A stretch of 64,000 nt of DNA from Poseidonia sp. (GTDB taxonomy: Archaea; Thermoplasmatota; Poseidoniia; Poseidoniales; Poseidoniaceae), in contig CBFIDD010000003.1 of the NCBI GenBank assembly GCA_965661285.1, positions 96,001 to 160,000 on the forward strand. Reading direction: 5' to 3'. A program made the position numbers and the translations under genes. Under the pieces are notes generated by a model. The model was not told the origin of the DNA and made no database searches. It worked only from the letters and a program-made list of their open reading frames with translations. The stretch's first letter is position 1; each line of letters starts with the position of its first letter. Of this stretch, positions 1-64,000 are shown in pieces.

Positions 1-755
1 ATGCCAATGCGGCTGTTGTCAAGGGCGTTCATGGCAATCGGGAACCCGTTGCCGACGCCCTTGATGGCGTTTTCAATCGGCACTTTGCAGTTGTTGAGCA
101 CCAAGGTGCAGGTGTCTGACGAGCGAATACCCAACTTGTCCTCTTTCTTTCCGACAGAGAACCCTTCGTAGGCAGCATCAACGATGAACGCCGTGGTACC
201 GCCGTGCTTCTTCGTCCCGTAATCGGGGTGGTCGACATCTTTGGCGAACAGAACGATGATTTGCGCTTGAGCGCCGTTGGTAACCCACATCTTTTCCCCA
301 TTGAGGATGTAATGCTTGCCGTCGTCAGAGAGTTTGGCTTTGCATGACATGGCAGCAGCGTCGGTTCCCGCCCCAGCTTCAGAAAGTGAGTAGGCGCCTA
401 CTTCGCCTGCTGCGAGGCGCGGGAGGAAGGTTTCTTTCTGGTGGTCGTCGCCGTGAAGCGCGATGGTCATGGAACAGAGACCAACATGCACACAGTACAT
501 GACGGCGAAAGAGGGGTCAACACGCGCCAGTTCCTCGATGATGATGGCCTCAGAAACATCGTCGATGGGTGAGCCGCCATACGCTTCGGGAATGGTGATG
601 CCGTGAAGGCCGTATTCGAGAAAGGCCTGCCACTCTTCGGAGGGTGGAATTTGGTTCTGGTCTCGATGTTCGACCGTGGGTGCCAGCACCGTTTCAGCGA
701 AGTCTCTTACCAGTTCTCGAATCATCTGTTGTTCGTCGGTTTCGCCGAAGTTCAT
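1..755 (-). CDS. Acyl-CoA dehydrogenase (3' part runs off the window)
   Basis: Not in the ORF track because it is open at the edge. Manual translation from ATG at 755 gives MNFGETDEQQMIRELVRDFAE...GITIPEAYGG...EELARVD...AYSLSEAGAGTDAA...NGEKMWVTNG...KLGIRSSDT, all typical acyl-CoA dehydrogenase motifs. GGTGAG RBS upstream. Confidence 0.93.
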   Translation of the reverse strand, partial: MNFGETDEQQMIRELVRDFAETVLAPTVEHRDQNQIPPSEEWQAFLEYGLHGITIPEAYGGSPIDDVSEAIIIEELARVDPSFAVMYCVHVGLCSMTIALHGDDHQKETFLPRLAAGEVGAYSLSEAGAGTDAAAMSCKAKLSDDGKHYILNGEKMWVTNGAQAQIIVLFAKDVDHPDYGTKKHGGTTAFIVDAAYEGFSVGKKEDKLGIRSSDTCTLVLNNCKVPIENAIKGVGNGFPIAMNALDNSRIG

Positions 756-873
756 GCCCTCACCACCCTTGCCAACATGAGGAGTTTCTTAACCCGTTTG
801 ATTCGGAAAAATTACATTTTTTCCCTCAGTCTTCATATACCACCTGTGGAAGCCGCGTTATGAGGCAGCAAAG

Positions 874-1299
874 ATGGATGACGACATCATTGAATTTGTG
901 ATTGCACAAGACCGAAAATATTCGATGGACCACCTCTGGTTTCAACAGAAAGACCAGAAGCTCATGATCGGCGTGAGTGAATTCCTCCGCGTTGAAATCG
1001 GTGATGTGCTCCGTGTGATTTTGCCGCAGGCTGAGACGGAAATTGACGAAGGAGGTAGCCTCTTCTCCATCTGGACGGCCGAGGAAAAAGTCTCCCTGAC
1101 CTCTCCCTTCTCCGGCATCATCTCCGACGTGAACGGCGAAGTGGAGATCAACCCCGACTTGGTCAACGATTCGGCATACAACGACGGCTGGATCATCCTG
1201 CTCGAACCCCACGAGTTGCAGTTGAACCCCGACGACAAGCAACTGCTCGAGAACCTGATGGAGCACAACGAGTACGTCGAGTTCCTCGCCGAGTTGTAA
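874..1299 (+). CDS. Glycine cleavage H-protein-like (lipoyl-domain fold), canonical lipoyl Lys absent
   Basis: YS..HLW, IGVSEF...IGDV, SPFSG.I..VN......PDLVN.SAY..GWI match GcvH; the VESVK motif is replaced by IWTAE. Confidence 0.85.
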   Translation: MDDDIIEFVIAQDRKYSMDHLWFQQKDQKLMIGVSEFLRVEIGDVLRVILPQAETEIDEGGSLFSIWTAEEKVSLTSPFSGIISDVNGEVEINPDLVNDSAYNDGWIILLEPHELQLNPDDKQLLENLMEHNEYVEFLAEL

Positions 1300-1363
1300 A
1301 ACGAAGCCAGCGCACGACCCCTTCGTCCCTAAGGATGATGAACTCACATCTCAACCGACGGCC

Positions 1364-1936
1364 ATGAGCGATGCCATGGACCAACTCAAGGCGAGTTTAC
1401 AGAACGCTCCAGTCATTTGGAAAGGCGATTATCCCTACTTCATTCATCCCGTGACCGATGGCGTCCCACGAATGGACCCCCGCGTTCTTCACGCCATCAC
1501 AGAACTCGCCGTCGAGCGCATTGATTGGGACAACATCGACGTGATTCTTGGTATCGAAGCGATGGGACTCCCGCTGACCGCACCGCTGAGCATGGCGACC
1601 GGCATTCCACTGGTCATCGCGCGAAAACGCTCTTACGGCCTTGATGGTGAAGTGGAAATCGATCAGTCCACCGGCTACTCAAAGGGTGCGATGTACCTCA
1701 ACGACTTGCATGAAGGTGAACGCATCGCCATCGTTGACGATGTCCTCTCAACGGGCGGCACGCTTGAAGCGGTCATCGAAGGCGTCAGCCGGTCGGGAGC
1801 AAAGGTTACTGAAATCATGGCTGTTGTCGAAAAAGGTGAGGGATTGGCGCACCTGCAAAACCTCCATCCAGACATTCGAATCCAATCCCTGGTTCGCTTG
1901 ACCATGGACGGCGATACCATCGTCTTGCTGGATTGA
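1364..1936 (+). CDS. hpt: Purine phosphoribosyltransferase (archaeal Hpt/Apt family)
   Basis: YPYFIHPVTDGVP, GIEAMGLPL, ARKR and the PRPP-binding motif IVDDVLSTGGT. Confidence 0.85.
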   Translation: MSDAMDQLKASLQNAPVIWKGDYPYFIHPVTDGVPRMDPRVLHAITELAVERIDWDNIDVILGIEAMGLPLTAPLSMATGIPLVIARKRSYGLDGEVEIDQSTGYSKGAMYLNDLHEGERIAIVDDVLSTGGTLEAVIEGVSRSGAKVTEIMAVVEKGEGLAHLQNLHPDIRIQSLVRLTMDGDTIVLLD

Positions 1937-2039
1937 CACTCCTCGATGAGTTTCCCAACCTTTCCCCGGAGGCTGAAAGACCGATGGCAACTTCGGGAAC
2001 GTGTTAAGATGTGCAGGTCTCGTAGCCGTTGTTGGAAGA

Positions 2040-2070
2040 TTTTGAACAATTCTTTATTACACAAAAGCCT
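2040..2070 (+). promoter_or_regulatory. AT-rich putative TATA-like promoter for the 2082-4120 gene pair
   Basis: TTCTTTATTACA about 25-30 nt upstream of the GTG at 2082, in otherwise GC-rich DNA. Confidence 0.35.
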
Positions 2071-2081
2071 AGGGTTTTGTT

Positions 2082-3092
2082 GTGAACTTTGACATCGTTA
2101 CGAACATTACCCAACAGGTGTGCCAAACCGATGTTGAAAACATCCGAGAAGTGTACCTCGAAGCCATTTGCGTTCTCGCCGAAGCCTCAACTTCCTTTAT
2201 CCTCAAACTCGACGGCGACGAAGCAAAGGTTGTCCGCTCAACCCTTCCGAGCCTGCTTCACGTGTCGCTGAAGAGCGACACCATTCGTCTGGAAAACGAA
2301 TCCTTTTGCTTGAATGAAGACGAGTTATTGGCGTGGTCAGCCCTTCCACCGGTCGGAGATGGACGCCTCAAATCGATCATCCTGCGCCGGTTCACGGTCG
2401 GCTCGGAGAGTTATGTCGCATGTGCGGCTTCATCTCAAACCGATGCCTTCACACAAGATGCATGCGAACAGTTCAACTGGACAGCGCCGCTTGGCGCCCA
2501 CACCATCCGCTTGATTCGAAATTCTGCAAAAAATGAGTTGGAGAAGCGAGCGCTCATGAAGGAAATGGATGCGCTCAAACAAGAATTGGCCGGTGCCCAA
2601 ACCGCAGCAGACCAACTTGAGGGGGCAAACGCCCAACTCTCCAATGCGCTGCTTGAGGTCTCCAGCGCCAAGGCCCAATCGAAAGCCCTTCTCCTCACGG
2701 TGGGCATCGGTATCATCCTCTTTGCCATCTCGGAATTCCGAATTGAGCCCTGGCTGGAAGCATCAGGCGCTTCTCCTTCGACCTTGGTTTACCAAAAAGT
2801 GCTCATCCTCGGGGGTTTGGTACCCATACAAGTGGTCGTGGAACGCTTCATCTCCTCAAAGGTAAATTCCAATGCTTCCGCGATTCGAATCGGTATGTAC
2901 GAAGAAGCACTCGGTGTACTTCTCGAAGACGGAGCGCTCACCGAGAAAGAAATACGGTGGCTCGAACTCTACCGTCGTCAACAAGGTATCCTGCGCGAGG
3001 AAGCACAAGCAGTTGAAGCCCGTTTACGGATGACCATGCTCAAAAAGAAGCGGGAAAACTTACAAAAAACGCCGGCCATTGCCACTGCATAG
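2082..3092 (+). CDS. GAF-like domain + coiled coil + TM hairpin + C-terminal helical domain; putative rhodopsin partner
   Basis: The first ~145 aa show a GAF pattern (LAEASTSFILKLD...LKSIILRRF...AFTQDACEQFNWTAPLGAHTIR). Then a heptad region (ELEKRALMKEMDALKQEL...), two hydrophobic segments (ALLLTVGIGIILFAIS; VLILGGLVPIQVVV), and YEEAL...EDGALTEKE..WL...RRQQGI..EEA. Confidence 0.65.
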   Translation: MNFDIVTNITQQVCQTDVENIREVYLEAICVLAEASTSFILKLDGDEAKVVRSTLPSLLHVSLKSDTIRLENESFCLNEDELLAWSALPPVGDGRLKSIILRRFTVGSESYVACAASSQTDAFTQDACEQFNWTAPLGAHTIRLIRNSAKNELEKRALMKEMDALKQELAGAQTAADQLEGANAQLSNALLEVSSAKAQSKALLLTVGIGIILFAISEFRIEPWLEASGASPSTLVYQKVLILGGLVPIQVVVERFISSKVNSNASAIRIGMYEEALGVLLEDGALTEKEIRWLELYRRQQGILREEAQAVEARLRMTMLKKKRENLQKTPAIATA

Positions 3093-3106
3093 AGGGCGTG
3101 AGAACG

Positions 3107-4120
3107 ATGAAGCAACGCAAGATCAGCAATCCAGTCCTGCTATCAGCTACCCTGTTTCTCTTGACCCTCCTGCCAACCGTATCCGCCGCGGGTGGCTCAA
3201 CCTTCGAAAACGGTGATGCCATGAGCGCCCTTGAACGGGTGACGTACATCTCGTTCGTTGCCATCAGCCTGATGTTCATCGCTGCTGCGTTCTTCTTGTT
3301 CATGGAACGTAACGACGTCGCTCGGCGCCACCGCCCTGCTATCGGTATCGGCGTGATGATCGTCGGTATTGCCGGATTCCAGTATGCGCTGATGCAGGAT
3401 GTTTACATCGCTGATGGCTCCATACCCACCGACTTTCGGTACGCAGACTGGCTTACGACGGTTCCGCTGATGGCCGTCACCTTTGCTCTCCTTGCTGGTC
3501 GTGAGTCGTTCACGAACCACCGCTTGTTCAGCCTGCCCGGCATGTCGGTGCCCGGCATCATCATCGTTGGCTCGTTGTTCATGATGATCGGCGGCTACAT
3601 CGGCCAAGTAGAACTTGACCAAGCGCTCGCTGATGGCGTTGACCCCTCCGGGACACACTGGTTTTTCTTCGCTCAGGGAATGGTCGGCTACCTGACCGTC
3701 TTCCTCATCGTCGGCACCCCGTTTACGGGTTCTTACGGTATTGACGACACCAAAATCGCCGACGAATCCATTCGCCAAACCATGGGTCGGCTCCGACGTC
3801 TTGTCTTGTTTGGATGGCTCATCTATCCGGCGGGATACGTCATCGGCGCCCTCGAATTGGGGGGAGCGGGTGGAGCCGCCGCCATGATGTTGGTCTACAA
3901 CCTCGCGGACCTCGTCAACAAACTGGCCTTTGTCATCATCGTGCTCGTGGGCGCACGAGCCACCGAGGAAGCGCAAGCTGCCTACAGTTCCACCTTCACC
4001 TACGCACCAACAGCGACCAAGAGCGAGCGAGAAGAAGAAGAGGAACACCGAGACAGCCTGCGTGAACTGGCCGCTCTCGCTTCTGAGCTCGTCGATGAAG
4101 AGATCAGCGGTGAACTTTGA
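3107..4120 (+). CDS. Microbial rhodopsin, divergent proteorhodopsin family (D-T-T motif), with N-terminal signal/extra helix and acidic C-tail
   Basis: Helix C FRYADWLTTVPLM, helix F GWLIYPAGY, helix G YNLADLVNK with the retinal Lys. Start is ATG 3107 or GTG 3098. Confidence 0.95.
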   Translation: MKQRKISNPVLLSATLFLLTLLPTVSAAGGSTFENGDAMSALERVTYISFVAISLMFIAAAFFLFMERNDVARRHRPAIGIGVMIVGIAGFQYALMQDVYIADGSIPTDFRYADWLTTVPLMAVTFALLAGRESFTNHRLFSLPGMSVPGIIIVGSLFMMIGGYIGQVELDQALADGVDPSGTHWFFFAQGMVGYLTVFLIVGTPFTGSYGIDDTKIADESIRQTMGRLRRLVLFGWLIYPAGYVIGALELGGAGGAAAMMLVYNLADLVNKLAFVIIVLVGARATEEAQAAYSSTFTYAPTATKSEREEEEEHRDSLRELAALASELVDEEISGEL

Positions 4121-4128
4121 GAGGACGG

Positions 4129-4167
4129 GAAGCCATCGCTCTCTTCTTCTTCGGAATGGGTGGCTTC
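4129..4167 (+). terminator. Possible terminator after the rhodopsin gene
   Basis: Inverted arms GAAGCCA (4129-4135) and TGGCTTC (4161-4167) enclose a pyrimidine tract CTCTCTTCTTCTTC. Confidence 0.3.
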
Positions 4168-4204
4168 ATGAGGGAGGGGCGCCGCCATCGGTTTGAGGGG
4201 AAGC

Positions 4205-5314
4205 ATGGACCTTGACCGCCACGACTTTGAATTGGACGAGTTGATGGAGCGCATCCGTGCCAACGACAACCGTCTGATTGCGCTTCAAGTGCCTGAAGGC
4301 CTCAAGATGCAGGCCCTCGAGATGATGGACACCATCGAAACCGAAACCAGCGCCCAAGTGGTTTTGGCCGCCGACCCTTGCTACGGTGCCTGCGACCTCG
4401 TTCACGACAAGATGCAACTCATGGGCGTGGAACTGGTGGCGCACATGGGCCATTCCCAGATGAACATCGATTCCGGCATGCCCACGCAATTCATCAACGT
4501 CACCTACGACGGCGACCCTGAACTCAAACCCGTCCTTCCGTGGCTAGAACAGCACCGGGCCATGGCCCAAGCACGCCTTGCTGAGCAAGGGCAGTCCACC
4601 GAGTTGAGCGAAGAAGAAGCACAGGAGAAATTCATGGATGCCGTGGGACGCATGGCACCGCTGACCAATACCAAACTTGGTCTGGTTGGCTCCATTCAAC
4701 ACCTGCATCTTCTGCCTGACTTCCACGACCGATTGGAAAAGGCCGGCTTCGACGTCACCATCCCCATCGGCGGCGCTCGACTCTCCTTCCCGGGCCAGGT
4801 GCTTGGCTGCAATTATTCCGGAGACGACGCCTCCATCGGCCACTATCTCTTCCTTGGAAGTGGGGATTTTCACCCCATCGGCCTTGTGCTGCACACCGGC
4901 AAGCCGCTGGCCATGCTCGACCCCTACACCGGCGAGGCCGAGGAAATGTCCTTGCAGCGCATTGAGCGTATCCTGCGTCAGCGCTTCGGCCTCATCATGA
5001 GCGTCCAAGATGCTAACTCCTTTGGCATTCTGATCGGCGAAAAGCCAGGACAAATGCGACGGACCCTTGCGCTGCGCATGAAGCGCATGCTCGCCAAGCA
5101 CGGCAAGAAAGGCTACCTGCTCGCCCTTGAGCATGTCGGACCCGAACTCATCGACTTCTATCCCGTTGATGCCTTCGTCAACACAGCCTGCCCCCGAATT
5201 GCCATCGATGATGCCGTCAAGTACCGCAAGCCGCTCATCACGCCGTTTGAACTTGAAGTGGCCCTCGGTGAGAAGCAGTGGGAGACCGGCTACCAGTTCG
5301 ATGAAATCCCCTGA
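4205..5314 (+). CDS. dph2: Diphthamide biosynthesis enzyme Dph2
   Basis: LQVPEGLK, CYGACD, HMGHS, GQVLGCN, G.G.FHP, K.GQ.R, TACPRIAIDD; the three Fe-S cysteines are present. Confidence 0.95.
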   Translation: MDLDRHDFELDELMERIRANDNRLIALQVPEGLKMQALEMMDTIETETSAQVVLAADPCYGACDLVHDKMQLMGVELVAHMGHSQMNIDSGMPTQFINVTYDGDPELKPVLPWLEQHRAMAQARLAEQGQSTELSEEEAQEKFMDAVGRMAPLTNTKLGLVGSIQHLHLLPDFHDRLEKAGFDVTIPIGGARLSFPGQVLGCNYSGDDASIGHYLFLGSGDFHPIGLVLHTGKPLAMLDPYTGEAEEMSLQRIERILRQRFGLIMSVQDANSFGILIGEKPGQMRRTLALRMKRMLAKHGKKGYLLALEHVGPELIDFYPVDAFVNTACPRIAIDDAVKYRKPLITPFELEVALGEKQWETGYQFDEIP

Positions 5315-5403
5315 ATCGCAGATGCACAGGCGACAAAAAGCGAACGGCACGCCCGTTTGGAGACCACATCTTTTAGAACGGTTGACATCAGCATTCTCTT
5401 GAT

Positions 5404-6609
5404 ATGGTGGACTATCTCGACCGAATCGGCGCTGGGCTCATCATCGCCCATCCAGAACGGTTGGATTTTGACTTCGTTCCCGAAGAACTGGTGGGAAGAG
5501 AGGACGTTCAACGTGAACTGGCCTCCAAATTCTCCAACGTGGCTTCCCCCGAAGGTGCGGCCAGGGCTGTCATCACCGGCCCGGTGGGCAGTGGAAAAAC
5601 CGTGCTCGCCAAGACGTTCTGCAGGGACCTTCAGCGCCACCTTTCGGGAAAACGTGAACTGAAAGTTGCGCACATCAACTGTCGAAACGCCTCCACCAGC
5701 ATGCGGGTCGCCCAACGCATCCTCCACCAGTTTGACCCCGGCCATCCCGACCGTGGCCTTTCACTTGGTGAGATGCTCCTCAGCCTTCGCAAAATGCTTC
5801 GACGTACATCCACGCACCTCATCGTCGTGTTGGACGAAGTGGACCACATGCTGCGTCGTTCTGGTGATGAGCTGCTGTATCAACTGCTTCGGATTGACGA
5901 AGACCAGGACGGCACGGGAACGCTATCGTTGATGCTCATCAGTCAAGAACAGGTACTCGACGTGCTCGAAACGGCCGTGCTGTCAAAGTTTGGCCAGTCC
6001 AATCATCTACGCATTAAGCCCTACACCGTTGACGGATTGGAAGCCATCGCTCGCCAGCGGGCAGAAATGGCACTGGTCCCGGGAACATGGAGCGATGCCA
6101 CCGTGCGCTTGCTGGCAGAGCGAGCGGCTGCCAGCGGTGATGCGCGGCGAGTGATTGAGTACCTCAGCAGCGCAGCAGAACGTTGTGAATTCCGTCAAGA
6201 CGGGCACACCGAGCAGGTCATCACCGTTGAGGACATTCACGCCATGAGCGACACCGTAGCGGTTGACACCAAATCACGTCTCGAAGTGGTGGACGACCTC
6301 CCCGCTCAAGGCATGCTGATTTTGCTCGCCATGTGCAGGCGCCTTCGAACCGAAGAAAGCGTGACGATGGGCGACGTTGAACGCCTCTACGCCGTGGTTT
6401 GCGAGGAGTACCAACAGAAGCCAAAAAGTCACACAACGCTTTGGAAATACGTCAAACAAATCGAACGAGAGGGTGTGATCAGCACTCGCGTGGCCACCGT
6501 GCCGGGCGGACGAGGACGTACGACCCACCTGAGCATGCCCCACTTTCTTCCAGCCGACATCGCAAGCAGGTTGGAATTGCTCTTGCCCAAGCAACTTCAG
6601 CGTCGCTGA
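5404..6609 (+). CDS. cdc6: Orc1/Cdc6 replication initiator
   Basis: F.PEELVGRE, Walker A GPVGSGKT, HINCR, Walker B VVLDEVD, GDARR, C-terminal winged helix ending GRGRTT. Confidence 0.93.
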   Translation: MVDYLDRIGAGLIIAHPERLDFDFVPEELVGREDVQRELASKFSNVASPEGAARAVITGPVGSGKTVLAKTFCRDLQRHLSGKRELKVAHINCRNASTSMRVAQRILHQFDPGHPDRGLSLGEMLLSLRKMLRRTSTHLIVVLDEVDHMLRRSGDELLYQLLRIDEDQDGTGTLSLMLISQEQVLDVLETAVLSKFGQSNHLRIKPYTVDGLEAIARQRAEMALVPGTWSDATVRLLAERAAASGDARRVIEYLSSAAERCEFRQDGHTEQVITVEDIHAMSDTVAVDTKSRLEVVDDLPAQGMLILLAMCRRLRTEESVTMGDVERLYAVVCEEYQQKPKSHTTLWKYVKQIEREGVISTRVATVPGGRGRTTHLSMPHFLPADIASRLELLLPKQLQRR

Positions 6610-6676
6610 GGCCTGCACGTGAGACGATGGGGCTAAATACGGGTCACGAGTCGGACAAATCCCGAGAGGTGCTCCT

Positions 6677-7153
6677 ATGGCAGAATTCATTGCAGTGGTC
6701 AACGACACGGACCCAAAGAACGGCGGAAAATCCTACGCCTTGAAAATCACCGGAAACAACCACGCCCAAATGCTCGGAAAGCGAATTGGCGATGTTGTGG
6801 ACGGTCTCTTCGTTGGCGAGGGCGACAAAACCCTCTCCGGCTACAAACTCGAAATCACGGGCGGCTCCGACAAAACCGGAACCCCCATGCGCCGAGATCT
6901 CGAAGGCGGCAACCGACAGTCCATCCTCGTGACCCAGTCGACCGGGTACAAGGGCGAAGTCATCGTCAACAAGAAGAAGGGCGGCGAACAGAAGCGCTTC
7001 CGATACAAGCCAGACGGTCTGCGTAAGCGACGAAACTTCCGTGGAAACACGGTGACCCAAGACACCCGTCAAATCAACCTCCGAGTGGTTGAATCTGGAA
7101 AGAAACCGCTCGCCACCATCCTCGGCGCTGAGGGCGAGGAAGCATCGGAGTGA
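6677..7153 (+). CDS. rps6e: 30S ribosomal protein S6e
   Basis: GKRIGDVVDG, LEITGGSDKTGTPMR.D, GLRKRRNFRGN, QINL. Confidence 0.95.
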   Translation: MAEFIAVVNDTDPKNGGKSYALKITGNNHAQMLGKRIGDVVDGLFVGEGDKTLSGYKLEITGGSDKTGTPMRRDLEGGNRQSILVTQSTGYKGEVIVNKKKGGEQKRFRYKPDGLRKRRNFRGNTVTQDTRQINLRVVESGKKPLATILGAEGEEASE

Positions 7154-7192
7154 ACCCGAGAGGGTAATCGAGGAACATAAGGAGAGGGAAGC

Positions 7193-8431
7193 ATGGCACG
7201 AAAGCTTCCCGCTCAACCCGAGGTGAACATCGGTTTGGTCGGTCACGTCGACCACGGAAAAACCACCTTGACTCAAGCCTTGTCCGGTGTTTGGACCGAT
7301 ACCCATTCCGAGGAACGAAAGCGAGGCATCTCCATCAAACTCGGCTATGCGGACACGGCCTTCTACAAGGACGACAAAGGGCAATACTACGCCACGGGCA
7401 AACGTCCTGGAGGTGGCGACGACGTCGAGGATGAACTCGAGCGCGTGGTCTCCTTTGTCGATGCTCCCGGCCACGAGACGCTGATGGCCATCATGATCAC
7501 CGGCGCGTCCATCATGGACGGCGCCATGCTGATGGTGGCAGCCAACGAAACGTGCCCGCAGCCCCAAACCCGAGAACATCTCATGGCACTGGAGATTGCA
7601 GGGATTGAAAACATCGTCATCGTCCAGAACAAAATTGACCTGGTATCAAAGGAACGAGCGATGGAGTCCCACGCTGAGATCAAAGCCTTCCTCAAAGGAA
7701 CGATTGCACAAGACGCACCCATCATTCCGGTTTCGGCACATCATGACGTGAACCTTGACGTGTTGATCGAGGCCATTGAAGCCACCATTCCTACGCCTGA
7801 CCGCTCGAAGGACAAGCGCTCCATCATGCATGTCGCACGCTCGTTTGACATCAACAGGCCGGGCACTCGACCGGCCAAACTGCGAGGCGGCGTGATCGGT
7901 GGCAGCATTGTTGAAGGCGAGTTTGCCGAAGGCGACGAGATCGTCATCGGACCCGGTCGGAAAATCGAGAAAGGAAACAAATCGACTTGGGAGCCGATTG
8001 AGGCCGTGGTGAGCAGCATGCAGGGCGGAGGCCTCAGCCTTGACAAGATGCACGCAGGCGGCCTCTGTGGAATGGCCACCTTCCTCGACCCCTCCATCAC
8101 AACCTCCGACAACCTCTCGGGCCAAGTTGTGGCTCGCAAAGGCGACCTCCCAGAGGTCCACAGCAGCGTCTCCATCAGCGTCAACCTGATGTCGCACATG
8201 GCGGCAGGTGATGGCGAAGCAGCGGAGAAGATTCAACCGCTGCGCAACAACGAGATGCTCATGCTCAACGTGGCAACCGCCACCTCCGTGGGCACGACCC
8301 GCAACGCCGAGAAGACGAGAACTGACCTTGAGTTGCGTCTTCCAATCTGTGCTGATAAAGGTCAGCGCATCTCACTCTCCCGCCGAATCGGTTCCCGTTG
8401 GCGACTGATTGGCTACGGCACCATCGAGTGA
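7193..8431 (+). CDS. eif2g: Translation initiation factor 2 subunit gamma
   Basis: QPEVNIGLVGHVDHGKTT, RGISIKLGYA, DAPGHE, QNKID, RSFDINRPG, RWRLIGYG. Confidence 0.97.
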   Translation: MARKLPAQPEVNIGLVGHVDHGKTTLTQALSGVWTDTHSEERKRGISIKLGYADTAFYKDDKGQYYATGKRPGGGDDVEDELERVVSFVDAPGHETLMAIMITGASIMDGAMLMVAANETCPQPQTREHLMALEIAGIENIVIVQNKIDLVSKERAMESHAEIKAFLKGTIAQDAPIIPVSAHHDVNLDVLIEAIEATIPTPDRSKDKRSIMHVARSFDINRPGTRPAKLRGGVIGGSIVEGEFAEGDEIVIGPGRKIEKGNKSTWEPIEAVVSSMQGGGLSLDKMHAGGLCGMATFLDPSITTSDNLSGQVVARKGDLPEVHSSVSISVNLMSHMAAGDGEAAEKIQPLRNNEMLMLNVATATSVGTTRNAEKTRTDLELRLPICADKGQRISLSRRIGSRWRLIGYGTIE

Positions 8432-8440
8432 GGGTCAACG

Positions 8441-8818
8441 ATGCAGCACGTGCTCATCGATGCGTGCGGATGGGTCGCTTGCATCGATGCGAAGATCAAC
8501 ATCCAATCCGACATGGAGGCACTGCTGGGTCCGTGCACCTGGGTCTTGCTTCCAAGCGTGGAGGCTGAACTCCAACGCCTTGCGGACCAGCGCCCACGAG
8601 CAAAACCACTCTTGCTGAACCTCCTCAACAGCAGAGCGCTGCATTACGGGGACGAGAAAAGTCAACACGCGGATGACGCCATCTTCGCCTGCGCAGCATC
8701 AAACGATTGGGTGACGCTCACGGTGGACACCGAACTCAAGCGCCGCCTGTACGAAGCCAACCTTCGTGTGCTCGAGGTTCGTCAAAACAACCACCTCCAT
8801 CTCGTAGATTCGCTATAG
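8441..8818 (+). CDS. PIN-domain protein (Fcf1/Utp24-like)
   Basis: VLIDA, V.AEL, ADDAI and TVDTELKRRL acidic PIN motifs; usual archaeal position after eif2g. Confidence 0.8.
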   Translation: MQHVLIDACGWVACIDAKINIQSDMEALLGPCTWVLLPSVEAELQRLADQRPRAKPLLLNLLNSRALHYGDEKSQHADDAIFACAASNDWVTLTVDTELKRRLYEANLRVLEVRQNNHLHLVDSL

Positions 8819-8824
8819 AAACAA

Positions 8825-9124
8825 TCACGGAAGCGTGAAGAGGACATCATCACCGTGGCCGTCGAGCCAACCGATTTTGACACCGGCGTCAATCCAAGCA
8901 TGGGCGTAATTGATGGCCCCAAACGCTCGGACGAGGTCGCCAGTGGTGAGGAAATGTTGGGCATCAGATGCGTAATCGTCAGCCATTCGCATCATTGTAG
9001 CCAAGTGCTTGCCCTCCGGGCTATCGACGTCCACCAGCGTGGTCGCTTTGGCCCTTGCGCGACGGGTGATGTCAAGGTAAGACTCCACGCGGGCCACGGT
9101 AAGGGTGTGGTGCTCTTCGCTCAT
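8825..9124 (-). CDS. DUF357 family protein
   Basis: MA.DY.SDA.HFL..GD.V.AFGAINYAHAWIDAG..IG. Confidence 0.85.
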   Translation of the reverse strand: MSEEHHTLTVARVESYLDITRRARAKATTLVDVDSPEGKHLATMMRMADDYASDAQHFLTTGDLVRAFGAINYAHAWIDAGVKIGWLDGHGDDVLFTLP

Positions 9125-10170
9125 TCCCCACCCTCCTTTTGGCGTCCAAGCAACCGACGTGCGTCCTCTGTTCGTCCAAGGGCTTCGTAGAGTTCAATGG
9201 CCAGTGACAACTTCCCAAGGTCTTCCGCTTCTTGAGCCCGAAGGAACATCTGTCGACGCTCCTCCCAATTACGAGCCATGGCGGCCTCCGCTGCCGCTTT
9301 GTAGCGCCCCTCTCGTTCGGCATCGGCCAAATGAGGAGCGGTCCAACGACGAACCAGACCGTCCCGAGTCGCTGTGGCCATCGCGTCAGGGGTACACAAC
9401 ACGAGCAGGTCGCCGAGGTCCATCCCTTGCGTCAGTGGTTTTTCCTCATCTTCGCCTTGTTGTTCGGTCATGGAAAGAAGATGGCCCTCGATACCCAAGA
9501 CCCACCAGCCTTCGCCTGTGCGTACCGCACTCATCGGCTCGACGCTCTCGTATTCCAATCGGTTGATGGCGTCCCAACCGAAGGGATGCGGGATGCCTTC
9601 CCACAATCCGCCATCGCTGCTTTGCAAGAGCAGACGGCCGTCGGTCAACGACGAACACCAACTCCAGGAGCGCTCTTCGAGCTGGCGCTTGCGGTCATCC
9701 CCGGTTAAGCGGCCGCACCAAAGGTGGCCCTCAGGGTCCTGCCAGAGGAGGTGTTCCCGGTCAAGCCATCCGATGAGACGGCGAACAGGTCCGCTTTCCA
9801 CGCGTCGAATCCCCCGACCGTGTTGCGAAAACAAATGGATTTCACCATGACGGCCGGCAAGGGCCCATCCCCCACCGGGACGTGGGCGCAAATCGCTGAA
9901 CCCACCCGGTGTGCTACGACCTTCGTGGACCATGGTGCCATCACCGGTGTTGATCAAATAGAATCCGTGTGCTGCCAGCACACCCACCGTGCCTTGAGAT
10001 GCTCGGGCAGCGTGAACCTTGAACGGCACATCCACGGCCCAACGGGTTGAACCGTCCGCTTCAAGCAGTTGCAGCCGCAGCCCTGAACTGACCAGCAATC
10101 CGCCTTCAACCGCCGCAAGGGCGGCAATTCGGCCTTCGGCCTGCCACGACCATGCCACGTTCCACGTCAT
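9121..10170 (-). CDS. Beta-propeller (PQQ/WD40-like) protein with C-terminal TPR-like helices
   Basis: Repeated Trp/Gly beta-strand units (DGSTRW, GEIHLF, DGGLWE, ATATRDGLVRRW); C-terminal AQEAEDLGKLSLAIELYEALGRTEDARR. 4-nt overlaps with both neighbours. Confidence 0.55.
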   Translation of the reverse strand: MTWNVAWSWQAEGRIAALAAVEGGLLVSSGLRLQLLEADGSTRWAVDVPFKVHAARASQGTVGVLAAHGFYLINTGDGTMVHEGRSTPGGFSDLRPRPGGGWALAGRHGEIHLFSQHGRGIRRVESGPVRRLIGWLDREHLLWQDPEGHLWCGRLTGDDRKRQLEERSWSWCSSLTDGRLLLQSSDGGLWEGIPHPFGWDAINRLEYESVEPMSAVRTGEGWWVLGIEGHLLSMTEQQGEDEEKPLTQGMDLGDLLVLCTPDAMATATRDGLVRRWTAPHLADAEREGRYKAAAEAAMARNWEERRQMFLRAQEAEDLGKLSLAIELYEALGRTEDARRLLGRQKEGGE

Positions 10171-12011
10171 TGGACATCACCAACCTCAAGCGCGCCCCAA
10201 GCAATTAATTGCGCTCGAGCAGCCTGTGTGAGTGAAAACTTGCGACTTCTTCCAACCTGGCGTGCCTGAAGAATTCCACTCCTGAGAAGTCGATTGCTGA
10301 TCTGAGAAAGTCGTGCCCTCTTGATGCCCAAATGGTCGAGCATCGATGCGTCTGAAGGAGAATAATCCCGTTCTTGAGCGATGGCCACAACATAAGCGTC
10401 AGTGGAGTTGAGTGAATTCAAGACGGCGGGATTCAGTGGATGGACTTCCTTTGGCCCTAAGCGCTGGCGAAACCGTTCCTCAAAAAAAGCGAGAAGGCCC
10501 TCGTGTGCTTCTCCGCCCCCCGATGGTTGTACAAGCGCCAAAAGGGCTTGGAGGGTGTTGAGCGCATCGGCGTTTGACGATGGAGCAGACACCGGTTCGG
10601 GTGCAGGGAGGTCGCTTGAATCATCGATGATGTTCTCCAAGGTTACCGAAAAGGGAGGATCAACCATCCCGATTTCATCGTGGAGCATAACCGCAGATTC
10701 CTCTTCTGGCACAGGCTCATCGGGCAACGCTGGGAGCACCGATTCAGCGACATAATACTCATTCCCCTCAAAGGCAGCGATGAGTTGCTGATCGCCCTTA
10801 TCGCTTTTTGACTGCATCTCCTTCACCGCCTCATTGGTCGCCTTACCCCGGTCAGCAATCCTGCTAAACATACCAGAGGAGGGCCTGACGGCATCGGCAT
10901 CGATGATGGGTGAGGCAAGTGGACTCTCTTGGATGGGCTCGTCGCGGCCCTTCTCTTCGTCCAACCAACCGATGTTGAGCTCAAAACTTGAGGAGGGAGC
11001 CTTTTGTGAAGGCCCTGCATCTCCGCCCTTCTTGGATGGAAGAGGAGGACGTTGGTCCCAAGGCATGGAGGCGTCGATCACATCAGTGGACGGTCCAGGC
11101 TCAGGGGGCGTTTCTGATGCGATTTCGTCCGTCTCAAAAGGAAGCGGTGGGAGGCTCTCCTCCCCCACCGTTGCTTCATGGTTGTTTCCCGTCATGATTT
11201 GGTGCAGTGAATCGGGCTCGTCTCGCGGCAAAATCTTCGCCGATGTATCAGCATAATTGACTTCAAAGCCGTCTGGGTTTTGCATGCGAATCCCGTCCAC
11301 CACGTCACGAAGTTTTGTGATGACATGTGCCGGAAAACCCTCGCACTCATCGAGAATCCGGACCGCATCCTGCAGTGAAAATTCGCTGTCCATCACGCCA
11401 ACGGACGCCAAACGCTGGCGGACCAAGGCGAGCACGTCGTTGGCGGTGAACGGTGTCATGCGTTGGACTTCAAATCCCTCAATGACCGTTTGCGGGAGGT
11501 GATGCCGTTCCTTGACGTCGCAAACCAGGACCAACAGGGCGTTCAGACGTTCGAGGGAAGAATGTGCATCACGCAGAGCCACCTCAAGGACAGAAAGGTC
11601 GCTTGCGGGGACGTCGATGACGATCATGGGGAGCTTGTTGGGGTGACTGTACATCTCGTTCACAAGGTCGTTCACCAACTCCGTTCGGTTGTTTGGGGGC
11701 TCGCCACCAATCATTTGCCGATAGCACATGCTGAGAAGCGCACGCGCCGGGGACTGCGCAGGCAGGTGGTCGATGGTTGCAGAAGCCCCCGCATACGGCA
11801 TCAAGCATCGGGCCAGCGAGGTGCGTCCCGAACCAAGCGGGCCGAGCAACATGACTTTTCTGGCCGTGCCGAGTTGCAGGTAGGCCTTCAGTCGGGTAAA
11901 CATCTCCGTCCGCCCAACGAGTTTTCCGGATTCTCCGGACTCAAGCGGACGGATTGAAAACGGGTTGACATTCAAGGCCGGTAAGCCGTAAGCGTACGTT
12001 TCTCGAGACAT
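10167..12011 (-). CDS. AAA+-like protein with degenerate ATPase motifs, acidic Pro-rich linker and C-terminal winged HTH
   Basis: NPFSIRPL, LVGR, Walker A GPLGSGRT (K to R), Walker B MIVIDVP, PFT..DV..LV.QRL, GFPA; C-terminal LGIKRARLSQISNRLLRSGIL...QVGRSRKFSLT. ATG at 12011 (TTG at 12020). Confidence 0.7.
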   Translation of the reverse strand: MSRETYAYGLPALNVNPFSIRPLESGESGKLVGRTEMFTRLKAYLQLGTARKVMLLGPLGSGRTSLARCLMPYAGASATIDHLPAQSPARALLSMCYRQMIGGEPPNNRTELVNDLVNEMYSHPNKLPMIVIDVPASDLSVLEVALRDAHSSLERLNALLVLVCDVKERHHLPQTVIEGFEVQRMTPFTANDVLALVRQRLASVGVMDSEFSLQDAVRILDECEGFPAHVITKLRDVVDGIRMQNPDGFEVNYADTSAKILPRDEPDSLHQIMTGNNHEATVGEESLPPLPFETDEIASETPPEPGPSTDVIDASMPWDQRPPLPSKKGGDAGPSQKAPSSSFELNIGWLDEEKGRDEPIQESPLASPIIDADAVRPSSGMFSRIADRGKATNEAVKEMQSKSDKGDQQLIAAFEGNEYYVAESVLPALPDEPVPEEESAVMLHDEIGMVDPPFSVTLENIIDDSSDLPAPEPVSAPSSNADALNTLQALLALVQPSGGGEAHEGLLAFFEERFRQRLGPKEVHPLNPAVLNSLNSTDAYVVAIAQERDYSPSDASMLDHLGIKRARLSQISNRLLRSGILQARQVGRSRKFSLTQAARAQLIAWGALEVGDVQ

Positions 12012-12070
12012 GGATGTCAAACGATGTTCTGGTATATCATGTTTCAGCGAAGCAAGCAGGCGGAGAGACT

Positions 12071-12172
12071 CGTTACGAAGCGTTAATTCCTCTGCCAGAG
12101 CGCTTTTTTGCCCCTAAATAACGCATCATTAACGCAACATTAACGCGTTAACCAAACCGTTAATCCCGTTAA
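12071..12172. repeat. Array of eight CGTTA/TAACG boxes centred on the palindrome TTAACGCGTTAA
   Basis: CGTTA at 12071, 12081, 12146, 12158, 12167; TAACG at 12119, 12130, 12141 (11-bp period); perfect 12-bp palindrome at 12140-12151; lies in a divergent intergenic region. Confidence 0.85.
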
Positions 12173-12247
12173 CCTGCATCGAACACCCACACCGCTGTAG
12201 CGATTGTTTGAAGGAACCCAGCCCCCACCCTTCACACGGGAAGCACC

Positions 12248-13546
12248 ATGCCGGTCGAGAACAGTCGCGTGAAAGGATTGTACAAACGCAGCGTGGAAGA
12301 GCGACGAAACCTCGTTGCTGCTGCAGCCAACCTGACCGATGAGCACATCACGGCCCTTTCGCAGCACGGCGAATTGGACGAAACCGCAGCTGACCGCATG
12401 ATTGAGAACGTCATCGGGACCATGTCGCTTCCTGTTGGCGTGGCCACCAACTTCGTCATCGACGGGAAGCACTACCTCATCCCGTTTTGCCTTGAAGAAT
12501 CCAGCGTGGTGGCCGCCGCCTCCAACATGGCGAAGCGCTGCTTAACGAACGGCGGATTCACCACGCAAAACGATGAACCCATCATGATTGGTCAAATACA
12601 ACTTCTGGGCGTTGAAGGCCTTGATGAGGCACAGCAAGCCATCCTCGGAGCGAAAGAAGACTTGATGGCCTTTTGTAACGATGTCCCTTCACGAATGATC
12701 GCCTTGGGCGGTGGGTGCAAAGATATCGAGGTTCGCCAGTTGGCGACATCTCTGGGCGAGATGCTCATCGTTCATCTTCTCGTTGACTGCAGAGACGCCA
12801 TGGGCGCCAACGCCGTGAACACCATGGCAGAACGCGTCGCACCTCGATTGGAAGCCTTGACCGGAGGACGAGCACACCTGCGCATCCTTTCCAACCTCGC
12901 TGGGCACCGACTGGCACGGGTACGCGCTACGTTCACGCCCGAAGAAATGGCGTCGGATGGAACACGGGATGACGGCCTCGCCGTGATTCAGGGCATCATC
13001 GAAGCCCACACCTTTGCCGTTGAGGACCCGTTTCGGGCCACCACCCACAACAAGGGCATCATGAACGCCATCAGCAGCGTTGCCCTTGCGTGCGGCCAGG
13101 ACTGGCGAGCCATTGAAGCGGGCTGCCATGCATGGACCACCATCGCCGATACCCGCTATACTTCGATGTCCTCTTGGGAACAAGATGAGGACGGGAACCT
13201 CATTGGGAGCATGTCGCTTCCCATGGCCGTGGGCATCGTAGGCGGGGCGTCAAAAGTTCATCCCGCTGCCCAAGCCAATCTGGCCATCTTAGGCGTGGAA
13301 TCTGCCCAGGAACTCGCAGGCATCATGCTCTGCGCAGGCCTCGCCCAAAACTTAGGGGCGCTTCGTGCACTTTCCACCAAGGGCATCCAAGCGGGTCATA
13401 TGAAATTGCACGCCAAGAACATGGCTGTTAGCGCCGGTGCAGTGGGTGATGAAGTGGAAGCGTTGGCTGCTCGGCTCCAAGCCCACGAGGGACATCGCTC
13501 GCAAAGTTTGGTCGAGCAGTGGCTGGAAGAGATGCGAAAGGCTTGA
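12248..13546 (+). CDS. mvaA: Hydroxymethylglutaryl-CoA reductase, class II
   Basis: IENVIG, EESSVVAAAS, DAMGAN, ILSN, THNKGIMN, GQDWRAIEAG, GIQAGHMKLH. Confidence 0.95.
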   Translation: MPVENSRVKGLYKRSVEERRNLVAAAANLTDEHITALSQHGELDETAADRMIENVIGTMSLPVGVATNFVIDGKHYLIPFCLEESSVVAAASNMAKRCLTNGGFTTQNDEPIMIGQIQLLGVEGLDEAQQAILGAKEDLMAFCNDVPSRMIALGGGCKDIEVRQLATSLGEMLIVHLLVDCRDAMGANAVNTMAERVAPRLEALTGGRAHLRILSNLAGHRLARVRATFTPEEMASDGTRDDGLAVIQGIIEAHTFAVEDPFRATTHNKGIMNAISSVALACGQDWRAIEAGCHAWTTIADTRYTSMSSWEQDEDGNLIGSMSLPMAVGIVGGASKVHPAAQANLAILGVESAQELAGIMLCAGLAQNLGALRALSTKGIQAGHMKLHAKNMAVSAGAVGDEVEALAARLQAHEGHRSQSLVEQWLEEMRKA

Positions 13547-13548
13547 CC

Positions 13549-14157
13549 TCATTCTTCTTGAACGGGAAGCGATGACTGCACGGTCCCCGCATCTTCAGTT
13601 TCTTCACGCAGGATTTCATTCCGGTCTCCCAATTCGTCGAGGAGACCGCTGGACTGGACCTGTTCTCTGAACCAGGCCTTGACTTTCTTGCGGTCGGTGT
13701 GCGGACAGCCGAAGGCTTCCGAGAAACGCCGGGTCGTCGCTAAACGTCGGGTGTTCCCGTCCTTTCGACGGTCGATCATGCCGTGCTGGGCAAGTTCACG
13801 CACGTAATCGTAGGCTTTCTGACCAAGCAGCTCAACAAGACGAGATTGGGGCATGGGCTGGTGATAGGCGATGAGCGCCGCCGCTTTGAGCAGTTTTGGG
13901 GGCATGTCGGTCTTTGTCTCCTTCGGCAGATGAACGGCGATGCTCGGCTTGACTTCCAAGGCCCATCGATCTCCTACCTCTGCCAGTTGAAGCGCCCCAC
14001 CTTTTCTCCGCTTGAGCGTGGCTTGCAGCGAGCCAAGACAGTCGAGCATCTCATCTTCGTCATAGCCCAGCACCGTGGAGAGTTCCTCGACGGACATGGA
14101 TTTCCCCGAACTGAACAACGTGGCTTCGATGAGAGATTCCAAGGGTAATTCAGCCAT
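13549..14157 (-). CDS. scpB: SMC-Scp complex subunit ScpB
   Basis: IEATLF, ALIAYHQP...S.LV...G..AYDYVREL, TT.RF...FG; follows scpA. Confidence 0.92.
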   Translation of the reverse strand: MAELPLESLIEATLFSSGKSMSVEELSTVLGYDEDEMLDCLGSLQATLKRRKGGALQLAEVGDRWALEVKPSIAVHLPKETKTDMPPKLLKAAALIAYHQPMPQSRLVELLGQKAYDYVRELAQHGMIDRRKDGNTRRLATTRRFSEAFGCPHTDRKKVKAWFREQVQSSGLLDELGDRNEILREETEDAGTVQSSLPVQEE

Positions 14158-14169
14158 GTAACTCTCTCC

Positions 14170-15402
14170 TTACTCCACCAACCAATCGTGATGTTCCAGC
14201 CGATCTGACGTGGCGTCCTCTGTCTCGACTTCGACGGTTTCGTCGCCGGCAGATGCCTCTTGTCCCTTGGCCTCGTGTTCTGCCTTTGCTTCCATGCGCG
14301 CTCGGCGGCGGGCCTCGCGTTCTTCGGCCAGTCGGGCTCGTTCCGCAATGGCTTCCATCCTGTGCTCGGACCCGGTGGTCTCGCCGCCCAGAGCCTCGGC
14401 ATCTTCTGCCATAAGGGCCTCAACCGCTTCGAGAACGTCCTCGAAGACCGAGAGATTCGGCCAGAGGTCCTCGATCATGATGTTTTCAACGGCTTCGCCA
14501 TCCTGAGAGATGCTCGCCATCCGTCGGTGCGTCAAGAAGAGACCGGCGATAAATGAAGCCACGAAGGCTTCGCTTTGCGGGTCCTCGAGCGCTTCGCCGA
14601 ACGTCTCTTTGAGCACAGGTTTGAGTTTTGCAATGACGTCGACCAGAGGAACGATGGCGGAACCGGCCTCGGCACAGGTGGATTTTAGGGCCACCCAACA
14701 TCGTTGGATATCGCCTTCAAGGTCTTCGTTGTGCATTCGCCCGCCGACGTTTTCGAGGTACTCACTCAATTCACGCTCATGCTCGATACGATTGATTTCA
14801 CGCTGTTTGAGCGCTTCTGCATCGTCGGCAGCGTCTTTGAACGCAGAGAGCAATTCCGCCAGGGTCACCGGCCGGCCCTCATCGCGACGAACACGTTCAT
14901 CGAAGAGGGTTGACAGCACGTCATCTGCGTCGCCGTCCAAAACGGATTGTGTGAAGAAAAACGCCTCGTCGTCGTATTCGGATTCCCAACCAAAACCACC
15001 GTCGTCAATCCAGACCTCTTCCTCAACGGGCTGAATTTTGTCAAAAAGGACCGCCGACTGGTGATGGAGGACCTCCCAAGAGAGTCGAATGAGGCGTCCA
15101 CAAGCAGGAAGATCGAGGTTTTCACCCTCCTTCACACGCTCGGCAAAGACGTTGAGGAACGCGGAGAGGTCAACATCCCAAGGGTTGAATTCCTCATCAC
15201 GAACCAATGAGAGGACCAGCGCGACCGACCGGTCAAAGGGGTCGTGGAGGCTCTGGTGTTCCGCCTCTTCGGTTGCAGCGATGGTGGCGATACGCAAACC
15301 AAATTCCTCAGCATCCTCTCGCTCCTCACCTTGTCCGAGGAGTTGGTCGATGATTTCCTGCTGGAGGAACCACCGGTCGAGCATGCTTTGTTGTTCAGCC
15401 AT
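14170..15402 (-). CDS. scpA: Kleisin ScpA with extended acidic C-terminus
   Basis: LV....FNPWDVDL, RPVTLAELL, HNEDLE, FVASFIAGLFL; located between smc and scpB. Confidence 0.85.
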   Translation of the reverse strand: MAEQQSMLDRWFLQQEIIDQLLGQGEEREDAEEFGLRIATIAATEEAEHQSLHDPFDRSVALVLSLVRDEEFNPWDVDLSAFLNVFAERVKEGENLDLPACGRLIRLSWEVLHHQSAVLFDKIQPVEEEVWIDDGGFGWESEYDDEAFFFTQSVLDGDADDVLSTLFDERVRRDEGRPVTLAELLSAFKDAADDAEALKQREINRIEHERELSEYLENVGGRMHNEDLEGDIQRCWVALKSTCAEAGSAIVPLVDVIAKLKPVLKETFGEALEDPQSEAFVASFIAGLFLTHRRMASISQDGEAVENIMIEDLWPNLSVFEDVLEAVEALMAEDAEALGGETTGSEHRMEAIAERARLAEEREARRRARMEAKAEHEAKGQEASAGDETVEVETEDATSDRLEHHDWLVE

Positions 15403-15411
15403 GAAATCACC

Positions 15412-18400
15412 TCACTGTTCACCGGATTCGATCGTTGCTTCAGATTCATCGGCTGTATCGGTTTCCAACGACTTCGCTTCGGCGACCTTCGAGGCCAGCT
15501 CGGCTCGTTCGTTGATGTCCTCGGTCAGGTCTTGCGTCCGCTCCATCAAAGCGCCCAGCGGGGCATCTTCTGCCTCGTCTTCATGCATGTGGGGCAACAA
15601 CCCCCCCAGGCTCTTGGGCACCGAAAGCTCTTCGGGAACGGTTGGCATGTCTTCGGCTGCGGCCACGGCGTCCATGATGCGGGACTCGTTCTTGGCAGCG
15701 TCTTTCTGCGCTTCTTTGAGGGCCGCCTCACCAAGCGCGATGGCACGCTCACGATCAAAGTCAAGAATGCGGCGACTGCAACCGTCTCCGCCGTGGGTAA
15801 TGCCGATGTGATGGTCGGCGAGTTTGAGAGAGACCTTGCGCAGGGTGACCATGATGAATTGCGCTCGCTTGCTGCGCTTACGACACATCTTCGCAATGCG
15901 TTCGGCATTGTAAGCATCGAGGTTTTGGTCCACTTCATCGAAGTAATAGAACGGGCTTGGGTCATAATCTTGGATAGCGAAAATGAGGGCGAGTGCCGCC
16001 ATGGATTGTTCGCCTCCGGAGAGTTGCTGACGGCTCACCTTCGAGGACTTGCCTCGGGGCTGAGCCCACAATTCCAGACCGCCCTTGAACGGTTCATCGG
16101 GGTTCTCGAGGAAGAGTTCACCTCGACCGCCGTCCGAGAGTTCGTGGTAGGATTTCTTGAAGTTCTCATTGACCTTCTCAAGCACGTTGACAAGGCGTTC
16201 CTTTCGTTGTGATTCGAGCTGTTCGGTAACATCGATCAAGTCCTTGCGTCGAGCTTGGAGGGTGGCGAATTCATCCTTCATCAAGTCAAGACGTGCTTCG
16301 CATTCATCGTATTGCTGAATGGCCATCATGTTGACATTGCCGAAGTTCTCCATCTTGCGCTGCAGGCCTCGGAGTTGTCGCTCCAACTCTCCGACATTCT
16401 TCAGGTCGTCTGGGAGGTCATCCAAGGAAAGGTCTGCTTCAATGAGTTCCTGCGCCATCAACTGAACTTCAGCCTCCTTTTCACTGATGGTTCGCATCAA
16501 TTCATCGGCCAGCCGGCGATGGTTCTGCGCTTGGTTGAGGCGCTCCTCGTTTCGCACTCGCAACGTGGCTCGCTGGTCGGTCAGTTCTTGCCGTTCTTGC
16601 TCAAGCCCTTGATTCTCTTCCAAGTACACGGCTTGCTCGTCTTTTTTGGCCTTCAGAGCCACCCTGTCGGTGGCCAATGTGGCTTCAAGTTCGTCAACCC
16701 GAACCAAACGGGCTTCTTTGTTCTCGTGAAGCACATCCAAGCGTTGCTTGGTCTCGTCCACCCTTCGTTGAAGGACGGTTTGATGGCTTGTTCCGCTGGC
16801 GATGGTCTCCTCTGCCTTTTCCTTGGCGCCGTTCGCTTTCACGCGCAGCAGGTTGGCATCGTGCATGCGTTCGCGAAGGTGCTCGGGGCTGGCGGCTTCC
16901 AATGCGGCCTTGGCGGCTTCATGTGCTTCTCGAGCCCCGGCAACGACGCGGTCAGCCGCATCGAGCGCTCGAAGAGCATCTTGGGCGCTTATACGGACCT
17001 CGTCCAGTTTTTCCTCCAAACCGGTGACGACATTTCCTGCTTTGGTATGGGCTTGGCCCACCTGCTTCTTTTCCGCCTTCAGTTCTCTGAGTTCGGTCGC
17101 GTACGTGTCGTCCACCATGGCGTTGATTTTGTTGCGGATGTGTTGCTGGGCGTTACGTGCCTCCCGGAGGGCTTCGGTGACCGTCGTCTCCATGAGTTGG
17201 TATTTCTCAACCTCTGCTGCGTGCTTTTCGACCTCAGTGGCGCCCTGAATGCGCCCGCCGAAAGCGATGCTCATCTTTCGCTTCGCACCGCCGACCATCG
17301 CCCCACCTGATTCGACAACGTCACCTCGCAGCGTCACAAATCGGGTACCTCCCATGTAGCGACGAGCGACGTTCATGCTCTCAACGATGAGCGTGTTGCG
17401 AAGCACAAATCGAACGGCCACATCGATACGAGGGTCATAATCCAACATTTCGTGGGCAAATCCAAGCACGCCATCTTTTCTCGCCGTCATGACGGTTTTT
17501 CCACCCGCACGTGAGCTAGCGAGTTTGTTCAGCGGCAGGAACGTGGCACGCCCCGCACGGTTTTCGGCCAGCCAACGAATGGCATTGGCAGCATCCTGGT
17601 CGGTCTCCACCACCACGGAGGCCATCCCAGCGCCGATGGCGGTGGCGAGGGCGGTCTCGTGGGCGTGATCTTTGGGTGCACAAAGTTCGGCCACCGTCCC
17701 GATGATGCCCTGGAGTTGTTGGTTATCTCGGGCGCCAAGGACAGCGCTTGCGCCACCGGCCAGGCCCTTTGCGCCGGATTTTCGTTCCATTTCCGATTTG
17801 GCCAGCGAAAGTGCACGCTCGGCTTCTCGAAGTTTGATTTCGATTCGCGTTCGGTCCTCAGCGAGTTGCGATTCAGAGCGCTGCGCTTCCGTCAACTGGC
17901 GTGCCAGCGATTCACGGTTGTATTCGGGGGCATTCTCGGCCATTTCTTGCAGCCGAATGTCCAACTCCCCAAGAGCGAGACGGATCTCCTCGCGCTCGGA
18001 TTGGGCTTTCGCCAGTTGCTCGCCGACCAAGTCGGCCTCGACAGCGAGTTTGTCGACCTCTGTTTGCGCTTCTTGACGCTGCTGTTCGTGATGCTCGACG
18101 ATTTCTTCTGCCGTGGTCAAGGCTTCGGTGAGGTGTTGGTTTTGTTCACCCGCCGTGGCCAACGCCTCGCGAATGCGCTGTTCTTCATCCTGCGCTTCTT
18201 GAAGTTCCAACATCGCCCCAGCAAGGGCTTCGTTTGCGGATTGGAGGTTGGTGATGAACGCGTCAAGTTCCTCGGTTGCCTCCTCCAGTTGTTCTGCGAC
18301 GGCTTGGGCTTCTTCCTCCTCTTCTTCCTCTTCACGAGCCGCTTCTAAAAGTCGGTCGTTGTTGAGTTCAATCGCCACCTGCAAGGCTTGGATAGCTTGA

Positions 18401-19311
18401 CCCAATTCCGACGTTTCGCCGCCAGTCAGGAGGTTGATCTCTTTCTGAATTTCAGCGATTTTATCGTCGAGTTCCAGCAACGTCTTCTCCGTCGCCTTGT
18501 GGTCGTCAAGAAGGTCTTGGCTCTCGTCGAGGTACTTCTGTCGTTGTTCGACATGGAACTTCAGTTCGTTCTTCATGGTCGCATAGCGAGATTGCAGGAG
18601 CATGGCGTTGGTCACGTGAATGGCATCGCTCACCTCTTTGGCTTGTTGGGCAACATGACGTTCTTTGGCCAGCGTTGAAAGGCGCTCAAGTTGTTCTTTT
18701 TCGAGCAACCCAATGCGGTCAAGATAATTCTCCACCATGTCCTTTTGCTTGTTGGCCTTTCGGATTTCGTCATCGTAGGAGGTCACCCCCGCGACGTTGT
18801 CGAGGACCTTGCGTCGCTCGTTCGCCGTCATTTTCGCAAGACTGGTGACGTCGCCCTGAAGCACGATGTTGTACCCGTCAGGGCGAGCGTTCGCCGCGCC
18901 GAGGAGGCGGTGAAACACTTTCTGAGAACTTTCCTCGCCGTTGAGTTTGTACGTCGTCACGGGGTTGTTTGAGGCAGTCAAACGAACGCTTCGCGACATA
19001 CGAATTTCTTCTTTGTCAAGGGGAAGACGACGGCGCCCGTTGCTCATCACTGGGTTGGCGAACACCAAGGTGACCGAACACTGGCGCGCTGGTTTGGAAT
19101 TCTTCCCACCGTTGAAGATGAGATCCTTTGAATTTTGAGCGCGAATCACGCGATTCGATTTCGGTCCGAGAACGAATTGAATCGCATCACCGCAGTTGGA
19201 TTTACCCGAGCCGTTTGGCCCGGTGATGGCGGTGAAACCGCGGTCCAGCGGGACGGTAACCTCGCCCTTGAACGATTTGAAATTCAGCACCTCAAGTGAT
19301 TTCAGATACAT
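15412..19311 (-). CDS. smc: Chromosome segregation protein SMC
   Basis: NFKSF, GPNGSGKSN, VLQGDV, hinge GRATFLPL, LSGGEQS, FDEVD, long coiled coils. Confidence 0.98.
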   Translation of the reverse strand: MYLKSLEVLNFKSFKGEVTVPLDRGFTAITGPNGSGKSNCGDAIQFVLGPKSNRVIRAQNSKDLIFNGGKNSKPARQCSVTLVFANPVMSNGRRRLPLDKEEIRMSRSVRLTASNNPVTTYKLNGEESSQKVFHRLLGAANARPDGYNIVLQGDVTSLAKMTANERRKVLDNVAGVTSYDDEIRKANKQKDMVENYLDRIGLLEKEQLERLSTLAKERHVAQQAKEVSDAIHVTNAMLLQSRYATMKNELKFHVEQRQKYLDESQDLLDDHKATEKTLLELDDKIAEIQKEINLLTGGETSELGQAIQALQVAIELNNDRLLEAAREEEEEEEEAQAVAEQLEEATEELDAFITNLQSANEALAGAMLELQEAQDEEQRIREALATAGEQNQHLTEALTTAEEIVEHHEQQRQEAQTEVDKLAVEADLVGEQLAKAQSEREEIRLALGELDIRLQEMAENAPEYNRESLARQLTEAQRSESQLAEDRTRIEIKLREAERALSLAKSEMERKSGAKGLAGGASAVLGARDNQQLQGIIGTVAELCAPKDHAHETALATAIGAGMASVVVETDQDAANAIRWLAENRAGRATFLPLNKLASSRAGGKTVMTARKDGVLGFAHEMLDYDPRIDVAVRFVLRNTLIVESMNVARRYMGGTRFVTLRGDVVESGGAMVGGAKRKMSIAFGGRIQGATEVEKHAAEVEKYQLMETTVTEALREARNAQQHIRNKINAMVDDTYATELRELKAEKKQVGQAHTKAGNVVTGLEEKLDEVRISAQDALRALDAADRVVAGAREAHEAAKAALEAASPEHLRERMHDANLLRVKANGAKEKAEETIASGTSHQTVLQRRVDETKQRLDVLHENKEARLVRVDELEATLATDRVALKAKKDEQAVYLEENQGLEQERQELTDQRATLRVRNEERLNQAQNHRRLADELMRTISEKEAEVQLMAQELIEADLSLDDLPDDLKNVGELERQLRGLQRKMENFGNVNMMAIQQYDECEARLDLMKDEFATLQARRKDLIDVTEQLESQRKERLVNVLEKVNENFKKSYHELSDGGRGELFLENPDEPFKGGLELWAQPRGKSSKVSRQQLSGGEQSMAALALIFAIQDYDPSPFYYFDEVDQNLDAYNAERIAKMCRKRSKRAQFIMVTLRKVSLKLADHHIGITHGGDGCSRRILDFDRERAIALGEAALKEAQKDAAKNESRIMDAVAAAEDMPTVPEELSVPKSLGGLLPHMHEDEAEDAPLGALMERTQDLTEDINERAELASKVAEAKSLETDTADESEATIESGEQ

Positions 19312-19390
19312 CCCTATCCCTCATGTGATGGAAGTTTCACTCCATCACTTTCTTACCACCGGTACTTTACGGGTTTTAAACAATACGAAG

Positions 19391-19413
19391 AACCGAGGCT
19401 CAGTGCCTCGGTT
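19391..19413 (-). terminator. Hairpin downstream of the 19446-20213 gene (possible terminator or operator upstream of smc)
   Basis: AACCGAGGC-TCAGT-GCCTCGGTT, a perfect 9-bp stem. Confidence 0.45.
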
Positions 19414-19445
19414 TTCAGCAGTCTTCGTTCGCCGCCGGAGCGAGG

Positions 19446-20213
19446 TCAAAACACACCGTTTTGATTGCACTTTTTACAGCCCGCGCCTTGACAATACGGG
19501 CAGGTGGCCATCACGAGCAAGTTGTTGCGTCGCCTGCTCATCGCAAGGTCCTTATCGGACTGCAAAAATCGAGAGCGCTCAACACGTTCCAGGCTGCGCT
19601 TGTTGTGCTTTTCAGAGGTGAAGAACGACGAGCGGAACGCACCGGCCTTTTCCCGGCGGCGCTCAAGCTTATCCCGGGTCTGTGCCACGGCCTCAGCCTC
19701 CCAATACTTTGGACCTCGAATCAGGATAACGCCAAACACGGCAAAGAGGATTTGCACGACCCACGGTTGTACCGGAAACGGAAACAACGTGGCCAGTCCT
19801 TCTGAACTGGCGGAGGTTGGGAGCAGCGCTAAGCGGTCCAAGACCGCCAAGGTACAGAGAACGGAGCCCATGATGAATCCGACCTTTCGTAGACGTCGAG
19901 CCCAACTTTTGTTTTGAGGAAGTTCAAAACCACAGACAAAGAGGAAAAGCCCTTCCATGAGCATCAGCACGTCGGCCCCGGACCACTGGCCTACTTCGCC
20001 AAGACAATACGATGTGCCGGTGTCCCGAAGTTCCTGTTCAACAATGTCAAACGAACAGCTTGGCTCAAACATCAACAACGCATCCAGTTTGTAGCCCTCT
20101 GCACCGTCGATGAAATAGGGAGCAACGCTGCCGAATTGAACGTTCACGAAGACAAACAACAGCATCGTCAAGCCCAGCAGCGTGAGGATTTTCCTGATTG
20201 GCAAACGGAACAC
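19446..20213 (-). CDS. Hypothetical membrane protein (about 4 TM) with C-terminal Cys4 zinc-finger-like motif
   Basis: Four hydrophobic segments, a basic cytoplasmic region, and terminal CPYCQGAGCKKC. Confidence 0.65.
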   Translation of the reverse strand: MFRLPIRKILTLLGLTMLLFVFVNVQFGSVAPYFIDGAEGYKLDALLMFEPSCSFDIVEQELRDTGTSYCLGEVGQWSGADVLMLMEGLFLFVCGFELPQNKSWARRLRKVGFIMGSVLCTLAVLDRLALLPTSASSEGLATLFPFPVQPWVVQILFAVFGVILIRGPKYWEAEAVAQTRDKLERRREKAGAFRSSFFTSEKHNKRSLERVERSRFLQSDKDLAMSRRRNNLLVMATCPYCQGAGCKKCNQNGVF

Positions 20214-20335
20214 GCTTGGACCTCGTCTTTTCCAGACCGCCCTGCTAGATAGTGATTACGAGAACCGCATCGTCAAATCGAGCCATCACGGTCAAGAAGG
20301 GGAAGCCAGAGCATAAGGCGAGGGAGGAGCACGCA

Positions 20336-21952
20336 ATGGCCCACATCGCCATCATCGGTAGCGGCATTGCCGGCTTGTTCGCTGCCTCAAAATTGGCTGA
20401 GGCCGGCCACGAAGTTTCGGTCATCACCAAGAAACGGCCGAAGGATTCCTCGACCAACTGGGCGCAGGGCGGCATCGCCGCCATCTTGGACAAGACCAAT
20501 CACGAGGACATGGAGGCGCATGTCCAAGACACCTTGCGTTCGGGCGATGGTGCGTGCGACGAAGCGGTGGTTCGGTCCATCATCGGCGAAGCGGGCGACC
20601 GTATTCGTGATCTGATTCAAATCGGCGTTGAATTTGAAAAAACGTCAGACGGTTCGTTCTCCTTTATTCGAGAAGGCGGCCATTCAAGCAAACGAATCTT
20701 GCATGCAAAAGACGCAACGGGCAAGGAGATCGAACGCGCACTCACCGCCTTCGCACGACAACATCCCCACATCACGCTCAGACCCAACACCCTTGCCATT
20801 GACCTCATTCAACGCCAACACGGACATCCAGAATTGGGCGTAGCCGGTGCGTGGTGTCTCGACCAAGAAACACAACAAGTTGTGAACATTGAAGCGGATG
20901 CCGTGGTTCTCGCGACCGGCGGCGTTGGGCGACTATGGAAAGAAACCACCAACCCCGACGTCGCCACTGGAGACGGTTTAGCGATGGCCTATAGAACAGG
21001 AGCATGCGTTGATAATTTGGCCTATATCCAATTCCACCCCACCGCCTTGTCCACGCCAGCAACCCGCCCGTTTCTCATCTCCGAAGCTGTTCGCGGCGTG
21101 GGTGCAGTCTTGCTCGATGAGCAGGGCCTTGCGCGTTGGACCCAAGCCTGTGAGGATGCAAAAGCCCAGGGAGACCAACCTCCCGAACCGCATGGCTTCT
21201 CCTTCACACTCACGTACACACCTGAGGGGTCGATGGCCACCCGGGACATCGTTGCCCGGGCGATTGACCAGGAGATGAAGCGGCAGGGCGCCACGCATGT
21301 CTATCTCATCACGTCTCATCTGAACGGCAACCTTGAGGAAAAATTCCCAACCATCGCCCATCGCCTGGCGAAAGAGGGATTGAAACTCGGCGTGGACCCG
21401 ATACCGGTTGTCCCTGCTGCTCATTACATGGTTGGCGGCGTGCGGGTCGACGATATCGGTCGTGCCTTTGCTCGCAACGTCGATGCCGTGATGCCTCACC
21501 TCTACGCCATCGGTGAGGTGGCAAGCACCGGCATGCATGGAGCCAATCGACTGGCCTCAAACAGTTTGCTTGAAGCAGTGGTATATGCAAATCGCGTGGC
21601 GCAGCATCTCATTCAACATCCTCCGTCGTCCTATGTCGGGACGCAGCCAGCTTGGCGAGCCGACGGCCTAGCGGCGTTGAAGGAACACGGACCCGTCATT
21701 CACGACCGCACCAGTTTGGTAAGAACGATGTCCGATGAAGTGGGCATCGTCCGTTCCAATCAACGGCTCAAACGTGCGAAACGGCGCCTCGATCTGTTGA
21801 ACAGCGAGGTGGACATGATGTGGCGGTCCTCGTTACCAACACGAGATATTGTAGAGTTGAGGAACCTGTGTCTGATCGGCCAATTGGTCGTTCAGGATGC
21901 CCTTGCACAAACAGAAAACAGAGGCCTGCACTACAACGTTGATCTGATCTAA
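20336..21952 (+). CDS. nadB: L-aspartate oxidase
   Basis: IIGSGIAGL, WAQGGIA, EGGHS..RILH..D.TG, QFHPT, LISEAVRG, HY..GG, GMHGANRLASNSLLE, ENRGLHY. Confidence 0.95.
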   Translation: MAHIAIIGSGIAGLFAASKLAEAGHEVSVITKKRPKDSSTNWAQGGIAAILDKTNHEDMEAHVQDTLRSGDGACDEAVVRSIIGEAGDRIRDLIQIGVEFEKTSDGSFSFIREGGHSSKRILHAKDATGKEIERALTAFARQHPHITLRPNTLAIDLIQRQHGHPELGVAGAWCLDQETQQVVNIEADAVVLATGGVGRLWKETTNPDVATGDGLAMAYRTGACVDNLAYIQFHPTALSTPATRPFLISEAVRGVGAVLLDEQGLARWTQACEDAKAQGDQPPEPHGFSFTLTYTPEGSMATRDIVARAIDQEMKRQGATHVYLITSHLNGNLEEKFPTIAHRLAKEGLKLGVDPIPVVPAAHYMVGGVRVDDIGRAFARNVDAVMPHLYAIGEVASTGMHGANRLASNSLLEAVVYANRVAQHLIQHPPSSYVGTQPAWRADGLAALKEHGPVIHDRTSLVRTMSDEVGIVRSNQRLKRAKRRLDLLNSEVDMMWRSSLPTRDIVELRNLCLIGQLVVQDALAQTENRGLHYNVDLI

Positions 21953-22878
21953 GGGTGGCATGCACGCACCAGAGAAGCCAACATCTGGTTCACGGGAGCA
22001 GCCAGACCGTGATGCTCGGCCCGCTCAACCACCGCTTGATTCAGGGACTCGATTTCGGTGAGACGGCCTGCTTTTACGTCCTGAAGCATGCTGCAGGTGT
22101 TGTCCTGTGTCTGTTCAAGAACGGTCTTGAGCCGCTGCTCAAACGCATGCTCGTCAGGAATGTGAACACGTTCCATAAGCGCCACGGCAGCGGCCTCACG
22201 GTACACCATCATGCACGCAGCGAACAGGTCAGGTTGGAGCAGTTCACCGTTTTTCAGCCCCCCTAAGGCGGCCAACGGGTTGATGGCCAAATTCAGCATC
22301 ACCTTGTTCCAAATCAAAGCGACAGGGTCCGCCTCGACCGAAGCGTTCAACGCTGCTTCATTCAGAAAGTCAACGATTTCTTCAACGCGATTGGCTGAGG
22401 GGCCGAGGGGTGTGGATGCGAGAGCGATGCCGCCAAAGCCCGCCCAGAACGTGGGACGGTTCGATTGGGTGAACGCTCCGTGCGTTGTGCTGGCAGCCAG
22501 GACACGTTCAGGGCCGAGAACACGGGACAAGCTCTCGACATGGCCCAAGCCATTTGAGAGAGTAAACACCACACCGCTTGGTTTCAGGAACGACATGGCT
22601 TGTTGTGCCAAATGGGGCATGGCATGAGATTTTCCAGCCAAAATAACGAGATCAGAATTTTGCATGAGTTCGGGTTCGCACGGGAGCTCCTCACAGGAAA
22701 ACAGAAATCGTTCCGCACCAAATTCAAGGTCGCGATGGCCTTCAACACTGAGCCCTTCGAGCATCAAACGAGCGCCTCGCTCTCCACGGACATGGAGATG
22801 AACGCTGGCAGGCGTTGTTGCGAGGCTGCTGGCGATGATACTGCCGACCGAACCAACGCCCAAAACAGAGACTCGCAT
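21949..22878 (-). CDS. panE: 2-dehydropantoate 2-reductase
   Basis: G.GSVG, KS, NGLG, W.K...N.AINPL, N.CSMLQDV..GR.TEI..LN. Confidence 0.9.
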   Translation of the reverse strand: MRVSVLGVGSVGSIIASSLATTPASVHLHVRGERGARLMLEGLSVEGHRDLEFGAERFLFSCEELPCEPELMQNSDLVILAGKSHAMPHLAQQAMSFLKPSGVVFTLSNGLGHVESLSRVLGPERVLAASTTHGAFTQSNRPTFWAGFGGIALASTPLGPSANRVEEIVDFLNEAALNASVEADPVALIWNKVMLNLAINPLAALGGLKNGELLQPDLFAACMMVYREAAAVALMERVHIPDEHAFEQRLKTVLEQTQDNTCSMLQDVKAGRLTEIESLNQAVVERAEHHGLAAPVNQMLASLVRACHP

Positions 22879-22887
22879 GCCATCACC

Positions 22888-25419
22888 TCACTGATAACTC
22901 GACAGGTGCAGTACAATGGAGCCCGCTTCGTAGGTCAACCACATGGTCGCCAAGGGTGCATTTGGTGGTGTCAGTGAGAAGGTGGTGTCGCCTGGGCCCA
23001 GTGGCAGACCGTCCCAATCATGGCTCCAATCCTCACCAAAACTCCCGCCACGGTCAAGGCGGAATGGAATGGTGGTGTTGGTCGGGTTGTGAAGCGTGAA
23101 CGTCGTCATCCCGGTGTTGAGCAACGTGCCGTTGGTTGAAACAGCCCAAGGGCTGGTCCAAAACCGAGAGGTCGAATTCATCCATGAAACGAGCAATTCC
23201 GGCCCCTCCACGACGTCAAACGAAAGGTCCGGGTAGGGGTTGAACGGATCCCTGCAGAGCGAAACATTGGCACCATCCGGCATCAGCACCGTCATGTTCT
23301 GCGTTGCTTGAAGCGCGGGGAGTTTGGCTGAAGAGCGGAGGACCATGTCCCAAACCCACGGCCCGGATTCAGGCCGAACAGGTGTGCTAAGGCTGGCGTC
23401 GAGTGGACATTGCTCTGCGTCCATCAGGAGGTTCCCTTCGCCTTCAAACAGTGCGCCCCAGCCGTTCTCCCCGTCTGCGGAGATGGTCCAGCCTTCAGCT
23501 GGAACATGAGCGATGAGGGCGCGTCGTTCTGGCAACAGCGGCGTGAAGGTGTGGTTGTTGAGATGGAGCGTGGCCATGGACGGGTCAAACACCAACGGGT
23601 CCAAACCTTCCAAGCAGAACTGTGAGGGTACCTCGGAGAGGTTCACGTCCATGGTTGAAGCACCGGGAATGTTCACGAGTTGGGTTTGCATGCCCTCAAG
23701 TGGTGCTGCACCGGTGCGAATGACCAGCGAGGTTGAATTCATCAGCGATCCGTTCAAATCAACACACCGATGAATGTAGGCGCCCGAGGAGACATCGTAC
23801 CACGTTGCAGAGGGAACGACTTCCAATGAAGGGCGTACGTGAACGGGAACGGCTTCATATTCGCCGTTCATCGAGACCACATAACTGAGGTTGGCCATGG
23901 TGGGCTGGTCTTCACCTGTCCACGTGAGATTCATCCAGAAGTAAGCCGTTCGCTTGGGAAGGAGATCGGAGCCGCAGCCACGCTCGTCCACCGTGTAGGT
24001 GTCTTCCCCGTCGCAATCCCAATCAATGCTCCAACCTTGACCGGGATGCTCGAGGTACGCCGATACGGCAAACGGTTTTTCCAGTGCCGAAGGGTTGGTT
24101 ACCCTGACCTCCGTCGTTGAACGCCACGTTCCATCCTCCTGAAGAACGGCGTGTTCAGGTGAAACGAGTTGATGCTTCAAATCATCATCCCACCCCGTTT
24201 CGTGAAGCACGGGCTGGCCCGCAGGGAGAAGAAGCGTGAACACCAACAGCAAGAGCAAGCCCATTCTCCCGTGTTCTCGTTCACTCAATCGGGTGGTCTC
24301 GTCAAGAATCAGTGGAATTCTCAGGTCGTTGCCGAAGAAGAACAACAAGGGCAACAACAAAGCAAAGACGAGGTACCAGAGTGAGAATTGTTCGAAGACA
24401 CCGAACACATAGGCGGTGAACAGAGCGAGGACCAAGATCAAACTCTGCGTGCTTGAACTTCGAGCATCGAGTAGACCCATTCGGGCGATGAGGATCCGGC
24501 CACCCGGAAAGGTAGGCACAGGAAGAACCGAAATCCACGCAAAGAGCATCAACATGCCACCGACATGCACCCATGGATGAGCCCACAGGAGACGGACAAA
24601 GGCGTCGGAGTGGATGAAACTGTCCGCGATGAGGGAGATGAAGAGTGGGGGAGATGAAACGAGAGGCATCGTAGACGAAACGAGGTATTCTGGTGTCAAC
24701 CAAAGGCCTGCAAGCATGAAAACAACACCTGCACCCCCCAGCACGAGCGGCACGCTCAGCGCCGTGTAACCGAGGGATGCTCGGTCCGGCCAAGGGCGTG
24801 CATCCATTCTCGGCATGGTCGGCAACAACAAGACCCCAAACGGCCACACCAACCATGAGGAAGGGAAGAGCCCCAAGGCGTACAGTGCGATGGTAAAGTC
24901 AGGAATGGGAAGAAGGTGGCCACTGCGCACACCGAAGCGGGAGGCGACCCTGCGCTGAAGGCTGGAAGCAAGAAAAATGACGAGCATGGCTGGCAACGTG
25001 TAACCGACCAGAGCATCCAACAACGATGAGGCGTGGAACCAGCCACCTGATGGACGGGCGCCGGACATCCAAAGGTCGCCCGCCAGCGTGAGGGTGAGGA
25101 AGGAGAGGGCCCAAAACAACACGACGGTGTTCAAACGAGGGAATTGTCGTTCAGGCGCAGGAAAAACGGTGACGACCCAATCCTCATCCTTCGTCAATTT
25201 GCCCATCCAGCCCAAACGTGCCAAGTGGAGATTGCATGCTTTGAGGTCCTCATGGACATCTTCGCCTCGAGCAGCCACGGCCCATGAAGGCCAGCGCCCG
25301 CCGTTTTTTCGTAGGACGCCGAAATAGGATTCTAGCACAGTACCGAGCAATTCGTGTTGCGACCAGGCTTTCTTGTGGTGGGCAAGACCGGGAAGAGGAG
25401 CATTGGAATCATCGGACAT
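22888..25419 (-). CDS. Site-2 protease (M50)-like membrane protein lacking catalytic motifs, with large extracytoplasmic C-terminal region
   Basis: M50 topology is recognisable, but HExxH is replaced by SSLQR and NLLP...LDGG by SVLPVPTFPGGR; followed by ~430 aa of beta-rich, Cys-containing sequence. Confidence 0.6.
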   Translation of the reverse strand: MSDDSNAPLPGLAHHKKAWSQHELLGTVLESYFGVLRKNGGRWPSWAVAARGEDVHEDLKACNLHLARLGWMGKLTKDEDWVVTVFPAPERQFPRLNTVVLFWALSFLTLTLAGDLWMSGARPSGGWFHASSLLDALVGYTLPAMLVIFLASSLQRRVASRFGVRSGHLLPIPDFTIALYALGLFPSSWLVWPFGVLLLPTMPRMDARPWPDRASLGYTALSVPLVLGGAGVVFMLAGLWLTPEYLVSSTMPLVSSPPLFISLIADSFIHSDAFVRLLWAHPWVHVGGMLMLFAWISVLPVPTFPGGRILIARMGLLDARSSSTQSLILVLALFTAYVFGVFEQFSLWYLVFALLLPLLFFFGNDLRIPLILDETTRLSEREHGRMGLLLLLVFTLLLPAGQPVLHETGWDDDLKHQLVSPEHAVLQEDGTWRSTTEVRVTNPSALEKPFAVSAYLEHPGQGWSIDWDCDGEDTYTVDERGCGSDLLPKRTAYFWMNLTWTGEDQPTMANLSYVVSMNGEYEAVPVHVRPSLEVVPSATWYDVSSGAYIHRCVDLNGSLMNSTSLVIRTGAAPLEGMQTQLVNIPGASTMDVNLSEVPSQFCLEGLDPLVFDPSMATLHLNNHTFTPLLPERRALIAHVPAEGWTISADGENGWGALFEGEGNLLMDAEQCPLDASLSTPVRPESGPWVWDMVLRSSAKLPALQATQNMTVLMPDGANVSLCRDPFNPYPDLSFDVVEGPELLVSWMNSTSRFWTSPWAVSTNGTLLNTGMTTFTLHNPTNTTIPFRLDRGGSFGEDWSHDWDGLPLGPGDTTFSLTPPNAPLATMWLTYEAGSIVLHLSSYQ

Positions 25420-25488
25420 GTTCAACCCCCCTTATCCGGCTGTGTTGGCCCTCCTCCATGAATCCCTCGTTAGGGCGCAGAGGAAGAA

Positions 25489-26106
25489 TCACTTGTTCTT
25501 GAATCGCTTTAGACGGAAGGTTTCTTCACGTTCCATTTCTTCAAGTCGGAGTTGAATGAAGACCTTGGCCTCCTCAAGTTCTGGAATCACCTTGAACTCG
25601 AGAGCGTTGACACGTCGCTTGGTCGCTTCAATTTCGGCCAGGAGACGCTTCAAAGTGGCTTCCATTTCCGAGGCTTTGACGATCTTTTCAATGAGTTCGC
25701 TGAATGAGTCGCTCGCTTCGTCGATGTAGGGTGAAGATCCGATGAAACCGATGCCTCGCTCCGCAAAGGTGGATTTCAGGTTGCTTCCGCTCACGCTTGG
25801 AACGACCACACCCATGATGTTGCGGCGCTCAACTTCGACCTCTGGGTGCGCTGAATTGGCGATGGCTGCGGCACGAACGGCCAGACCACCTTCGATGGCG
25901 TTAGCCAAGTCAATTCGGGTCTTTGCCAGCCGATAGGCGGCGGTGAGGTCTCGCTTCGCTTCGATCATCTCAGAGAGCAAGGTGCGGAATTCGTGGAACA
26001 AGCCGTCCCGCTTCATCTTCAACAATTTGTACCCGTTCTTGGTCTGCTTGATGCGACCTTTCAATTTGATGAGTTCGCTTCGGGTTGGTTTGATGTCCAA
26101 TGCCAT
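25489..26106 (-). CDS. atpD: A/V-type ATP synthase subunit D
   Basis: PTRSEL, GYKLLK.KRD.L, NIMGV.VP, EIE.TKRRVNALE. Confidence 0.96.
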   Translation of the reverse strand: MALDIKPTRSELIKLKGRIKQTKNGYKLLKMKRDGLFHEFRTLLSEMIEAKRDLTAAYRLAKTRIDLANAIEGGLAVRAAAIANSAHPEVEVERRNIMGVVVPSVSGSNLKSTFAERGIGFIGSSPYIDEASDSFSELIEKIVKASEMEATLKRLLAEIEATKRRVNALEFKVIPELEEAKVFIQLRLEEMEREETFRLKRFKNK

Positions 26107-26140
26107 GCTCACTCACCTCCTTGTTTCTCGGTCGCTCTGT

Positions 26141-27526
26141 TCAAGCTCGGTTTTCTGGGTGGTACTTCTTGATGAGTTCTTCGTCAAGACGAACAAGGTA
26201 CTTGGTGTCGATGCTGGCCATCAATTCCCAGCAGAGGTCAAGTGTTTCGTCAATGGTTCGGTCCTCATCGCGGGACTGGCGAAGGAACTTGTCCTCAAAC
26301 ACACCCGAGAAATCCAGCAGTTGCTTATCACGCTCGTTGAGGGCGTCTTCACCGACGATGGCCACCAAACCACGGAGTTCACGTCCTTGGGCGTAAGCAG
26401 CGTACATTTGGTCGCTGACCTTCTTGTGGTCGTCTCGGGTCGTCTTCTCACCGATACAGGAACCCATCAGTCGAGACAGGGATGGCAAGACGTTGATGGG
26501 CGGATAGATACCTTGCTGGTGAAGTTCACGGCTGATAACGATCTGACCTTCGGTGATGTATCCGGAAAGGTCGGGAATCGGGTGCGTGATGTCATCACCG
26601 GGCATGGTCAGAATCGGGAATTGGGTGATGGAACCTTTCTTCCCTTTCACGATACCTGCACGCTCGTAGAGCATGGCCAAGTCGGTGTACATGTATCCGG
26701 GATAACCACGTCGTCCAGGGACCTCTTCACGAGCAGCACCGATTTGGCGAAGTGCATCGCAATAGTTGGTCATGTCCGTGTAAATCACGAGAACGTGGTA
26801 GTCTTTCTCAAAGGCAAGATATTCTGCAGCGGTCAGTGCCAGACGTGGCGTAATGATACGCTCGACGGCAGGGTCGTCAGCGAGGTTGACAAACAATACA
26901 GCGTTCTCAAGTGCACCCGTGCGCTCCAGGTCGGAACGGAAGAAGTTGTATTCTTCAGCGGTGATACCCATGGCGCAGAACACCACGATGAACTCTTCAT
27001 CCGAGTCCTTGAGTTTCGCCTGTCGGGCAATTTGCAGGGCGATGTCGTTGTGGGGCAGACCCGATGCGGAAAAGATCGGGAGTTTCTGTCCACGCACAAG
27101 CGTCGTACAGCAGTCGATGGCGGAGATACCCGTCTGGATAAAGTCGTGGGGCGACTGTCGGCTGTACGGGTTGATGGCCGCACCGATGATGTCGGCCTTT
27201 TCCTCGGCGACGATTTCGGGACCGCCGTCTCGGGGTCGACCAGCACCGTCGAGGATGCGTCCGACGAGGTCAGTGCTCACGGGGAGTTTGAACACGTCGC
27301 CCATGAAGGTGACACCGGTTTCTCGGTTGATTTTGGCCGTGCCTTCAAACACCTGAACGATGACGAGGTCATCAGAGGTGTCAAGCACTTGTCCGTTCTT
27401 GATTTCACCGTTTGAGAGGCGAAGGGTAACAATTTCACCAAACGCAACGGGCTCGGTTTTGTTCAAAAAGACCAGCGGGCCTTTCACGTCGGTAATGGTT
27501 CGGTATTCTTTTCCAGTCATGTTCAT
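26141..27526 (-). CDS. atpB: A/V-type ATP synthase subunit B
   Basis: [46 protein letters not shown]. Confidence 0.98.
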
Positions 27527-27533
27527 CCTCTCC

Positions 27534-29273
27534 TCAGTTGGCCTCCACAGCGTTGGCGATTTCTTCGTTCATCTGCTTGACCAAGTCTTCAATGCGGTCA
27601 ATGTAGCCTGTTTCGAACCGACCACGCATCAGGTTTGAGCGGGCAGGAACGTTGACGACATCGTTGAGCAAGGCTCCGTTAGCCATGGCAGTCTTGGCGG
27701 CGTCTTGGAAGGACAGGATGGCCTTGGCCATTTCGTACTGCAATTTGATGTCGCAGTAGGCATCAACGGGGTCAAAGCCGTTCTGCTGAAGGAAGAATTC
27801 TCGGATCATACGTGCGACTTCCAACGTCAACTGCTGGTCGACGGGCAGGGCGTCAGAACCGACCAGCTGGACGATTTCTTGCAGTTCGGCTTCAATTTGC
27901 AACAGACCGCTGATCTGCGTTCGAATTTCAGGGAAGTCCTGGGCGATGTTGTCTCGGAACCACTGGTCGAGGCTCTGTGGGTAGAGCGAATAGGAGTTCA
28001 GCCAGTTGATGGCAGGGAAGTGGCGTTGTCGAGCCAAACCGGCATCGAGGCCCCAGAACACCTTCACGATACGGAGGGTACCTTGGGAAACCGGTTCGGA
28101 GATGTCACCACCGGGCGGCGACACAGCACCGATAACGGTGACGGACCCGTCTTCGCCGTTGAGCGTCTCAACACGTCCGGCTCGTTCGTAGAATTCTGCG
28201 ATTCTGGACGAGAGGTAGGCTGGATAACCTTCCTCACCGGGCATTTCTTCCAAACGGGACGAAATTTCACGCATGGCTTCTGCCCAGCGAGAGGTTGAGT
28301 CGGCCATGAGGGCCACGTCGTAGCCCATGTCTCGGAAATACTCGGCGATGGTGATACCGGTGTACACCGATGCCTCACGAGCAGCCACAGGCATGTTGGA
28401 GGTGTTGGCGATCATGACCGTTCGGTTCATGAGCGGCTTTCCGGTGTTGGGGTCGATCAAGTGAGGGAACTCATCCAACACTTCGGTCATCTCGTTGCCT
28501 CGCTCCCCGCAGCCGATGTAAACGACGAGTTGAGCGTCGGAGTACTTGGCCAGAGATTGCTGCGTGACCGTCTTTCCGGACCCGAAGGGACCGGGAATAC
28601 CGGCAGCACCGCCCTTGGCGAGCGGGAACAGGAAGTCGAGGATGCGCATGCCGGTGACCAGAGGCGTGTCTGGAGCGTACTTCTGCGTGAAGGGGCGAGG
28701 GGTTCGGACCGGCCACTTCTGCATCATCTGCAACTCGCTGCCGTCCTCAAGGACACAGACGGTTTGGGTCACGTTGAAGTCACCGGATTCGATGGACTTC
28801 ACCTTGCCGCCTTTACCGGGCGGGACCATGATCTTGTGAACAATGGTCTCGGTTTCTTGGACGTGGCCGATGACTTGGCCGCTGACCACGTCATCGCCCT
28901 TGGCGACTTGTGGCTCAAACGTCCAGGTCTTCTCCATGTCAAAGGCATCAGCGTCGACACCACGGGTGATGAAGACACCCATGACTTCCTCAAGGGTGGC
29001 AAGAGGACGCTGGATACCGTCGTAAATTTGTGTCAGGAGACCGGGTCCGAGAGAAACCGAGAGGGTCTCTTCGGTGTTCAACACGGGCTCACCGGGGCGA
29101 ATACCCGAGGTGTCTTCGTACACCTGAATGACGGCTTTTTCACCGTGCAGCTCAATCACTTCGCCCATCAAACCTTCATGTCCGACACGCACAACGTCAT
29201 ACATTGCGGCGTTCATGCCTGTAGCGGTTACGACAGGTCCCGAAATTCGGTAAATCACTCCTTCATTGCTCAT
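27534..29273 (-). CDS. atpA: A/V-type ATP synthase subunit A (no intein)
   Basis: [41 protein letters not shown]; 579 aa uninterrupted. Confidence 0.98.
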
Positions 29274-29303
29274 TTTTTCTTCCTCCTGTTTTTGGTTGGA
29301 ACA

Positions 29304-29606
29304 TCATTTCCAAAGATCGACTCCTATGGCCTTGCGAATGGTATCCCGCAAGGTGGTGTCTTCCTCCGTACCGATACCGAGAACGGTTGGGGAGACGGAT
29401 GCCGACAACTGGTCTTTCAACCGGTCGGGCAACGTGGCCATCACAGCGGAGTCGACCACCATGATACCAACGGATTTGTTGTTGAGTAGGGAGCGAAGCG
29501 TGGAATGCAATTCCTCGTCGCCATCTGGATTGTAGAGACTTGACAGCCCAGCGAGCTGGAAGCCAAGGGTGAACGCAGGAGAGCCGACAATTGCAATCTC
29601 CATCAT
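29304..29606 (-). CDS. atpF: A/V-type ATP synthase subunit F
   Basis: IAIVG...F.LGF.LAG, I.KAIGVDLW. Confidence 0.93.
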   Translation of the reverse strand: MMEIAIVGSPAFTLGFQLAGLSSLYNPDGDEELHSTLRSLLNNKSVGIMVVDSAVMATLPDRLKDQLSASVSPTVLGIGTEEDTTLRDTIRKAIGVDLWK

Positions 29607-29614
29607 AAATCACC

Positions 29615-30655
29615 TCAGAGTAAGTGCGCCTCAAGCACGGCAGCGGACAAGCCTGCGAGGCGTCCGCGAACGATCAAACGAAGGTCAGAGACCTCCTGCA
29701 CCTTCATCGCGATGTAGTAGATGATGGGAAGTGCAGATACGGGATGGAGGTAGCTCATCCGTTGCATCATGCTGTGCTCACGTGCATTCATCCAGGTGAC
29801 AACCGAGTCAAGACTGCGAGAAGTTTCGGCTTCTTCCAAGACCGTTTCAAAGGATGCAAAATCGAACTTGTTGGCGCTGCGCAGCAAATCCAACATGGCG
29901 TTTCGCCCTCCGGTCGCAATCGCTGAAAAGGCACGCTTGGGAACGAGTCGCCCTCCTGGAATGAGGAGCGACACGAGCCGTTCGTTATCGATGCCCACCG
30001 CACTCGCCTCTAGGATGTTGACGATGTTTTTGTGGTCGACTTCCGCAGCAAAGAGTTGGCGAAGGAAACGAGCAGGAGCTCCTTTGGCTTGGCCAAGTGC
30101 CTTGAGTGAGGCGGCGTAGTAGTGCCGGTCAAGGGAATCCTCATAGTCGGCAAGAGAACCGTCTTCCGGGACCTTTGCGAGGGACGAACCGAACGCCTTC
30201 CGGCGCATGAGGTTCGCTGCAGTCTTCATGTCATCACTCGTCTCGACAACCTTTAGCCACGGCGTGTTCACATCGTTAATCTCTGGAAGAATGCTGTTTC
30301 CAACCTCTTCCACCGAGACCTCGTTGTGAATCGCCCGAAACACCGCTTTGGCGTTTTGATACTCAAATCGAGACGTGTAAATTTCAATCAGCGGTCGAAT
30401 GGACTTGTTGGTCATGTTGACCAGTTTCGTCAATTCGGACTCCAAGTTGTGGGTAAGGGCTGCTTCAACGAGGTCTCCACCCGTCAGTTTTCCTGCGTAG
30501 AGGTCAATCTCTGTGCGGTAGCCAAGGTCAGCGACAGCGACCGTGAGTTGGTCCACGGATTGATTGATCAGTTGACGTAGTCGCGCTCGGTCTGCCAACT
30601 TCTGTCGTCGTGCCTTGGCACGTGAGACGACATAAGGGGTGTTTCCGAGCATCAT
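29615..30655 (-). CDS. atpC: A/V-type ATP synthase subunit C
   Basis: Y...RAKAR...L, LDRHYY, EVD.KNI, K.QEV.DLRLI.RG; operon position. Confidence 0.9.
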   Translation of the reverse strand: MMLGNTPYVVSRAKARRQKLADRARLRQLINQSVDQLTVAVADLGYRTEIDLYAGKLTGGDLVEAALTHNLESELTKLVNMTNKSIRPLIEIYTSRFEYQNAKAVFRAIHNEVSVEEVGNSILPEINDVNTPWLKVVETSDDMKTAANLMRRKAFGSSLAKVPEDGSLADYEDSLDRHYYAASLKALGQAKGAPARFLRQLFAAEVDHKNIVNILEASAVGIDNERLVSLLIPGGRLVPKRAFSAIATGGRNAMLDLLRSANKFDFASFETVLEEAETSRSLDSVVTWMNAREHSMMQRMSYLHPVSALPIIYYIAMKVQEVSDLRLIVRGRLAGLSAAVLEAHLL

Positions 30656-30668
30656 TCTATCGCCTTCC

Positions 30669-31232
30669 TCATCCAAACAGGGTTTCGTTCACGGCAGCGA
30701 GTTGGTCAGACCAAGCACGCTCAAGCATGTTGTCAAATCGCATGTCAAAGGAAACAGAGCCGTCGGCGGCTTCCAAAACAAAGCCACCAAGACCTTCCAC
30801 ACTCTCGCCGACTTTACGCTCACCGGCCTCTTTCGAGATGGCGGCGCGGTCAACTTCGACGGGCAGAATCACAAATTTGCCTTTGCCCAGTTTCTTTGAC
30901 GCTGCAAGCATGGTCTTCAGAAGGGCGGCTCGTCCTTTCATGCCGGGGTCGGCGATGTGGTTTCGGGCCGTTTCGTAGGTCGCATCGAGCACCTTGCGGC
31001 GAGCGATCAACACGTCTTTTTGATTGGACTGTCGGGCGCTGGCCACGGTTTCTCGTGCGATTTGTGCTGCTTCTTTTTCAGCACGCTGCTGGGCCTCGTC
31101 GCGCATGGCGTTCACCTTTGCTTCGGCTTCAGCAATCAGTTGCTTGGCTTCTGCCTTGGCCTCGGCAATCAGCGCCTTGGCGTCGCTTTCAGCAGCAGCG
31201 GCAATGTCGTTGGCAAGTGTTTCTAGGGTCAT
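30669..31232 (-). CDS. atpE: A/V-type ATP synthase subunit E
   Basis: N-terminal coiled coil, LGGFVL...DG.V..D.RFD; operon position. Confidence 0.9.
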   Translation of the reverse strand: MTLETLANDIAAAAESDAKALIAEAKAEAKQLIAEAEAKVNAMRDEAQQRAEKEAAQIARETVASARQSNQKDVLIARRKVLDATYETARNHIADPGMKGRAALLKTMLAASKKLGKGKFVILPVEVDRAAISKEAGERKVGESVEGLGGFVLEAADGSVSFDMRFDNMLERAWSDQLAAVNETLFG

Positions 31233-31293
31233 GGTATCGTCTCCTTGGTTCAAATCGATGTGGGCGGGGCCCACACGGGTCAACCGTTCTTCC

Positions 31294-31608
31294 TCACTGG
31301 AGGAAAAGCGGAAGCGCACCGAGAATCACAATGGATTCTGGGAGAGCGGTAAAGATGAGACCGTATCCGAATTTGCTACCGTCTTCAGCGATCATGCCGA
31401 TGGCAGCGCTGCCGATGGCGGCTTGGGAGAAACCTGCACCGATGGCGGCAAGGCCAAGGGCAAGTCCGACACCAACGTCGCCGGTCATTCCGTCAGTGGC
31501 ACCGGAGTCCGTCGTGTCTTCTGCCGCAGCGACACCTTGGGCGACCAAGGCGACGGTGAGCAGAACGATCAGGGTGCGCAGGCTTGTTTTCAGGGTATTC
31601 TTGTTCAT
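31294..31608 (-). CDS. atpK: A/V-type ATP synthase proteolipid subunit K (c) with N-terminal signal-like peptide
   Basis: GLAAIGAGFSQAAIGSAAIG...F..GLIFTALPESIVILG. Confidence 0.93.
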   Translation of the reverse strand: MNKNTLKTSLRTLIVLLTVALVAQGVAAAEDTTDSGATDGMTGDVGVGLALGLAAIGAGFSQAAIGSAAIGMIAEDGSKFGYGLIFTALPESIVILGALPLFLQ

Positions 31609-31638
31609 TTTTCTACCTCCAGTTTGTTGTCCGTGGGA

Positions 31639-33681
31639 CTATGCTTGCCCCTCCGTATGGAGGGTGCGACCGCCAATCGGTGTAAAAACCCGACCGGAGC
31701 CGTCGTAGAACTTGCCCATCCATTCCACGAAGTGGAGACGGGCAGCGTGGATGCTCGGCGAGAGCAATCCAAGAGCGAGAGCAAAGGCTTGAATGAAGAC
31801 GAAGAGAACCAGACCGAGGACGATGGAGACGACGCCGCCACCGGACCACATCAGGTCCCATCCCATTGAAATTGAAACTTCTGCGATTTTCACGCCGGCC
31901 ACACCGACGCCCATCACACGGAGGTAGGAGAGCGTGTTGGCGAGGAGGCCGAAGGTCTCGATGGGACCCATGATGATGCCGCCCGCCCAGCCGAACTTCT
32001 CGTAAATGGCCAGACCGATGATGAGGCAGCCAACGCCAAGGAGCATGGCTGCAGCGTACGGCGTTAATTCAAGCACACTCTGGTCGGAGGTGAGGAAGCC
32101 ATAGATGTGGAGGGTGCCAGCCACGAGGATGATCATCCAGCTGCCTTTTTCGAAGAAAGCGGCCAAGAAACCGTGGGCACGAGCCACGTTGATGAAGCCG
32201 AGAATGAAGCCGAACATCAGGTGAGCGATGCCCAAGTACACCGAGAGCAAAACGTACTCCGTAATGGAGCTCGTTGCTCGGTGGAACGGAATGTGCGTGT
32301 AGTCCATTCGCAGCGTATCGGTGATGAACGCAGGGAAGTGGATGTTGTTGTATGTCCAGTCATAAAATGCTGCGAGAGGCGATGCGTCTCCCATCTGTCC
32401 GGTGTTGTCCCATACGAAACCAAAGCCTTCTGCAAACAAAAAGCCCCAAATCATGCACCAAATGCCCATCCACTTGAGGATGGTGACGCCGTTTTTGGCC
32501 ACGGGGTCGGCTGCGAACGGAAGCGTGCCCATCCACGTACCCAAGAGGAAGATAAGGAAACCATAGCCGAAGTCACCCAGTATGAGTCCGTAGATCATGG
32601 GGAAGGTCATCATCAAGAAGAAGGTCGGGTCGAACGTCCCGTAGGCAGGGCGGCCGACCAAGCCGACAAGGAGCTCGAACGGCCGGGAGACGGTTCCGTT
32701 TTCCAAGGCGACGGGAGGCGTTGGCTCATCGTGGTGGTCATCGTGGTCGTCGTGATGGTGATGGTCGTCCACAAAGGTTTCAATTTCGATGTGCGAAGCC
32801 TTAGACTTCAGCGCTGATCGGACGCTCTCAGCCTTGCTGGACGGCACCCAAGCATCAAGCGCAAAGGCTTGGCCAGAGACCGCAAGTTGGGTCGGTGCCG
32901 TGTGAATCTCGTCTTCTTTTGTGAGGTATTCGTGGATGGCCAGGATGTTTCGCCCGTTGTTGCGAGCCCATCGTTGAGCGTCCTCGGACGCCGAGAACAT
33001 GGTGCCTTCGACCTTGCTTCGCTTCGCCAGGAGGGATTTGAGTGCTTCATCGGGCGTTCCCCCCATGTTCGGGATTTGAACGGGCTTTCCACCGAGTTCG
33101 CCCAGAGCCATCTGAACTTCAGCGCCGTCCGATGGCAGGCAGGCAACAGCAACAATACCTGGCGCTGCAGCGAGTTCGACATTCTGTGCGAGCGACCCGA
33201 ACACCGTGCGGGCCTTGCTGGACTTCTTGGTCTCGGCCACGTAGACTTCAACACGGCTCGAGCCTGCGAGGAGGTCGAGGTCCATGTTGAGAGGAGCAAG
33301 GCGGCGCAGCAAGTGAATTTGCTCGTCAAGAACGGCCAATTCAGCTTCGGAATCTCGGTGCGTGTCGAGGAGGTCGAGCCCCTTTTGGAGTTCATCGGCG
33401 AAGGAGCCCTCGAGCAGTTCCTTGACACGGCGAAGAGGAACGGGGCCATCGGTGTTCACGGGATTGAAGGCCGAAATGGCTGCTCGAACCTTGGCCAGCA
33501 AGGAACTGATGCGGTTGGCCTCCTCGGAGGTGCTCGCATGGCCGACATTGACGCCGTCTTCGAAGTTGGTGTAGGACTCGATGTGGACGCATCCCAACTC
33601 GGTGCAGGTCCGAAGCACGTCCGCCATACGGTCAACAGGTGCTGCGACCGTAAGACGAGACATGGCGACCGTGTCAAACAT
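31639..33681 (-). CDS. atpI: A/V-type ATP synthase subunit I (a)
   Basis: P.Y...DPT, GD.GYG, LSYLR, H..RLHFVEW..KFY.G.G..F.P. Confidence 0.96.
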   Translation of the reverse strand: MFDTVAMSRLTVAAPVDRMADVLRTCTELGCVHIESYTNFEDGVNVGHASTSEEANRISSLLAKVRAAISAFNPVNTDGPVPLRRVKELLEGSFADELQKGLDLLDTHRDSEAELAVLDEQIHLLRRLAPLNMDLDLLAGSSRVEVYVAETKKSSKARTVFGSLAQNVELAAAPGIVAVACLPSDGAEVQMALGELGGKPVQIPNMGGTPDEALKSLLAKRSKVEGTMFSASEDAQRWARNNGRNILAIHEYLTKEDEIHTAPTQLAVSGQAFALDAWVPSSKAESVRSALKSKASHIEIETFVDDHHHHDDHDDHHDEPTPPVALENGTVSRPFELLVGLVGRPAYGTFDPTFFLMMTFPMIYGLILGDFGYGFLIFLLGTWMGTLPFAADPVAKNGVTILKWMGIWCMIWGFLFAEGFGFVWDNTGQMGDASPLAAFYDWTYNNIHFPAFITDTLRMDYTHIPFHRATSSITEYVLLSVYLGIAHLMFGFILGFINVARAHGFLAAFFEKGSWMIILVAGTLHIYGFLTSDQSVLELTPYAAAMLLGVGCLIIGLAIYEKFGWAGGIIMGPIETFGLLANTLSYLRVMGVGVAGVKIAEVSISMGWDLMWSGGGVVSIVLGLVLFVFIQAFALALGLLSPSIHAARLHFVEWMGKFYDGSGRVFTPIGGRTLHTEGQA

Positions 33682-33690
33682 GGTATCGCC

Positions 33691-34008
33691 TCATTGGGAT
33701 GAAAGTGCGTCGATGACGAGTTGGACAGCGGCGTCCTGGTTGCTGGCGGAGTTGGATTCAATGCTGCTCACATCTCCAGCCCCTTTGGCTTTGACTTGGT
33801 CGGCTTCCCCTTGGGCATTGGCCCGGGCATCATCAAGGATTTTCTGCGTCATGGCGACGGTTTCATCAGCTGCGTCTTGAACCATTTCAGAGGCCTTTCG
33901 ACGGGCGTCTGCCAAGATTTTCGAGGCTTCTTCTTGGGCTTCGGAAAGACGCTTTTCTGCGTCTCGTTCCGCTGTTTTGATGCTTCGAAGGACCTCAGAC
34001 ATACCCAT
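33691..34008 (-). CDS. atpH: A/V-type ATP synthase subunit H (G) peripheral stalk
   Basis: EVL.SIK.AE..AE..L.EA..EA coiled coil; first gene of the atp cluster. Confidence 0.85.
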   Translation of the reverse strand: MGMSEVLRSIKTAERDAEKRLSEAQEEASKILADARRKASEMVQDAADETVAMTQKILDDARANAQGEADQVKAKGAGDVSSIESNSASNQDAAVQLVIDALSSQ

Positions 34009-34044
34009 GAAGAACACCTAGTGATTTTCGCACTGGAAGGGGGT

Positions 34045-34854
34045 TTAAGAGTCTAACGGGATGCTTGCTTGGGCTTCCTTTTCGGGCTTGGTGCCACGGA
34101 AGCGACTGGCCATGCCAAAAGGATACAGAAGACGCCCTTGCACGTTTTGAAATCCAACGTTTTTCATCATGGCACGGTAGTATCCGTTGGTCCCGTAATG
34201 TGTGTAACTGCGGGCGAGTCCTTTCCAGGGGTGATCTTTCTCGCCGGTGATGATACGGGCCAAGACTTGAACCACGCTGTTCATCCAGAGGTAGCCGAAG
34301 AAACCGTGCAATTTGTTGGCCTTTCCAGCGTCGCAAATGACCAAGCGCCCGCCAGGTTTCAACACCCGATAAATCTCACGAAGACCTTGTTCTTTGTCTT
34401 TGAAGTCGCGGAACGAGAACAGACAAAACACCATGTCGAAGGCATCATCTGGCAGAGGAATATCTTCAGCGATGGCTTCGACATAGGTCGCAGGACCCTC
34501 ACCCCGCTTGGCGCGGGCACCGTCAACCCGAGGCTGAGCCGTTGCCAGCATCTCTGGCGATGGGTCGAGACATGTCAACTCCATACCGACCAAATCCTCT
34601 GCGAAGGAACCTGGACCGCAGCCGACCTCGAGGACCTTCATTCCGGGTTTGGCGTGGTTTCTGATGTTCCTTCTCCAGCGCTTATCCTGTCCGAACGTCA
34701 TCCATTTGTTGACGCGGTCGTAGTTGGGGATGGTCGCCTCAAGTTGTCCCTCGAGTTCCTCCCATGCATCAGCGTCAATGCCGGACGGGTCGTATCCTCC
34801 GGTGGCAGCGCGCTTCCCCATGGAGGGTTGCGCACGCCCGACCGTTTTGGACAT
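34045..34854 (-). CDS. UbiE/MenG-family SAM-dependent methyltransferase
   Basis: YDRVN..MTFGQD.RWR, VLEVGCGPG, AEDIPLPDDAFD, LREIYRVLKPGG. Confidence 0.85.
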   Translation of the reverse strand: MSKTVGRAQPSMGKRAATGGYDPSGIDADAWEELEGQLEATIPNYDRVNKWMTFGQDKRWRRNIRNHAKPGMKVLEVGCGPGSFAEDLVGMELTCLDPSPEMLATAQPRVDGARAKRGEGPATYVEAIAEDIPLPDDAFDMVFCLFSFRDFKDKEQGLREIYRVLKPGGRLVICDAGKANKLHGFFGYLWMNSVVQVLARIITGEKDHPWKGLARSYTHYGTNGYYRAMMKNVGFQNVQGRLLYPFGMASRFRGTKPEKEAQASIPLDS

Positions 34855-34876
34855 GTCGTTTGCGCCACAGCGCACA

Positions 34877-35680
34877 TCAAGCGATACGTTCCACGGTTTC
34901 TGGCGTAATGCCTTCTTCGGGTGTAACACGGAAGACGAGGATCTTCAGATTCTCCGGAGCGTTGCGGAATTTTGAGACGATCATTGAGTTCTCAAAGTCC
35001 GTACCGATGGTTCGAACCTTGAACGAGAGCACCATGTCGGCGATGGAGGACAATTCTTGTTTCACGACCGGGTCAAGACCGTCGGTCGAAACCGAGATCA
35101 TCAACAGACCTCGCACCATTTGGGCGTGTGCTTGAAGCATACGGACCATGGAGATGACCCGAGCAGGGTCCTCACGCTGGAGAAAGAAATCGAGGTTGTC
35201 AACGACAGCCCGGAAGTATGGGCCAAGGCCCATGATTTCGTTGGTGACTTCGGTCAGGTAATCCTGGCTGCTGTCATCCACAAATCGGGTCTGCGCCAAT
35301 CGTTGAATGTCGGCAAGTTGGAATCCCTCAAGGCGATACCTGCTTGCAAGAAGATCACGCTCCAAAACGTTCGCATTGTATTCCTCGCCGATGGTTCGGA
35401 CATTGATATCAAGCGGCCAGCCGTATTTCTTGAAGATTCGAATAATCTCCTGCTGCCCTTCGTCGGTCGCGATGTAGAGCGTGTTTTCGGGCTCCTCGGC
35501 CGGCGAGGTGAATTGTTTGGCGAACAGCTCGCTGCCCGAACCTGTTTCGGTGAAGGCGATCATCGTGAAACCACGAGGGACACCGCCGCGCATTTCGTTG
35601 TCGAACTTCGGAACACCAAACGAGCCAACGCTGCCAAAAAACTCCTCGTCCTCTGGGTCAAATGTCATCTTTCTTGCCAT
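34877..35680 (-). CDS. KaiC/RAD55-family ATPase, degenerate Walker A
   Basis: FGVPKFD...GGVPRG, Walker A ETGSGSE (no Lys), VVDNL, LSSIADMV, KFRN. Confidence 0.8.
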   Translation of the reverse strand: MARKMTFDPEDEEFFGSVGSFGVPKFDNEMRGGVPRGFTMIAFTETGSGSELFAKQFTSPAEEPENTLYIATDEGQQEIIRIFKKYGWPLDINVRTIGEEYNANVLERDLLASRYRLEGFQLADIQRLAQTRFVDDSSQDYLTEVTNEIMGLGPYFRAVVDNLDFFLQREDPARVISMVRMLQAHAQMVRGLLMISVSTDGLDPVVKQELSSIADMVLSFKVRTIGTDFENSMIVSKFRNAPENLKILVFRVTPEEGITPETVERIA

Positions 35681-35691
35681 GCATCATCACC

Positions 35692-36276
35692 TCAGAGCAG
35701 GACCACCTGGCCACGATCGATCAAATCGGTGCAATATGTGTCGAGATTCGCAAGGACCAGCGGAGGCGTTTGGTCGGGGACATTGAGCATCACCGAAAGC
35801 ACCTCGCGTTGACGGAACGTGTTGATGAAGGTGTGAAGATACTCTGCGAGCATCCGGTCGTCGTTGTAAATAGCGAGCGCATTGACGCTGTCGAGGAAGA
35901 CGAAGTTGCGTGCGTTGCTGACCGTTCGCAGCGTGTAGAGGCTGCGCAACAAAATACTCTCGAGCATGATGGGGCTGTCGATGAAGGTGATGTTCGAATA
36001 GGGCACATCGGTTCCACCAAGCACACCTGATGACACCAAATCGAGGAAATGAATGCCCGAGACATCCACACCGATGGACTCGAAGGCCTGAATGATTTCC
36101 ACTGCGCCCCGGCTCGCCGAAATGTACACGCCGCCCATCTCAAACATCTGCATAAGAGGAATCATGGTGCTTGCGGTAACAGCAAAGGAATTACTCGCAC
36201 TCATTCGGACCTGAACAGAACTCCCCAAGGAGACCTGCGTCAGTTGCTCTGCGATTTGCTGGTCAAGTTCGAACAT
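35692..36276 (-). CDS. Inactivated KaiC/RecA-like domain protein
   Basis: GVYIS..R, IHFLDLVS and FVFLDSVNAL strands of the KaiC fold; no P-loop. Confidence 0.6.
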   Translation of the reverse strand: MFELDQQIAEQLTQVSLGSSVQVRMSASNSFAVTASTMIPLMQMFEMGGVYISASRGAVEIIQAFESIGVDVSGIHFLDLVSSGVLGGTDVPYSNITFIDSPIMLESILLRSLYTLRTVSNARNFVFLDSVNALAIYNDDRMLAEYLHTFINTFRQREVLSVMLNVPDQTPPLVLANLDTYCTDLIDRGQVVLL

Positions 36277-36278
36277 GT

Positions 36279-37070
36279 TCACTGCCCCCATCTGGATGTC
36301 GTATCGGCTGATGCGCCCCATTTGAGCATCGGAATGAGCATGACGCCCAATGGCGTCAGTTCAATGGCGTGTTTTGCCCGACTGTGAGACGTCCCTCGCA
36401 TCTTGACCACCTGCAAAAATCGGAGAAGGTGACCCATCCGTTCGGAGTCACCCATGACGATGATGCCGTCAGCGATGGCTTCTTCAACACCAAACGAGGA
36501 CCAGTGGGCGTTTTCGGTCGCCGAGGTGATCTCCGAGATGAGGATGGTCGTGCAACCAAGCGTAGCCAATTTTTTACCCAGCGTGAACAAGAAATCACGA
36601 ATCAGTTGCTCAGACTTAATTTTGTAACACAGGGTGGTCACCGAATCGATCACCAGGCGCGTTACACCGATGGTGTTGACAATGTCGACAATTGATTTGA
36701 TGAGGGCGTGAACGTCGTCAAGGTCAAACGATGCTTTCTCAAGACCCAACCAAGAATAAAGAACGTCCATGTCAAAGACGTTGATGAGGCCAGAATCCAC
36801 CATGTTCATGTCAAAAAAGGCATACTGGCGGATGTTTTCAAGCAATTTCACAGAGGGTTCGGTCGCCGTAAAATGGGCGCAAGCCTCGCCTGCAAGGGCG
36901 CCACGAACCAAGAATTCCATTGCGAGCGTGGTTTTCCCAGAACCGCACGTTCCAGCAGCCAGCACGGTCGAGCCGTACGGAATGCCGCCGCGCAAAATCT
37001 CATCCAGTCCATGGATGCCCGTCACGCATCGGTCTCGGGTGTAAACGCTCGTCGGTTGCATGGGGAACAT
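36279..37070 (-). CDS. KaiC/RAD55-family ATPase (intact)
   Basis: TGIHGLDEILRGGIP, GTCGSGKTT, RLVIDS, GVEEAIADG, R.LQVVKMRG. Confidence 0.9.
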   Translation of the reverse strand: MFPMQPTSVYTRDRCVTGIHGLDEILRGGIPYGSTVLAAGTCGSGKTTLAMEFLVRGALAGEACAHFTATEPSVKLLENIRQYAFFDMNMVDSGLINVFDMDVLYSWLGLEKASFDLDDVHALIKSIVDIVNTIGVTRLVIDSVTTLCYKIKSEQLIRDFLFTLGKKLATLGCTTILISEITSATENAHWSSFGVEEAIADGIIVMGDSERMGHLLRFLQVVKMRGTSHSRAKHAIELTPLGVMLIPMLKWGASADTTSRWGQ

Positions 37071-37132
37071 ACCGAAGGAACAGGCTTGGGTTGATGAAGT
37101 GTGCGGAAAGCACGAGACAGTCCCTTCCCGAT

Positions 37133-38212
37133 TCAAGCGGTGTGTTCCCCTGGACTCGGTTCGTCCTCCAAGGACCACGAGGTGGCGGCGAAACGGTCCT
37201 CTCCGTCCCAAATGAGCGTCTGCCCCGTGACCATGAACAGCTGGGTGTCGCCTCCCCACTCAACACGCACCACATCGGAGGGTGTAATTTCATCCAGTTG
37301 CGTGTAGCGTAGGCTCAGCATCCCTCGCCCGTTGGCCAAACCGTCGAGTTGACCCACACCGAGAAAGCCCAGAGAGCCCAGGTCGATGACGTGCGTGGCG
37401 TTTCCAACATCCTGTGAAGAAGCGTCGCCGGTGAACAGGGAGAGCGATTGGCCGGAAAGGACGCCGGACTGCAGCAACACATTGCTGGATGAGGAACCGG
37501 AGGTGTGGTTGAACGACCACCCCTTCAAGGCGACAGCAAAGTCGTTTGGGTTTTCCACTTCAATCCACTCCGGTCCGCTTGACGAAGGACGAGCCATCAC
37601 TTCGGTGATATGGAGCACGTTGCTTTTCCGACCGCCGTCGTGCACTTCCAAAATTACTCGAATCAATTCTCCGTCTTGTTGGAAGGAGCGGTACGCCGTG
37701 GACGAGGAAGGCGCCGTGCCGCGTTGTGTTCCACCTTCAAATAAGGCGAGGGAGGTGCGGTTTTCTTGCGTGCTCTGAGCGACCACGATGGTCAAGTGAA
37801 GACTCATGTCGGCATCAAGGCCAAGCCCAGCAGCCATGCCGTCCTCCGTCACGTTGTGAAGGGCATTCACTCGGTCCATATCCAATCGTTGGTCAACAAC
37901 CAACCCCGGTTGGACCCTGCCCTCATGAAGGGCTTCAGCGGACACCGTGTGCCAATTCGCTGAGGCATTGCTGTAATCCAATCCGTCCGAATAGGGTACG
38001 AACCAACCCTCTCCCGACGTCAGCCGATCAAGCCCCAAGGAGGCCGCACGGTCGAGCCGGTCGACGGCGGGATCGTTGGAACCCATTTGGAGTTGGGCGA
38101 GGGAGAGGAACGCCGTGAGAATCATGAGGAAGAGCGTGAAGGCGGAGAGGAACTCGATCACGGCCGTGAGGGCGCCTTCTTCCCGTTCACGATGAAGGGA
38201 ACTTCGGCGCAT
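37133..38212 (-). CDS. Pilin-like protein (class III signal peptide-like N-terminus) with C-terminal lamin-tail-like domain
   Basis: MRRSSLHREREEG/ALTAVIEFLSAFTLFLMILTAF; C-terminal ITEVMARP....EWIEVEN.....L.GWS...SPG, a lamin-tail domain signature. Confidence 0.65.
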   Translation of the reverse strand: MRRSSLHREREEGALTAVIEFLSAFTLFLMILTAFLSLAQLQMGSNDPAVDRLDRAASLGLDRLTSGEGWFVPYSDGLDYSNASANWHTVSAEALHEGRVQPGLVVDQRLDMDRVNALHNVTEDGMAAGLGLDADMSLHLTIVVAQSTQENRTSLALFEGGTQRGTAPSSSTAYRSFQQDGELIRVILEVHDGGRKSNVLHITEVMARPSSSGPEWIEVENPNDFAVALKGWSFNHTSGSSSSNVLLQSGVLSGQSLSLFTGDASSQDVGNATHVIDLGSLGFLGVGQLDGLANGRGMLSLRYTQLDEITPSDVVRVEWGGDTQLFMVTGQTLIWDGEDRFAATSWSLEDEPSPGEHTA

Positions 38213-38368
38213 GCACTGACCACGCCTGCACAATTCATGAGGTTGCCGCATGAAACAGCGGCCCGCTCCCCAACTGCTCTTCCCCTGCCAACTCCCAAAC
38301 CCGGGAGAAACACTCGGAGAAGGGCCATGGGAAGCGATGAGTCTTTGAATCACGGATGGAAGGACATT

Positions 38369-41323
38369 ATGATGACCGAGCGAAAGCAACGCGAGATTTC
38401 CCACCGCAGAACCAGCCTTGGTTTCGTGTTCATGCTGTTGTTATCCACGCTTGGCGTTCTCTCGACCGTACCCACCTCAAGCGCCAACTTGACCGGCTCA
38501 CTAAGCGTTTCGAGCAGCTCATCCCCTCTACCAGATGCGTGGTATTCATCCTTTGAGAGCATCGGTTTTGAAGCCCAGGTCACCAACAATTACGCAAGTC
38601 CTTCGGGAGCCTCCCGCACCCTGATGTGGTACGCCTGCGAGGGGAACATTTCGGTTGCATCGTGCAAATCCGTGTATGAGGCAACGGGTCAGTTCAATTT
38701 AGGTGATATCCAAGGTCAATCCACAACGTCGGTAACCTCACCGGCATTGTGGATTCCTGGCCAAGGCGCTGAAGGCATTTTCACCATCGTTTTCAGCTTC
38801 AATCAAAACGACCAATCTCCAGCCGATGACCAGTACCGATTTAACATAAACATCACCAATGACTTTGTTGACATCATCGCCGACACTGGCCACAACCCAC
38901 TGGAACACCTGCAGAACCTTGCCGTCTACGATGGTGAAAGCGTCTTGAACACCGGAACGGAATATGTCTTCAAAGCCAAAGGCCAGTCCACGCTGTGCGG
39001 GCTGTGCGCATTCTCAGGCGAGTTTGGTTGGCAGTTGTGGGACGCAAACGAAGCCATGATGCTCAAGGAAGCCTACACCACGGTCTCCAACCTACCCGCC
39101 TGGGGCGGTTATGACCCATACAACATCAACCTCCCTGCGTTCAGCCACGCACAAGAGGGTCGTTATGTCCTAAGGTTTGGGCTGTTCAGCAGCACCGGGA
39201 ACCCGTACGGTGATCTTAACCCGGGCAACAACTTGGCCACGTTCGACATCGTGCTCAACGATAACATTGATCTCAAAATAGTGGATGTGTTCCCGAGCCA
39301 CAACCCTGAATCGACGCAATTCTACTACGGCTCTGAAAGGGTTGTCGCCTCCTTTGCCAACCTCGGAAACATGTCTGTGGAAAACATCACGGTTTCTTAC
39401 GATGTTTACGACGGGCAATTCACGCTTGAAGTCGAGGACAGTTGTGACATCAACGTTCTGCATCCAGGAGAAACCGTGGACTGTAAATTCAACATGACGA
39501 CGACCGGAAGTGATCGATTGATTCGCATTCAAATGCCCACCATCTACCAAAACGGAGAGGACGTACGAATGGGCGACAACCTCTACACGCTTGATGTTGA
39601 TGTGCAAGTGGGTGCCATCAATCCAACGATCCAGACGAACGCAGTTGACAACCTGTACCTCACCAGCGATGATGTTGAACTGGTGGGCCGTTTCAGCACG
39701 ATTGCTTCCCAACCGCTCAACTACACCTGGCGAGAAGGTTTCTACATTTGGGGCTACGGCCAGGTATTGAACCGAACTGGAGAGGCGTTCGGACTTGGAC
39801 ACCACAATCTGACTTTGATAGTCTCCGACCCGTGGGGCGAAACCGAAGTCGCCTACGTAGAATTTGATGTTTTGAATTCGATCAATCTCACATTGGATCC
39901 GTTCTTCACGGGCGTCGCCATTACCGAGGAAGAGGCAGGTTTCACGCATGACATCTTTCTCCCCCAACTTGGCAAAAATTACGGCATCGGGGGAGGTGAT
40001 TCCCCTCTCATGCTGATCTCTGTCGATGTGCAGGCACTCACAGCAGAGGACCCGGGGCTACGTATGCTGGACTTGAATCTGAATTTGTCAGCCATTCTTC
40101 CAGATAACATTGACCTGACCACCGTCGACCTCCGCTACCTCCCCACAACCGAGAGCGTGACGTGGGAATTCCTCGATGGCGTGGACAGCTACACCTTTGG
40201 ACCGGACTCAGAGCGTGTCGAGATTTCAATGACCAAAGACGGTGTTATCATGCTCATCGGCGTGCTTCCGACCACCAACGTCACGGCCGAGGATGTTGCG
40301 TGGACACAACTTAGGGACGGCCAGATTCAACTGGATTGGACGCCTGCTGGCGACATCAACAACCCCTACGTGGGCGGATGGAACATCTACAAGATAGCAG
40401 GCATTACTGGCACGACGGTCTTCCCCGAAACGGCTGGCGGCGTGAACGAGAACATCTGGGAGGAATTGACCCTTGACAGTCTTGTCACCACGTTGCCCCT
40501 CACCGACCAGACATGGCTTGACCCCGACCGCTTGGAAACTGGCATTTGTGCCTCCTATGCCATCATTCCCATCGATCGCGAGGGCAACGCGAACCTCCAA
40601 ATGGCCAACATCACCCGTGTGGACGGAGTAGCAGGCCAGCTGTGCGGCGACGCCATTCCGCCCTCGACGTCCTTGGTTGACCTCACCCACACCTGGACGT
40701 TTACCAACAGCACCGACTGCTATGAACAAGAGCAGGATTGGTCCGTCTGCTACGCGGTCGACCTTTCGTGGACGTGGCCCCCCCACGAGGCACAAGGCAA
40801 CGTGACATGGAACCTCTACCGTATTGAAATGCGACCCGACAATGTCGACCTGCGATTTATTGAACCGATTCTCGAAGGCATCGAAGGTGTACCTGGCGAA
40901 ACGGGAAGACTCACGCAAACCGGACTTGAACGCAACGGCGTGCAACCCTACCGCACCTACTACTACGTCTTCACACCCATCGATAGCGTCGGCAATGAAT
41001 TGGTGACTGCCGATTACCCCTCCGAAAACATCGAGCGTGTCCACATCGACGACGATTGGTGGTCCTACAACCAACACCTCATCCCACCCGAGCCCGAGCC
41101 GCCCGAGCCACCCTTGGGTATTGACTGGCTTCAGGATTTAAACGATGCCATGCAGGTCTCGGAATTCCAAACGGCTGGTTATGTCCTCTTGGCGACCATT
41201 GTCCTCAACTTCCTTCTGCTTCCGCTCCTTCTCAAACAACGCAAGCGACTCAAGCGAATCCTTGACGCCAGAAAGCGCAACAGCGCCGCTGCAATGAACG
41301 AGTTTGACGACTTCTTCGAGTGA
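38369..41323 (+). CDS. Large secreted surface protein with Ig/CARDB/FN3-like repeats and C-terminal membrane anchor
   Basis: Signal peptide, D.NP.NN motifs, L.W.P....GWNIY and YYYV.TP.D.VGN FN3-like motifs, PPEPEPPEPP linker, TM followed by KQRKRLKR. Confidence 0.75.
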   Translation: MMTERKQREISHRRTSLGFVFMLLLSTLGVLSTVPTSSANLTGSLSVSSSSSPLPDAWYSSFESIGFEAQVTNNYASPSGASRTLMWYACEGNISVASCKSVYEATGQFNLGDIQGQSTTSVTSPALWIPGQGAEGIFTIVFSFNQNDQSPADDQYRFNINITNDFVDIIADTGHNPLEHLQNLAVYDGESVLNTGTEYVFKAKGQSTLCGLCAFSGEFGWQLWDANEAMMLKEAYTTVSNLPAWGGYDPYNINLPAFSHAQEGRYVLRFGLFSSTGNPYGDLNPGNNLATFDIVLNDNIDLKIVDVFPSHNPESTQFYYGSERVVASFANLGNMSVENITVSYDVYDGQFTLEVEDSCDINVLHPGETVDCKFNMTTTGSDRLIRIQMPTIYQNGEDVRMGDNLYTLDVDVQVGAINPTIQTNAVDNLYLTSDDVELVGRFSTIASQPLNYTWREGFYIWGYGQVLNRTGEAFGLGHHNLTLIVSDPWGETEVAYVEFDVLNSINLTLDPFFTGVAITEEEAGFTHDIFLPQLGKNYGIGGGDSPLMLISVDVQALTAEDPGLRMLDLNLNLSAILPDNIDLTTVDLRYLPTTESVTWEFLDGVDSYTFGPDSERVEISMTKDGVIMLIGVLPTTNVTAEDVAWTQLRDGQIQLDWTPAGDINNPYVGGWNIYKIAGITGTTVFPETAGGVNENIWEELTLDSLVTTLPLTDQTWLDPDRLETGICASYAIIPIDREGNANLQMANITRVDGVAGQLCGDAIPPSTSLVDLTHTWTFTNSTDCYEQEQDWSVCYAVDLSWTWPPHEAQGNVTWNLYRIEMRPDNVDLRFIEPILEGIEGVPGETGRLTQTGLERNGVQPYRTYYYVFTPIDSVGNELVTADYPSENIERVHIDDDWWSYNQHLIPPEPEPPEPPLGIDWLQDLNDAMQVSEFQTAGYVLLATIVLNFLLLPLLLKQRKRLKRILDARKRNSAAAMNEFDDFFE

Positions 41324-41324
41324 T

Positions 41325-41411
41325 TGGCGCGGCAGGGGAGATTCGAACTCCCGAGGTGAGACACCACTGGATTAGCAATCCAGCGCAATGGCCAGGCTAT
41401 GCGACTGCCGC
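41325..41411 (-). tRNA. tRNA-Ser(GCT), intronless, CCA encoded
   Basis: Reverse complement: acceptor stem GCGGCAG/CTGCCGC, discriminator G, CCA; anticodon arm CTGGA-TTGCTAA-TCCAG; long variable arm; GTTCGAATC T-loop. Confidence 0.96.
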
Positions 41412-41487
41412 TCGCATCTCGCCCACCTGCGGTCTTCTCATGAAGATGACGGTGCTCGATGGCGGGCTGTTCACCAGCACAATCGTA

Positions 41488-42501
41488 TCACAGCGGGCCC
41501 ATGAAGCCGAGCCATGAAGGCGGGATGAATGAGATGATGACCAGCGAGAGGAACATCCACCCGAGGTAGAACAGACTCCTGAAGAAGGATTTGGCTGCCT
41601 TCGGCATACGGCCGTTTTCATCAAACGGTTCGTTCGGGTCAATCGCCCACACGGAAGCAGCGTACCACAGCGTGAAGCCGCCCGAGACAAAGGCCCACAG
41701 CAACGGGAGACCGGATTCCGGCCAAAAGCAAGGCACAGAACCCAACATCAACAGCAACACGCAGTAGACTTTGGATTGGAGTACGGTGTGTTCAGCACCC
41801 TTGACTTCGTTGAGCATCGGGATGTTCACCTTGCCGTATTCTCCAGACCTGTACAAGGCCAAGGCCCAGAAATGAGGCGGGGTCCAAAGGAAGATGAGGA
41901 AAAACAGCATCCACGGCACAGGGGAGCCAAGGTCAAGCATGTTGGCGTTGGCGATGGAATCACCGGCGGCCGCCGCCCAGCCGATGAGCGGGGGTGTGGA
42001 ACCAGCAATGCCCCCGATCACGATGTTTTGGGGCGTACGGCGCTTGAGCCACATGGAGTAGACGAGCACGTAAAACAAAACGGAAAAGGCCGACCAAAAA
42101 GCAGCTTTTACGCTGACCAGGAGGAACAACGCAGAGCCCAACACTGCGATGGTCGAGCCGAACAACAGCGCAAAGCGTGGTGTAGCGTGCCCCAGCGGGA
42201 TGGGGCGGTTCATGGTCCGTCGCATGTGGGGGTCAATATCCGCATCGTACCACATGTTGATGGCGTTCGAACCGCCGGCGGAGAGGGTTCCACCCACGAC
42301 GGTAATGAGCATGGCACGAACGGTATCGCCCCATGTGCGCTCAATGTCCATGACATCGTATCGGGCAAAGGTGTCGTGGACGAGAATGGCGCAGATGGCG
42401 GTAATTTGCAACAACACGATAACGCGTAATTTCATCAGTTGGGTCATCACCTTCAGCAGGCCCGGATACCCCGAAGAAGAAGCATCGGCCAGCGCACTCA
42501 T
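41488..42501 (-). CDS. ctaB: Protoheme IX farnesyltransferase (heme O synthase)
   Basis: N.WYD.DID..M.RT..RPIP.G, LKRRTPQNIVIGG.AG, FLWTPPHFWAL. Confidence 0.95.
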   Translation of the reverse strand: MSALADASSSGYPGLLKVMTQLMKLRVIVLLQITAICAILVHDTFARYDVMDIERTWGDTVRAMLITVVGGTLSAGGSNAINMWYDADIDPHMRRTMNRPIPLGHATPRFALLFGSTIAVLGSALFLLVSVKAAFWSAFSVLFYVLVYSMWLKRRTPQNIVIGGIAGSTPPLIGWAAAAGDSIANANMLDLGSPVPWMLFFLIFLWTPPHFWALALYRSGEYGKVNIPMLNEVKGAEHTVLQSKVYCVLLLMLGSVPCFWPESGLPLLWAFVSGGFTLWYAASVWAIDPNEPFDENGRMPKAAKSFFRSLFYLGWMFLSLVIISFIPPSWLGFMGPL

Positions 42502-43574
42502 TCAGCCTCACCCGAACCGATGATATCGCTGGGGTGATGGCGACTAAACCGCATCGCAAACATGAGGAAAACAGCTGAGAGGAAAGCGCCGACACCCACC
42601 ACCAAATGCAGGAGAGAAAGCCACTCCGGGAAATCACCAACCTTGGCAAACACGATGTATGAACCGCCGACCATCACATTGAGCAGCCAAACACCGGTCG
42701 TCATTTCTGCAAATCGAACGAGTTCGGCACTTCCGGGTGCTTGTTGTGAGGACATGCGGAGGTTGCTGACGCCCAACACCAGCACCAAACCGACCAGCAA
42801 TGCGCCGAATCGATGAATCATCTGGATGAACACACCCGGGCCGTCCAGTGAAGGCAAGATGGAACCCTGACATTTTGGCCACCCATCGGGAAATCCAACC
42901 GAGCAACTCTGGTTGTATTGACCACCTGCCGAGGATGAAACCCACGCCCCCAAGACAAGGAGTAAACCCACAGCAGCCGTCATGGAATGGATACGTCTTG
43001 AGTGGGCATCAACGAATGATCTTGGTGCGTCGAGAAAGGACCAGTCGGCTCCTTCCGTGATTCTCATGGACATGTACTGCCACAGCAAGCCGGCCGTGAA
43101 GATACAAGCCAACGAGAGGTGAAGGGCAACGGTCCAATCGGCGTTATCGTAGCGTACGGTGATGTAGCCTGCTGTGGCCTGAACGAGCAGCAGAACTGCA
43201 GAGAATTGGGACGCCCGTTCAACCGGTACGCCGTACCGGTCGCGCCGGCGACGAGTGAAGAACACGTTGAGTACGATGGGGACGGCGATAACCCCCACGA
43301 GCATGCGATGGAACCATTCAACGAAGATCTGGAATACGGTGTACCGATGGTCTTCTCCTCTGGAATCGATTTGGTCGGGATTGGCTTCCCAGTAGGCTGC
43401 CTGCTCGGCTTCAGAGACGGCAAAATGCCAGGTGCCGAAGCAGGTTGGCCATTCGGGGCACGATTCCCCGGCATCGTTGATGCGGATGGAGCCACCCACG
43501 ATGACGATAAGCAAAGCCATCACGGCCAGAATCATCGGAAGAGTGGATGGACGGCGCCACCACGATTGTTCCAT
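42498..43574 (-). CDS. ctaA: Heme A synthase (COX15/CtaA)
   Basis: GG..R...AG.SCPEWP.C, EWFHR, HL, second C....WP.C, IHR, HL. Confidence 0.92.
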   Translation of the reverse strand: MEQSWWRRPSTLPMILAVMALLIVIVGGSIRINDAGESCPEWPTCFGTWHFAVSEAEQAAYWEANPDQIDSRGEDHRYTVFQIFVEWFHRMLVGVIAVPIVLNVFFTRRRRDRYGVPVERASQFSAVLLLVQATAGYITVRYDNADWTVALHLSLACIFTAGLLWQYMSMRITEGADWSFLDAPRSFVDAHSRRIHSMTAAVGLLLVLGAWVSSSAGGQYNQSCSVGFPDGWPKCQGSILPSLDGPGVFIQMIHRFGALLVGLVLVLGVSNLRMSSQQAPGSAELVRFAEMTTGVWLLNVMVGGSYIVFAKVGDFPEWLSLLHLVVGVGAFLSAVFLMFAMRFSRHHPSDIIGSGEAE

Positions 43575-43625
43575 GAACAACGGTGAGAGCAGACCCCTTT
43601 TGAACAAATGCCTCCACCCCCATGC

Positions 43626-44528
43626 ATGGCATCCACACCTTGGCCGGCCGTCGTGCTGTTGCTCTTGGTGATCAATACGGGCGTTGTATCGGCCAACCAA
43701 AACGAAACAACCGAGGAAGAAGGGCGTTTGTTGGATGTCCGAACGTTCACACATGCGTGCTTTGAAAACGCCTCGTGCGAGCCATCACAACCAACTCACC
43801 TCGTTGAATATTTCAGTGCTGATTGGTGCGAACCCTGCGTCCAGGTTGGCGAGCAGTTGGACAACCTCAGCGACGAGAAGGTCGTCGTGTTACAGCACCA
43901 TGCCTCGCCACAAGACGCCACGTTTCTTTCAGCTTCCAAACTGAAATACGACCAAGAGTTCAGGCTCCTGTTTTATCCCTCCGTGGTGGTAAATGGAAAG
44001 CACTTGCTGACCGGAAGCCGCCAAGCCTTGGACCTTGAGAGCGTGATGGAGAACAACACACCCAGGTGGGACGGACTTGAGTCCTTGATGGTCGAGAATC
44101 AAACCATGACGTGGAATGCATCACATGAAGGGACGGTTTCTGTTTGGCTCCTCGCCCCGACGCCCCATCAGACATCAGGAAAAATCCACCATGCCGTAGC
44201 TTACGAACGCCTCGAGGTGGACGCCGGGGCGGGTACGTTGACCATCGATTCGGACCAACTTCGAGCGAACACCTCGTTCGTTGTGTTGCTTGAGGAGCCC
44301 GGTCGACGAACATTGAGCGTAGCCTCCCTCGCTCCTACAGGCCCGGTGGACATCAGCGAGGGAGGAGAGGTTTCGACCTCCCCCGGCACGGGTTGGTTCG
44401 ACCGAGAGATGGCCATGATGGTCGGCTTGGTGCTGGTTCTTGCCTTGGCCCCTGCTTTTATCATTCATCGCGAACTCATGACCGGCGCCCAACCGCAAAA
44501 GCATCCTATTGAAGACGGCAATGAGTGA
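43626..44528 (+). CDS. Exported thioredoxin-fold protein with C-terminal TM
   Basis: Signal peptide, VEYFSADWCEPC, YPSVVVNG, C-terminal hydrophobic helix; start uncertain (43608 or 43626). Confidence 0.7.
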   Translation: MASTPWPAVVLLLLVINTGVVSANQNETTEEEGRLLDVRTFTHACFENASCEPSQPTHLVEYFSADWCEPCVQVGEQLDNLSDEKVVVLQHHASPQDATFLSASKLKYDQEFRLLFYPSVVVNGKHLLTGSRQALDLESVMENNTPRWDGLESLMVENQTMTWNASHEGTVSVWLLAPTPHQTSGKIHHAVAYERLEVDAGAGTLTIDSDQLRANTSFVVLLEEPGRRTLSVASLAPTGPVDISEGGEVSTSPGTGWFDREMAMMVGLVLVLALAPAFIIHRELMTGAQPQKHPIEDGNE

Positions 44529-44588
44529 GTTAGGTTCAAAAAGAGTTGCCATGTGGCTCGCATGCGAATCTCTCGCAGTTGATGACTT

Positions 44589-44840
44589 ATGGTGAAGCCA
44601 GCACGCCAACACACCCGCTTTGAACGCGCTCGAATCATTGGTGCCCGTGCACTCCAAATCGGGATGGGCGCACCGCTCTACGCCACCGAAGAAGTCCTCC
44701 GTGACCAATTCAAGGACGAACTCGTCTCCCTCTACGGTCTTGAAGAAGCAAGCATCCGCTTCGTCCTCGACCCGTTGAAAATCGCGCTTTACGAGTACGA
44801 GAACCACCTGATTCCCATTGACGTTGACCCTCACGAGTGA
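44589..44840 (+). CDS. rpoK: DNA-directed RNA polymerase subunit K (Rpo6)
   Basis: [26 protein letters not shown].....IPI. Confidence 0.95.
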
Positions 44841-45934
44841 GTCAAGTCGCTGGTAAACCCGTAGAATTCAGCGTTGGCCAAACCAGGCAGCGCCTCGCGC
44901 TTGACCAGAAGCGTGCGAACCGCCCACAAATCAACAAACACTCGGTATTTCGTCGTGGCGTCCAAATAATCCACGCCGCTTGAGCCACCGGTGCCCATTC
45001 GCCGACCGATCATCCGCTCAACCATCCGGGCGTGATGCGTTCTGAAAAGCAGCATTGACTGCTCCAGTTCAACAAAACTGTCCACCAGACGGCGGGGCCA
45101 GGAAAGCAAAGGCAACTCCCGGTACGATTCGATGAACAAAAGACCCGCACGACTTCGTATGGGTTCCCCGTCATCGAGGAGGAAACGCTCGGCACCGGCG
45201 ATACCCGCCTCAATGCGTGGGCGGATGGTCGCTTCATCGCCATGACCGATGGCGACCATGTGAGCGATGACCTCCTCGCCATGGGCCCGCATGGCATCGA
45301 GGTGATGGTCAACATACGCTCGTACCGTCGATGCATCGTCTTCTGACCCGGGTGATGAGCCGTGAATGGGCGTTCTTGCCAACCAAGCGTTGAGCACGTC
45401 GTTGAGGGAGGGCTCCGATGCCGTAGCCTCAACGTCGGCAAGGGCTTGTGTTGGAACCTTACCCTGTTGAGCGAGTTGTTTCATGTGGTTGAGCGGGTCC
45501 ATGCCGCCGACCCGCTGATCGTTCTCCAAGCCCAGCAACACCTCGAGTTCACGCATTTGCCACGATTCAAACCCTGAAGAGGTCCCCAGCCTGTCCCGAA
45601 ACGCCAGAAAATCCTGTGGAGAGAGGGTTTCCATGACCTTCCACTGGTCGGCAAGGAGGCGGAAAATCTCACTCACGCGCTCAAGATGGTGAACCACTTT
45701 CGGAATGGTCGCTTCTTCAATGCGCACTTGATTCATCAATTGGCGGGCCTCTTTGAGTTCACGAAGAATCAGTTTGAACCACAGTTCAAACGTTTGATGG
45801 ACGATAATAAAATGAAGCTCATCGTTGGACGGGGGCGGCGTGTAGCCCTCCGGGCCGTCCTGTAAAGCCAGCAATTCTTCGAGGCGAAGGTATCCCCCGT
45901 AGGTGATACGAGCGGCTGGAGCGTCGGTTGCCAT
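44831..45934 (-). CDS. kynA: Tryptophan 2,3-dioxygenase
   Basis: Y..YL.L..LL..Q, DE.HFII.HQ.FELWFK, F..FR..LG.SSGF.S.Q.R, VERMIG...GTGGSSG..YL. Confidence 0.93.
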
Positions 45935-46095
45935 ACCGTTTCCATGTCGAACAACCCCATGAATCCTTCACCCGCAAGGCGGTCCAACGCCTCGTTTCTC
46001 GGCAGCGATTCGGGTGTGGAAGAAACCGAGCCAGAGGGCGCATCTACATTCTTCACTGACATAATACTCATAGAGCGATTACGAAACCCCTCCAT

Positions 46096-47208
46096 ATGGG
46101 CGTACCACTCTCTACGGTGCAGGAATGGCTTCAGGGCTATGACAAAGAAGCCATCACCGTCGGCGTTGTGGCCTCTCACTCCTCGCTTCAAATCCTCCAC
46201 GGTGCACGACAAGAAGGCTTTCGCACCCTCGGGATTGCTGTGGGAGAGAACCGGCGTCGCTTCTACAAGGCCTTCCCGGGAGCCGAGCCCGATGAATGGT
46301 TGATGCTGGACGATTACCGTGAAATGCTCGACCACGCCGAGTGGTTCCGCGAAAAGAACGTCATCATCGTCCCTCACGGCTCGCTGGTGGAGTATCTTGG
46401 AGCCAACAATTTCAGAAATCTCGAAGTTCCAACCTTCGGCAACAGAAACATCCTGCACTGGGAGAGCAGCCGTGCGCTTCAACGCCAGTGGCTTGAGGAC
46501 GGTGGCTGCACGATGCCAAAGGTGGTGGAAGACCCGCACAACATCGACGGCCCCGTCATTGTCAAATATGCTGGAGCAAAAGGCGGACGAGGGTACTTTA
46601 TCGCTCGAGACTACCGTGATTTCCGACGCAACGTGGACATTGAGGAGGAATTTACCATCCAAGAATACGTGCTCGGGTGCCGATATTACCTGCATTTCTT
46701 CTTCGACCCCACGGCGGAGGATGGATTCCAAGTCCAGGGCCGCGGCGCCCACGCCGGCAAAAACCTTGGTCGACTGGAACTCCTCTCCATGGACCGGCGC
46801 GATGAGAGCAACGTTGACGAATTCTACAAACTGGGTTCGCTGCGCGACCTTCGTGAAATGTCCCTTGAACCGTCCTTCGTGGTGACCGGCAACCAACCCG
46901 TTGTCATCAGGGAATCCCTTCTCCCGCGTGCCTTCGAAATGGCCGAAGGCACCGTGGCCGCCTCCTACGAGCTTGAAGAGGGCTCTCGGGGCATGCTCGG
47001 TCCGTTTTGCTTAGAGACCATCGTCACGGACAAATTGGAATTCAAGGTGTTTGAGATCAGCGCTCGAATCGTCGCAGGATCAAACCCCTTCGTCGGCGGT
47101 TCACCTTACTCTGACATCAACGAGCCGTTCATGTCGACCGGGCGTCGAATTGCACGTTCCATTCGCAAAGCGCTGGACGCTGATCGCCTCGACGACATCA
47201 TTTCGTGA
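46096..47208 (+). CDS. purP: PurP-family FAICAR synthetase (ATP-grasp)
   Basis: SHSSLQI..GA..EGF, PHGS.VEY, FGNR..L.WE, GAKGGRGYF, V.GN.P...RESLL, FEISARIVAG.N, MSTGRRIA. Confidence 0.92.
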   Translation: MGVPLSTVQEWLQGYDKEAITVGVVASHSSLQILHGARQEGFRTLGIAVGENRRRFYKAFPGAEPDEWLMLDDYREMLDHAEWFREKNVIIVPHGSLVEYLGANNFRNLEVPTFGNRNILHWESSRALQRQWLEDGGCTMPKVVEDPHNIDGPVIVKYAGAKGGRGYFIARDYRDFRRNVDIEEEFTIQEYVLGCRYYLHFFFDPTAEDGFQVQGRGAHAGKNLGRLELLSMDRRDESNVDEFYKLGSLRDLREMSLEPSFVVTGNQPVVIRESLLPRAFEMAEGTVAASYELEEGSRGMLGPFCLETIVTDKLEFKVFEISARIVAGSNPFVGGSPYSDINEPFMSTGRRIARSIRKALDADRLDDIIS

Positions 47209-47210
47209 AC

Positions 47211-48989
47211 TCAATCTTCGCTCAATGCGTCAAGATCGGGGGCACCGGGCAGGTCTGCCATATTATCGTGACCATCGGGTTCTTGCTCCCCATCCTCAAT
47301 GGCTTCAGGAGCCTCGGATTCATCTGAGGGCGCTTCAGAGGAAGGCGATTCAATGGCTGCAGAGGTCGCTTTGATCTCAGCCTCAAGTTCGGCCCTTCGA
47401 GCCTCGCGCTCCTCGGCAGATGGCAGGTCAAATTCTGCGACCAGCATGATGGGGTCACCGCTGGAGAGTTCACCGTTGTATTCCAAGGGTTCACCGCCGG
47501 GGTTGACGATGACTTGGAACTTCGTTGGGTCCTTACTCCTGCGCTTTTGGTGCTTTTTGTAGTGGTGGACGTAGACCTGATACTTTCCTGAGGGAGCCTT
47601 GCCTTCCTCCCAGAAGACGTTCTCGACCGGTTTCCGGGTTTCGGCTCGAACGTTGGCATCAACGTCAAGTTCGCCACCACAGGCGGATTTCTTGTTGCCA
47701 CCGTGAATGCGCTCGCCAGATGGACAAACAACATGCAGGTCCAAATCGTTGTAGTTGTTCCACATCAGTGAGATTTGAACGTCCGACGACTGGGCTCCCT
47801 CGCGCTCGAGGCGAGCCTTGAGTTCGGACATGGCTCGCTGAGCCGCCTCTTTGGACTCGAGGACCTCCTGTTCTCGTGCAGCCTCAATTTCGGCAAGGCG
47901 TTCGGCCTCGGCCGCTTCAAGTTCAGCTTGCCGATTCTCCTCGGCCTCTGAAATTGCAGCCTCGGCCTCGGGGACATCCATTCCAGCAGCACGCAGCTCT
48001 TCTTCCAACGCCCTTCGGCGAGCGGCCCGTTCTTCGGGGGATGGCAGGTTGAATTCTGCGACGAGCATGATGGGGTCGCCCATCGAAAGCTCGCCGTTGT
48101 ATTCGCGAGGATCACCGCCCTCATTAATGATCACCTGGAATTTGGTCGGGTCTTTGCTACGGCGCTTCTTGTGCTTCTTGTAGTAGTGGACATAGACCTG
48201 ATACCTGCCTGCAGGTGCTTTTCCATCTTCCCAAAACACGTTTTCCACAGGCTTTCGGGTTTCGGCCCGAACGTTGGCGTCAACATCGAGTTCACCGCCA
48301 CACGCTGAAATTTTGTTACCACCGTGAATCCGTTCGCCAGAAGGACACACAACATGGAGGTCAAGGTCGTTGTAGTTGTTCCACATCAAAGAGATCTGCA
48401 CGTCCGAAGATTGTGCACCTTCTCGTTCAAGGCGAGCACGAAGTTCGGACATGGCTCGCTGAGCCGCTTCTCTGGACTCCAACTTCTCCTGTTCACGCGC
48501 CGCCTCAATTTCTGCAAGGCGTTGCTCTTCCGCATCAGCGAGTTCGGCTTGTCGCGCTGCCTCTCGTTCGGCAGCGAGCCGAGCTTCTTCTGCATCGCGT
48601 TCCGCAGCTCGCTGGGCCGCCTCTTCCTCTTCGCGTCGGCGGGCTTCTTCGAGTTCAGAACGGTGTTGTTCTTCCTGAAGTTCCCGTTGGCGACGGGCTT
48701 CTTCCTCAGCGCTGGCTTGTTCCTGGCGACGACGGTTGAACCGTTCCTCTGCAAGTTGCCGGTCACCCTGATTTTGCTGTCGCAGGAGGTCTTGAATGGT
48801 GGCGAGCTTTCGGTCAAGGTTTTTTTTGGCTTTTCCGAAGCCCATGCCCGATTGCTGTTGCAACAATCCTTCAGCGCTCATCCCGCTCTGAAGGTTGACT
48901 TGGGCTTCCCGGCGCATGACGATGAACATCAAGCCGAGCATGAATGCGCCTCCCAGTGCAATGGTGAGGACATAATCGGCCAATTCCAT
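47211..48989 (-). CDS. Membrane-anchored coiled-coil protein with two tandem YfaP/DUF2135-like domains
   Basis: N-terminal TM, E/R/A-rich coiled coil, and two copies of DVQISLMWNNYNDLDLHVVCPSGERI...LDVDAN...ENVFW...G.YQVYVH. Confidence 0.75.
   Translation of the reverse strand: MELADYVLTIALGGAFMLGLMFIVMRREAQVNLQSGMSAEGLLQQQSGMGFGKAKKNLDRKLATIQDLLRQQNQGDRQLAEERFNRRRQEQASAEEEARRQRELQEEQHRSELEEARRREEEEAAQRAAERDAEEARLAAEREAARQAELADAEEQRLAEIEAAREQEKLESREAAQRAMSELRARLEREGAQSSDVQISLMWNNYNDLDLHVVCPSGERIHGGNKISACGGELDVDANVRAETRKPVENVFWEDGKAPAGRYQVYVHYYKKHKKRRSKDPTKFQVIINEGGDPREYNGELSMGDPIMLVAEFNLPSPEERAARRRALEEELRAAGMDVPEAEAAISEAEENRQAELEAAEAERLAEIEAAREQEVLESKEAAQRAMSELKARLEREGAQSSDVQISLMWNNYNDLDLHVVCPSGERIHGGNKKSACGGELDVDANVRAETRKPVENVFWEEGKAPSGKYQVYVHHYKKHQKRRSKDPTKFQVIVNPGGEPLEYNGELSSGDPIMLVAEFDLPSAEEREARRAELEAEIKATSAAIESPSSEAPSDESEAPEAIEDGEQEPDGHDNMADLPGAPDLDALSED
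47380..48560 (-). repeat. Intragenic tandem duplication, 621-nt (207-aa) period
   Basis: AGTTCGGACATGGCTCGCTGAGCCGC occurs at 47821 and 48442; protein copies are nearly identical, with many third-position differences. Confidence 0.9.
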
Positions 48990-49037
48990 GACATCCCCAT
49001 GACAAACTACCTCTTGAAACATCCGTTTGGGTATTCA

Positions 49038-49073
49038 CACCCTGTTATCATCACCAAAGAGCATAACAAGGTG
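49038..49073. promoter_or_regulatory. Inverted repeat, putative operator in a divergent promoter
   Basis: CACCCTGTTAT-N14-ATAACAAGGTG (one mismatch), ending 17 nt before the HTH regulator start. Confidence 0.5.
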
Positions 49074-49090
49074 AAAGAAGAGCGAAGACC

Positions 49091-49723
49091 ATGAGAGAGG
49101 TCTCCGCAGCGTGGGACAGGGAGGCGCTCGCCAACACCGACCTCTCACTGCTCGACGGGGTCGTTCAGCGGCTCTCATTTCTGGGGAATCTTCTCATCAC
49201 CCCGGAAGGCGTTCGCCAAATCATCCTCCCGGAATACAGAGACGGGAAATCCCGAGCGGACCTCGAAGCCATCCCGTACATCACGGTGGAGCAGGTGCTC
49301 AACGAGCGAGAAGGAGGGGCGCTGGTCGTGTGGAACACGCATGCACTGGTGTGTTTGGCCTCAACCACAGAGAACATCTACATCACACTCCCCACGGAGT
49401 ATGAAAACGGCACGCTGACCCTCACTTTCCGTGGGATACCGCAAGCCATTTCCTCCTTTGTCAAATTGAGCAAGATTGTTTTGCCTCCAGCTCAAATCCG
49501 CGTGCGGGACATCAGAGAAGACGGCCATGCCCTCATCGATGTCTTGACCCAACGGCAACATGAGTGCTACGCGCTGGCCATTGAGCACGGCTACTACAAG
49601 GAGCCCAGAGCCATCACCATCCAAGCGCTCGCCGACCTTTTGGGCATCGCGCGCTCGACCTTCCAAGAGCACTTACAAACGGCTGAAGTCGAGGTGCTCA
49701 ACTGGGCTGGAACCCAGTTGTGA
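49091..49723 (+). CDS. HTH_10 (Bat-like) transcriptional regulator
   Basis: LTQRQ.E...LA.E.GYY..PR..T...LA..LGI..STF.EHL..AE. Confidence 0.9.
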   Translation: MREVSAAWDREALANTDLSLLDGVVQRLSFLGNLLITPEGVRQIILPEYRDGKSRADLEAIPYITVEQVLNEREGGALVVWNTHALVCLASTTENIYITLPTEYENGTLTLTFRGIPQAISSFVKLSKIVLPPAQIRVRDIREDGHALIDVLTQRQHECYALAIEHGYYKEPRAITIQALADLLGIARSTFQEHLQTAEVEVLNWAGTQL

Positions 49724-49775
49724 GGAAGGTTTTCGCCATACAAACCTTTGATGAAGACGGCGCTCTCCGACACGC

Positions 49776-50573
49776 ATGGACAAGGCACAGCGCCTGGCGG
49801 CACTTCTGCCCAATGGGAGAGGGGTCTGGATCCCCATCGACCACGGTGCTTCTGATTACCCCAACCCCGGCCTTGAGAACGTTGAAGGCCTGATTCTGTC
49901 CCTCATCGACGCAGGCGTGAATGCCATCGTAGCGCAAAAAGGGTTGGTCACCAAATACGCCCACCTGTGCGAAGGCACATCAACGGCCATGGTGATTCAC
50001 TACTCCGTCTCAACACGACACGCCGGACCTCAAGCGAACAACAAGGTCATCGTCGGTCATGCGGATGAAACCCTTCCAAGAGGCGGTATTGGCGTCTCAA
50101 GCCAGGTGAACATGGGGAGCGAGCATGAGCCCCAAATGATTGAACGCATGGGAGAATTGAATCGCCAAGCCTTCCATGCAGACCTCCCTGCGTTCGGGAT
50201 GGTTTACGCTCGCGGGCCGAATCTCAACCATCAGTCCAACGACGAAACACAATCCCAAGCCCACGCCGTGAGGTTGGCCTTCGAGTTGGGTTGTGACGCA
50301 GCGAAATGCGTCTGGACCGGCGATGAATCCTCTTTTTCACAGGTCGCCAAGAGTGCACCGATTCCGCTACTTATGGCCGGTGGACCCTCCACCGGTGATT
50401 CAACGGCCGTCCTCACGATGGTTGAATCCGCCCTCAAGGCCGGGGCGAGCGGCGTGTGCATGGGTCGGCAGGTGTTCGCACATCCTGACCCCGGAGCGAT
50501 GGCTAAGGCGCTGGTGCTGATGGTCCACGAAGGCCATTCCGCCACAGCGGCCATGAACGCCTGTGGTTTGTGA
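49776..50573 (+). CDS. 2-amino-3,7-dideoxy-D-threo-hept-6-ulosonate synthase (AroA', DhnA-type class I aldolase family)
   Basis: P.DHG, KG, N.GS, M.Y.RG, R.A.ELG.D..K, AGG, G...GR..F; directly before DHQ synthase II. Confidence 0.85.
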   Translation: MDKAQRLAALLPNGRGVWIPIDHGASDYPNPGLENVEGLILSLIDAGVNAIVAQKGLVTKYAHLCEGTSTAMVIHYSVSTRHAGPQANNKVIVGHADETLPRGGIGVSSQVNMGSEHEPQMIERMGELNRQAFHADLPAFGMVYARGPNLNHQSNDETQSQAHAVRLAFELGCDAAKCVWTGDESSFSQVAKSAPIPLLMAGGPSTGDSTAVLTMVESALKAGASGVCMGRQVFAHPDPGAMAKALVLMVHEGHSATAAMNACGL

Positions 50574-50582
50574 GTTGGTGGC

Positions 50583-51614
50583 ATGGAAATTTGGCTACGC
50601 ACGAACGAAAGAGAAGTCACCTCCTCCGCCGAAGGTGTAGACCGAATATTTTCCAAACAAACATCAGACCAATCTCTTCGTTCAGAGAACGGCGTGCTCT
50701 ACGCCGGCGAGGACATCATCGGCGCCCACGTCTTCATCAGCGACGGAACAACGCAACATGCCGGCATCGCTCATCTTGGCACAGTTGACTGGATCATGGT
50801 TGAATGTGAAACATGGTCGATGATTCCACTGGAGAATTTAATCGCCCATCGTAGCGGAAGCCACACCAAAATCGCTGCCGTGATTCGAACACCGCTAGAG
50901 GCACAAGGGGCCGGTTTTGCTTTGGAGCAGGGCGTTGATGCGCTCGTGGTTTCCCAGGATGCTTCCCTGCTGGATGCAGCGTTTAGCGTGAAGGCACAAC
51001 GCCTTGAGCAAACAGCACCTTTGGAAGCGATTCAATCTACGAAAACCGACCAACTCAACCTTACTCCTTTCGAGATTGCATCGGTTGAGGAAGCTGGGCT
51101 TGGCGACCGTTACTGTTTGGATTTCCTTACACGTTTCCGCGAGCACGAAGGCTTGCTGGTGGGCTCAAGCGCTCAAGCGCTGTTTTTGGTCCACAGCGAA
51201 ACCATCCCGTCCACCTTCGTTCCCACCCGGCCCTTTCGAGTGAACGCAGGTGCGCCACACGCGTATGTGATGATGGCCGACGGCACGACAAAATACATGA
51301 CCGAGCTTGAGGCAGGAAACGAGCTTCTTGCGGTTGATGTCACCGGAGCAACCCGACCTGTTGTCCTCGGCCGCATCAAGATTGAACAGCGCCCAATGTT
51401 GAAAATTGTCGGAAAAGCGAAGAAAAAAGGCGAACAAAACGATAATACATCACATGTTTTCATGCAGCAAGCAGAAACCGTTCGCCTTCTATCCGATGAG
51501 CCAAACGCCGTGTCAGTCACCGACCTTTCCTCGACCAAGATCGTGCTCGGATGGGTCGGTCATGCTGCCCGGCACGTTGGCTTGCCGGTCCAAGGGGGCA
51601 TTGAAGAAAGGTGA
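50583..51614 (+). CDS. 3-dehydroquinate synthase II (AroB')
   Basis: W..IPLENLIA, LE.GVD, GDR.C.D, EG.LVGS, LVHSET, RPFRVNAG, GR.KIE.RP, Q.AETVRL, ARH.G..V...I.E. Confidence 0.93.
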   Translation: MEIWLRTNEREVTSSAEGVDRIFSKQTSDQSLRSENGVLYAGEDIIGAHVFISDGTTQHAGIAHLGTVDWIMVECETWSMIPLENLIAHRSGSHTKIAAVIRTPLEAQGAGFALEQGVDALVVSQDASLLDAAFSVKAQRLEQTAPLEAIQSTKTDQLNLTPFEIASVEEAGLGDRYCLDFLTRFREHEGLLVGSSAQALFLVHSETIPSTFVPTRPFRVNAGAPHAYVMMADGTTKYMTELEAGNELLAVDVTGATRPVVLGRIKIEQRPMLKIVGKAKKKGEQNDNTSHVFMQQAETVRLLSDEPNAVSVTDLSSTKIVLGWVGHAARHVGLPVQGGIEER

Positions 51615-51618
51615 TGAC

Positions 51619-52512
51619 ATGGCCGTCCTAGGTAAAGGAAATGCACATGGCGCATGCAGTTTGCTTCATGCCGCTGCGCTCGGCTACGGTGCCGGCATTG
51701 CATTGGACCTTCCGGTGACGGTTCGCCTTCTCGACCGGCCAAGCAAGCGAGAAGTCAGAGACGATGACGGCGTTTTGGAAGCCCTTCTTACGGCTTGGAT
51801 GGACGCGGGCCATCCGCTTCCAGAAGGTTTTGAGCGCGAGGACCTTCATTGGGGTGTCAATTCAAAAATTCCAAAAAAGCAAGGGCTGAAATCTTCGGCT
51901 GCGACCTGCATCGCTGCACTCCGAGCGCTTTGTTCCGCCACCGACACGACACTTCAGCCCCTCGAGATGGTTAGCCTCGCCGCAGAGGCCCAAACCTCAG
52001 CAGGCGTCTCGCTCACCGGCTCAATCGACGATGCGTGGGCCTGCATGACGCCCGGGTGGAAACTTGTGGATGTTCAGGCCCCCATCGCTGAGGGTGTGCT
52101 CATGGACCAACCGGGACTGTCTGAAGAAGACTGGACGGTGTTGCTGGTGCTTCGAGGCCCTCGGTCCCAGCAACCGACACTGGAGGATTTTGCGTCCCAG
52201 GTGACGGCGTTCCAACAGGCTCTGGTGGCTCTTCAGGAAAACAACCCATTGGTGGCCATGACGTGGAACGGACGCGGGACGGTCGCAGCACTTCGGGACG
52301 CCGAAGGAAGAAAAATGGCAAATGATTCCTTCATGAACAGCGCTCGAGCCGCCGGAGTCTCCGGTTCCGGACCGGCCCTCGTGATCGTCGTTCCAGCCCA
52401 ACAAACACCAACAATTGAGCGGATAAAATCGTGGTACAGCACACGGTTTCCCGACGCAAAGATTGTCGAAACAACCTTCTTATCAACCGAAATTGAAGAC
52501 GAACTTGAGTGA
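51619..52512 (+). CDS. aroK: Shikimate kinase, archaeal GHMP type
   Basis: S.IP...GLKSSAA, AGVSLTG..DDA, AGVSGSGPA. Confidence 0.9.
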   Translation: MAVLGKGNAHGACSLLHAAALGYGAGIALDLPVTVRLLDRPSKREVRDDDGVLEALLTAWMDAGHPLPEGFEREDLHWGVNSKIPKKQGLKSSAATCIAALRALCSATDTTLQPLEMVSLAAEAQTSAGVSLTGSIDDAWACMTPGWKLVDVQAPIAEGVLMDQPGLSEEDWTVLLVLRGPRSQQPTLEDFASQVTAFQQALVALQENNPLVAMTWNGRGTVAALRDAEGRKMANDSFMNSARAAGVSGSGPALVIVVPAQQTPTIERIKSWYSTRFPDAKIVETTFLSTEIEDELE

Positions 52513-52554
52513 ACACCTTCTAAAAGGGCCGCTTGGTGGTCATCTTGTTGAATC

Positions 52555-53637
52555 ATGCAGATGCGTCTCGGTGAGGCTTTGCGTATAACCCTGCGAGGTT
52601 CAAGCCACGGCCCCTTTGTCGGTGCACTTGTGGAGGGCATGCCAAGTGGCATCGCGGTGGATGAGAACCAAGTCCAAGAGGCCATGGCGTTACGAAAAAC
52701 CGGAGGAACCTACAGCAGCAAACGGAAGGAAACCGACCGTGTTGAGTGGAGAACAGGTGTGGCAGACGGCATCACCACCGGTGAAACCATTGAGGTTCAC
52801 ATCGCCAATAACGATGTCCGCTCATCAGACTACAGTTTTCTTCCCGACCACCCCCGGCCGGGGCACCAAGACATGGTGATGATGAAGCGAACAAAAGGAG
52901 AAGCCGATCTTCGGGGAGGGGGCACGTCAAGCGCTCGAATGACGGCCCCCTTGGTGGCCGTCGCCGCCGTTCTTCGCCCGTGGCTCTCCGCTCGAGGCGT
53001 GACCGTTGAAGCCCATCTCGGTGCGATTGGAGGTGTTGAAGCCGCCCCCATGGACACCTGCCCTGAGCGATGGGCTGACGAAACGTGCAGGGCCCTCCGT
53101 TGCAGAGACCCCGCCGCTGCTGGCTTGATGGCGGCGTTGGTGGAACGCACCCGCAAGGAACGAGATTCCATCGGGTCAAGGGTTGACCTGCAAGTTCATG
53201 GCTTGCCACTCGGCCTTGGCGAGCCGTGGTTTGACGGTCTTGAACCCGCCTTGGCACGGGCGATGATGGCGATTCCCGCTGCGCGCGGTGTGGAGATCGG
53301 CCACGGTTTTAGCGTACAGACCATGCGAGGAAGCGAACACAACAGCCCGTGGGGTGGTACCTCGGAGAACCCGATGCTCCAGGGCGAACGTCCTGATGGT
53401 GCTCTGGCAGGGTTGTCAACCGGTGCTCCCGTCCATCTGAGGGTGGCCTTCAAACCTCCATCGAGCATTCCACAAGTCCAGCACACCCTCAATCTCAAGA
53501 CCAACCAGCAGGAACCGCTGGTTGTGAAGGGCCGACACGACCCTGTGCTCGGACCGAGAGCCGTTGCCGTGGTGGAAGCGATGGCCATCCTGGTCATCGG
53601 GGACCTGGTAATTCGAGGGGGTTTTGATGATGAATGA
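52555..53637 (+). CDS. aroC: Chorismate synthase
   Basis: G.SHG, R.E.D, PRPGH.D, RGGG.SSAR.T, IPA.RGVE.G.GF, FKP.SSI, GRHDP. Confidence 0.95.
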   Translation: MQMRLGEALRITLRGSSHGPFVGALVEGMPSGIAVDENQVQEAMALRKTGGTYSSKRKETDRVEWRTGVADGITTGETIEVHIANNDVRSSDYSFLPDHPRPGHQDMVMMKRTKGEADLRGGGTSSARMTAPLVAVAAVLRPWLSARGVTVEAHLGAIGGVEAAPMDTCPERWADETCRALRCRDPAAAGLMAALVERTRKERDSIGSRVDLQVHGLPLGLGEPWFDGLEPALARAMMAIPAARGVEIGHGFSVQTMRGSEHNSPWGGTSENPMLQGERPDGALAGLSTGAPVHLRVAFKPPSSIPQVQHTLNLKTNQQEPLVVKGRHDPVLGPRAVAVVEAMAILVIGDLVIRGGFDDE

Positions 53638-54943
53638 ACTCCCTGTGATTCACAAGTTTGGAGGTTCCTGTCTGCGCGACAGTTCTGACTTGGAACACAT
53701 TGCCGACATCATTGCAAAAGCCAACCAACCGGTCGTTTTGGTCGTTTCAGCGCTCTGGGGAACCACCGACCGCTTGATGCGAGCGGCTCAAGAGCCTCGC
53801 TACGCAGGTCGTTTGGTCAATGACCTGGCCAGCCATCACCTACGATTTTCACCTACACTCATCGAATCCCCGCTTTACGAGGTCTTCCAGCGCGTCCTCG
53901 ACGGTATTGAGGAGGCCTTGACGGCGTTGGCAACGGACCGTGAAGATCGTCGGGCCTACAACCAATTGCTCGCCTCAGGCGAACGCCTCTCCGCTCTGGT
54001 CATCGCCCATGCCTTGTCCATTCGGGGCTTTGATGCTCACCCACTCGGTTCAGAAGACATCGGGCTCCAACTCGATGGCGAAGGAACAGCGACGCAGGTC
54101 GACCTCCTCGCGTCACAAAAAAACCTCGACCGCGACGCCTTTCACGGCGTTCCTGTGGTCACCGGATGGTTTGGTGAGGGGACCGATGGCAACATCGCTT
54201 TGCTCGGTCGAGGTGGAAGCGACCACTCCGCGACCGCCCTTGCAGCGCTTCTTCACGCCCAACGGGTCGTTTTGTGGAAGGACGTCCTGGGCATCTATCC
54301 CGTCAACCCTCGTTGGGGTGTGCAATCCGCACCCATCCCCTACCTCGGCTACGCAGAGGCGATTGAATTTTCGAATGCCGACGCCACGATTCTCCACCCC
54401 GCAACGGTTGAGCCCGTGTATGAGATGGGGATACCTATCGAAATTCGCCACTTGGCACGATACAAAGAGAACGGCCTGAAAACCGTCATCGGACCCGACA
54501 TTGAAGCCGATCCCAACATCAAGGGCATCGCCTGTATCCCCAGAGTGGCCTGCGTCAATGTGGAGGTGCGCTACGCCCAAGATGCTGCCCTTGAGCTCAG
54601 CGACCTGCTTCAAGAGTTGAACGAAGCGAACATCCGAATTTGCTCATTTGAGACCACGAATGCACAGTGGCGGTTTGTGTTTCCACAACATGAGGTCTCT
54701 CGTGGGGTTCAGATCATCAAAAAACGTTGCAAGGCAGTGAATTACGAATATTTTGCTGCCATGCTTTCCTTTATTGGTTGCAGGGACATGGGGTACTTCA
54801 AAGAAAAACTCGCTGACCACGACGGCATCAGTGAGAGCCACCTCTACCAGTCAGCCACCTCAATCCACATGCTTTCAAACAGGACGGACATCTCAAGGAT
54901 GCTCGATGAAATGATGGCCATCGTTTCACAAAACGACGATTGA
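53627..54943 (+). CDS. Aspartate kinase
   Basis: KFGGS, VVSA...TTD, SGERLS, LGRGGSD.SA, Y.EA.E.....A.ILHP, C-terminal ACT-like region. Confidence 0.88.
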   Translation: MMNELPVIHKFGGSCLRDSSDLEHIADIIAKANQPVVLVVSALWGTTDRLMRAAQEPRYAGRLVNDLASHHLRFSPTLIESPLYEVFQRVLDGIEEALTALATDREDRRAYNQLLASGERLSALVIAHALSIRGFDAHPLGSEDIGLQLDGEGTATQVDLLASQKNLDRDAFHGVPVVTGWFGEGTDGNIALLGRGGSDHSATALAALLHAQRVVLWKDVLGIYPVNPRWGVQSAPIPYLGYAEAIEFSNADATILHPATVEPVYEMGIPIEIRHLARYKENGLKTVIGPDIEADPNIKGIACIPRVACVNVEVRYAQDAALELSDLLQELNEANIRICSFETTNAQWRFVFPQHEVSRGVQIIKKRCKAVNYEYFAAMLSFIGCRDMGYFKEKLADHDGISESHLYQSATSIHMLSNRTDISRMLDEMMAIVSQNDD

Positions 54944-54944
54944 A

Positions 54945-55868
54945 TCAGTCGGCTTGTCGCTCTCGGAAGCGCTGAAGGTGGGTTGGAAGGTTAAGTCCGA
55001 ACAAGATGCCGACGGTGATGAACACAAACATCGTACCCAGGGCCACACCGTAGACCGATGTCAACTCAACGGATTCTCGCATCCGGTTGGCGGTATCGCC
55101 CGAAAAGATGCCAACAATCCACGGAAGGATGGTGTTGGCCGACAGCACGAACCACGCCAAGAGCGTGGCGAGAACGGGGTTGATGATCAGTGAGCGATGG
55201 TATTTGGAAACGATCTTCTTTGGATTCATGACGTAGACTTCGTTGGTGCGAATGCTTGTGTCAAGCATGGAATAGCGAATAACACCGTTGCTCAACTCGA
55301 AATACATGATGAGCAGTACGGCGTAAACCACGACGAGGACAGAGAGCATGGTCGGATTGTCCTGAAGGTTGAACAGGTTGTTGGACAGCGAAGTGGTCGA
55401 TGAGGCGAATCGCAGGATAGCCAAGATGAACAAGAGATTGCTGCCCAAAGACAAGCGAGCATCACGCTTGAACGTGCCCATGAAACCGAGGACTGTAGCC
55501 GCTGCGATGATGGTTAACTGCATGATGTTCGCCAAACCGAGACTACCGGTGAGGATGTACCAAACAGTTCCCTGCGGGGGCGAGATGATGTAGGTAAGGA
55601 AGGCCAGGGCCACCAAAATTCCATACACGGCATTCTGCAAGTTTTGCACCATCTTGTCAGGTGGCAAGAACTTCATTTTCGGGACGAGCGGTCCACCCAG
55701 CAGGCTTTCGATGAACGTCGGAATCTCCACTGTTGGAATCGCATCCTTGGGGATATCGCTACCCGCACCGACTTGACCTGCAGCCTTCTTTCGTGAAGGG
55801 GCGGACGAGCGAACGGTCTTCCCGTCGTAGAGGTGGGAGGTATCGGCTGATGGTCGATTGATGGCCAT
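54945..55868 (-). CDS. Hypothetical multi-pass membrane protein (MoxR operon)
   Basis: About six hydrophobic helices; 9-nt gap after the DUF58 gene. Confidence 0.7.
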   Translation of the reverse strand: MAINRPSADTSHLYDGKTVRSSAPSRKKAAGQVGAGSDIPKDAIPTVEIPTFIESLLGGPLVPKMKFLPPDKMVQNLQNAVYGILVALAFLTYIISPPQGTVWYILTGSLGLANIMQLTIIAAATVLGFMGTFKRDARLSLGSNLLFILAILRFASSTTSLSNNLFNLQDNPTMLSVLVVVYAVLLIMYFELSNGVIRYSMLDTSIRTNEVYVMNPKKIVSKYHRSLIINPVLATLLAWFVLSANTILPWIVGIFSGDTANRMRESVELTSVYGVALGTMFVFITVGILFGLNLPTHLQRFRERQAD

Positions 55869-55877
55869 GACTTCACC

Positions 55878-57191
55878 TCAGAATCCTCGTGCTCCTGCCA
55901 GAGCGGTGGAGAGCAGCATATCGGGCTCCCAATCCATGATGTTCACACCGAGTCCACGAAGTTCGCCGATGAGGACGTCCCGTTCGGTCTTCATCACTTC
56001 GTATCCGGTTCGGTCGATGCGCTTGGCATCAAACTCGAATTCGAGCGATGAGGGTGAAAGCACGGTAACATCGAAATCACGCGCTCGGAAATCCCGAAGC
56101 GCATTGACGATGGTTGGGTCGTCTTCCAAGTTCGAGAGGAAGATGATTGGGCTTCCCTTGTTGATGTGAGGCAGAATGCGATTCACGACCACCTGAAGCG
56201 GGATGTTGCCGCGGGCAACTGCCCCGGCCAACTTGGTCAAGATGACGTAGAGTTGCTTCTTTCCTGTGTCTCGGTCAACGCTGACGACCTCATCACCATA
56301 GACGATGACACCCACCGAGTCCCGACGGCCAAGGAAATACTTGGCAAGCGATGCGGCAGCCCGGGTGGAATACACCAACGCGTTTCGAGAGACGGGGCCG
56401 GTTTCAGCGACAGCACGTGAATCAACAATGATGATCACGTCCGACACGGCATCTCGCTCACGCTCGTTCACCATCAACTTGCCAGAGCGAGCGTACGCCG
56501 ACCAGTTGATGGCACGGAACGAATCGCCTTCGAAGTACTCACGAAGCGAGTAGAACTCCGAACCAGGACCTGGCTGGCGAATGTTGACGGCACCTGTGAA
56601 GATCTTCGGAACGCGAGATTTCACGAAGGTTTCCTTGAGGTCCTCCATCTTGGGGAACACAAGGAAGTCGTTGTAAACGTGCAGTTCCTTTTCCTTGTGG
56701 AACAAGCCGAACGCGTCTTGAATACGGACGGTGACAGGTCCAAGGCTGTAAAATCCACGCAGCGGACACTCAACGGTGTATTCGATGAACGTCTCACGAC
56801 GTGGACCCAATTCCATGAGGATGTAATTGGCACCTTCTTTGATTCGCATCACTTCCGGAACACGATCTCGCACTTCCAGGATCTTGGGAAGTGACGAGGT
56901 GTTTTGCATTCGCAATGTCACGTTTAATTCTCCGTCCTCAAACATGCGAGCACTGGACAGCTTTCGCATAGCGACGACATTGCCCAAGGCAACGCCTTCC
57001 TCACCACTCCATTCTTCTGCACGACGACCGCTCGATGCAACATCCGCATGGTTCCCAATGAGTGCAGCCCATGTTAGGAACACGAAGATAACCACGGCAA
57101 TCGTGACGAGTTGGGTGTTTCGGAGCGTCAAGCCAAGCAAGTACATGGCAACAGCTAGGCTGCCAAGCATGGCTGACTTGCGACTCCACAT
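55878..57191 (-). CDS. DUF58 (vWA-like) protein
   Basis: RG.Y.LGP......D.FGL, G.G.EFYSLREY..GD..R.INW...AR...L.V.E.E; follows moxR. Confidence 0.9.
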   Translation of the reverse strand: MWSRKSAMLGSLAVAMYLLGLTLRNTQLVTIAVVIFVFLTWAALIGNHADVASSGRRAEEWSGEEGVALGNVVAMRKLSSARMFEDGELNVTLRMQNTSSLPKILEVRDRVPEVMRIKEGANYILMELGPRRETFIEYTVECPLRGFYSLGPVTVRIQDAFGLFHKEKELHVYNDFLVFPKMEDLKETFVKSRVPKIFTGAVNIRQPGPGSEFYSLREYFEGDSFRAINWSAYARSGKLMVNERERDAVSDVIIIVDSRAVAETGPVSRNALVYSTRAAASLAKYFLGRRDSVGVIVYGDEVVSVDRDTGKKQLYVILTKLAGAVARGNIPLQVVVNRILPHINKGSPIIFLSNLEDDPTIVNALRDFRARDFDVTVLSPSSLEFEFDAKRIDRTGYEVMKTERDVLIGELRGLGVNIMDWEPDMLLSTALAGARGF

Positions 57192-57225
57192 GTTTGATTC
57201 ACCTCAGAGTGTTTCGCTACCGGTT

Positions 57226-58353
57226 TCAAACCGTTGGCACAGGGACTTCGCGGAGAATGGACTGAATGACCTCTCCGGCTTCGAGACCCTTGATTTGGTG
57301 CTCTGGTTTCAAAATGATACGGTGGGCGATGGCGAGTTCTGCGATGGCCTTGACGTCGTCTGGAGTGACGAAGTCGCGACCTCGCAAAGCAGCGGCGGCT
57401 CGGGAGGTCTTCAACAAAGCCTGGGAACCACGAGGCGAAGCGCCGACGAGAACACGTGGGTCCTCACGGGTGCGGGAAACGACTTCGACCATGTACATGC
57501 GCAGGGCTGGGTCGACGTAGACGTCTTCACAGGCTTGTTGCATGGCGATCACACGAGCGGGGTCGGTGATGACATCGACATCGACGGCGTCCTTTCCGCG
57601 GCTGATACGGCGGGCGAGGATTTCGTCTTCGTCTGCACGGTCGGGGTAGCCGACGGACATCTTGAACATGAAACGGTCAAGTTGTGCTTCGGGCAGTGGG
57701 TAGGTGCCTTCCTGCTCGACCGGGTTTTGGGTGGCCATAACAATGAACGGTGCTGGCAACTTGTGGGTCACCGTACCGATGGTCACCTGCTTCTCCTGCA
57801 TAGCCTCAAGCAGTGCAGCTTGGGTCTTGGGAGGTGCACGGTTGATCTCGTCAGCGAGGAGGAGATTGCAGAACAACGGACCGGGCTTGAACGTAAATTC
57901 GCCCTTCTTGGCGTCGTAAATGTTGGTACCGGTGATATCAGCAGGGAGCAAGTCAGGCGTGAACTGAACACGCTTGAAATCACAACCCAGGGCGTCAGCG
58001 AAGGTGTTGGTCATCAACGTCTTGGCCAGACCGGGGTAATCTTCGAAGAGAAGGTTCCCGTTGGACAGGATGTTGATCAGCACGTTGTCGATGACGTGTG
58101 ACTTACCGATAATGACCTTCTGGACTTCGGCTGAAATCGCTTGAGCGATTGCACCGACGGCCTTGAGGCGCTCTCGGACTTCTGGGGTACTCTGGTGCTT
58201 CGGCTGGGCCGGAGCGGCCGGTGCTGCAGGTGCAACAGGTGCGGCGGGTGCGGCAGGTGCCGCTGGTGCGGCAGGTGCTGCAGGGGCCACTGGTGCTGCT
58301 GGCGCTGCAGGTACAGGCGCGGGCGGGGCTGCTGGGGGGGTTGGGGGTTGCAT
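57226..58353 (-). CDS. moxR: MoxR-family AAA+ ATPase with Pro/Ala-rich N-terminus
   Basis: PGLAKT, RVQFTPDLLPADITG, LADEINRAPPKTQAALLEAM, ATQNP.E.EGTYPLPEAQLDRF, GASPR. Confidence 0.95.
   Translation of the reverse strand: MQPPTPPAAPPAPVPAAPAAPVAPAAPAAPAAPAAPAAPVAPAAPAAPAQPKHQSTPEVRERLKAVGAIAQAISAEVQKVIIGKSHVIDNVLINILSNGNLLFEDYPGLAKTLMTNTFADALGCDFKRVQFTPDLLPADITGTNIYDAKKGEFTFKPGPLFCNLLLADEINRAPPKTQAALLEAMQEKQVTIGTVTHKLPAPFIVMATQNPVEQEGTYPLPEAQLDRFMFKMSVGYPDRADEDEILARRISRGKDAVDVDVITDPARVIAMQQACEDVYVDPALRMYMVEVVSRTREDPRVLVGASPRGSQALLKTSRAAAALRGRDFVTPDDVKAIAELAIAHRIILKPEHQIKGLEAGEVIQSILREVPVPTV
58207..58348 (-). repeat. Low-complexity 9-nt repeats encoding (PAA)n
   Basis: GGTGCNGCN-type units encode PPAAPPAPVPAAPAAPVAPAAPAAPAAPAAPAAPVAPAAPAAPA. 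Confidence 0.85.
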
Positions 58354-58370
58354 TTTTTATCCTCCTTGTT

Positions 58371-59948
58371 TCAATTTCCCCAACGACGTATCTGAGGAAT
58401 CAACTCCCTCAGTTCTTCGTTGGAGTAGACACGGTTCGAACTCACCAGTTCGACCAATCGGGGTTCGCGGACCATTTGCATGACCTCGGCGGGGGACTTG
58501 CGCGCAAATTCATCACGCGTCAGGTCGTTGAAGTTGCGAACCTTGGCCAAAAAGGCCTCTCGGGTTCGCCGCTGGTATTGAGAGGGGTCCAACTTTGTGG
58601 GACGCTCTCTGAAACGAGTAAGGTCAAAGACGTGCCGCCAGTTCTCTTTCTCTGGGACCACCATGATGGCGATGGCCAGTAGCGCAAAGAGGTTGAGGAT
58701 AATGAGCCACTTGAGCACACCATCGCTGGTCAACAGAACGATGGCGCCCATGGCTTCGGTAAACGGCATGGAAAGGCTGCCCGAGACGTGTCGGCTCTCG
58801 TCAAAGACGATGTTGAACGAGCCGGTGTTTCGTGCGATGGTTGCCGAGAGTTCGGTGTTGTCAAACTCCATCATGTCGTTGATGAGGGCGGTGAAGAATG
58901 CCTCGTTGCCCCGCCAGGTCGTGTCGCCAAGTCCTGCGTTGAGTCCCTCGGAGTCGGTGTCCCAGCACATATGGCCAAACTGAATGTACAACTCGGATTC
59001 GCATTGCTGCTTTCCGGTTTCCTCGGCGAAGTCTTGGTCCCAAAGGTGGTTGGCCAACACCGAGTGGTCGGAAACAAACACGATGCTTCCCGTGGCGCTG
59101 ATTTCACCCATGTCGCCGCCTAGATCGAGCGAACGCTGGTCGAGAACGGTTTGATCGGGGTAGTCAATTCGAATGATCAAACCGGTTTCTCCCTCACCCA
59201 GTGTGGGGTTGGATTCGCCCTTCCCTGCATCGATTTCAGCAGAGGTTGAAGCTGCAGCGAGAACATGGATGGCTCGGCCTTCATCGGCTTGCTCATCGAG
59301 CACCTGAATAGCCGTGGGACGGTGAAAGAGCACCGGAATTCTGCAATTCTCAACGTTTTCTTGGTTCACGTCGTCTTCGCTGCAGGGTACCGATTTCTCA
59401 TCACCCATGGTGCTGATATCACGGGTGACGCTGGCCACCGACCAGAGTTTCTTGGTATCGGGGCTAATACGCTCTCCGTTGTCGTTGGTGACCTCGTAGT
59501 AGCGGCCTGTGCTGATGTCGTCTCGGACCGGGGCGTCAAAGTACTTCACACCAAATTCTTCGGCCACCAGTTGGGCATTGGTTGAGTTTGATGCGAGGAT
59601 GACCTTGCCGGCTCGCTCGGTCACAAAGTCGTGGATGGCAGCTGCTTCTGCGGCATCAAAGGGCTTCTCAGGTGCGGCGATAACGAGCATGGTGCGGTGT
59701 GGGTTCTGCCAGTCGTTGACCAACATGGGCGTGGACATGGTGTTGGCCACAGTGAAATCTTCGAGACTGTCTCGCATCAACGTCAACTGCTGCTCGTCGT
59801 ATTCAGAGCCGTTTTCATAGGGGGAAAAGACCGTCGTTTTCCCGGCAGAGACGATGGCGATGACAGCTGTGGAAAGGACAACGGAAACCAGCAGACCAAT
59901 CATGAGCCATGCTTCAAGGCTCAGATTGCTTTTTTCGGCTTCTGCCAT
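58371..59948 (-). CDS. DUF4350-like membrane protein (MoxR operon)
   Basis: N-terminal TM, LVI.AP..PF...EA..I.DFV...G.VILA, G.IVFVSD.S...N, IVFDESRH, C-terminal TM. Confidence 0.7.
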   Translation of the reverse strand: MAEAEKSNLSLEAWLMIGLLVSVVLSTAVIAIVSAGKTTVFSPYENGSEYDEQQLTLMRDSLEDFTVANTMSTPMLVNDWQNPHRTMLVIAAPEKPFDAAEAAAIHDFVTERAGKVILASNSTNAQLVAEEFGVKYFDAPVRDDISTGRYYEVTNDNGERISPDTKKLWSVASVTRDISTMGDEKSVPCSEDDVNQENVENCRIPVLFHRPTAIQVLDEQADEGRAIHVLAAASTSAEIDAGKGESNPTLGEGETGLIIRIDYPDQTVLDQRSLDLGGDMGEISATGSIVFVSDHSVLANHLWDQDFAEETGKQQCESELYIQFGHMCWDTDSEGLNAGLGDTTWRGNEAFFTALINDMMEFDNTELSATIARNTGSFNIVFDESRHVSGSLSMPFTEAMGAIVLLTSDGVLKWLIILNLFALLAIAIMVVPEKENWRHVFDLTRFRERPTKLDPSQYQRRTREAFLAKVRNFNDLTRDEFARKSPAEVMQMVREPRLVELVSSNRVYSNEELRELIPQIRRWGN

Positions 59949-60130
59949 ACTACTTCCCCGATTCCTGTGACAAAATGCACAGATTTACATCCTTCGGAGA
60001 CACATTCCACACATAATAGTTGCTCAACGATGGGCATGACTATCGGTTGAATGTTGAGATTCAGTCAAACAAAACCAACGCTCAAAAATGCCGCCAAAAA
60101 CCGAAAAATTACACTTTTCCCAACCGGGCT

Positions 60131-61075
60131 TCAAACACGTCGCCAGCGGGCGACAAGAAGAGCAAGCAGCACGACCATCACAACATCGTAGAGCGAAACC
60201 CAAGGCAGCGAGGAGGCATCTGGACGTGCGGGTTCATCCTCGTCATCCTCAACCTCGCTGGTCGTTTCTTCGACCGAAGGAGCGACGACGTTCACATCGA
60301 TGGTGCTTGAGCGCTGAGATTTATCCCCTTCGGATTCGATGGCGATGGACACCTCACAGGTGCGTTCTTGATGGCTCGTACTCGCCTCCAATCGAAGCGT
60401 GAACTGCACGGCATTCTCGCCGTTGGCGTTGGTCACCTGAACCACCGTGTTCTCGAGTTGGTCAAGGCCCGCCACGGAGAGGTGGGGGCAACTGCGAATG
60501 CTTGCTTCGCCCATCGTGATGGCGTCTTGGGTGTTGCCGAGATTGCTGACCTCGAGCGTGAAATCAACCCAAGAACCCGAGAACAAGGTATCGGAGGGCT
60601 CGATGAGGTTTGGAATCAAGCGGTACATCCGGGGCACCGTCACATCGGCCGCAACTTCCTGAGAACGAAGCGTTGAATCGCCCACCTTTTCTTCGCCAAG
60701 AACGGTGAACTCAATGCTTGAAGATGGGGAAAACGAACGAACGGTTTGAGCGTCTTCTCCGCTGATGCTGATGGTGAACGTGTCGTTTGTGTTTCCTGCG
60801 ACCTCGATGTCTTCGGGGCCGTCAAAGGAAAACGGACTGTCCTCATCATAATCGTAAGAGAGCGCCAAATTGAGGGCAGCAGGGCCTTCGTTGGATACAT
60901 AGACGACCAACTCACCCGTCAAATCCCAATCCTCTTCCAAATCGACGAGGTATTTCGGGTCAACATCGGTCACCCAACCCATCTCCCATGACGGGCCTTG
61001 CATGTCCTGCGCATGTGTTGTGGGAAAGCCCATGAAGAACAAGAGGGCTACAAGAAGCGTGACTTTTGCCTTCAA
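60131..61075 (-). CDS. Secreted Ig-like surface protein with PGF-CTERM-like anchor (choice-of-anchor T-like)
   Basis: Signal peptide, V.N.GN..D motif, acidic linker, then LPW + TM + RWRR. Confidence 0.6.
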   Translation of the reverse strand: MKAKVTLLVALLFFMGFPTTHAQDMQGPSWEMGWVTDVDPKYLVDLEEDWDLTGELVVYVSNEGPAALNLALSYDYDEDSPFSFDGPEDIEVAGNTNDTFTISISGEDAQTVRSFSPSSSIEFTVLGEEKVGDSTLRSQEVAADVTVPRMYRLIPNLIEPSDTLFSGSWVDFTLEVSNLGNTQDAITMGEASIRSCPHLSVAGLDQLENTVVQVTNANGENAVQFTLRLEASTSHQERTCEVSIAIESEGDKSQRSSTIDVNVVAPSVEETTSEVEDDEDEPARPDASSLPWVSLYDVVMVVLLALLVARWRRV

Positions 61076-61084
61076 CTCATCACC

Positions 61085-62053
61085 TCAATTAAGTATGCCG
61101 CGAAGGGCGCGCTTGGTCAGTGTCTTCACCATCGCTCGACGGTATCGAGGAGGGAGCGCAGTATTGTTGACCGGTTTGACCGATTTTTGTACGATTTTGG
61201 CCAGCGTAAGCGGTTCAAGCTCTCCCGATGCGAGGTGTTCCTCAACCTGTTCGTTGTGCAGACGAGGAATGGATTCAAGCGCCGTGCTGGCAACCAGCAA
61301 TGTCGAAGCATCTCCAGGAACCCATGAGGCAGCAACACCCGCCTCCGGGAAATCCCATGAGTCGCGAACGCGGAGTTTCTGGTAGCACCCTTTGCGTTGG
61401 GCCGCTTGGTCAGGAAGCACCACCTTCAGAAGGAATTCGCCGGTTTTGAGAACGTTTTTCTTCATGCCATCCAACTCGTAAAACTCTGAGAGCGGCATCG
61501 TCCGCTCGCCTTCGGGTCCAATGAGCACAACGGAGGCCCCAAGGACCATGAAATTGGGCGCCATATCGCCTTGGTAGGTGGCCACACAAAGCGTGTTCTG
61601 GTTGGGAATGACACGGCAATCCGCACCCGTTCCGCAGTCTGCTTTGTGACACCAATCAATGGATCTGCGCCAGTCCTCGCTCTGGTTGTACCAGAAGCAT
61701 CGCGTATCAAGGCAGAGGTTGCCCCCTACGGTTGCGCTCTTACGAATCAAAGAAGAAGCCACTTTGGAGGCGGCTTGAACCAGCAACGGGTGGACATCGT
61801 TCTCCGATGTGAGGGATGAAAGGGGGACCATGCAGCCCAACTCGTGAGGCGTCAGAACATGGGCCTCCTCGATGCCCGCCAATGAGATGACGTGGGGTTT
61901 TGGATTGATGCGCCACTTGTAGTTGGGCAGCACATCCGTACCTCCAGCAACCCAGTCAAACGATTCCCCGTTGGCCATGATGGAGGCAGCGAGGTCAACG
62001 GCTTGTTCAACCGATGTTGGATGATGAAGTTCGAACGGAGGCATCAGCATCAA
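61085..62053 (-). CDS. Xanthine dehydrogenase-family FAD subunit, 4-hydroxybenzoyl-CoA reductase beta-like (4Fe-4S insertion)
   Basis: AGGTD..PN, IR..AT.GGNLCLDTRC.WYNQS..WR.....C.K....C..........C.A, K.R.R.S.DFP. Confidence 0.85.
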   Translation of the reverse strand: MMLMPPFELHHPTSVEQAVDLAASIMANGESFDWVAGGTDVLPNYKWRINPKPHVISLAGIEEAHVLTPHELGCMVPLSSLTSENDVHPLLVQAASKVASSLIRKSATVGGNLCLDTRCFWYNQSEDWRRSIDWCHKADCGTGADCRVIPNQNTLCVATYQGDMAPNFMVLGASVVLIGPEGERTMPLSEFYELDGMKKNVLKTGEFLLKVVLPDQAAQRKGCYQKLRVRDSWDFPEAGVAASWVPGDASTLLVASTALESIPRLHNEQVEEHLASGELEPLTLAKIVQKSVKPVNNTALPPRYRRAMVKTLTKRALRGILN

Positions 62054-64000
62054 TCATCACCTCCCATATGTCGCTGTTCTTTTTTCAGCCAGGCTCGCCC
62101 TGCAAACCCGAGTTCGGCCAACTGTTCCGGCAAGGGCTCATCGGCTTCTCGCCATCCATCCACCTGTTCGGCCAGAGGGCGGTCGGGGTCAAAACCAAAC
62201 AAAACGCCGTTGACATACGCCGAGGTGTCTTCGCTTCGCTGGCGCAAGCGGTCCCGCTCCCGGTGTTCATCGCTGCGCGAGACGAGGACCTTTTGCAGTG
62301 GACCGTGCTTGAGGCGAGGAGGCGCAATCGCCTCTTCATCTTCCAAACCGTGCTGTTTGAGGTGCTTCTGAATGCCCGCATAGACCACATCGGGGGTGAG
62401 CGGCAGGTCTCGCAATCGGATACCGATAGCGTCGTAGACGGCGTTCACCACAGCAGGCAAAATGGGCAGGAGTGGACCTTCACCCGCTTCTTTCGCACCA
62501 AACGGCCCTTCTGGGTCGCTTGATTCCACGATGATGGCCTCAACATTCGGCATTTCGTGAACGCTTGGGATCTTGTATTCGAGGAGGTTGGCGTTTTGGA
62601 GATGACCGGTGCGACCGTAGACCATCTTCTCGGTCAAGACTTGACCCAGGCCCATGTGGCACGACCCGATGATTTGCCCCTTCACCGCAAGCGGATTGAG
62701 CGCCTTACCACAATCGTGGGCCGCCCAAACATTGGTGCAGGAGACCAAACCGGTTTCCACATCGACATCCACCTCAGCGACATAAGCCGAAAAGGAATAG
62801 GCGGGAGCAAGACCTGCGGCTGCACCTTTGTGAACGCCACCCATGGGCGGGGAGCGGTACGCCCCCCGGGCGATGAGCGCACCGGTATCGGCTTGCGCTT
62901 TGTGAAGAGCCTCAAGGTACGACACACCGATGGCAGGGTCGTGCTTGTAGTAGATACGACGGTCGTTGAGGACCAGAACGTTTGGATGGTAGCCCAGAAT
63001 TTCCCATGCAGCCTTGAGCAGCTGGTCTCGAATGCCAATGGCAGCACGGATGGCAGCGTTGGCATTCATGAAGGTGACGCGACTGGAATAGGAACCGAGG
63101 TCAACGGGACTCGTGTCGCTTTCGTGGCTGCGAACATGAATCAGTTCAATGGGGAGAGCGAGTACCTCTGCGACCACCTGAGCCACGGCCGTGGTGGAGC
63201 CTTGACCAATATCGGCAGCGCCGGTGTGGACCGTCACACCGCCGTCCATGTCAACTTGAATGTGAACCGTGGCGTGTGGGAAGTTCTTGGGGTCCCAGTG
63301 GATTGGGAGCCCGGAACCGGAGATGAAGAAACCACAGCCGATACCGATGCCCTTTCCGAGCGGGAGTTGGCGGAATTTGCTGTCCCACTGTGAACCCTCT
63401 CGAACCCGTTCAAGCGCCTCACGCATGCCGTTTGAGGTGATACGGAAGCCGCTGATGGTCCGGCTGTGAGGGGGCAGCAGATTGGCAAGGCGAAGGTCGA
63501 TGGGGTCGACGTTCATGGATTCGGCCATCTCGTCAAGGCCCACTTCAACAGCGCATCGCGTGTTGACGGCCCCGTGGCCTCGCATGGCACCGGAGGCTGG
63601 TTTGTTGGTCCAAACCCTTGCACCCGTGTAGTGGAAGGAGCCCAACTCGTACGGTGCTGTTGCGAGAACGCCGTTGTAGTACGAAGTGACGTGTCCAAAG
63701 GAGGCGAATCCGCCGCCGTCGATCAGCGCATCGATGTCAAATCCAGAGATGCGGCCCTCGTCATCGGCGGTCATCTTCACGTCGATATGACTGGGGTGGC
63801 GGCCACGGTTGATCCAATAGACTTCCTCGCGGTCAAACGTGATGCGAACTGGACGCCCTGCTTTTCGCGCCAACAGGGCAGCACACATTTCGTGTGGGAA
63901 CGGGTCCGATTTACCACCAAATCCACCGCCGACAAAGGTTCGCACGACGTTGATTTGATGCATCGGGACATCCAAGACCGTTGAAAGCGCCCGGTGCGTG
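62050..64000 (-). CDS. Xanthine dehydrogenase-family molybdopterin subunit, 4-hydroxybenzoyl-CoA reductase alpha-like (5' end off the window)
   Basis: VGGGFGGK, AMRGHG, GAADIGQG, DLGSYSSRVT, GQI.G...MG.G, GPFGAKEAGEG; the frame appears open to the window edge. Confidence 0.88.
   Translation of the reverse strand, partial: THRALSTVLDVPMHQINVVRTFVGGGFGGKSDPFPHEMCAALLARKAGRPVRITFDREEVYWINRGRHPSHIDVKMTADDEGRISGFDIDALIDGGGFASFGHVTSYYNGVLATAPYELGSFHYTGARVWTNKPASGAMRGHGAVNTRCAVEVGLDEMAESMNVDPIDLRLANLLPPHSRTISGFRITSNGMREALERVREGSQWDSKFRQLPLGKGIGIGCGFFISGSGLPIHWDPKNFPHATVHIQVDMDGGVTVHTGAADIGQGSTTAVAQVVAEVLALPIELIHVRSHESDTSPVDLGSYSSRVTFMNANAAIRAAIGIRDQLLKAAWEILGYHPNVLVLNDRRIYYKHDPAIGVSYLEALHKAQADTGALIARGAYRSPPMGGVHKGAAAGLAPAYSFSAYVAEVDVDVETGLVSCTNVWAAHDCGKALNPLAVKGQIIGSCHMGLGQVLTEKMVYGRTGHLQNANLLEYKIPSVHEMPNVEAIIVESSDPEGPFGAKEAGEGPLLPILPAVVNAVYDAIGIRLRDLPLTPDVVYAGIQKHLKQHGLEDEEAIAPPRLKHGPLQKVLVSRSDEHRERDRLRQRSEDTSAYVNGVLFGFDPDRPLAEQVDGWREADEPLPEQLAELGFAGRAWLKKEQRHMGGDD

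What the first reader, a model, noticed from the sequence alone, without database searches (positions are those of the whole stretch)
2082..4120. Candidate new photosensory module: GAF/coiled-coil membrane protein paired with a non-canonical proteorhodopsin
Seen: two co-oriented genes 14 nt apart (5 nt if the GTG start is used), with an AT-rich promoter-like element upstream and a hairpin downstream, sitting between the housekeeping genes hpt and dph2. Gene 1 is GAF-like + coiled coil + TM hairpin + small helical domain, with no His-kinase H-box, HAMP/MCP or cyclase motif visible. Gene 2 is a rhodopsin lacking pump-optimising residues. Known: sensory rhodopsins are typically co-transcribed with their transducer (haloarchaeal SRI/SRII with two-TM Htr proteins; Anabaena ASR with ASRT). 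Inference: gene 1 is an unrelated two-TM transducer or adaptor that joins light input with a GAF ligand signal, making this a sensory rather than energy-harvesting system.
Basis: partly seen in the sequence, partly recalled or inferred. Interest (0 to 1): 0.9.

Follow-up and report, generated by a model that had tools for sequence, protein, structure and literature searches.

The report
Donor-less archaeal rhodopsin with GAF partner
A few marine Poseidoniaceae archaea carry a tightly linked two-gene cassette, an unusual second rhodopsin that lacks the usual proton-pump residues and an uncharacterised membrane protein with a GAF sensor domain, which looks like a new kind of light-signalling pair but has not been tested in the laboratory.

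Summary
Gene 1 (2082-3092) has a predicted GAF fold, a long coiled coil, a two-helix membrane hairpin and a small helical tail, with no Pfam or NCBIfam family. Gene 2 (3107-4120) is a proteorhodopsin-family protein. It keeps the retinal lysine and pocket but has H75Q, a non-ionisable residue at 108 and E142Q.

The pair is an accessory cassette in Poseidoniaceae, found in 6 of 301 genomes of the order. Gene 1 is followed by the rhodopsin, same strand and -4 to +14 nt apart, in 12 of 12 analysed loci, in three genomic contexts.

Three genomes have this rhodopsin type without gene 1. Their rhodopsins lack the conserved acidic C-terminal tail, and this happened on at least two tree branches. That covariation links the tail to gene 1.

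Gene 1's coiled-coil/hairpin module recurs next to an H-NOX gene (9 of 9 loci) and fused behind GAF, REC-PAS or TPR domains in other proteins. It therefore looks like signalling hardware.

It is not a flotillin-associated rhodopsin, a Proteo-SR or an SR/Htr system.

Best reading (0.5): a new photosensory or regulatory pair. Main rival (0.27): a donor-less pump with a regulator. No paper found in my eight searches describes it.

The parts
2046..2057 (+). Promoter-like box: ACAA (2046-2049) and TTTAT (2053-2057), about 27 nt upstream of the gene 1 start codon. The position suits an archaeal BRE/TATA element and a leaderless transcript (inference).
   Evidence: Invariant in 5 of 5 aligned upstream regions of orthologous loci, while the rest of the spacer diverges.
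2082..3092 (+). Gene 1, 336 aa, GTG start (ATG at the same position in orthologues). Order of parts: GAF domain, coiled coil, two-helix membrane hairpin, small helical tail.
   Evidence: ORF. 21 homologues in 5.8 billion clusters, none with a Pfam domain. Model. No Pfam or NCBIfam family.
2082..2480 (+). GAF-fold N-terminal domain (residues 1 to about 133). It is the less conserved half of the protein.
   Evidence: Foldseek against PDB: GAF domains of phytochromes and other sensors, best E 5.1e-6. Only 10 of the 73 invariant columns lie in residues 1-146.
2481..2672 (+). Long coiled-coil helix (residues about 134-197) that continues into the first membrane helix.
   Evidence: Single helix 134-228 in the full model. 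Helix 2-89 in the module-only model, pLDDT 90.
2673..2855 (+). Two-helix membrane hairpin (residues about 198-258) with a short acidic loop. It is the most conserved part of the protein and the core of the wider module family.
   Evidence: Hydrophobic segments. Dense invariant columns at 188-257. Core columns A, E, K, L and P are invariant across 25 distant members.
2856..3089 (+). Cytoplasmic tail (residues about 259-336): the continuation of the second helix plus two short helices, net charge +3. It resembles TerB only weakly and not significantly.
   Evidence: Model. Charge. TerB and DUF533 hits only at E 0.19-0.26 in the paralogue.
3107..4120 (+). Gene 2, a 337-aa rhodopsin of the proteorhodopsin family (alternative GTG start at 3098) with a signal-peptide-like N-terminus.
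   Evidence: Pfam PF01036, 1.3e-31. Best solved relative is green proteorhodopsin, 4.3e-27. Orthologues start at this ATG.
3437..3484 (+). Helix C motif (residues 111-126): R, D (PR 97), T (101), V (102), M (105) and T at the proton-donor position (108).
   Evidence: Alignment to green proteorhodopsin. In 15 clade members the donor position is T in 9, S in 3, and M, V, C once each.
3920..3922 (+). Retinal-binding lysine codon (residue 272, PR K231), within an ADLVNK context.
   Evidence: Invariant in all 16 aligned rhodopsins and aligned to the lysine of green proteorhodopsin.
3956..4117 (+). Acidic cytoplasmic C-terminal extension (residues 284-337, net charge -10) with a conserved short L-x-E-L-A-A-L-like motif.
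   Evidence: Present in the clade members that are paired with gene 1 and absent from the three rhodopsins of this type that lack gene 1. Charge.

Best explanation
The two genes form one operon that encodes a dedicated two-protein membrane signalling unit. The rhodopsin is a retinal-binding member of the proteorhodopsin family that has lost three ionisable residues typical of proteorhodopsin pumps (H75, the donor at 108, E142). It most likely acts as a light receptor with a slow photocycle rather than as the cell's energy pump.

Gene 1 is its partner. Its conserved two-helix hairpin sits beside the rhodopsin in the membrane, and one of its cytoplasmic parts holds the rhodopsin's acidic C-terminal tail. 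Light-driven changes in the rhodopsin, and ligand binding to the GAF domain, would then be combined in one coiled-coil/hairpin module.

The module's output is unknown. The genome has no MCP, CheW or HisKA gene, so the output must be non-canonical: a protein-protein contact of the basic helical tail, or an effect of the hairpin on another membrane protein.

Shown: the gene linkage, the domain folds, the residue pattern, the tail/gene 1 covariation, and the reuse of the module with other sensors. Inferred: physical binding, the sensory role, and the direction of signal flow.
For: (1) Linkage. Gene 1 is followed by the rhodopsin on the same strand, -4 to +14 nt apart, in 12 of 12 analysed loci, and by coordinates in G202, G107 and G204. 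This holds in three different neighbourhoods: hpt/dph2, H-NOX plus short module, and P-type ATPase/KatG-like.

(2) Cassette behaviour. In 5 of 5 same-genus genomes that lack the pair at this site, hpt and dph2 are adjacent.

(3) Covariation. Three genomes hold this rhodopsin type without gene 1, and their rhodopsins (292-310 aa) lack the acidic tail. On the tree, tail-less forms sit at two or more separate places, one of them nested among tailed forms (95/87 support).

(4) Residues. H75->Q in 15 of 15, the donor position never ionisable (T9, S3, M1, V1, C1), E142->Q in 15 of 15. D97, T101, V102, D227, K231 and the W/Y/P pocket residues are invariant.

(5) A standard D/T/K rhodopsin with the helix-B histidine is also present in G000 and in the other same-genus carriers.

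(6) Module reuse. A short paralogue of the module lies directly after an H-NOX gene in 7 of 7 loci, and also in L044, L055 and L060. In other proteins the module sits C-terminal to GAF, REC+PAS or TPR domains.

(7) The hairpin and tail of gene 1 are far more conserved than its GAF domain: 63 against 10 invariant columns.
Against: - This rhodopsin type exists without gene 1 in 3 of 9 carrier genomes in the order sample, so gene 1 is not required for it.
- In genus g15 it is the only rhodopsin found (2 of 2 genomes, 90% and 82% complete). That would suit an energy role.
- The counter-ion set (R, D97, T101, D227) is that of a pump, and donor-less DTG/DTS rhodopsins do pump protons (PMC8927995, abstract).
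- Gene 1 has no recognisable output domain.
- GAF domains are usually inputs, so gene 1 may regulate the rhodopsin rather than relay its signal.
- No expression or biochemical data exist.
Confidence: 0.5

Rival explanations
1. The rhodopsin is a working light-driven ion pump without a cytoplasmic donor, as in DTG/DTS rhodopsins. Gene 1 is a GAF-controlled regulator or assembly partner that tunes the pump according to a cytoplasmic ligand.
For: - The pump-type counter-ion residues and the retinal pocket are intact.
- DTG/DTS rhodopsins pump protons without a donor (PMC8927995, abstract).
- The clade occurs without gene 1 in 3 genomes.
- It is the only rhodopsin found in 2 of 2 genomes of genus g15.
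- In the wider family the hairpin module sits in the output position behind sensor domains, which fits 'GAF in, membrane target out'.
Against: - Three pump-associated ionisable residues are lost together in 15 of 15 members.
- Same-genus carriers keep a standard D/T/K pump as well.
- The donor position varies freely among T, S, M, V and C, which suggests no selection for reprotonation speed.
Confidence: 0.27
2. The pair is an archaeal counterpart of the flotillin-associated rhodopsins: a retinal-free rhodopsin-fold protein that, with a coiled-coil membrane scaffold, organises membrane domains.
For: It shares with FArhodopsins:
- being a second, divergent proteorhodopsin paralogue;
- a D/T/T helix-C motif;
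- loss of the helix-B histidine;
- a neighbouring coiled-coil membrane protein on the same strand a few nt away.
(PMC10308929 abstract and sections 13, 14, 17.)
Against: - The residues shown to block retinal in PsFAR are absent. The H84 position is V in 15 of 15 and the E120 position is G (mapped by offset). The FAR-specific Ser three residues before the histidine position is Ala here (for the preprint).
- The partner has a GAF fold, not SPFH, and has no Band_7 Pfam hit.
- The solved FARs score lower against this protein (61.5-67 bits) than green proteorhodopsin does (98 bits).
Confidence: 0.08
3. The two genes are neighbours without a shared function. Gene 1 is an unrelated membrane protein that merely travels with the rhodopsin.
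For: There is no direct evidence of binding. Both genes are rare, so the linked loci are few and partly related to one another.
Against: - 12 of 12 adjacency with -4 to +14 nt spacing, across 49-98% identity and three genomic contexts.
- Joint absence of gene 1 and the rhodopsin tail on separate tree branches.
Confidence: 0.03

Closest known systems
Haloarchaeal sensory rhodopsins SRI/SRII with Htr transducers
   Same: A rhodopsin without a carboxylate proton donor is encoded next to, and probably co-transcribed with, a protein that has two membrane helices and a long cytoplasmic coiled coil. A separate pump rhodopsin is present in the same genome.
   Different: - The partner here has no HAMP or MCP signalling domain (no Pfam hit), and the genome has no MCPsignal or CheW gene.
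- The gene order is partner first.
- The rhodopsin belongs to the proteorhodopsin family, not the bacteriorhodopsin family.
- The partner carries an N-terminal GAF domain.
Flotillin-associated rhodopsins (FArhodopsins; PMC10308929; bioRxiv 10.1101/2025.04.29.651185)
   Same: A divergent proteorhodopsin paralogue beside a bona fide pump, with a D/T/T-type motif and the helix-B histidine lost. It lies a few nt from a coiled-coil membrane protein on the same strand and is an accessory feature of streamlined marine plankton genomes.
   Different: - FArhodopsins are reported from bacteria only (SAR11, HIMB59, Pseudothioglobus).
- Their partner is a flotillin of about 659 aa with an SPFH domain; here the partner is a 336-aa GAF protein.
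- Their retinal pocket is blocked by an aromatic residue and E120; here the pocket residues match green proteorhodopsin.
[quoted passage not shown]
   Same: Proteorhodopsin-family proteins proposed as photosensors. They lack the helix-B histidine and a carboxylate donor.
   Different: Proteo-SRs have Tyr in place of the D97 counter-ion (Y-T/C-M motif) and sit in Htr/CheA/CheW/CheY clusters. Here D97 is kept and no Che genes were found.
Anabaena sensory rhodopsin with its soluble transducer ASRT
   Same: A donor-less rhodopsin co-transcribed with a small non-MCP partner, whose output goes through protein contacts rather than chemotaxis proteins (recalled knowledge, not from a call).
   Different: ASRT is a soluble beta-sandwich tetramer. 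Gene 1 is a membrane protein with a GAF domain and a coiled coil. In ASR the helix-G aspartate is replaced by Pro (recalled); here that aspartate is kept.
DTG/DTS proton-pumping rhodopsins (PMC8927995, abstract only)
   Same: D and T are kept on helix C and the donor position holds a small non-ionisable residue.
   Different: No dedicated partner gene is described for DTG/DTS rhodopsins (abstract only read). Here H75 and E142 are also replaced, and there is a long acidic C-terminal tail.
Archaea clade A and clade B rhodopsins of Marine Group II (PMC6336850, PMC6461757, PMC12137139)
   Same: Same host group (Poseidoniales), same protein family, Met at spectral-tuning position 105.
   Different: - The described clades have E or K at position 108 and are read as pumps.
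- The window clade has T, S, M, V or C there and Q for H75.
- It is separated from the genus's D/T/K rhodopsins by a long, fully supported branch (100/99).
- Rinke et al. reported only one rhodopsin per MAG (passage).

Membership tests
Microbial (type 1) rhodopsin, proteorhodopsin family | Seven-helix Bac_rhodopsin domain with the retinal lysine on helix G | tested here: met
   PF01036 at 1.3e-31. The lysine is aligned to the lysine of green proteorhodopsin and is invariant in 16 of 16 sequences.
Microbial (type 1) rhodopsin, proteorhodopsin family | Closest solved relatives are proteorhodopsins | tested here: met
   Green and blue proteorhodopsins score 4.3e-27 to 6.6e-24 and rank above every other solved rhodopsin.
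Proton-pumping proteorhodopsin (DTE or DTK type) | Ionisable proton donor (E or K) at position 108 | tested here: not met
   T in the window. Across 15 clade members: T9, S3, M1, V1, C1.
Proton-pumping proteorhodopsin (DTE or DTK type) | Helix-B histidine (H75) paired with D97 | tested here: not met
   Q in 15 of 15 clade members. The genome's other rhodopsin has H.
Proton-pumping proteorhodopsin (DTE or DTK type) | Light-driven outward proton transport | not testable with these tools
   Needs expression with retinal and a pH or electrophysiology assay.
Flotillin-associated rhodopsin | Neighbouring flotillin (SPFH-domain) gene | tested here: not met
   Gene 1 has no Band_7/SPFH Pfam hit, and its globular domain matches GAF folds.
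Flotillin-associated rhodopsin | Aromatic residue at the PsFAR H84 position (five residues after the D97 equivalent) that fills the retinal site | tested here: not met
   V in 16 of 16 aligned sequences. The criterion comes from the preprint's Results.
Flotillin-associated rhodopsin | Ser three residues before the helix-B histidine position (Ala in proteorhodopsins) | tested here: not met
   Ala, invariant.
Flotillin-associated rhodopsin | Placement inside the FAR clade in a phylogeny | not tested
   No FAR sequences could be brought into a tree here. The only evidence is indirect: solved FARs score 61.5-67 bits against 98 bits for green proteorhodopsin.
Proteo-SR | Tyr replacing the helix-C counter-ion (Y-T/C-M motif) and an Htr/Che gene cluster | tested here: not met
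   D is kept. There is no MCPsignal or CheW match in G000, which is 93% complete.
SR/Htr-type photosensory pair | Partner with HAMP and methyl-accepting signalling domains | tested here: not met
   No Pfam family at E<=1 other than a weak coiled-coil hit.
SR/Htr-type photosensory pair | Physical rhodopsin-partner complex through membrane helices | not testable with these tools
   Needs co-purification or a structure.
GAF domain proteins | GAF fold | tested here: met
   Foldseek against PDB gives GAF domains, best E 5.1e-6, prob 1.0, on a model with pLDDT 77-92 over residues 1-140. The sequence models of Pfam GAF do not reach significance for gene 1, but they do for the related protein P0024 (9.5e-5).
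GAF domain proteins | Identified ligand (cyclic nucleotide, bilin, etc.) | not testable with these tools
   No ligand can be read from the sequence. No cysteine is invariant.

The most novel reading that the evidence does not exclude
The coiled-coil plus two-helix-hairpin module is a previously unrecognised membrane output device of prokaryotic signalling. It is driven by H-NOX, GAF, PAS/REC or TPR inputs. In Poseidoniaceae it has been recruited as the transducer of a new clade of sensory rhodopsins. That would be the first photosensory system in planktonic marine archaea, and it would work without any chemotaxis or two-component machinery.
Probability: 0.35. Interest if true: 0.85.

Novelty: new variant of a known kind. 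Interest (0 to 1): 0.7.

Why it matters
Marine Group II archaea are among the most abundant archaea in surface seawater. Their rhodopsins have been read only as proton pumps, one per genome (PMC6461757, passage seen).

A donor-less third rhodopsin clade with its own conserved partner would mean that some of these uncultured cells sense light, or regulate a light-driven process, through proteins of no known family.

The case also adds to a growing list of rhodopsin paralogues that come with a dedicated membrane partner (Htr, ASRT, flotillin). The natural tail-less, partner-less variants give a direct handle on how such pairs are built.

The same module next to H-NOX points to a wider, undescribed signalling family.

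Tried and rejected
Complex prediction. Rhodopsin residues 25-337 against full-length gene 1, both as alignments, gave 'no answer' (score 0.02 against a mark of 0.32; controls not run). I use it neither for nor against binding.

Expression. The look-up of sequencing runs listed no RNA holder (20 DNA or unknown-type rows in 9 studies hold the stretch).

Fold of the module alone. Foldseek against PDB gave 0 hits at E<=0.001 (best E 2.4), so similarity to a known two-helix channel or stalk protein such as CorA is not supported.

ESM Atlas search on residues 145-336 returned only the 211-aa archaeal hypothetical-protein cluster, at 0.87.

Apparent fusion. A 626-aa open frame in G204 looked like a gene 1/rhodopsin fusion. 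It turned out to be a run of N between the two genes and was rejected. No fused form appears among the 33 representative hits, the longest of which is 482 aa.

The downstream hairpin is not significant.

TerB-like reading of the tail: only E 0.19-0.26, so not claimed.

Bilin binding suggested by the phytochrome GAF hits: rejected as an inference. Non-phytochrome GAFs score alike and no cysteine is invariant.

Literature. Eight searches found no description of this pair or of a D/T/T rhodopsin in Marine Group II. [quoted passage not shown]

Extent of reading per paper:
- PMC10308929: abstract and sections 13, 14, 17.
- bioRxiv 10.1101/2025.04.29.651185: abstract and part 1 of Results.
- PMC10519204: abstract and section 3.1.
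- PMC6336850: one section plus passages.
- PMC6461757, PMC5864233, PMC12137139, PMC6741140: passages only.
- PMC8927995: abstract in a search listing only.
Full report
WHAT IS THERE

The window region 2082-4120 holds two co-oriented ORFs. Gene 1 (2082-3092, 336 aa) starts with GTG where its orthologues have ATG. Gene 2 is best started at the ATG at 3107 (337 aa), because orthologues begin there. That leaves 14 nt between the genes.

The flanks are hpt (NF040646, 2.1e-67) and dph2 (TIGR03682, 7.8e-82), with gcvH upstream and a cdc6/orc1-like gene downstream. Record titles of related loci name the hosts as Poseidoniales, Poseidonia or Poseidoniaceae MAGs. The window is G000:C3:96001-160000 of a genome that is 93% complete.

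GENE 2, THE RHODOPSIN

It matches Pfam Bac_rhodopsin at 1.3e-31. Its best solved relatives are green and blue proteorhodopsins (4.3e-27 to 6.6e-24).

In the residue-by-residue alignment to green proteorhodopsin it keeps R94, D97, T101, V102, D227, K231 and the helix D, F and G pocket residues. It has Q for H75, T for E108 and Q for the Glu of the GYMGE segment. The numbering E142 for that Glu is taken from PMC10519204 together with my own reading of the alignment.

An alignment of 15 members of this clade shows Q at the H75 position in 15 of 15. The donor position is T in 9, S in 3, and M, V and C once each. Q replaces E142 in 15 of 15. The lysine and pocket residues are invariant.

The clade also has an insertion of about 12 residues in the D-E loop and, in most members, an acidic C-terminal extension of about 50 residues with a conserved short hydrophobic motif (net charge -10).

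G000 has a second rhodopsin on another contig (L040, 285 aa). It has the helix-B His and a D/T/K helix-C motif. This is the type found in 22 of 24 same-genus genomes sampled.

A maximum-likelihood tree puts all 34 window-type sequences in one clade (100/99), on a long branch away from the D/T/K type.

GENE 1

It has no Pfam or NCBIfam family. Only 21 homologues turn up in 5.8 billion clusters, and only 33 hits among 1.84 billion representatives with a profile search.

The AlphaFold model (pLDDT 79.6) shows:
- an alpha/beta domain (residues 1-131);
- one helix 134-228;
- a second helix 232-281;
- two short helices.

Foldseek places the N-domain among GAF domains (best E 5.1e-6; 208 hits at E<=0.001). 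Two hydrophobic segments centred near 210 and 246 make a membrane hairpin with a short acidic loop.

Conservation is concentrated in the end of the coiled coil, the hairpin and the tail. 63 of the 73 invariant columns lie at or after residue 188.

A model of residues 140-336 alone is confident (pLDDT 90) but matches no solved fold.

LINKAGE

Full-length gene 1 was found in 6 of 301 genomes of the order, in 2 of 26 genera, all in one family.

In every locus where sequence downstream of gene 1 was analysed, the rhodopsin follows on the same strand, with a spacing of -4 to +14 nt (12 of 12: the window, L002, L003, L004, L044, L047, L054-L059). L043, L045 and L046 repeat three of these genomes. 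G202, G107 and G204 agree by coordinates. In G204 the two genes are separated by a run of N.

The neighbourhoods differ:
- hpt/dph2 (window, L002-L004, L054, L056);
- a divergently oriented H-NOX gene plus short module (L044, L055);
- a P-type ATPase and a KatG-like gene (L068).

In 5 of 5 same-genus genomes without the pair at this site, hpt and dph2 are adjacent. The pair is therefore a clean insertion or deletion of about 2.2 kb.

An ACAA...TTTAT box about 27 nt before the start codon is invariant in 5 of 5 upstream regions. I read it as an archaeal BRE/TATA promoter for a leaderless transcript (inference). The downstream hairpin is not better than chance.

COVARIATION

Window-type rhodopsins (E<=1e-80) occur in 9 of the 301 genomes, three more than gene 1. 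In those three (G101, G073, G049) no gene 1 lies near the rhodopsin, and none was found in the genome at E<=1e-30. Their rhodopsins are 292-310 aa and end shortly after helix G, without the acidic tail.

On the tree one of them (G101 = P0071) is nested among tailed sequences (95/87), while the G073/G049 group forms a separate clade (100/100). A third tail-less sequence (P0077) has no known context.

Tail and gene 1 are therefore present or absent together on at least two branches. This is the best available hint that gene 1 deals with the rhodopsin's cytoplasmic tail. It rests on few genomes.

THE MODULE ELSEWHERE

A paralogue of 205-229 aa covers only the coiled coil, hairpin and tail (30-36% identity). 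It lies 11-16 nt after a 180-189-aa H-NOX gene (PF07700, 4.7e-38) in 7 of 7 loci found with gene 1 as query. The same arrangement is seen in L044, L055 and L060. In L060 the tail-less rhodopsin sits divergently next to that H-NOX pair.

Among the representative hits, the coiled coil plus hairpin also forms the C-terminus of proteins with other N-terminal domains: GAF (P0024, 9.5e-5), REC+PAS (P0044), and TPR repeats (P0041, P0048, P0050, P0051). P0035 looks PAS-like to my eye, though I did not scan it. Five hairpin columns are invariant across all 25 aligned members.

So the module takes the place that output domains usually take behind sensor or receiver domains.

G000 has no MCPsignal, CheW or HisKA match. 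It has three REC-domain ORFs. Its three HATPase_c hits lie in ORFs of 662-698 aa, which I did not examine further. Rinke et al. also note the absence of chemotaxis genes in the order (passage).

COMPARISON WITH KNOWN SYSTEMS

Flotillin-associated rhodopsins share several features: they are a second paralogue, have a D/T/T-type motif, have lost the histidine, and have an adjacent coiled-coil membrane protein. However, they are bacterial, their partner is an SPFH flotillin, and their retinal site is blocked by H84 and E120. Here those positions are V and G, the FAR-specific Ser is Ala, and the partner has a GAF fold.

Proteo-SRs have Tyr for D97 and sit in Htr/Che clusters. Neither is the case here.

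SR/Htr pairs share the logic of the arrangement but not the domains.

The described Marine Group II rhodopsin clades have E or K at position 108.

I found no paper on this pair in eight searches.

VERDICT

The functional coupling of the two genes is well supported (about 0.85 in my estimate). What the pair does is inferred.

I put 0.5 on a photosensory or regulatory signalling unit in which the rhodopsin is a light input to gene 1's module. I put 0.27 on a donor-less pump regulated by a GAF protein, 0.08 on a FAR-like retinal-free scaffold, 0.03 on no functional link, and the rest on something not considered.

The points against the sensory reading are:
- the three partner-less genomes;
- the two g15 genomes in which this is the only rhodopsin found;
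- the intact pump-type counter-ion;
- the existence of donor-less pumps.

Noticed in passing
L012:790-1974 (G000:C3, about 25 kb beyond the window end); also L006-L011, L044:2723-3897, L055, L060:2697-3873: A conserved two-gene unit: an H-NOX (haem-NO-binding, PF07700, 4.7e-38) protein of 180-189 aa, followed 11-16 nt later by a 205-229-aa protein with coiled coil, two-helix hairpin and helical tail. I found no paper on H-NOX in Marine Group II. The partner has no known output domain.
   Followed up: partly
Proteins P0035, P0041, P0044, P0048, P0050, P0051: The same coiled-coil/hairpin core ends proteins whose N-terminal parts are REC+PAS or TPR repeats (P0035 looks PAS-like by eye; not scanned). 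These lack the helical tail. The hairpin may be an unrecognised output element of signalling proteins.
   Followed up: partly
G000 whole genome: No MCPsignal, CheW or HisKA match in a genome that is 93% complete, yet there are three REC-domain ORFs (127, 223 and about 337 aa). It is unclear what phosphorylates them.
   Followed up: partly
L040:1501-2358 (-) (G000:C4): The genome's main rhodopsin has a D/T/K helix-C motif with Met at position 105. This fits the green-tuned 'shallow photic' or Archaea clade B type described for Marine Group II. G000 thus carries two rhodopsins, whereas Rinke et al. verified only one per MAG (passage).
   Followed up: partly
L068:1532-3409 (G204:C46): An apparent 625-aa gene 1/rhodopsin fusion ORF is produced by a run of N (scaffold gap) between the genes. 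It is not a real fusion.
   Followed up: yes
PMC5864233 (passage seen): [quoted passage not shown] These motif combinations are the ones seen in the window clade, so those sequences may be Poseidoniaceae rhodopsins. I could not check this because the supplements were closed.
   Followed up: no
window 5404-6609 and 7193-8431: A cdc6/orc1-like AAA+ gene and a translation-factor GTPase (aIF2-gamma-like by eye) follow dph2. The gcvH-hpt-dph2-cdc6 order is conserved in the 5 other same-genus genomes examined, except that cdc6 was not matched in L067.
   Followed up: no

Follow-up and report, generated by a model that had tools for sequence, protein, structure and literature searches.

A rhodopsin without a proton donor and its membrane-hairpin neighbour in a Marine Group II archaeon: a probable light sensor of a new kind

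The locus

The window, i.e. the whole stretch of 64,000 nucleotides that was analysed, comes from a Poseidonia genome (G000) and holds two adjoining genes on the plus strand, on which all features named below are located. The downstream gene (3098..4120) encodes a rhodopsin that lacks the proton-donor residue of the pumps. Read from GTG 3098, the start used for numbering, it has 340 residues; ATG 3107 is the likelier start, since the closest homologue (P0001) begins at the residue aligned with M4. The upstream gene (2082..3092) encodes a membrane protein of 336 residues, here called the partner; its stop codon is followed by GTG 3098 after 5 nt and by ATG 3107 after 14 nt. The translated rhodopsin, aligned with its paralogue in the same genome, starts with a hydrophobic, signal-peptide-like stretch ending in VSAAGG (3098..3187). 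The sequence MRTMK opens both rhodopsins of the genome. Scanning 1800..4400 for sigma-70 promoters and terminators, with a model that is bacterial for a host that is archaeal, gave no promoter-like sites and, on the minus strand, two terminator-like ones, which is no more than in shuffled sequences.

Rhodopsin architecture and key residues

The rhodopsin reading frame matches the Pfam family Bac_rhodopsin (PF01036; E 1.3e-31, 110.3 bits against a cut-off of 24.6) and thus encodes a type-1 rhodopsin; its closest relative of solved structure is green proteorhodopsin (GPR; 8cqc, E 4.3e-27). In the alignment with GPR, the helix C residues D97, T101, L105 and E108 correspond to D117, T121, M125 and T128 (3446..3481), D117 being the Schiff-base counterion and proton acceptor, M125 the tuning position and T128 the donor position. 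GPR His75 corresponds to Q95 (CAG, 3380..3382), and helix G carries D271 and the retinal lysine K275 (3908..3922). The codons, read by eye, are GAC 3446-3448 (D117), ACG 3458-3460 (T121), ATG 3470-3472 (M125), ACC 3479-3481 (T128), CAG 3380-3382 (Q95), GAC 3908-3910 (D271) and AAA 3920-3922 (K275). Alignment and codons confirm the residue assignments of the preliminary description, namely the helix C motif, Gln in place of His75 and the intact D271 and K275. Judged by the residues typical of proteorhodopsin-type pumps (DTE/DTK), the equivalents of D97 and T101 are present, and Glu or Lys at 108 as well as His75 are absent.

An AF2 model (pTM 0.74) has seven TM helices, with helix G ending near residue 287, and Foldseek superimposes it on proteorhodopsins with a TM-score of 0.86 (normalised to the target). 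R114, D117, W118, T121, M162, G166, W240, Y243 and P244 are invariant in all 30 aligned rows, ordinary proteorhodopsins included, and D271 and K275 are nearly so (at least 90% of the 30 rows, again including ordinary proteorhodopsins). The chromophore site (retinal lysine, counterion pair, pocket residues) is intact, and retinal binding is predicted from the sequence. The retinal-synthesis family Blh (PF15461) was unmatched in five genomes searched (G000, G084, G190, G050 and G078), and equally in the control genomes.

Measured against eight ordinary proteorhodopsins, the C-D loop is longer by 8 residues, the D-E loop by about 11 and the E-F loop by 3. The cytoplasmic C-D loop (residues 134-150, 3497..3547), modelled with low pLDDT, contains P147, G148, S150, V151, P152 and G153 as invariant residues of the clade described below; in the cytoplasmic E-F loop (residues 206-222, 3713..3763), these are G206, P208, G211, Y213, G214 and D216. 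On the extracellular side, the alignments place Q170, at a position where clade B rhodopsins and proteorhodopsins conserve Glu, ahead of the D-E insert of about 11 residues (3605..3658). Helix G is followed by a cytoplasmic tail of about 53 residues (288-340, 3959..4117), in agreement with the C-terminal tail of some 50 residues noted earlier; it includes a stretch of acidic residues, the conserved helix L-x-E-L-A-A-L and, at its end, further acidic residues closing with G/D-E/D-L, and is confined to clade members with a partner gene. The longer C-D and E-F loops, also noted earlier, are real in comparison with proteorhodopsins. However, the DTK pump paralogue has a C-D loop only 3 residues shorter and an E-F loop only 1 residue shorter than the donor-less rhodopsin; the enlargement is largely common to the proton-pumping clade B paralogue and therefore not sensor-specific. 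The D-E insert and the tail, by the same comparison, are specific to the donor-less clade.

A donor-less clade beside the known pumps

Marine Group II (MGII) archaea, which are uncultured, count among the most numerous microbes in the surface waters of the ocean. Related rhodopsins of the donor-less type were found in 9 of 301 Poseidoniales genomes sampled, all of them Poseidoniaceae. The tree, a quick search without bootstrap and with limited outgroups, separates them (33 rows, SH-aLRT 99, stem length 2.45) as a sister group, on a long branch, of the DTK pumps of Archaea clade B, whose 22 rows lie on one side of a branch with SH-aLRT 98; the donor-less rhodopsin falls outside clade B. The phylogeny against MGII rhodopsin clades that the preliminary description had called for thus yields two separate groups (99 versus 98). 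Its caution that the clade itself may not be new does not hold against the MGII papers, which, in the portions available, describe donor-bearing clades only: A with Glu and B with Lys (PMC6461757, PMC6336850). A published account of the clade or of the rhodopsin–partner pair was not found in the literature on MGII/Poseidoniales rhodopsins, DTT-motif rhodopsins and archaeal H-NOX, including part of the PMC12137139 supplements.

At the donor position, the 22 aligned clade members have T (14), S (3), V (2), M, C or L (1 each), and D, E or K in none. The earlier statement that Thr replaces the donor carboxylate is correct for the rhodopsin of the window, but Thr at this position is not conserved across the clade. 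Gln occupies the Q95 position in 21 of the 22 (His in P0025), whereas His is found there in 22/22 clade B rhodopsins and in all 30 proteorhodopsins compared. Five residues common to clade B and proteorhodopsins are altered in the donor-less clade: H to Q95, E to Q170, R to Q100, Y to L98 and Y to F113. Met125 is invariant across the clade. The same holds for Phe191, at what we take from the alignment and bacteriorhodopsin numbering to be the fenestration site; Phe is also invariant in the proteorhodopsins compared, whereas clade B has Leu in 22 of 22. This unusual Leu creates the clade B fenestration according to the available text of PMC12137139, and the earlier argument from Phe against a carotenoid antenna is consistent with these observations.

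Clade B (ACB, e.g. ACB-G35) is also one of the closest known systems. It shares with the donor-less rhodopsin a Poseidoniales host, 37-41% identity, the Met at the tuning position, the signal-peptide-like N-terminus and the enlarged C-D and E-F loops. The donor-less rhodopsin differs in having T/S/M/V/C/L for the Lys donor, Gln for His75, Gln170 for Glu and Phe for the fenestration Leu, and in adding the D-E insert, the tail and a dedicated partner gene. Proton pumping has been demonstrated for one clade B member (PMC12137139, legend of Supplementary Fig. 1). Such a pump is present in 7 of the 9 carrier genomes, G000 among them, whose second rhodopsin has D-T-K, His75 and Met105. In G084 (90% complete) and G190 (82% complete), the donor-less type is the sole rhodopsin.

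The partner and its hairpin module

The partner model (AF2, pLDDT 79.6) starts with a domain of GAF fold (about residues 1-133), continues as a single long helix (134-228), a coiled coil that runs into TM1, and, after a short acidic outside loop, returns with a second helix (232-281) that holds TM2; a small two-helix, TerB-like C-domain (288-329) completes it. The GAF fold is found by Foldseek (6oza_A, E 5.5e-6, probability 1.00) and by VIA-align (Z 14.7 and 14.5 for matches of 143-148 residues, the former with 6saw_A, rmsd 3.1 over 143 aa), the VIA-align rows spanning partner residues 1-176 and hence barely covering the fold of the hairpin and C-domain. The Pfam GAF model does not match the partner of the window but passes its cut-off of 22.4 bits in the relative P0213 (23.4 bits). 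Weak coiled-coil matches aside, no Pfam family (Band_7/flotillin included) matches the partner at E up to 5. In NCBIfam, neither of the two rhodopsins (donor-less and clade B) nor the partner or its hairpin paralogue is covered by a model. TerB (PF05099) matches this class of C-domain in distant relatives and, weakly (E 0.26), in the hairpin paralogue itself. The partner family comprises 21 cluster representatives of 47-98% identity, in which hairpin and C-domain are very strongly conserved; from its charge distribution, both ends of the hairpin are predicted to be cytoplasmic, on the same side as the rhodopsin tail. A search of the ESM Atlas with the C-terminal half gave a cluster of archaeal hypothetical proteins as its only match (0.89).

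Among 24 non-redundant loci, the partner lies directly upstream on the same strand in 13/13 tailed rhodopsins, counted where upstream DNA is available, and in 0/11 tail-less ones; the association needs just two changes on the tree and gives one or two independent pairs, too few for a sign test. Two genera carry the two-gene cassette, which occurs in two distinct gene contexts. In three lineages, both the tail and the partner are missing; the rhodopsin can therefore occur without a partner. Prediction of a complex between rhodopsin residues 31-340 and partner residues 150-336 gave scores of 0.12 and 0.09 (mark 0.32) and was counted neither way. In G190, what looks like a 626-aa fusion of partner and rhodopsin is not real and results from a stretch of N between the two genes.

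The hairpin is not confined to the cassette. New here are its paralogues that follow H-NOX genes and its relatives at the output ends of receiver, PAS, TPR and GAF proteins. At 21 of the 22 places examined, the gene that directly follows the one for H-NOX (PF07700, E 4.7e-38) encodes such a paralogue, and H-NOX is encoded in 8 of the 9 carrier genomes versus 12 of 292 others. In more distant relatives, the module stands at the C-terminus, which is the output end, of receiver, PAS, TPR and GAF proteins: among 30 profile matches, hand-picked and not random from 150 listed, 13 have it behind Response_reg, PAS, TPR or GAF domains, and share the core motif. Stand-alone and H-NOX-paired hairpin proteins have no adjoining rhodopsin at most places, and the hairpin thus needs no rhodopsin as its target. 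The MCP signalling domain (PF00015) was not found in G000 (93% complete).

Function of the rhodopsin–partner pair

The second rhodopsin of this MGII archaeon is probably a new kind of light sensor, judging from its sequence and context: key pump residues are lost, and the gene is encoded together with an unnamed membrane signalling protein. On balance, it appears to be a retinal-binding photosensor, not an energy-conserving pump, that is paired with the upstream partner and works without chemotaxis proteins. The pair could operate in the following manner: Light would isomerise the retinal, and the Schiff-base proton would pass to D117. In the absence of a donor, the deprotonated state would be long-lived, and movement on the cytoplasmic side may then be passed to the partner, either sideways to the hairpin within the membrane, or via the tail and the conserved loops on the cytoplasmic side to the GAF domain with its long helix, or by both routes. 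The hairpin and the TerB-like end would serve as the output device, one idea being ion flux through an oligomer lined by conserved acidic residues; no chemotaxis proteins would take part in this pathway. The slow photocycle and green absorption named in the preliminary description are likewise expectations drawn from the residues. Its proposal of a sensor with cytoplasmic docking surfaces gains real support from the partner gene, the co-occurrence of tail and partner and the H-NOX-paired paralogues. More tentatively, light (through the rhodopsin) and gas (through H-NOX) may feed one unrecognised membrane-hairpin output module in planktonic archaea, which also terminates receiver, PAS and TPR signalling proteins of bacterial type and is possibly itself an effector such as a regulated ion-conducting oligomer. 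In that case, the sensory-rhodopsin pathway would be of a new, chemotaxis-independent type, and a widespread, unnamed output domain of signal transduction would come to light.

The strongest alternative, although less likely, is that of an outward proton pump of the DTG/DTS kind, which takes protons straight from the cytoplasm and for which the upstream protein would be a regulator, an assembly factor or unrelated. Donor loss alone does not exclude pumping, since DTG/DTS rhodopsins pump without a donor (PMC8927995, as far as its available parts describe them). Acceptor D117, T121, R114 and D271 are all kept, along with K275, so that outward proton transfer could still occur; the nearest relatives are pumps, there are members without tail and partner, and an energy role would also fit the two genomes, G084 and G190, in which no other rhodopsin accompanies the donor-less one. 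However, most carriers (7/9) already possess a clade B pump, the losses extend from the donor to His75, Glu at 170 and several polar residues of both pump groups, the stem branch is long, and the gene is tightly linked to one for a protein made of signalling parts. The direction of signalling might also be reversed: the GAF-hairpin protein would sense a cytoplasmic ligand and switch the activity of the rhodopsin, pump or leak, on and off. Binding of small ligands is common among GAF domains, a fold that the partner has, and the hairpin, as the output end in proteins with receiver or PAS domains, can be expected to act on something in the membrane. Yet most stand-alone and H-NOX-paired copies lack a neighbouring rhodopsin as a target, and this arrangement is considered improbable.

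Still less credible is a light-independent membrane organiser similar to the flotillin-associated rhodopsins (FArhodopsins) of SAR11, which have D-T-T and no retinal, with the coiled-coil partner in the role of flotillin. According to the available text of the sources, FArhodopsins are DTT rhodopsins co-transcribed with a coiled-coil membrane protein, for which no retinal binding was seen (PMC10308929, PMC5864233), and both the sequence and the fold comparisons of the rhodopsin also matched PsFAR chains. Against such a role, the pocket residues common to working proteorhodopsins are all kept, the FArhodopsin match (9r23, E 1.6e-17) is weaker than that of GPR (E 4.3e-27), and the partner has a GAF fold instead of a Band_7/flotillin family. 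Moreover, the DTT group of Olson is, in the portion available of PMC5864233, mainly one with Thr105 from 200-1000 m, whereas here Met125 is invariant.

Relation to known systems and significance

The rhodopsin–partner pair is reminiscent of the haloarchaeal htrI-sopI and htrII-sopII genes, where a donor-less rhodopsin is encoded directly downstream of a two-TM transducer and a separate pump exists in the cell. Common to both are the two-TM partner with cytoplasmic helical extensions directly upstream in the same orientation and the separate pump; in contrast, the rhodopsin here is of proteorhodopsin and not bacteriorhodopsin descent, and the partner combines GAF, hairpin and TerB-like end without a HAMP or MCP signalling domain. 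Derivation of a sensor from the proteorhodopsin branch would have a precedent in Proteo-SR (2023), in which, by the available text of PMC10519204, Tyr replaces the helix C counterion and the transducer is Htr-like; the donor-less rhodopsin keeps D117, and its partner is not Htr-like. With FArhodopsins (of SAR11 and others), it shares the DTT motif, a pump paralogue and a co-encoded coiled-coil membrane protein. It differs from them in the archaeal host, the non-flotillin partner, a sequence closer to GPR than to PsFAR and the conserved retinal pocket, which the accessible parts of PMC10308929 and 10.1101/2025.04.29.651185 describe as degenerate in FArhodopsins. The DTG/DTS pumps, one of which has been crystallised, likewise have neither carboxylate nor Lys at the donor position; in the available portion of PMC8927995, the description through which the likeness is drawn, no dedicated signalling partner is mentioned for them.

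MGII rhodopsins have so far been interpreted only as proton pumps (PMC6461757, PMC6336850, as far as available). If the photosensor reading is true, light would serve MGII cells as information, and its perception would involve neither chemotaxis proteins nor any of the known rhodopsin-transducer types. Optogenetics could also have an interest in a slow green rhodopsin that lacks a donor and is coupled to a membrane effector. The hairpin module would tie the rhodopsin to the gas sensing by H-NOX that these genomes also encode, and to the unnamed module at the C-terminus of receiver, PAS and TPR proteins elsewhere. Bacterial H-NOX genes adjoin those of a histidine kinase, cyclase or MCP; the archaeal pairs similarly place a small sensor beside a signal-output protein, but with a membrane hairpin and its TerB-like end in the place of the enzyme or MCP.

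A rhodopsin clade without the cytoplasmic proton donor

The rhodopsin ORF at 3098..4120 (+) encodes 340 residues counted from the GTG, with an ATG at 3107 in frame. Its family match is Pfam Bac_rhodopsin (E 1.3e-31), and the closest solved structure is green proteorhodopsin (GPR; 8cqc, E 4.3e-27). In the pairwise alignment with 8cqc, D97, T101, L105 and E108 of GPR, the last being the cytoplasmic proton donor, correspond to D117, T121, M125 and T128, His75 corresponds to Q95, and the helix G Asp and the retinal Lys are D271 and K275; the motif codons were verified directly in the DNA. Three loops are longer than in the eight ordinary proteorhodopsins used for comparison: C-D by 8 residues, D-E by ~11 and E-F by 3. 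The AF2 model (pLDDT 79.7, pTM 0.74) places the end of helix G near residue 287, followed by a ~53-residue tail in which a helix at 309-332 is modelled with low confidence; the structures that the model resembles most are proteorhodopsins (TM-score 0.86, normalised to the target). Alignment, codons and model thus bear out the preliminary description, which had listed the same motif residues, longer loops and a tail.

Among 5.8 billion proteins searched, 61 matched the rhodopsin at E <= 1e-5. They include 27 cluster representatives of 236-337 aa with 56-92% identity, below which there is a gap in identity, the next matches being proteorhodopsins at 34% or less. The donor position of the 22 aligned clade members is occupied by T (14), S (3), V (2), M, C or L (1 each), and by an acidic residue or Lys in none of the 22; at the His75 position, 21 members have Q and one (P0025) has H. 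The clade shows no variation in the cytoplasmic loops, at M125 or at the chromophore-site residues.

A tree of 89 rows was computed from 33 donor-less clade members, 22 Archaea clade B (DTK) pump rhodopsins of Poseidoniales and 34 proteorhodopsins, omitting the fragments P0026 and P0027 as well as locus L011, which contains a run of N. A branch with SH-aLRT 99 sets the donor-less clade apart, and the stem of the clade is very long, at 2.45 changes per column. Clade B occupies its own branch (SH-aLRT 98) and joins the donor-less clade with support 86, a sister relationship that is valid within the sampled rows, since this quick search without bootstrap contained no named xanthorhodopsin, ESR, HeimdallR or DTG/DTS references. 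Columns in which clade B and proteorhodopsins agree were also compared (leaving aside P0026, P0027, P0042, P0059, P0060, P0061 and L011). In the donor-less clade, His75 is fixed as Gln, the Glu at the outer end of helix D as Gln170, and further fixed replacements are R to Q100, Y to L98, Y to F113 and W to L283; thus, not only the donor but several further residues kept in the pumps have been replaced.

Nine of 301 Poseidoniales genomes, that of the window (G000) included, contain matches at 58% identity or above, all other matches being at 41% or less; seven carriers are among the 43 genomes of the window's genus and two among the eight of a second genus. Scanning one genome per prokaryotic species recovered the clade in nine records, all named Poseidoniales, Poseidoniaceae, Poseidonia or Methanobacteriota archaeon, followed by bacterial proteorhodopsins at 35% or less. 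G000 (1.98 Mb, 93% complete) holds two rhodopsins. The second (G000:C4:173443-174300 (-), equal to L002:1468..2325; 285 aa) carries D-T-K, His75 and Met105 and belongs, by these residues, to the pump type of Archaea clade B, in which Lys is the donor. According to the portions consulted of the respective papers, this type is described for Marine Group II (MGII) (PMC6461757, PMC6336850), and outward proton pumping has been demonstrated for one member (PMC12137139 Supplementary Fig. 1 legend). The two G000 paralogues are 37% identical, and the greater part of the C-D and E-F enlargement is common to both, whereas the D-E insert and the tail are present in the donor-less protein only. Both begin with the same five residues, MRTMK. 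Clade B rhodopsins are also present in all seven carriers of the window's genus; in G084 (90% complete) and G190 (82%) the donor-less rhodopsin is the sole one.

The partner protein and its linkage to the tail

Immediately upstream, on the same strand, lies the partner gene (2082..3092 (+)), whose stop is 5 nt upstream of GTG 3098. The protein had no match in Pfam or NCBIfam; its homologues number 21 at cluster level (47-98% identity), the second half being extremely conserved. In the AF2 model (pLDDT 79.6), an alpha/beta N-domain precedes a single 95-residue helix that continues into a first membrane span; after a three-residue turn, a second long helix bears the second span and leads to a two-helix, TerB-like C-terminal domain. 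The N-domain adopts the GAF fold according to both Foldseek (6oza_A, E 5.5e-6) and VIA-align (Z 14.7, rmsd 3.1 across 143 residues). As Lys and Arg flank the hairpin on its N- and C-sides and its loop is acidic, we infer that the GAF domain, long helix and C-domain are all cytoplasmic, on the same side as the rhodopsin tail.

Linkage was assessed in 24 non-redundant loci (the window, nine species genomes and 14 metagenome contigs with usable sequence; L122 was excluded because it begins inside the gene). The partner is directly upstream in 13/13 loci with a long tail (47-67 residues past the retinal Lys motif) and in 0/11 with a short end (20-31 residues). This association, though perfect across the 24 loci, is no more than suggestive, as two changes of the tail/partner state suffice to explain it on the tree, leaving a single independent contrast or at most two. 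In the window's genus the pair is flanked by aprt and dph2, in the other genus by genes for a P-type ATPase and a catalase-peroxidase-like protein, indicating that rhodopsin and partner move as a two-gene unit. The deepest branch among the tail-less lineages is the P0025/L134 type, which retains His75. In one tail-less, partner-less lineage, the rhodopsins are followed by a convergent gene for a membrane protein with histidine-box motifs (L046:4972-5952, L050:2338-3327), desaturase or hydroxylase-like as judged by eye only.

The hairpin as a putative output module

A profile of the partner's hairpin module, searched against 1.84 billion representatives, gave 1079 matches, 93 at E <= 1e-10. Thirty proteins were hand-picked from 150 listed matches to span the match classes and scanned for domains. 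Thirteen have the coiled coil and hairpin behind signalling domains (Response_reg+PAS 4, Response_reg 1, PAS 2, TPR 5, GAF 1), P0213 matching the C-domain as well; six match the C-domain only, often in 3-8 copies per protein, with Pfam TerB, Tic110 or DUF533; 11 had no family over the cut-off. All aligned sequences have the core motif L-F-x-x-S-E ... E-P-x-x-E, then K ... P-x-E ... E-R, so the homology is real and exceeds coiled-coil bias. Its position behind receiver, PAS, TPR or GAF domains puts the hairpin in the place of an output domain; in one protein, the receiver portion is similar to an NO-linked response-regulator family, with the hairpin taking the place of the expected phosphodiesterase. 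The conserved coiled coil with two-TM hairpin (P0236, P0244, P0243, P0233 and others), for which Pfam and NCBIfam hold no model, has the appearance of a signal-transduction output module of the membrane, so far unnamed.

Paralogues of the partner's C-half in the same genomes have about 205-225 aa, or more with N-terminal extensions. One of 208 aa lies just downstream of a G000 gene matching Pfam HNOB (PF07700, E 4.7e-38), at a place outside the window (G000:C3:184648-185808, equal to L042:790-1974); judged from its sequence, this gene is a bona fide H-NOX. H-NOX genes occur in 20 of 301 Poseidoniales genomes, all within the window's family, namely in 8/9 donor-less rhodopsin carriers versus 12/292 other genomes; carriers and non-carriers alike are related and do not count as independent. 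At 21 of the 22 places examined (23 in total), a same-strand hairpin gene directly follows. The lone exception, L153 (G084:C363:14867-15346), is a second, divergent H-NOX (47% identity to that of G000) with no hairpin gene found within 1.5 kb downstream. The H-NOX pair is back to back with the rhodopsin locus at two loci (L047/L148 and L045), and also at L126. At L142 (G070:C14, about 865-1501), the match to the hairpin gene is split in two near residue 125-132, which may reflect a frameshift or indel. No description of H-NOX in MGII archaea was found in the literature searched.

Possible function

The evidence leans modestly towards the donor-less rhodopsin being a photosensor: the chromophore site is intact while pump residues are lost, most carriers have a pump paralogue, and the dedicated partner consists of signalling parts, its hairpin module being also paired with H-NOX. 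A signal from a long-lived deprotonated state of the rhodopsin would reach the partner by way of the membrane hairpin, by way of the tail and loops, or along both routes, and the output would be the hairpin with its TerB-like end. Against this speak the existence of donor-less pumps (PMC8927995, in the part consulted), the intact acceptor side, the two carriers with no other rhodopsin and the occurrence of partner-less clade members. If the protein is a photosensor, its signalling route would not be chemotaxis-like, since a search of G000 (93% complete) for MCP signalling domains gave no match. The pair may be likened, as a working resemblance, to haloarchaeal sensory rhodopsins with their upstream two-TM transducers; however, HAMP and MCP, the defining features of the latter, are both absent from the partner.

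Identity with Proteo-SR was rejected because the helix C counterion is Asp here and Tyr there (PMC10519204, in the part consulted), and identity with FArhodopsins because the residues of the retinal pocket are conserved and the neighbouring gene does not encode a flotillin. The consulted portions of the MGII rhodopsin papers (PMC6461757, PMC6336850) describe only the donor-bearing clades A and B, and neither the donor-less clade nor the rhodopsin-partner pair was found described in the literature searched.

Downstream of the rhodopsin, positions 4193..8431 are occupied by common housekeeping genes of archaea. The first encodes diphthamide synthase (PF01866, E 1.8e-72); an Orc1/Cdc6-like ORF and the genes for ribosomal protein S6e and aIF2-gamma come next, these three recognised by eye only.
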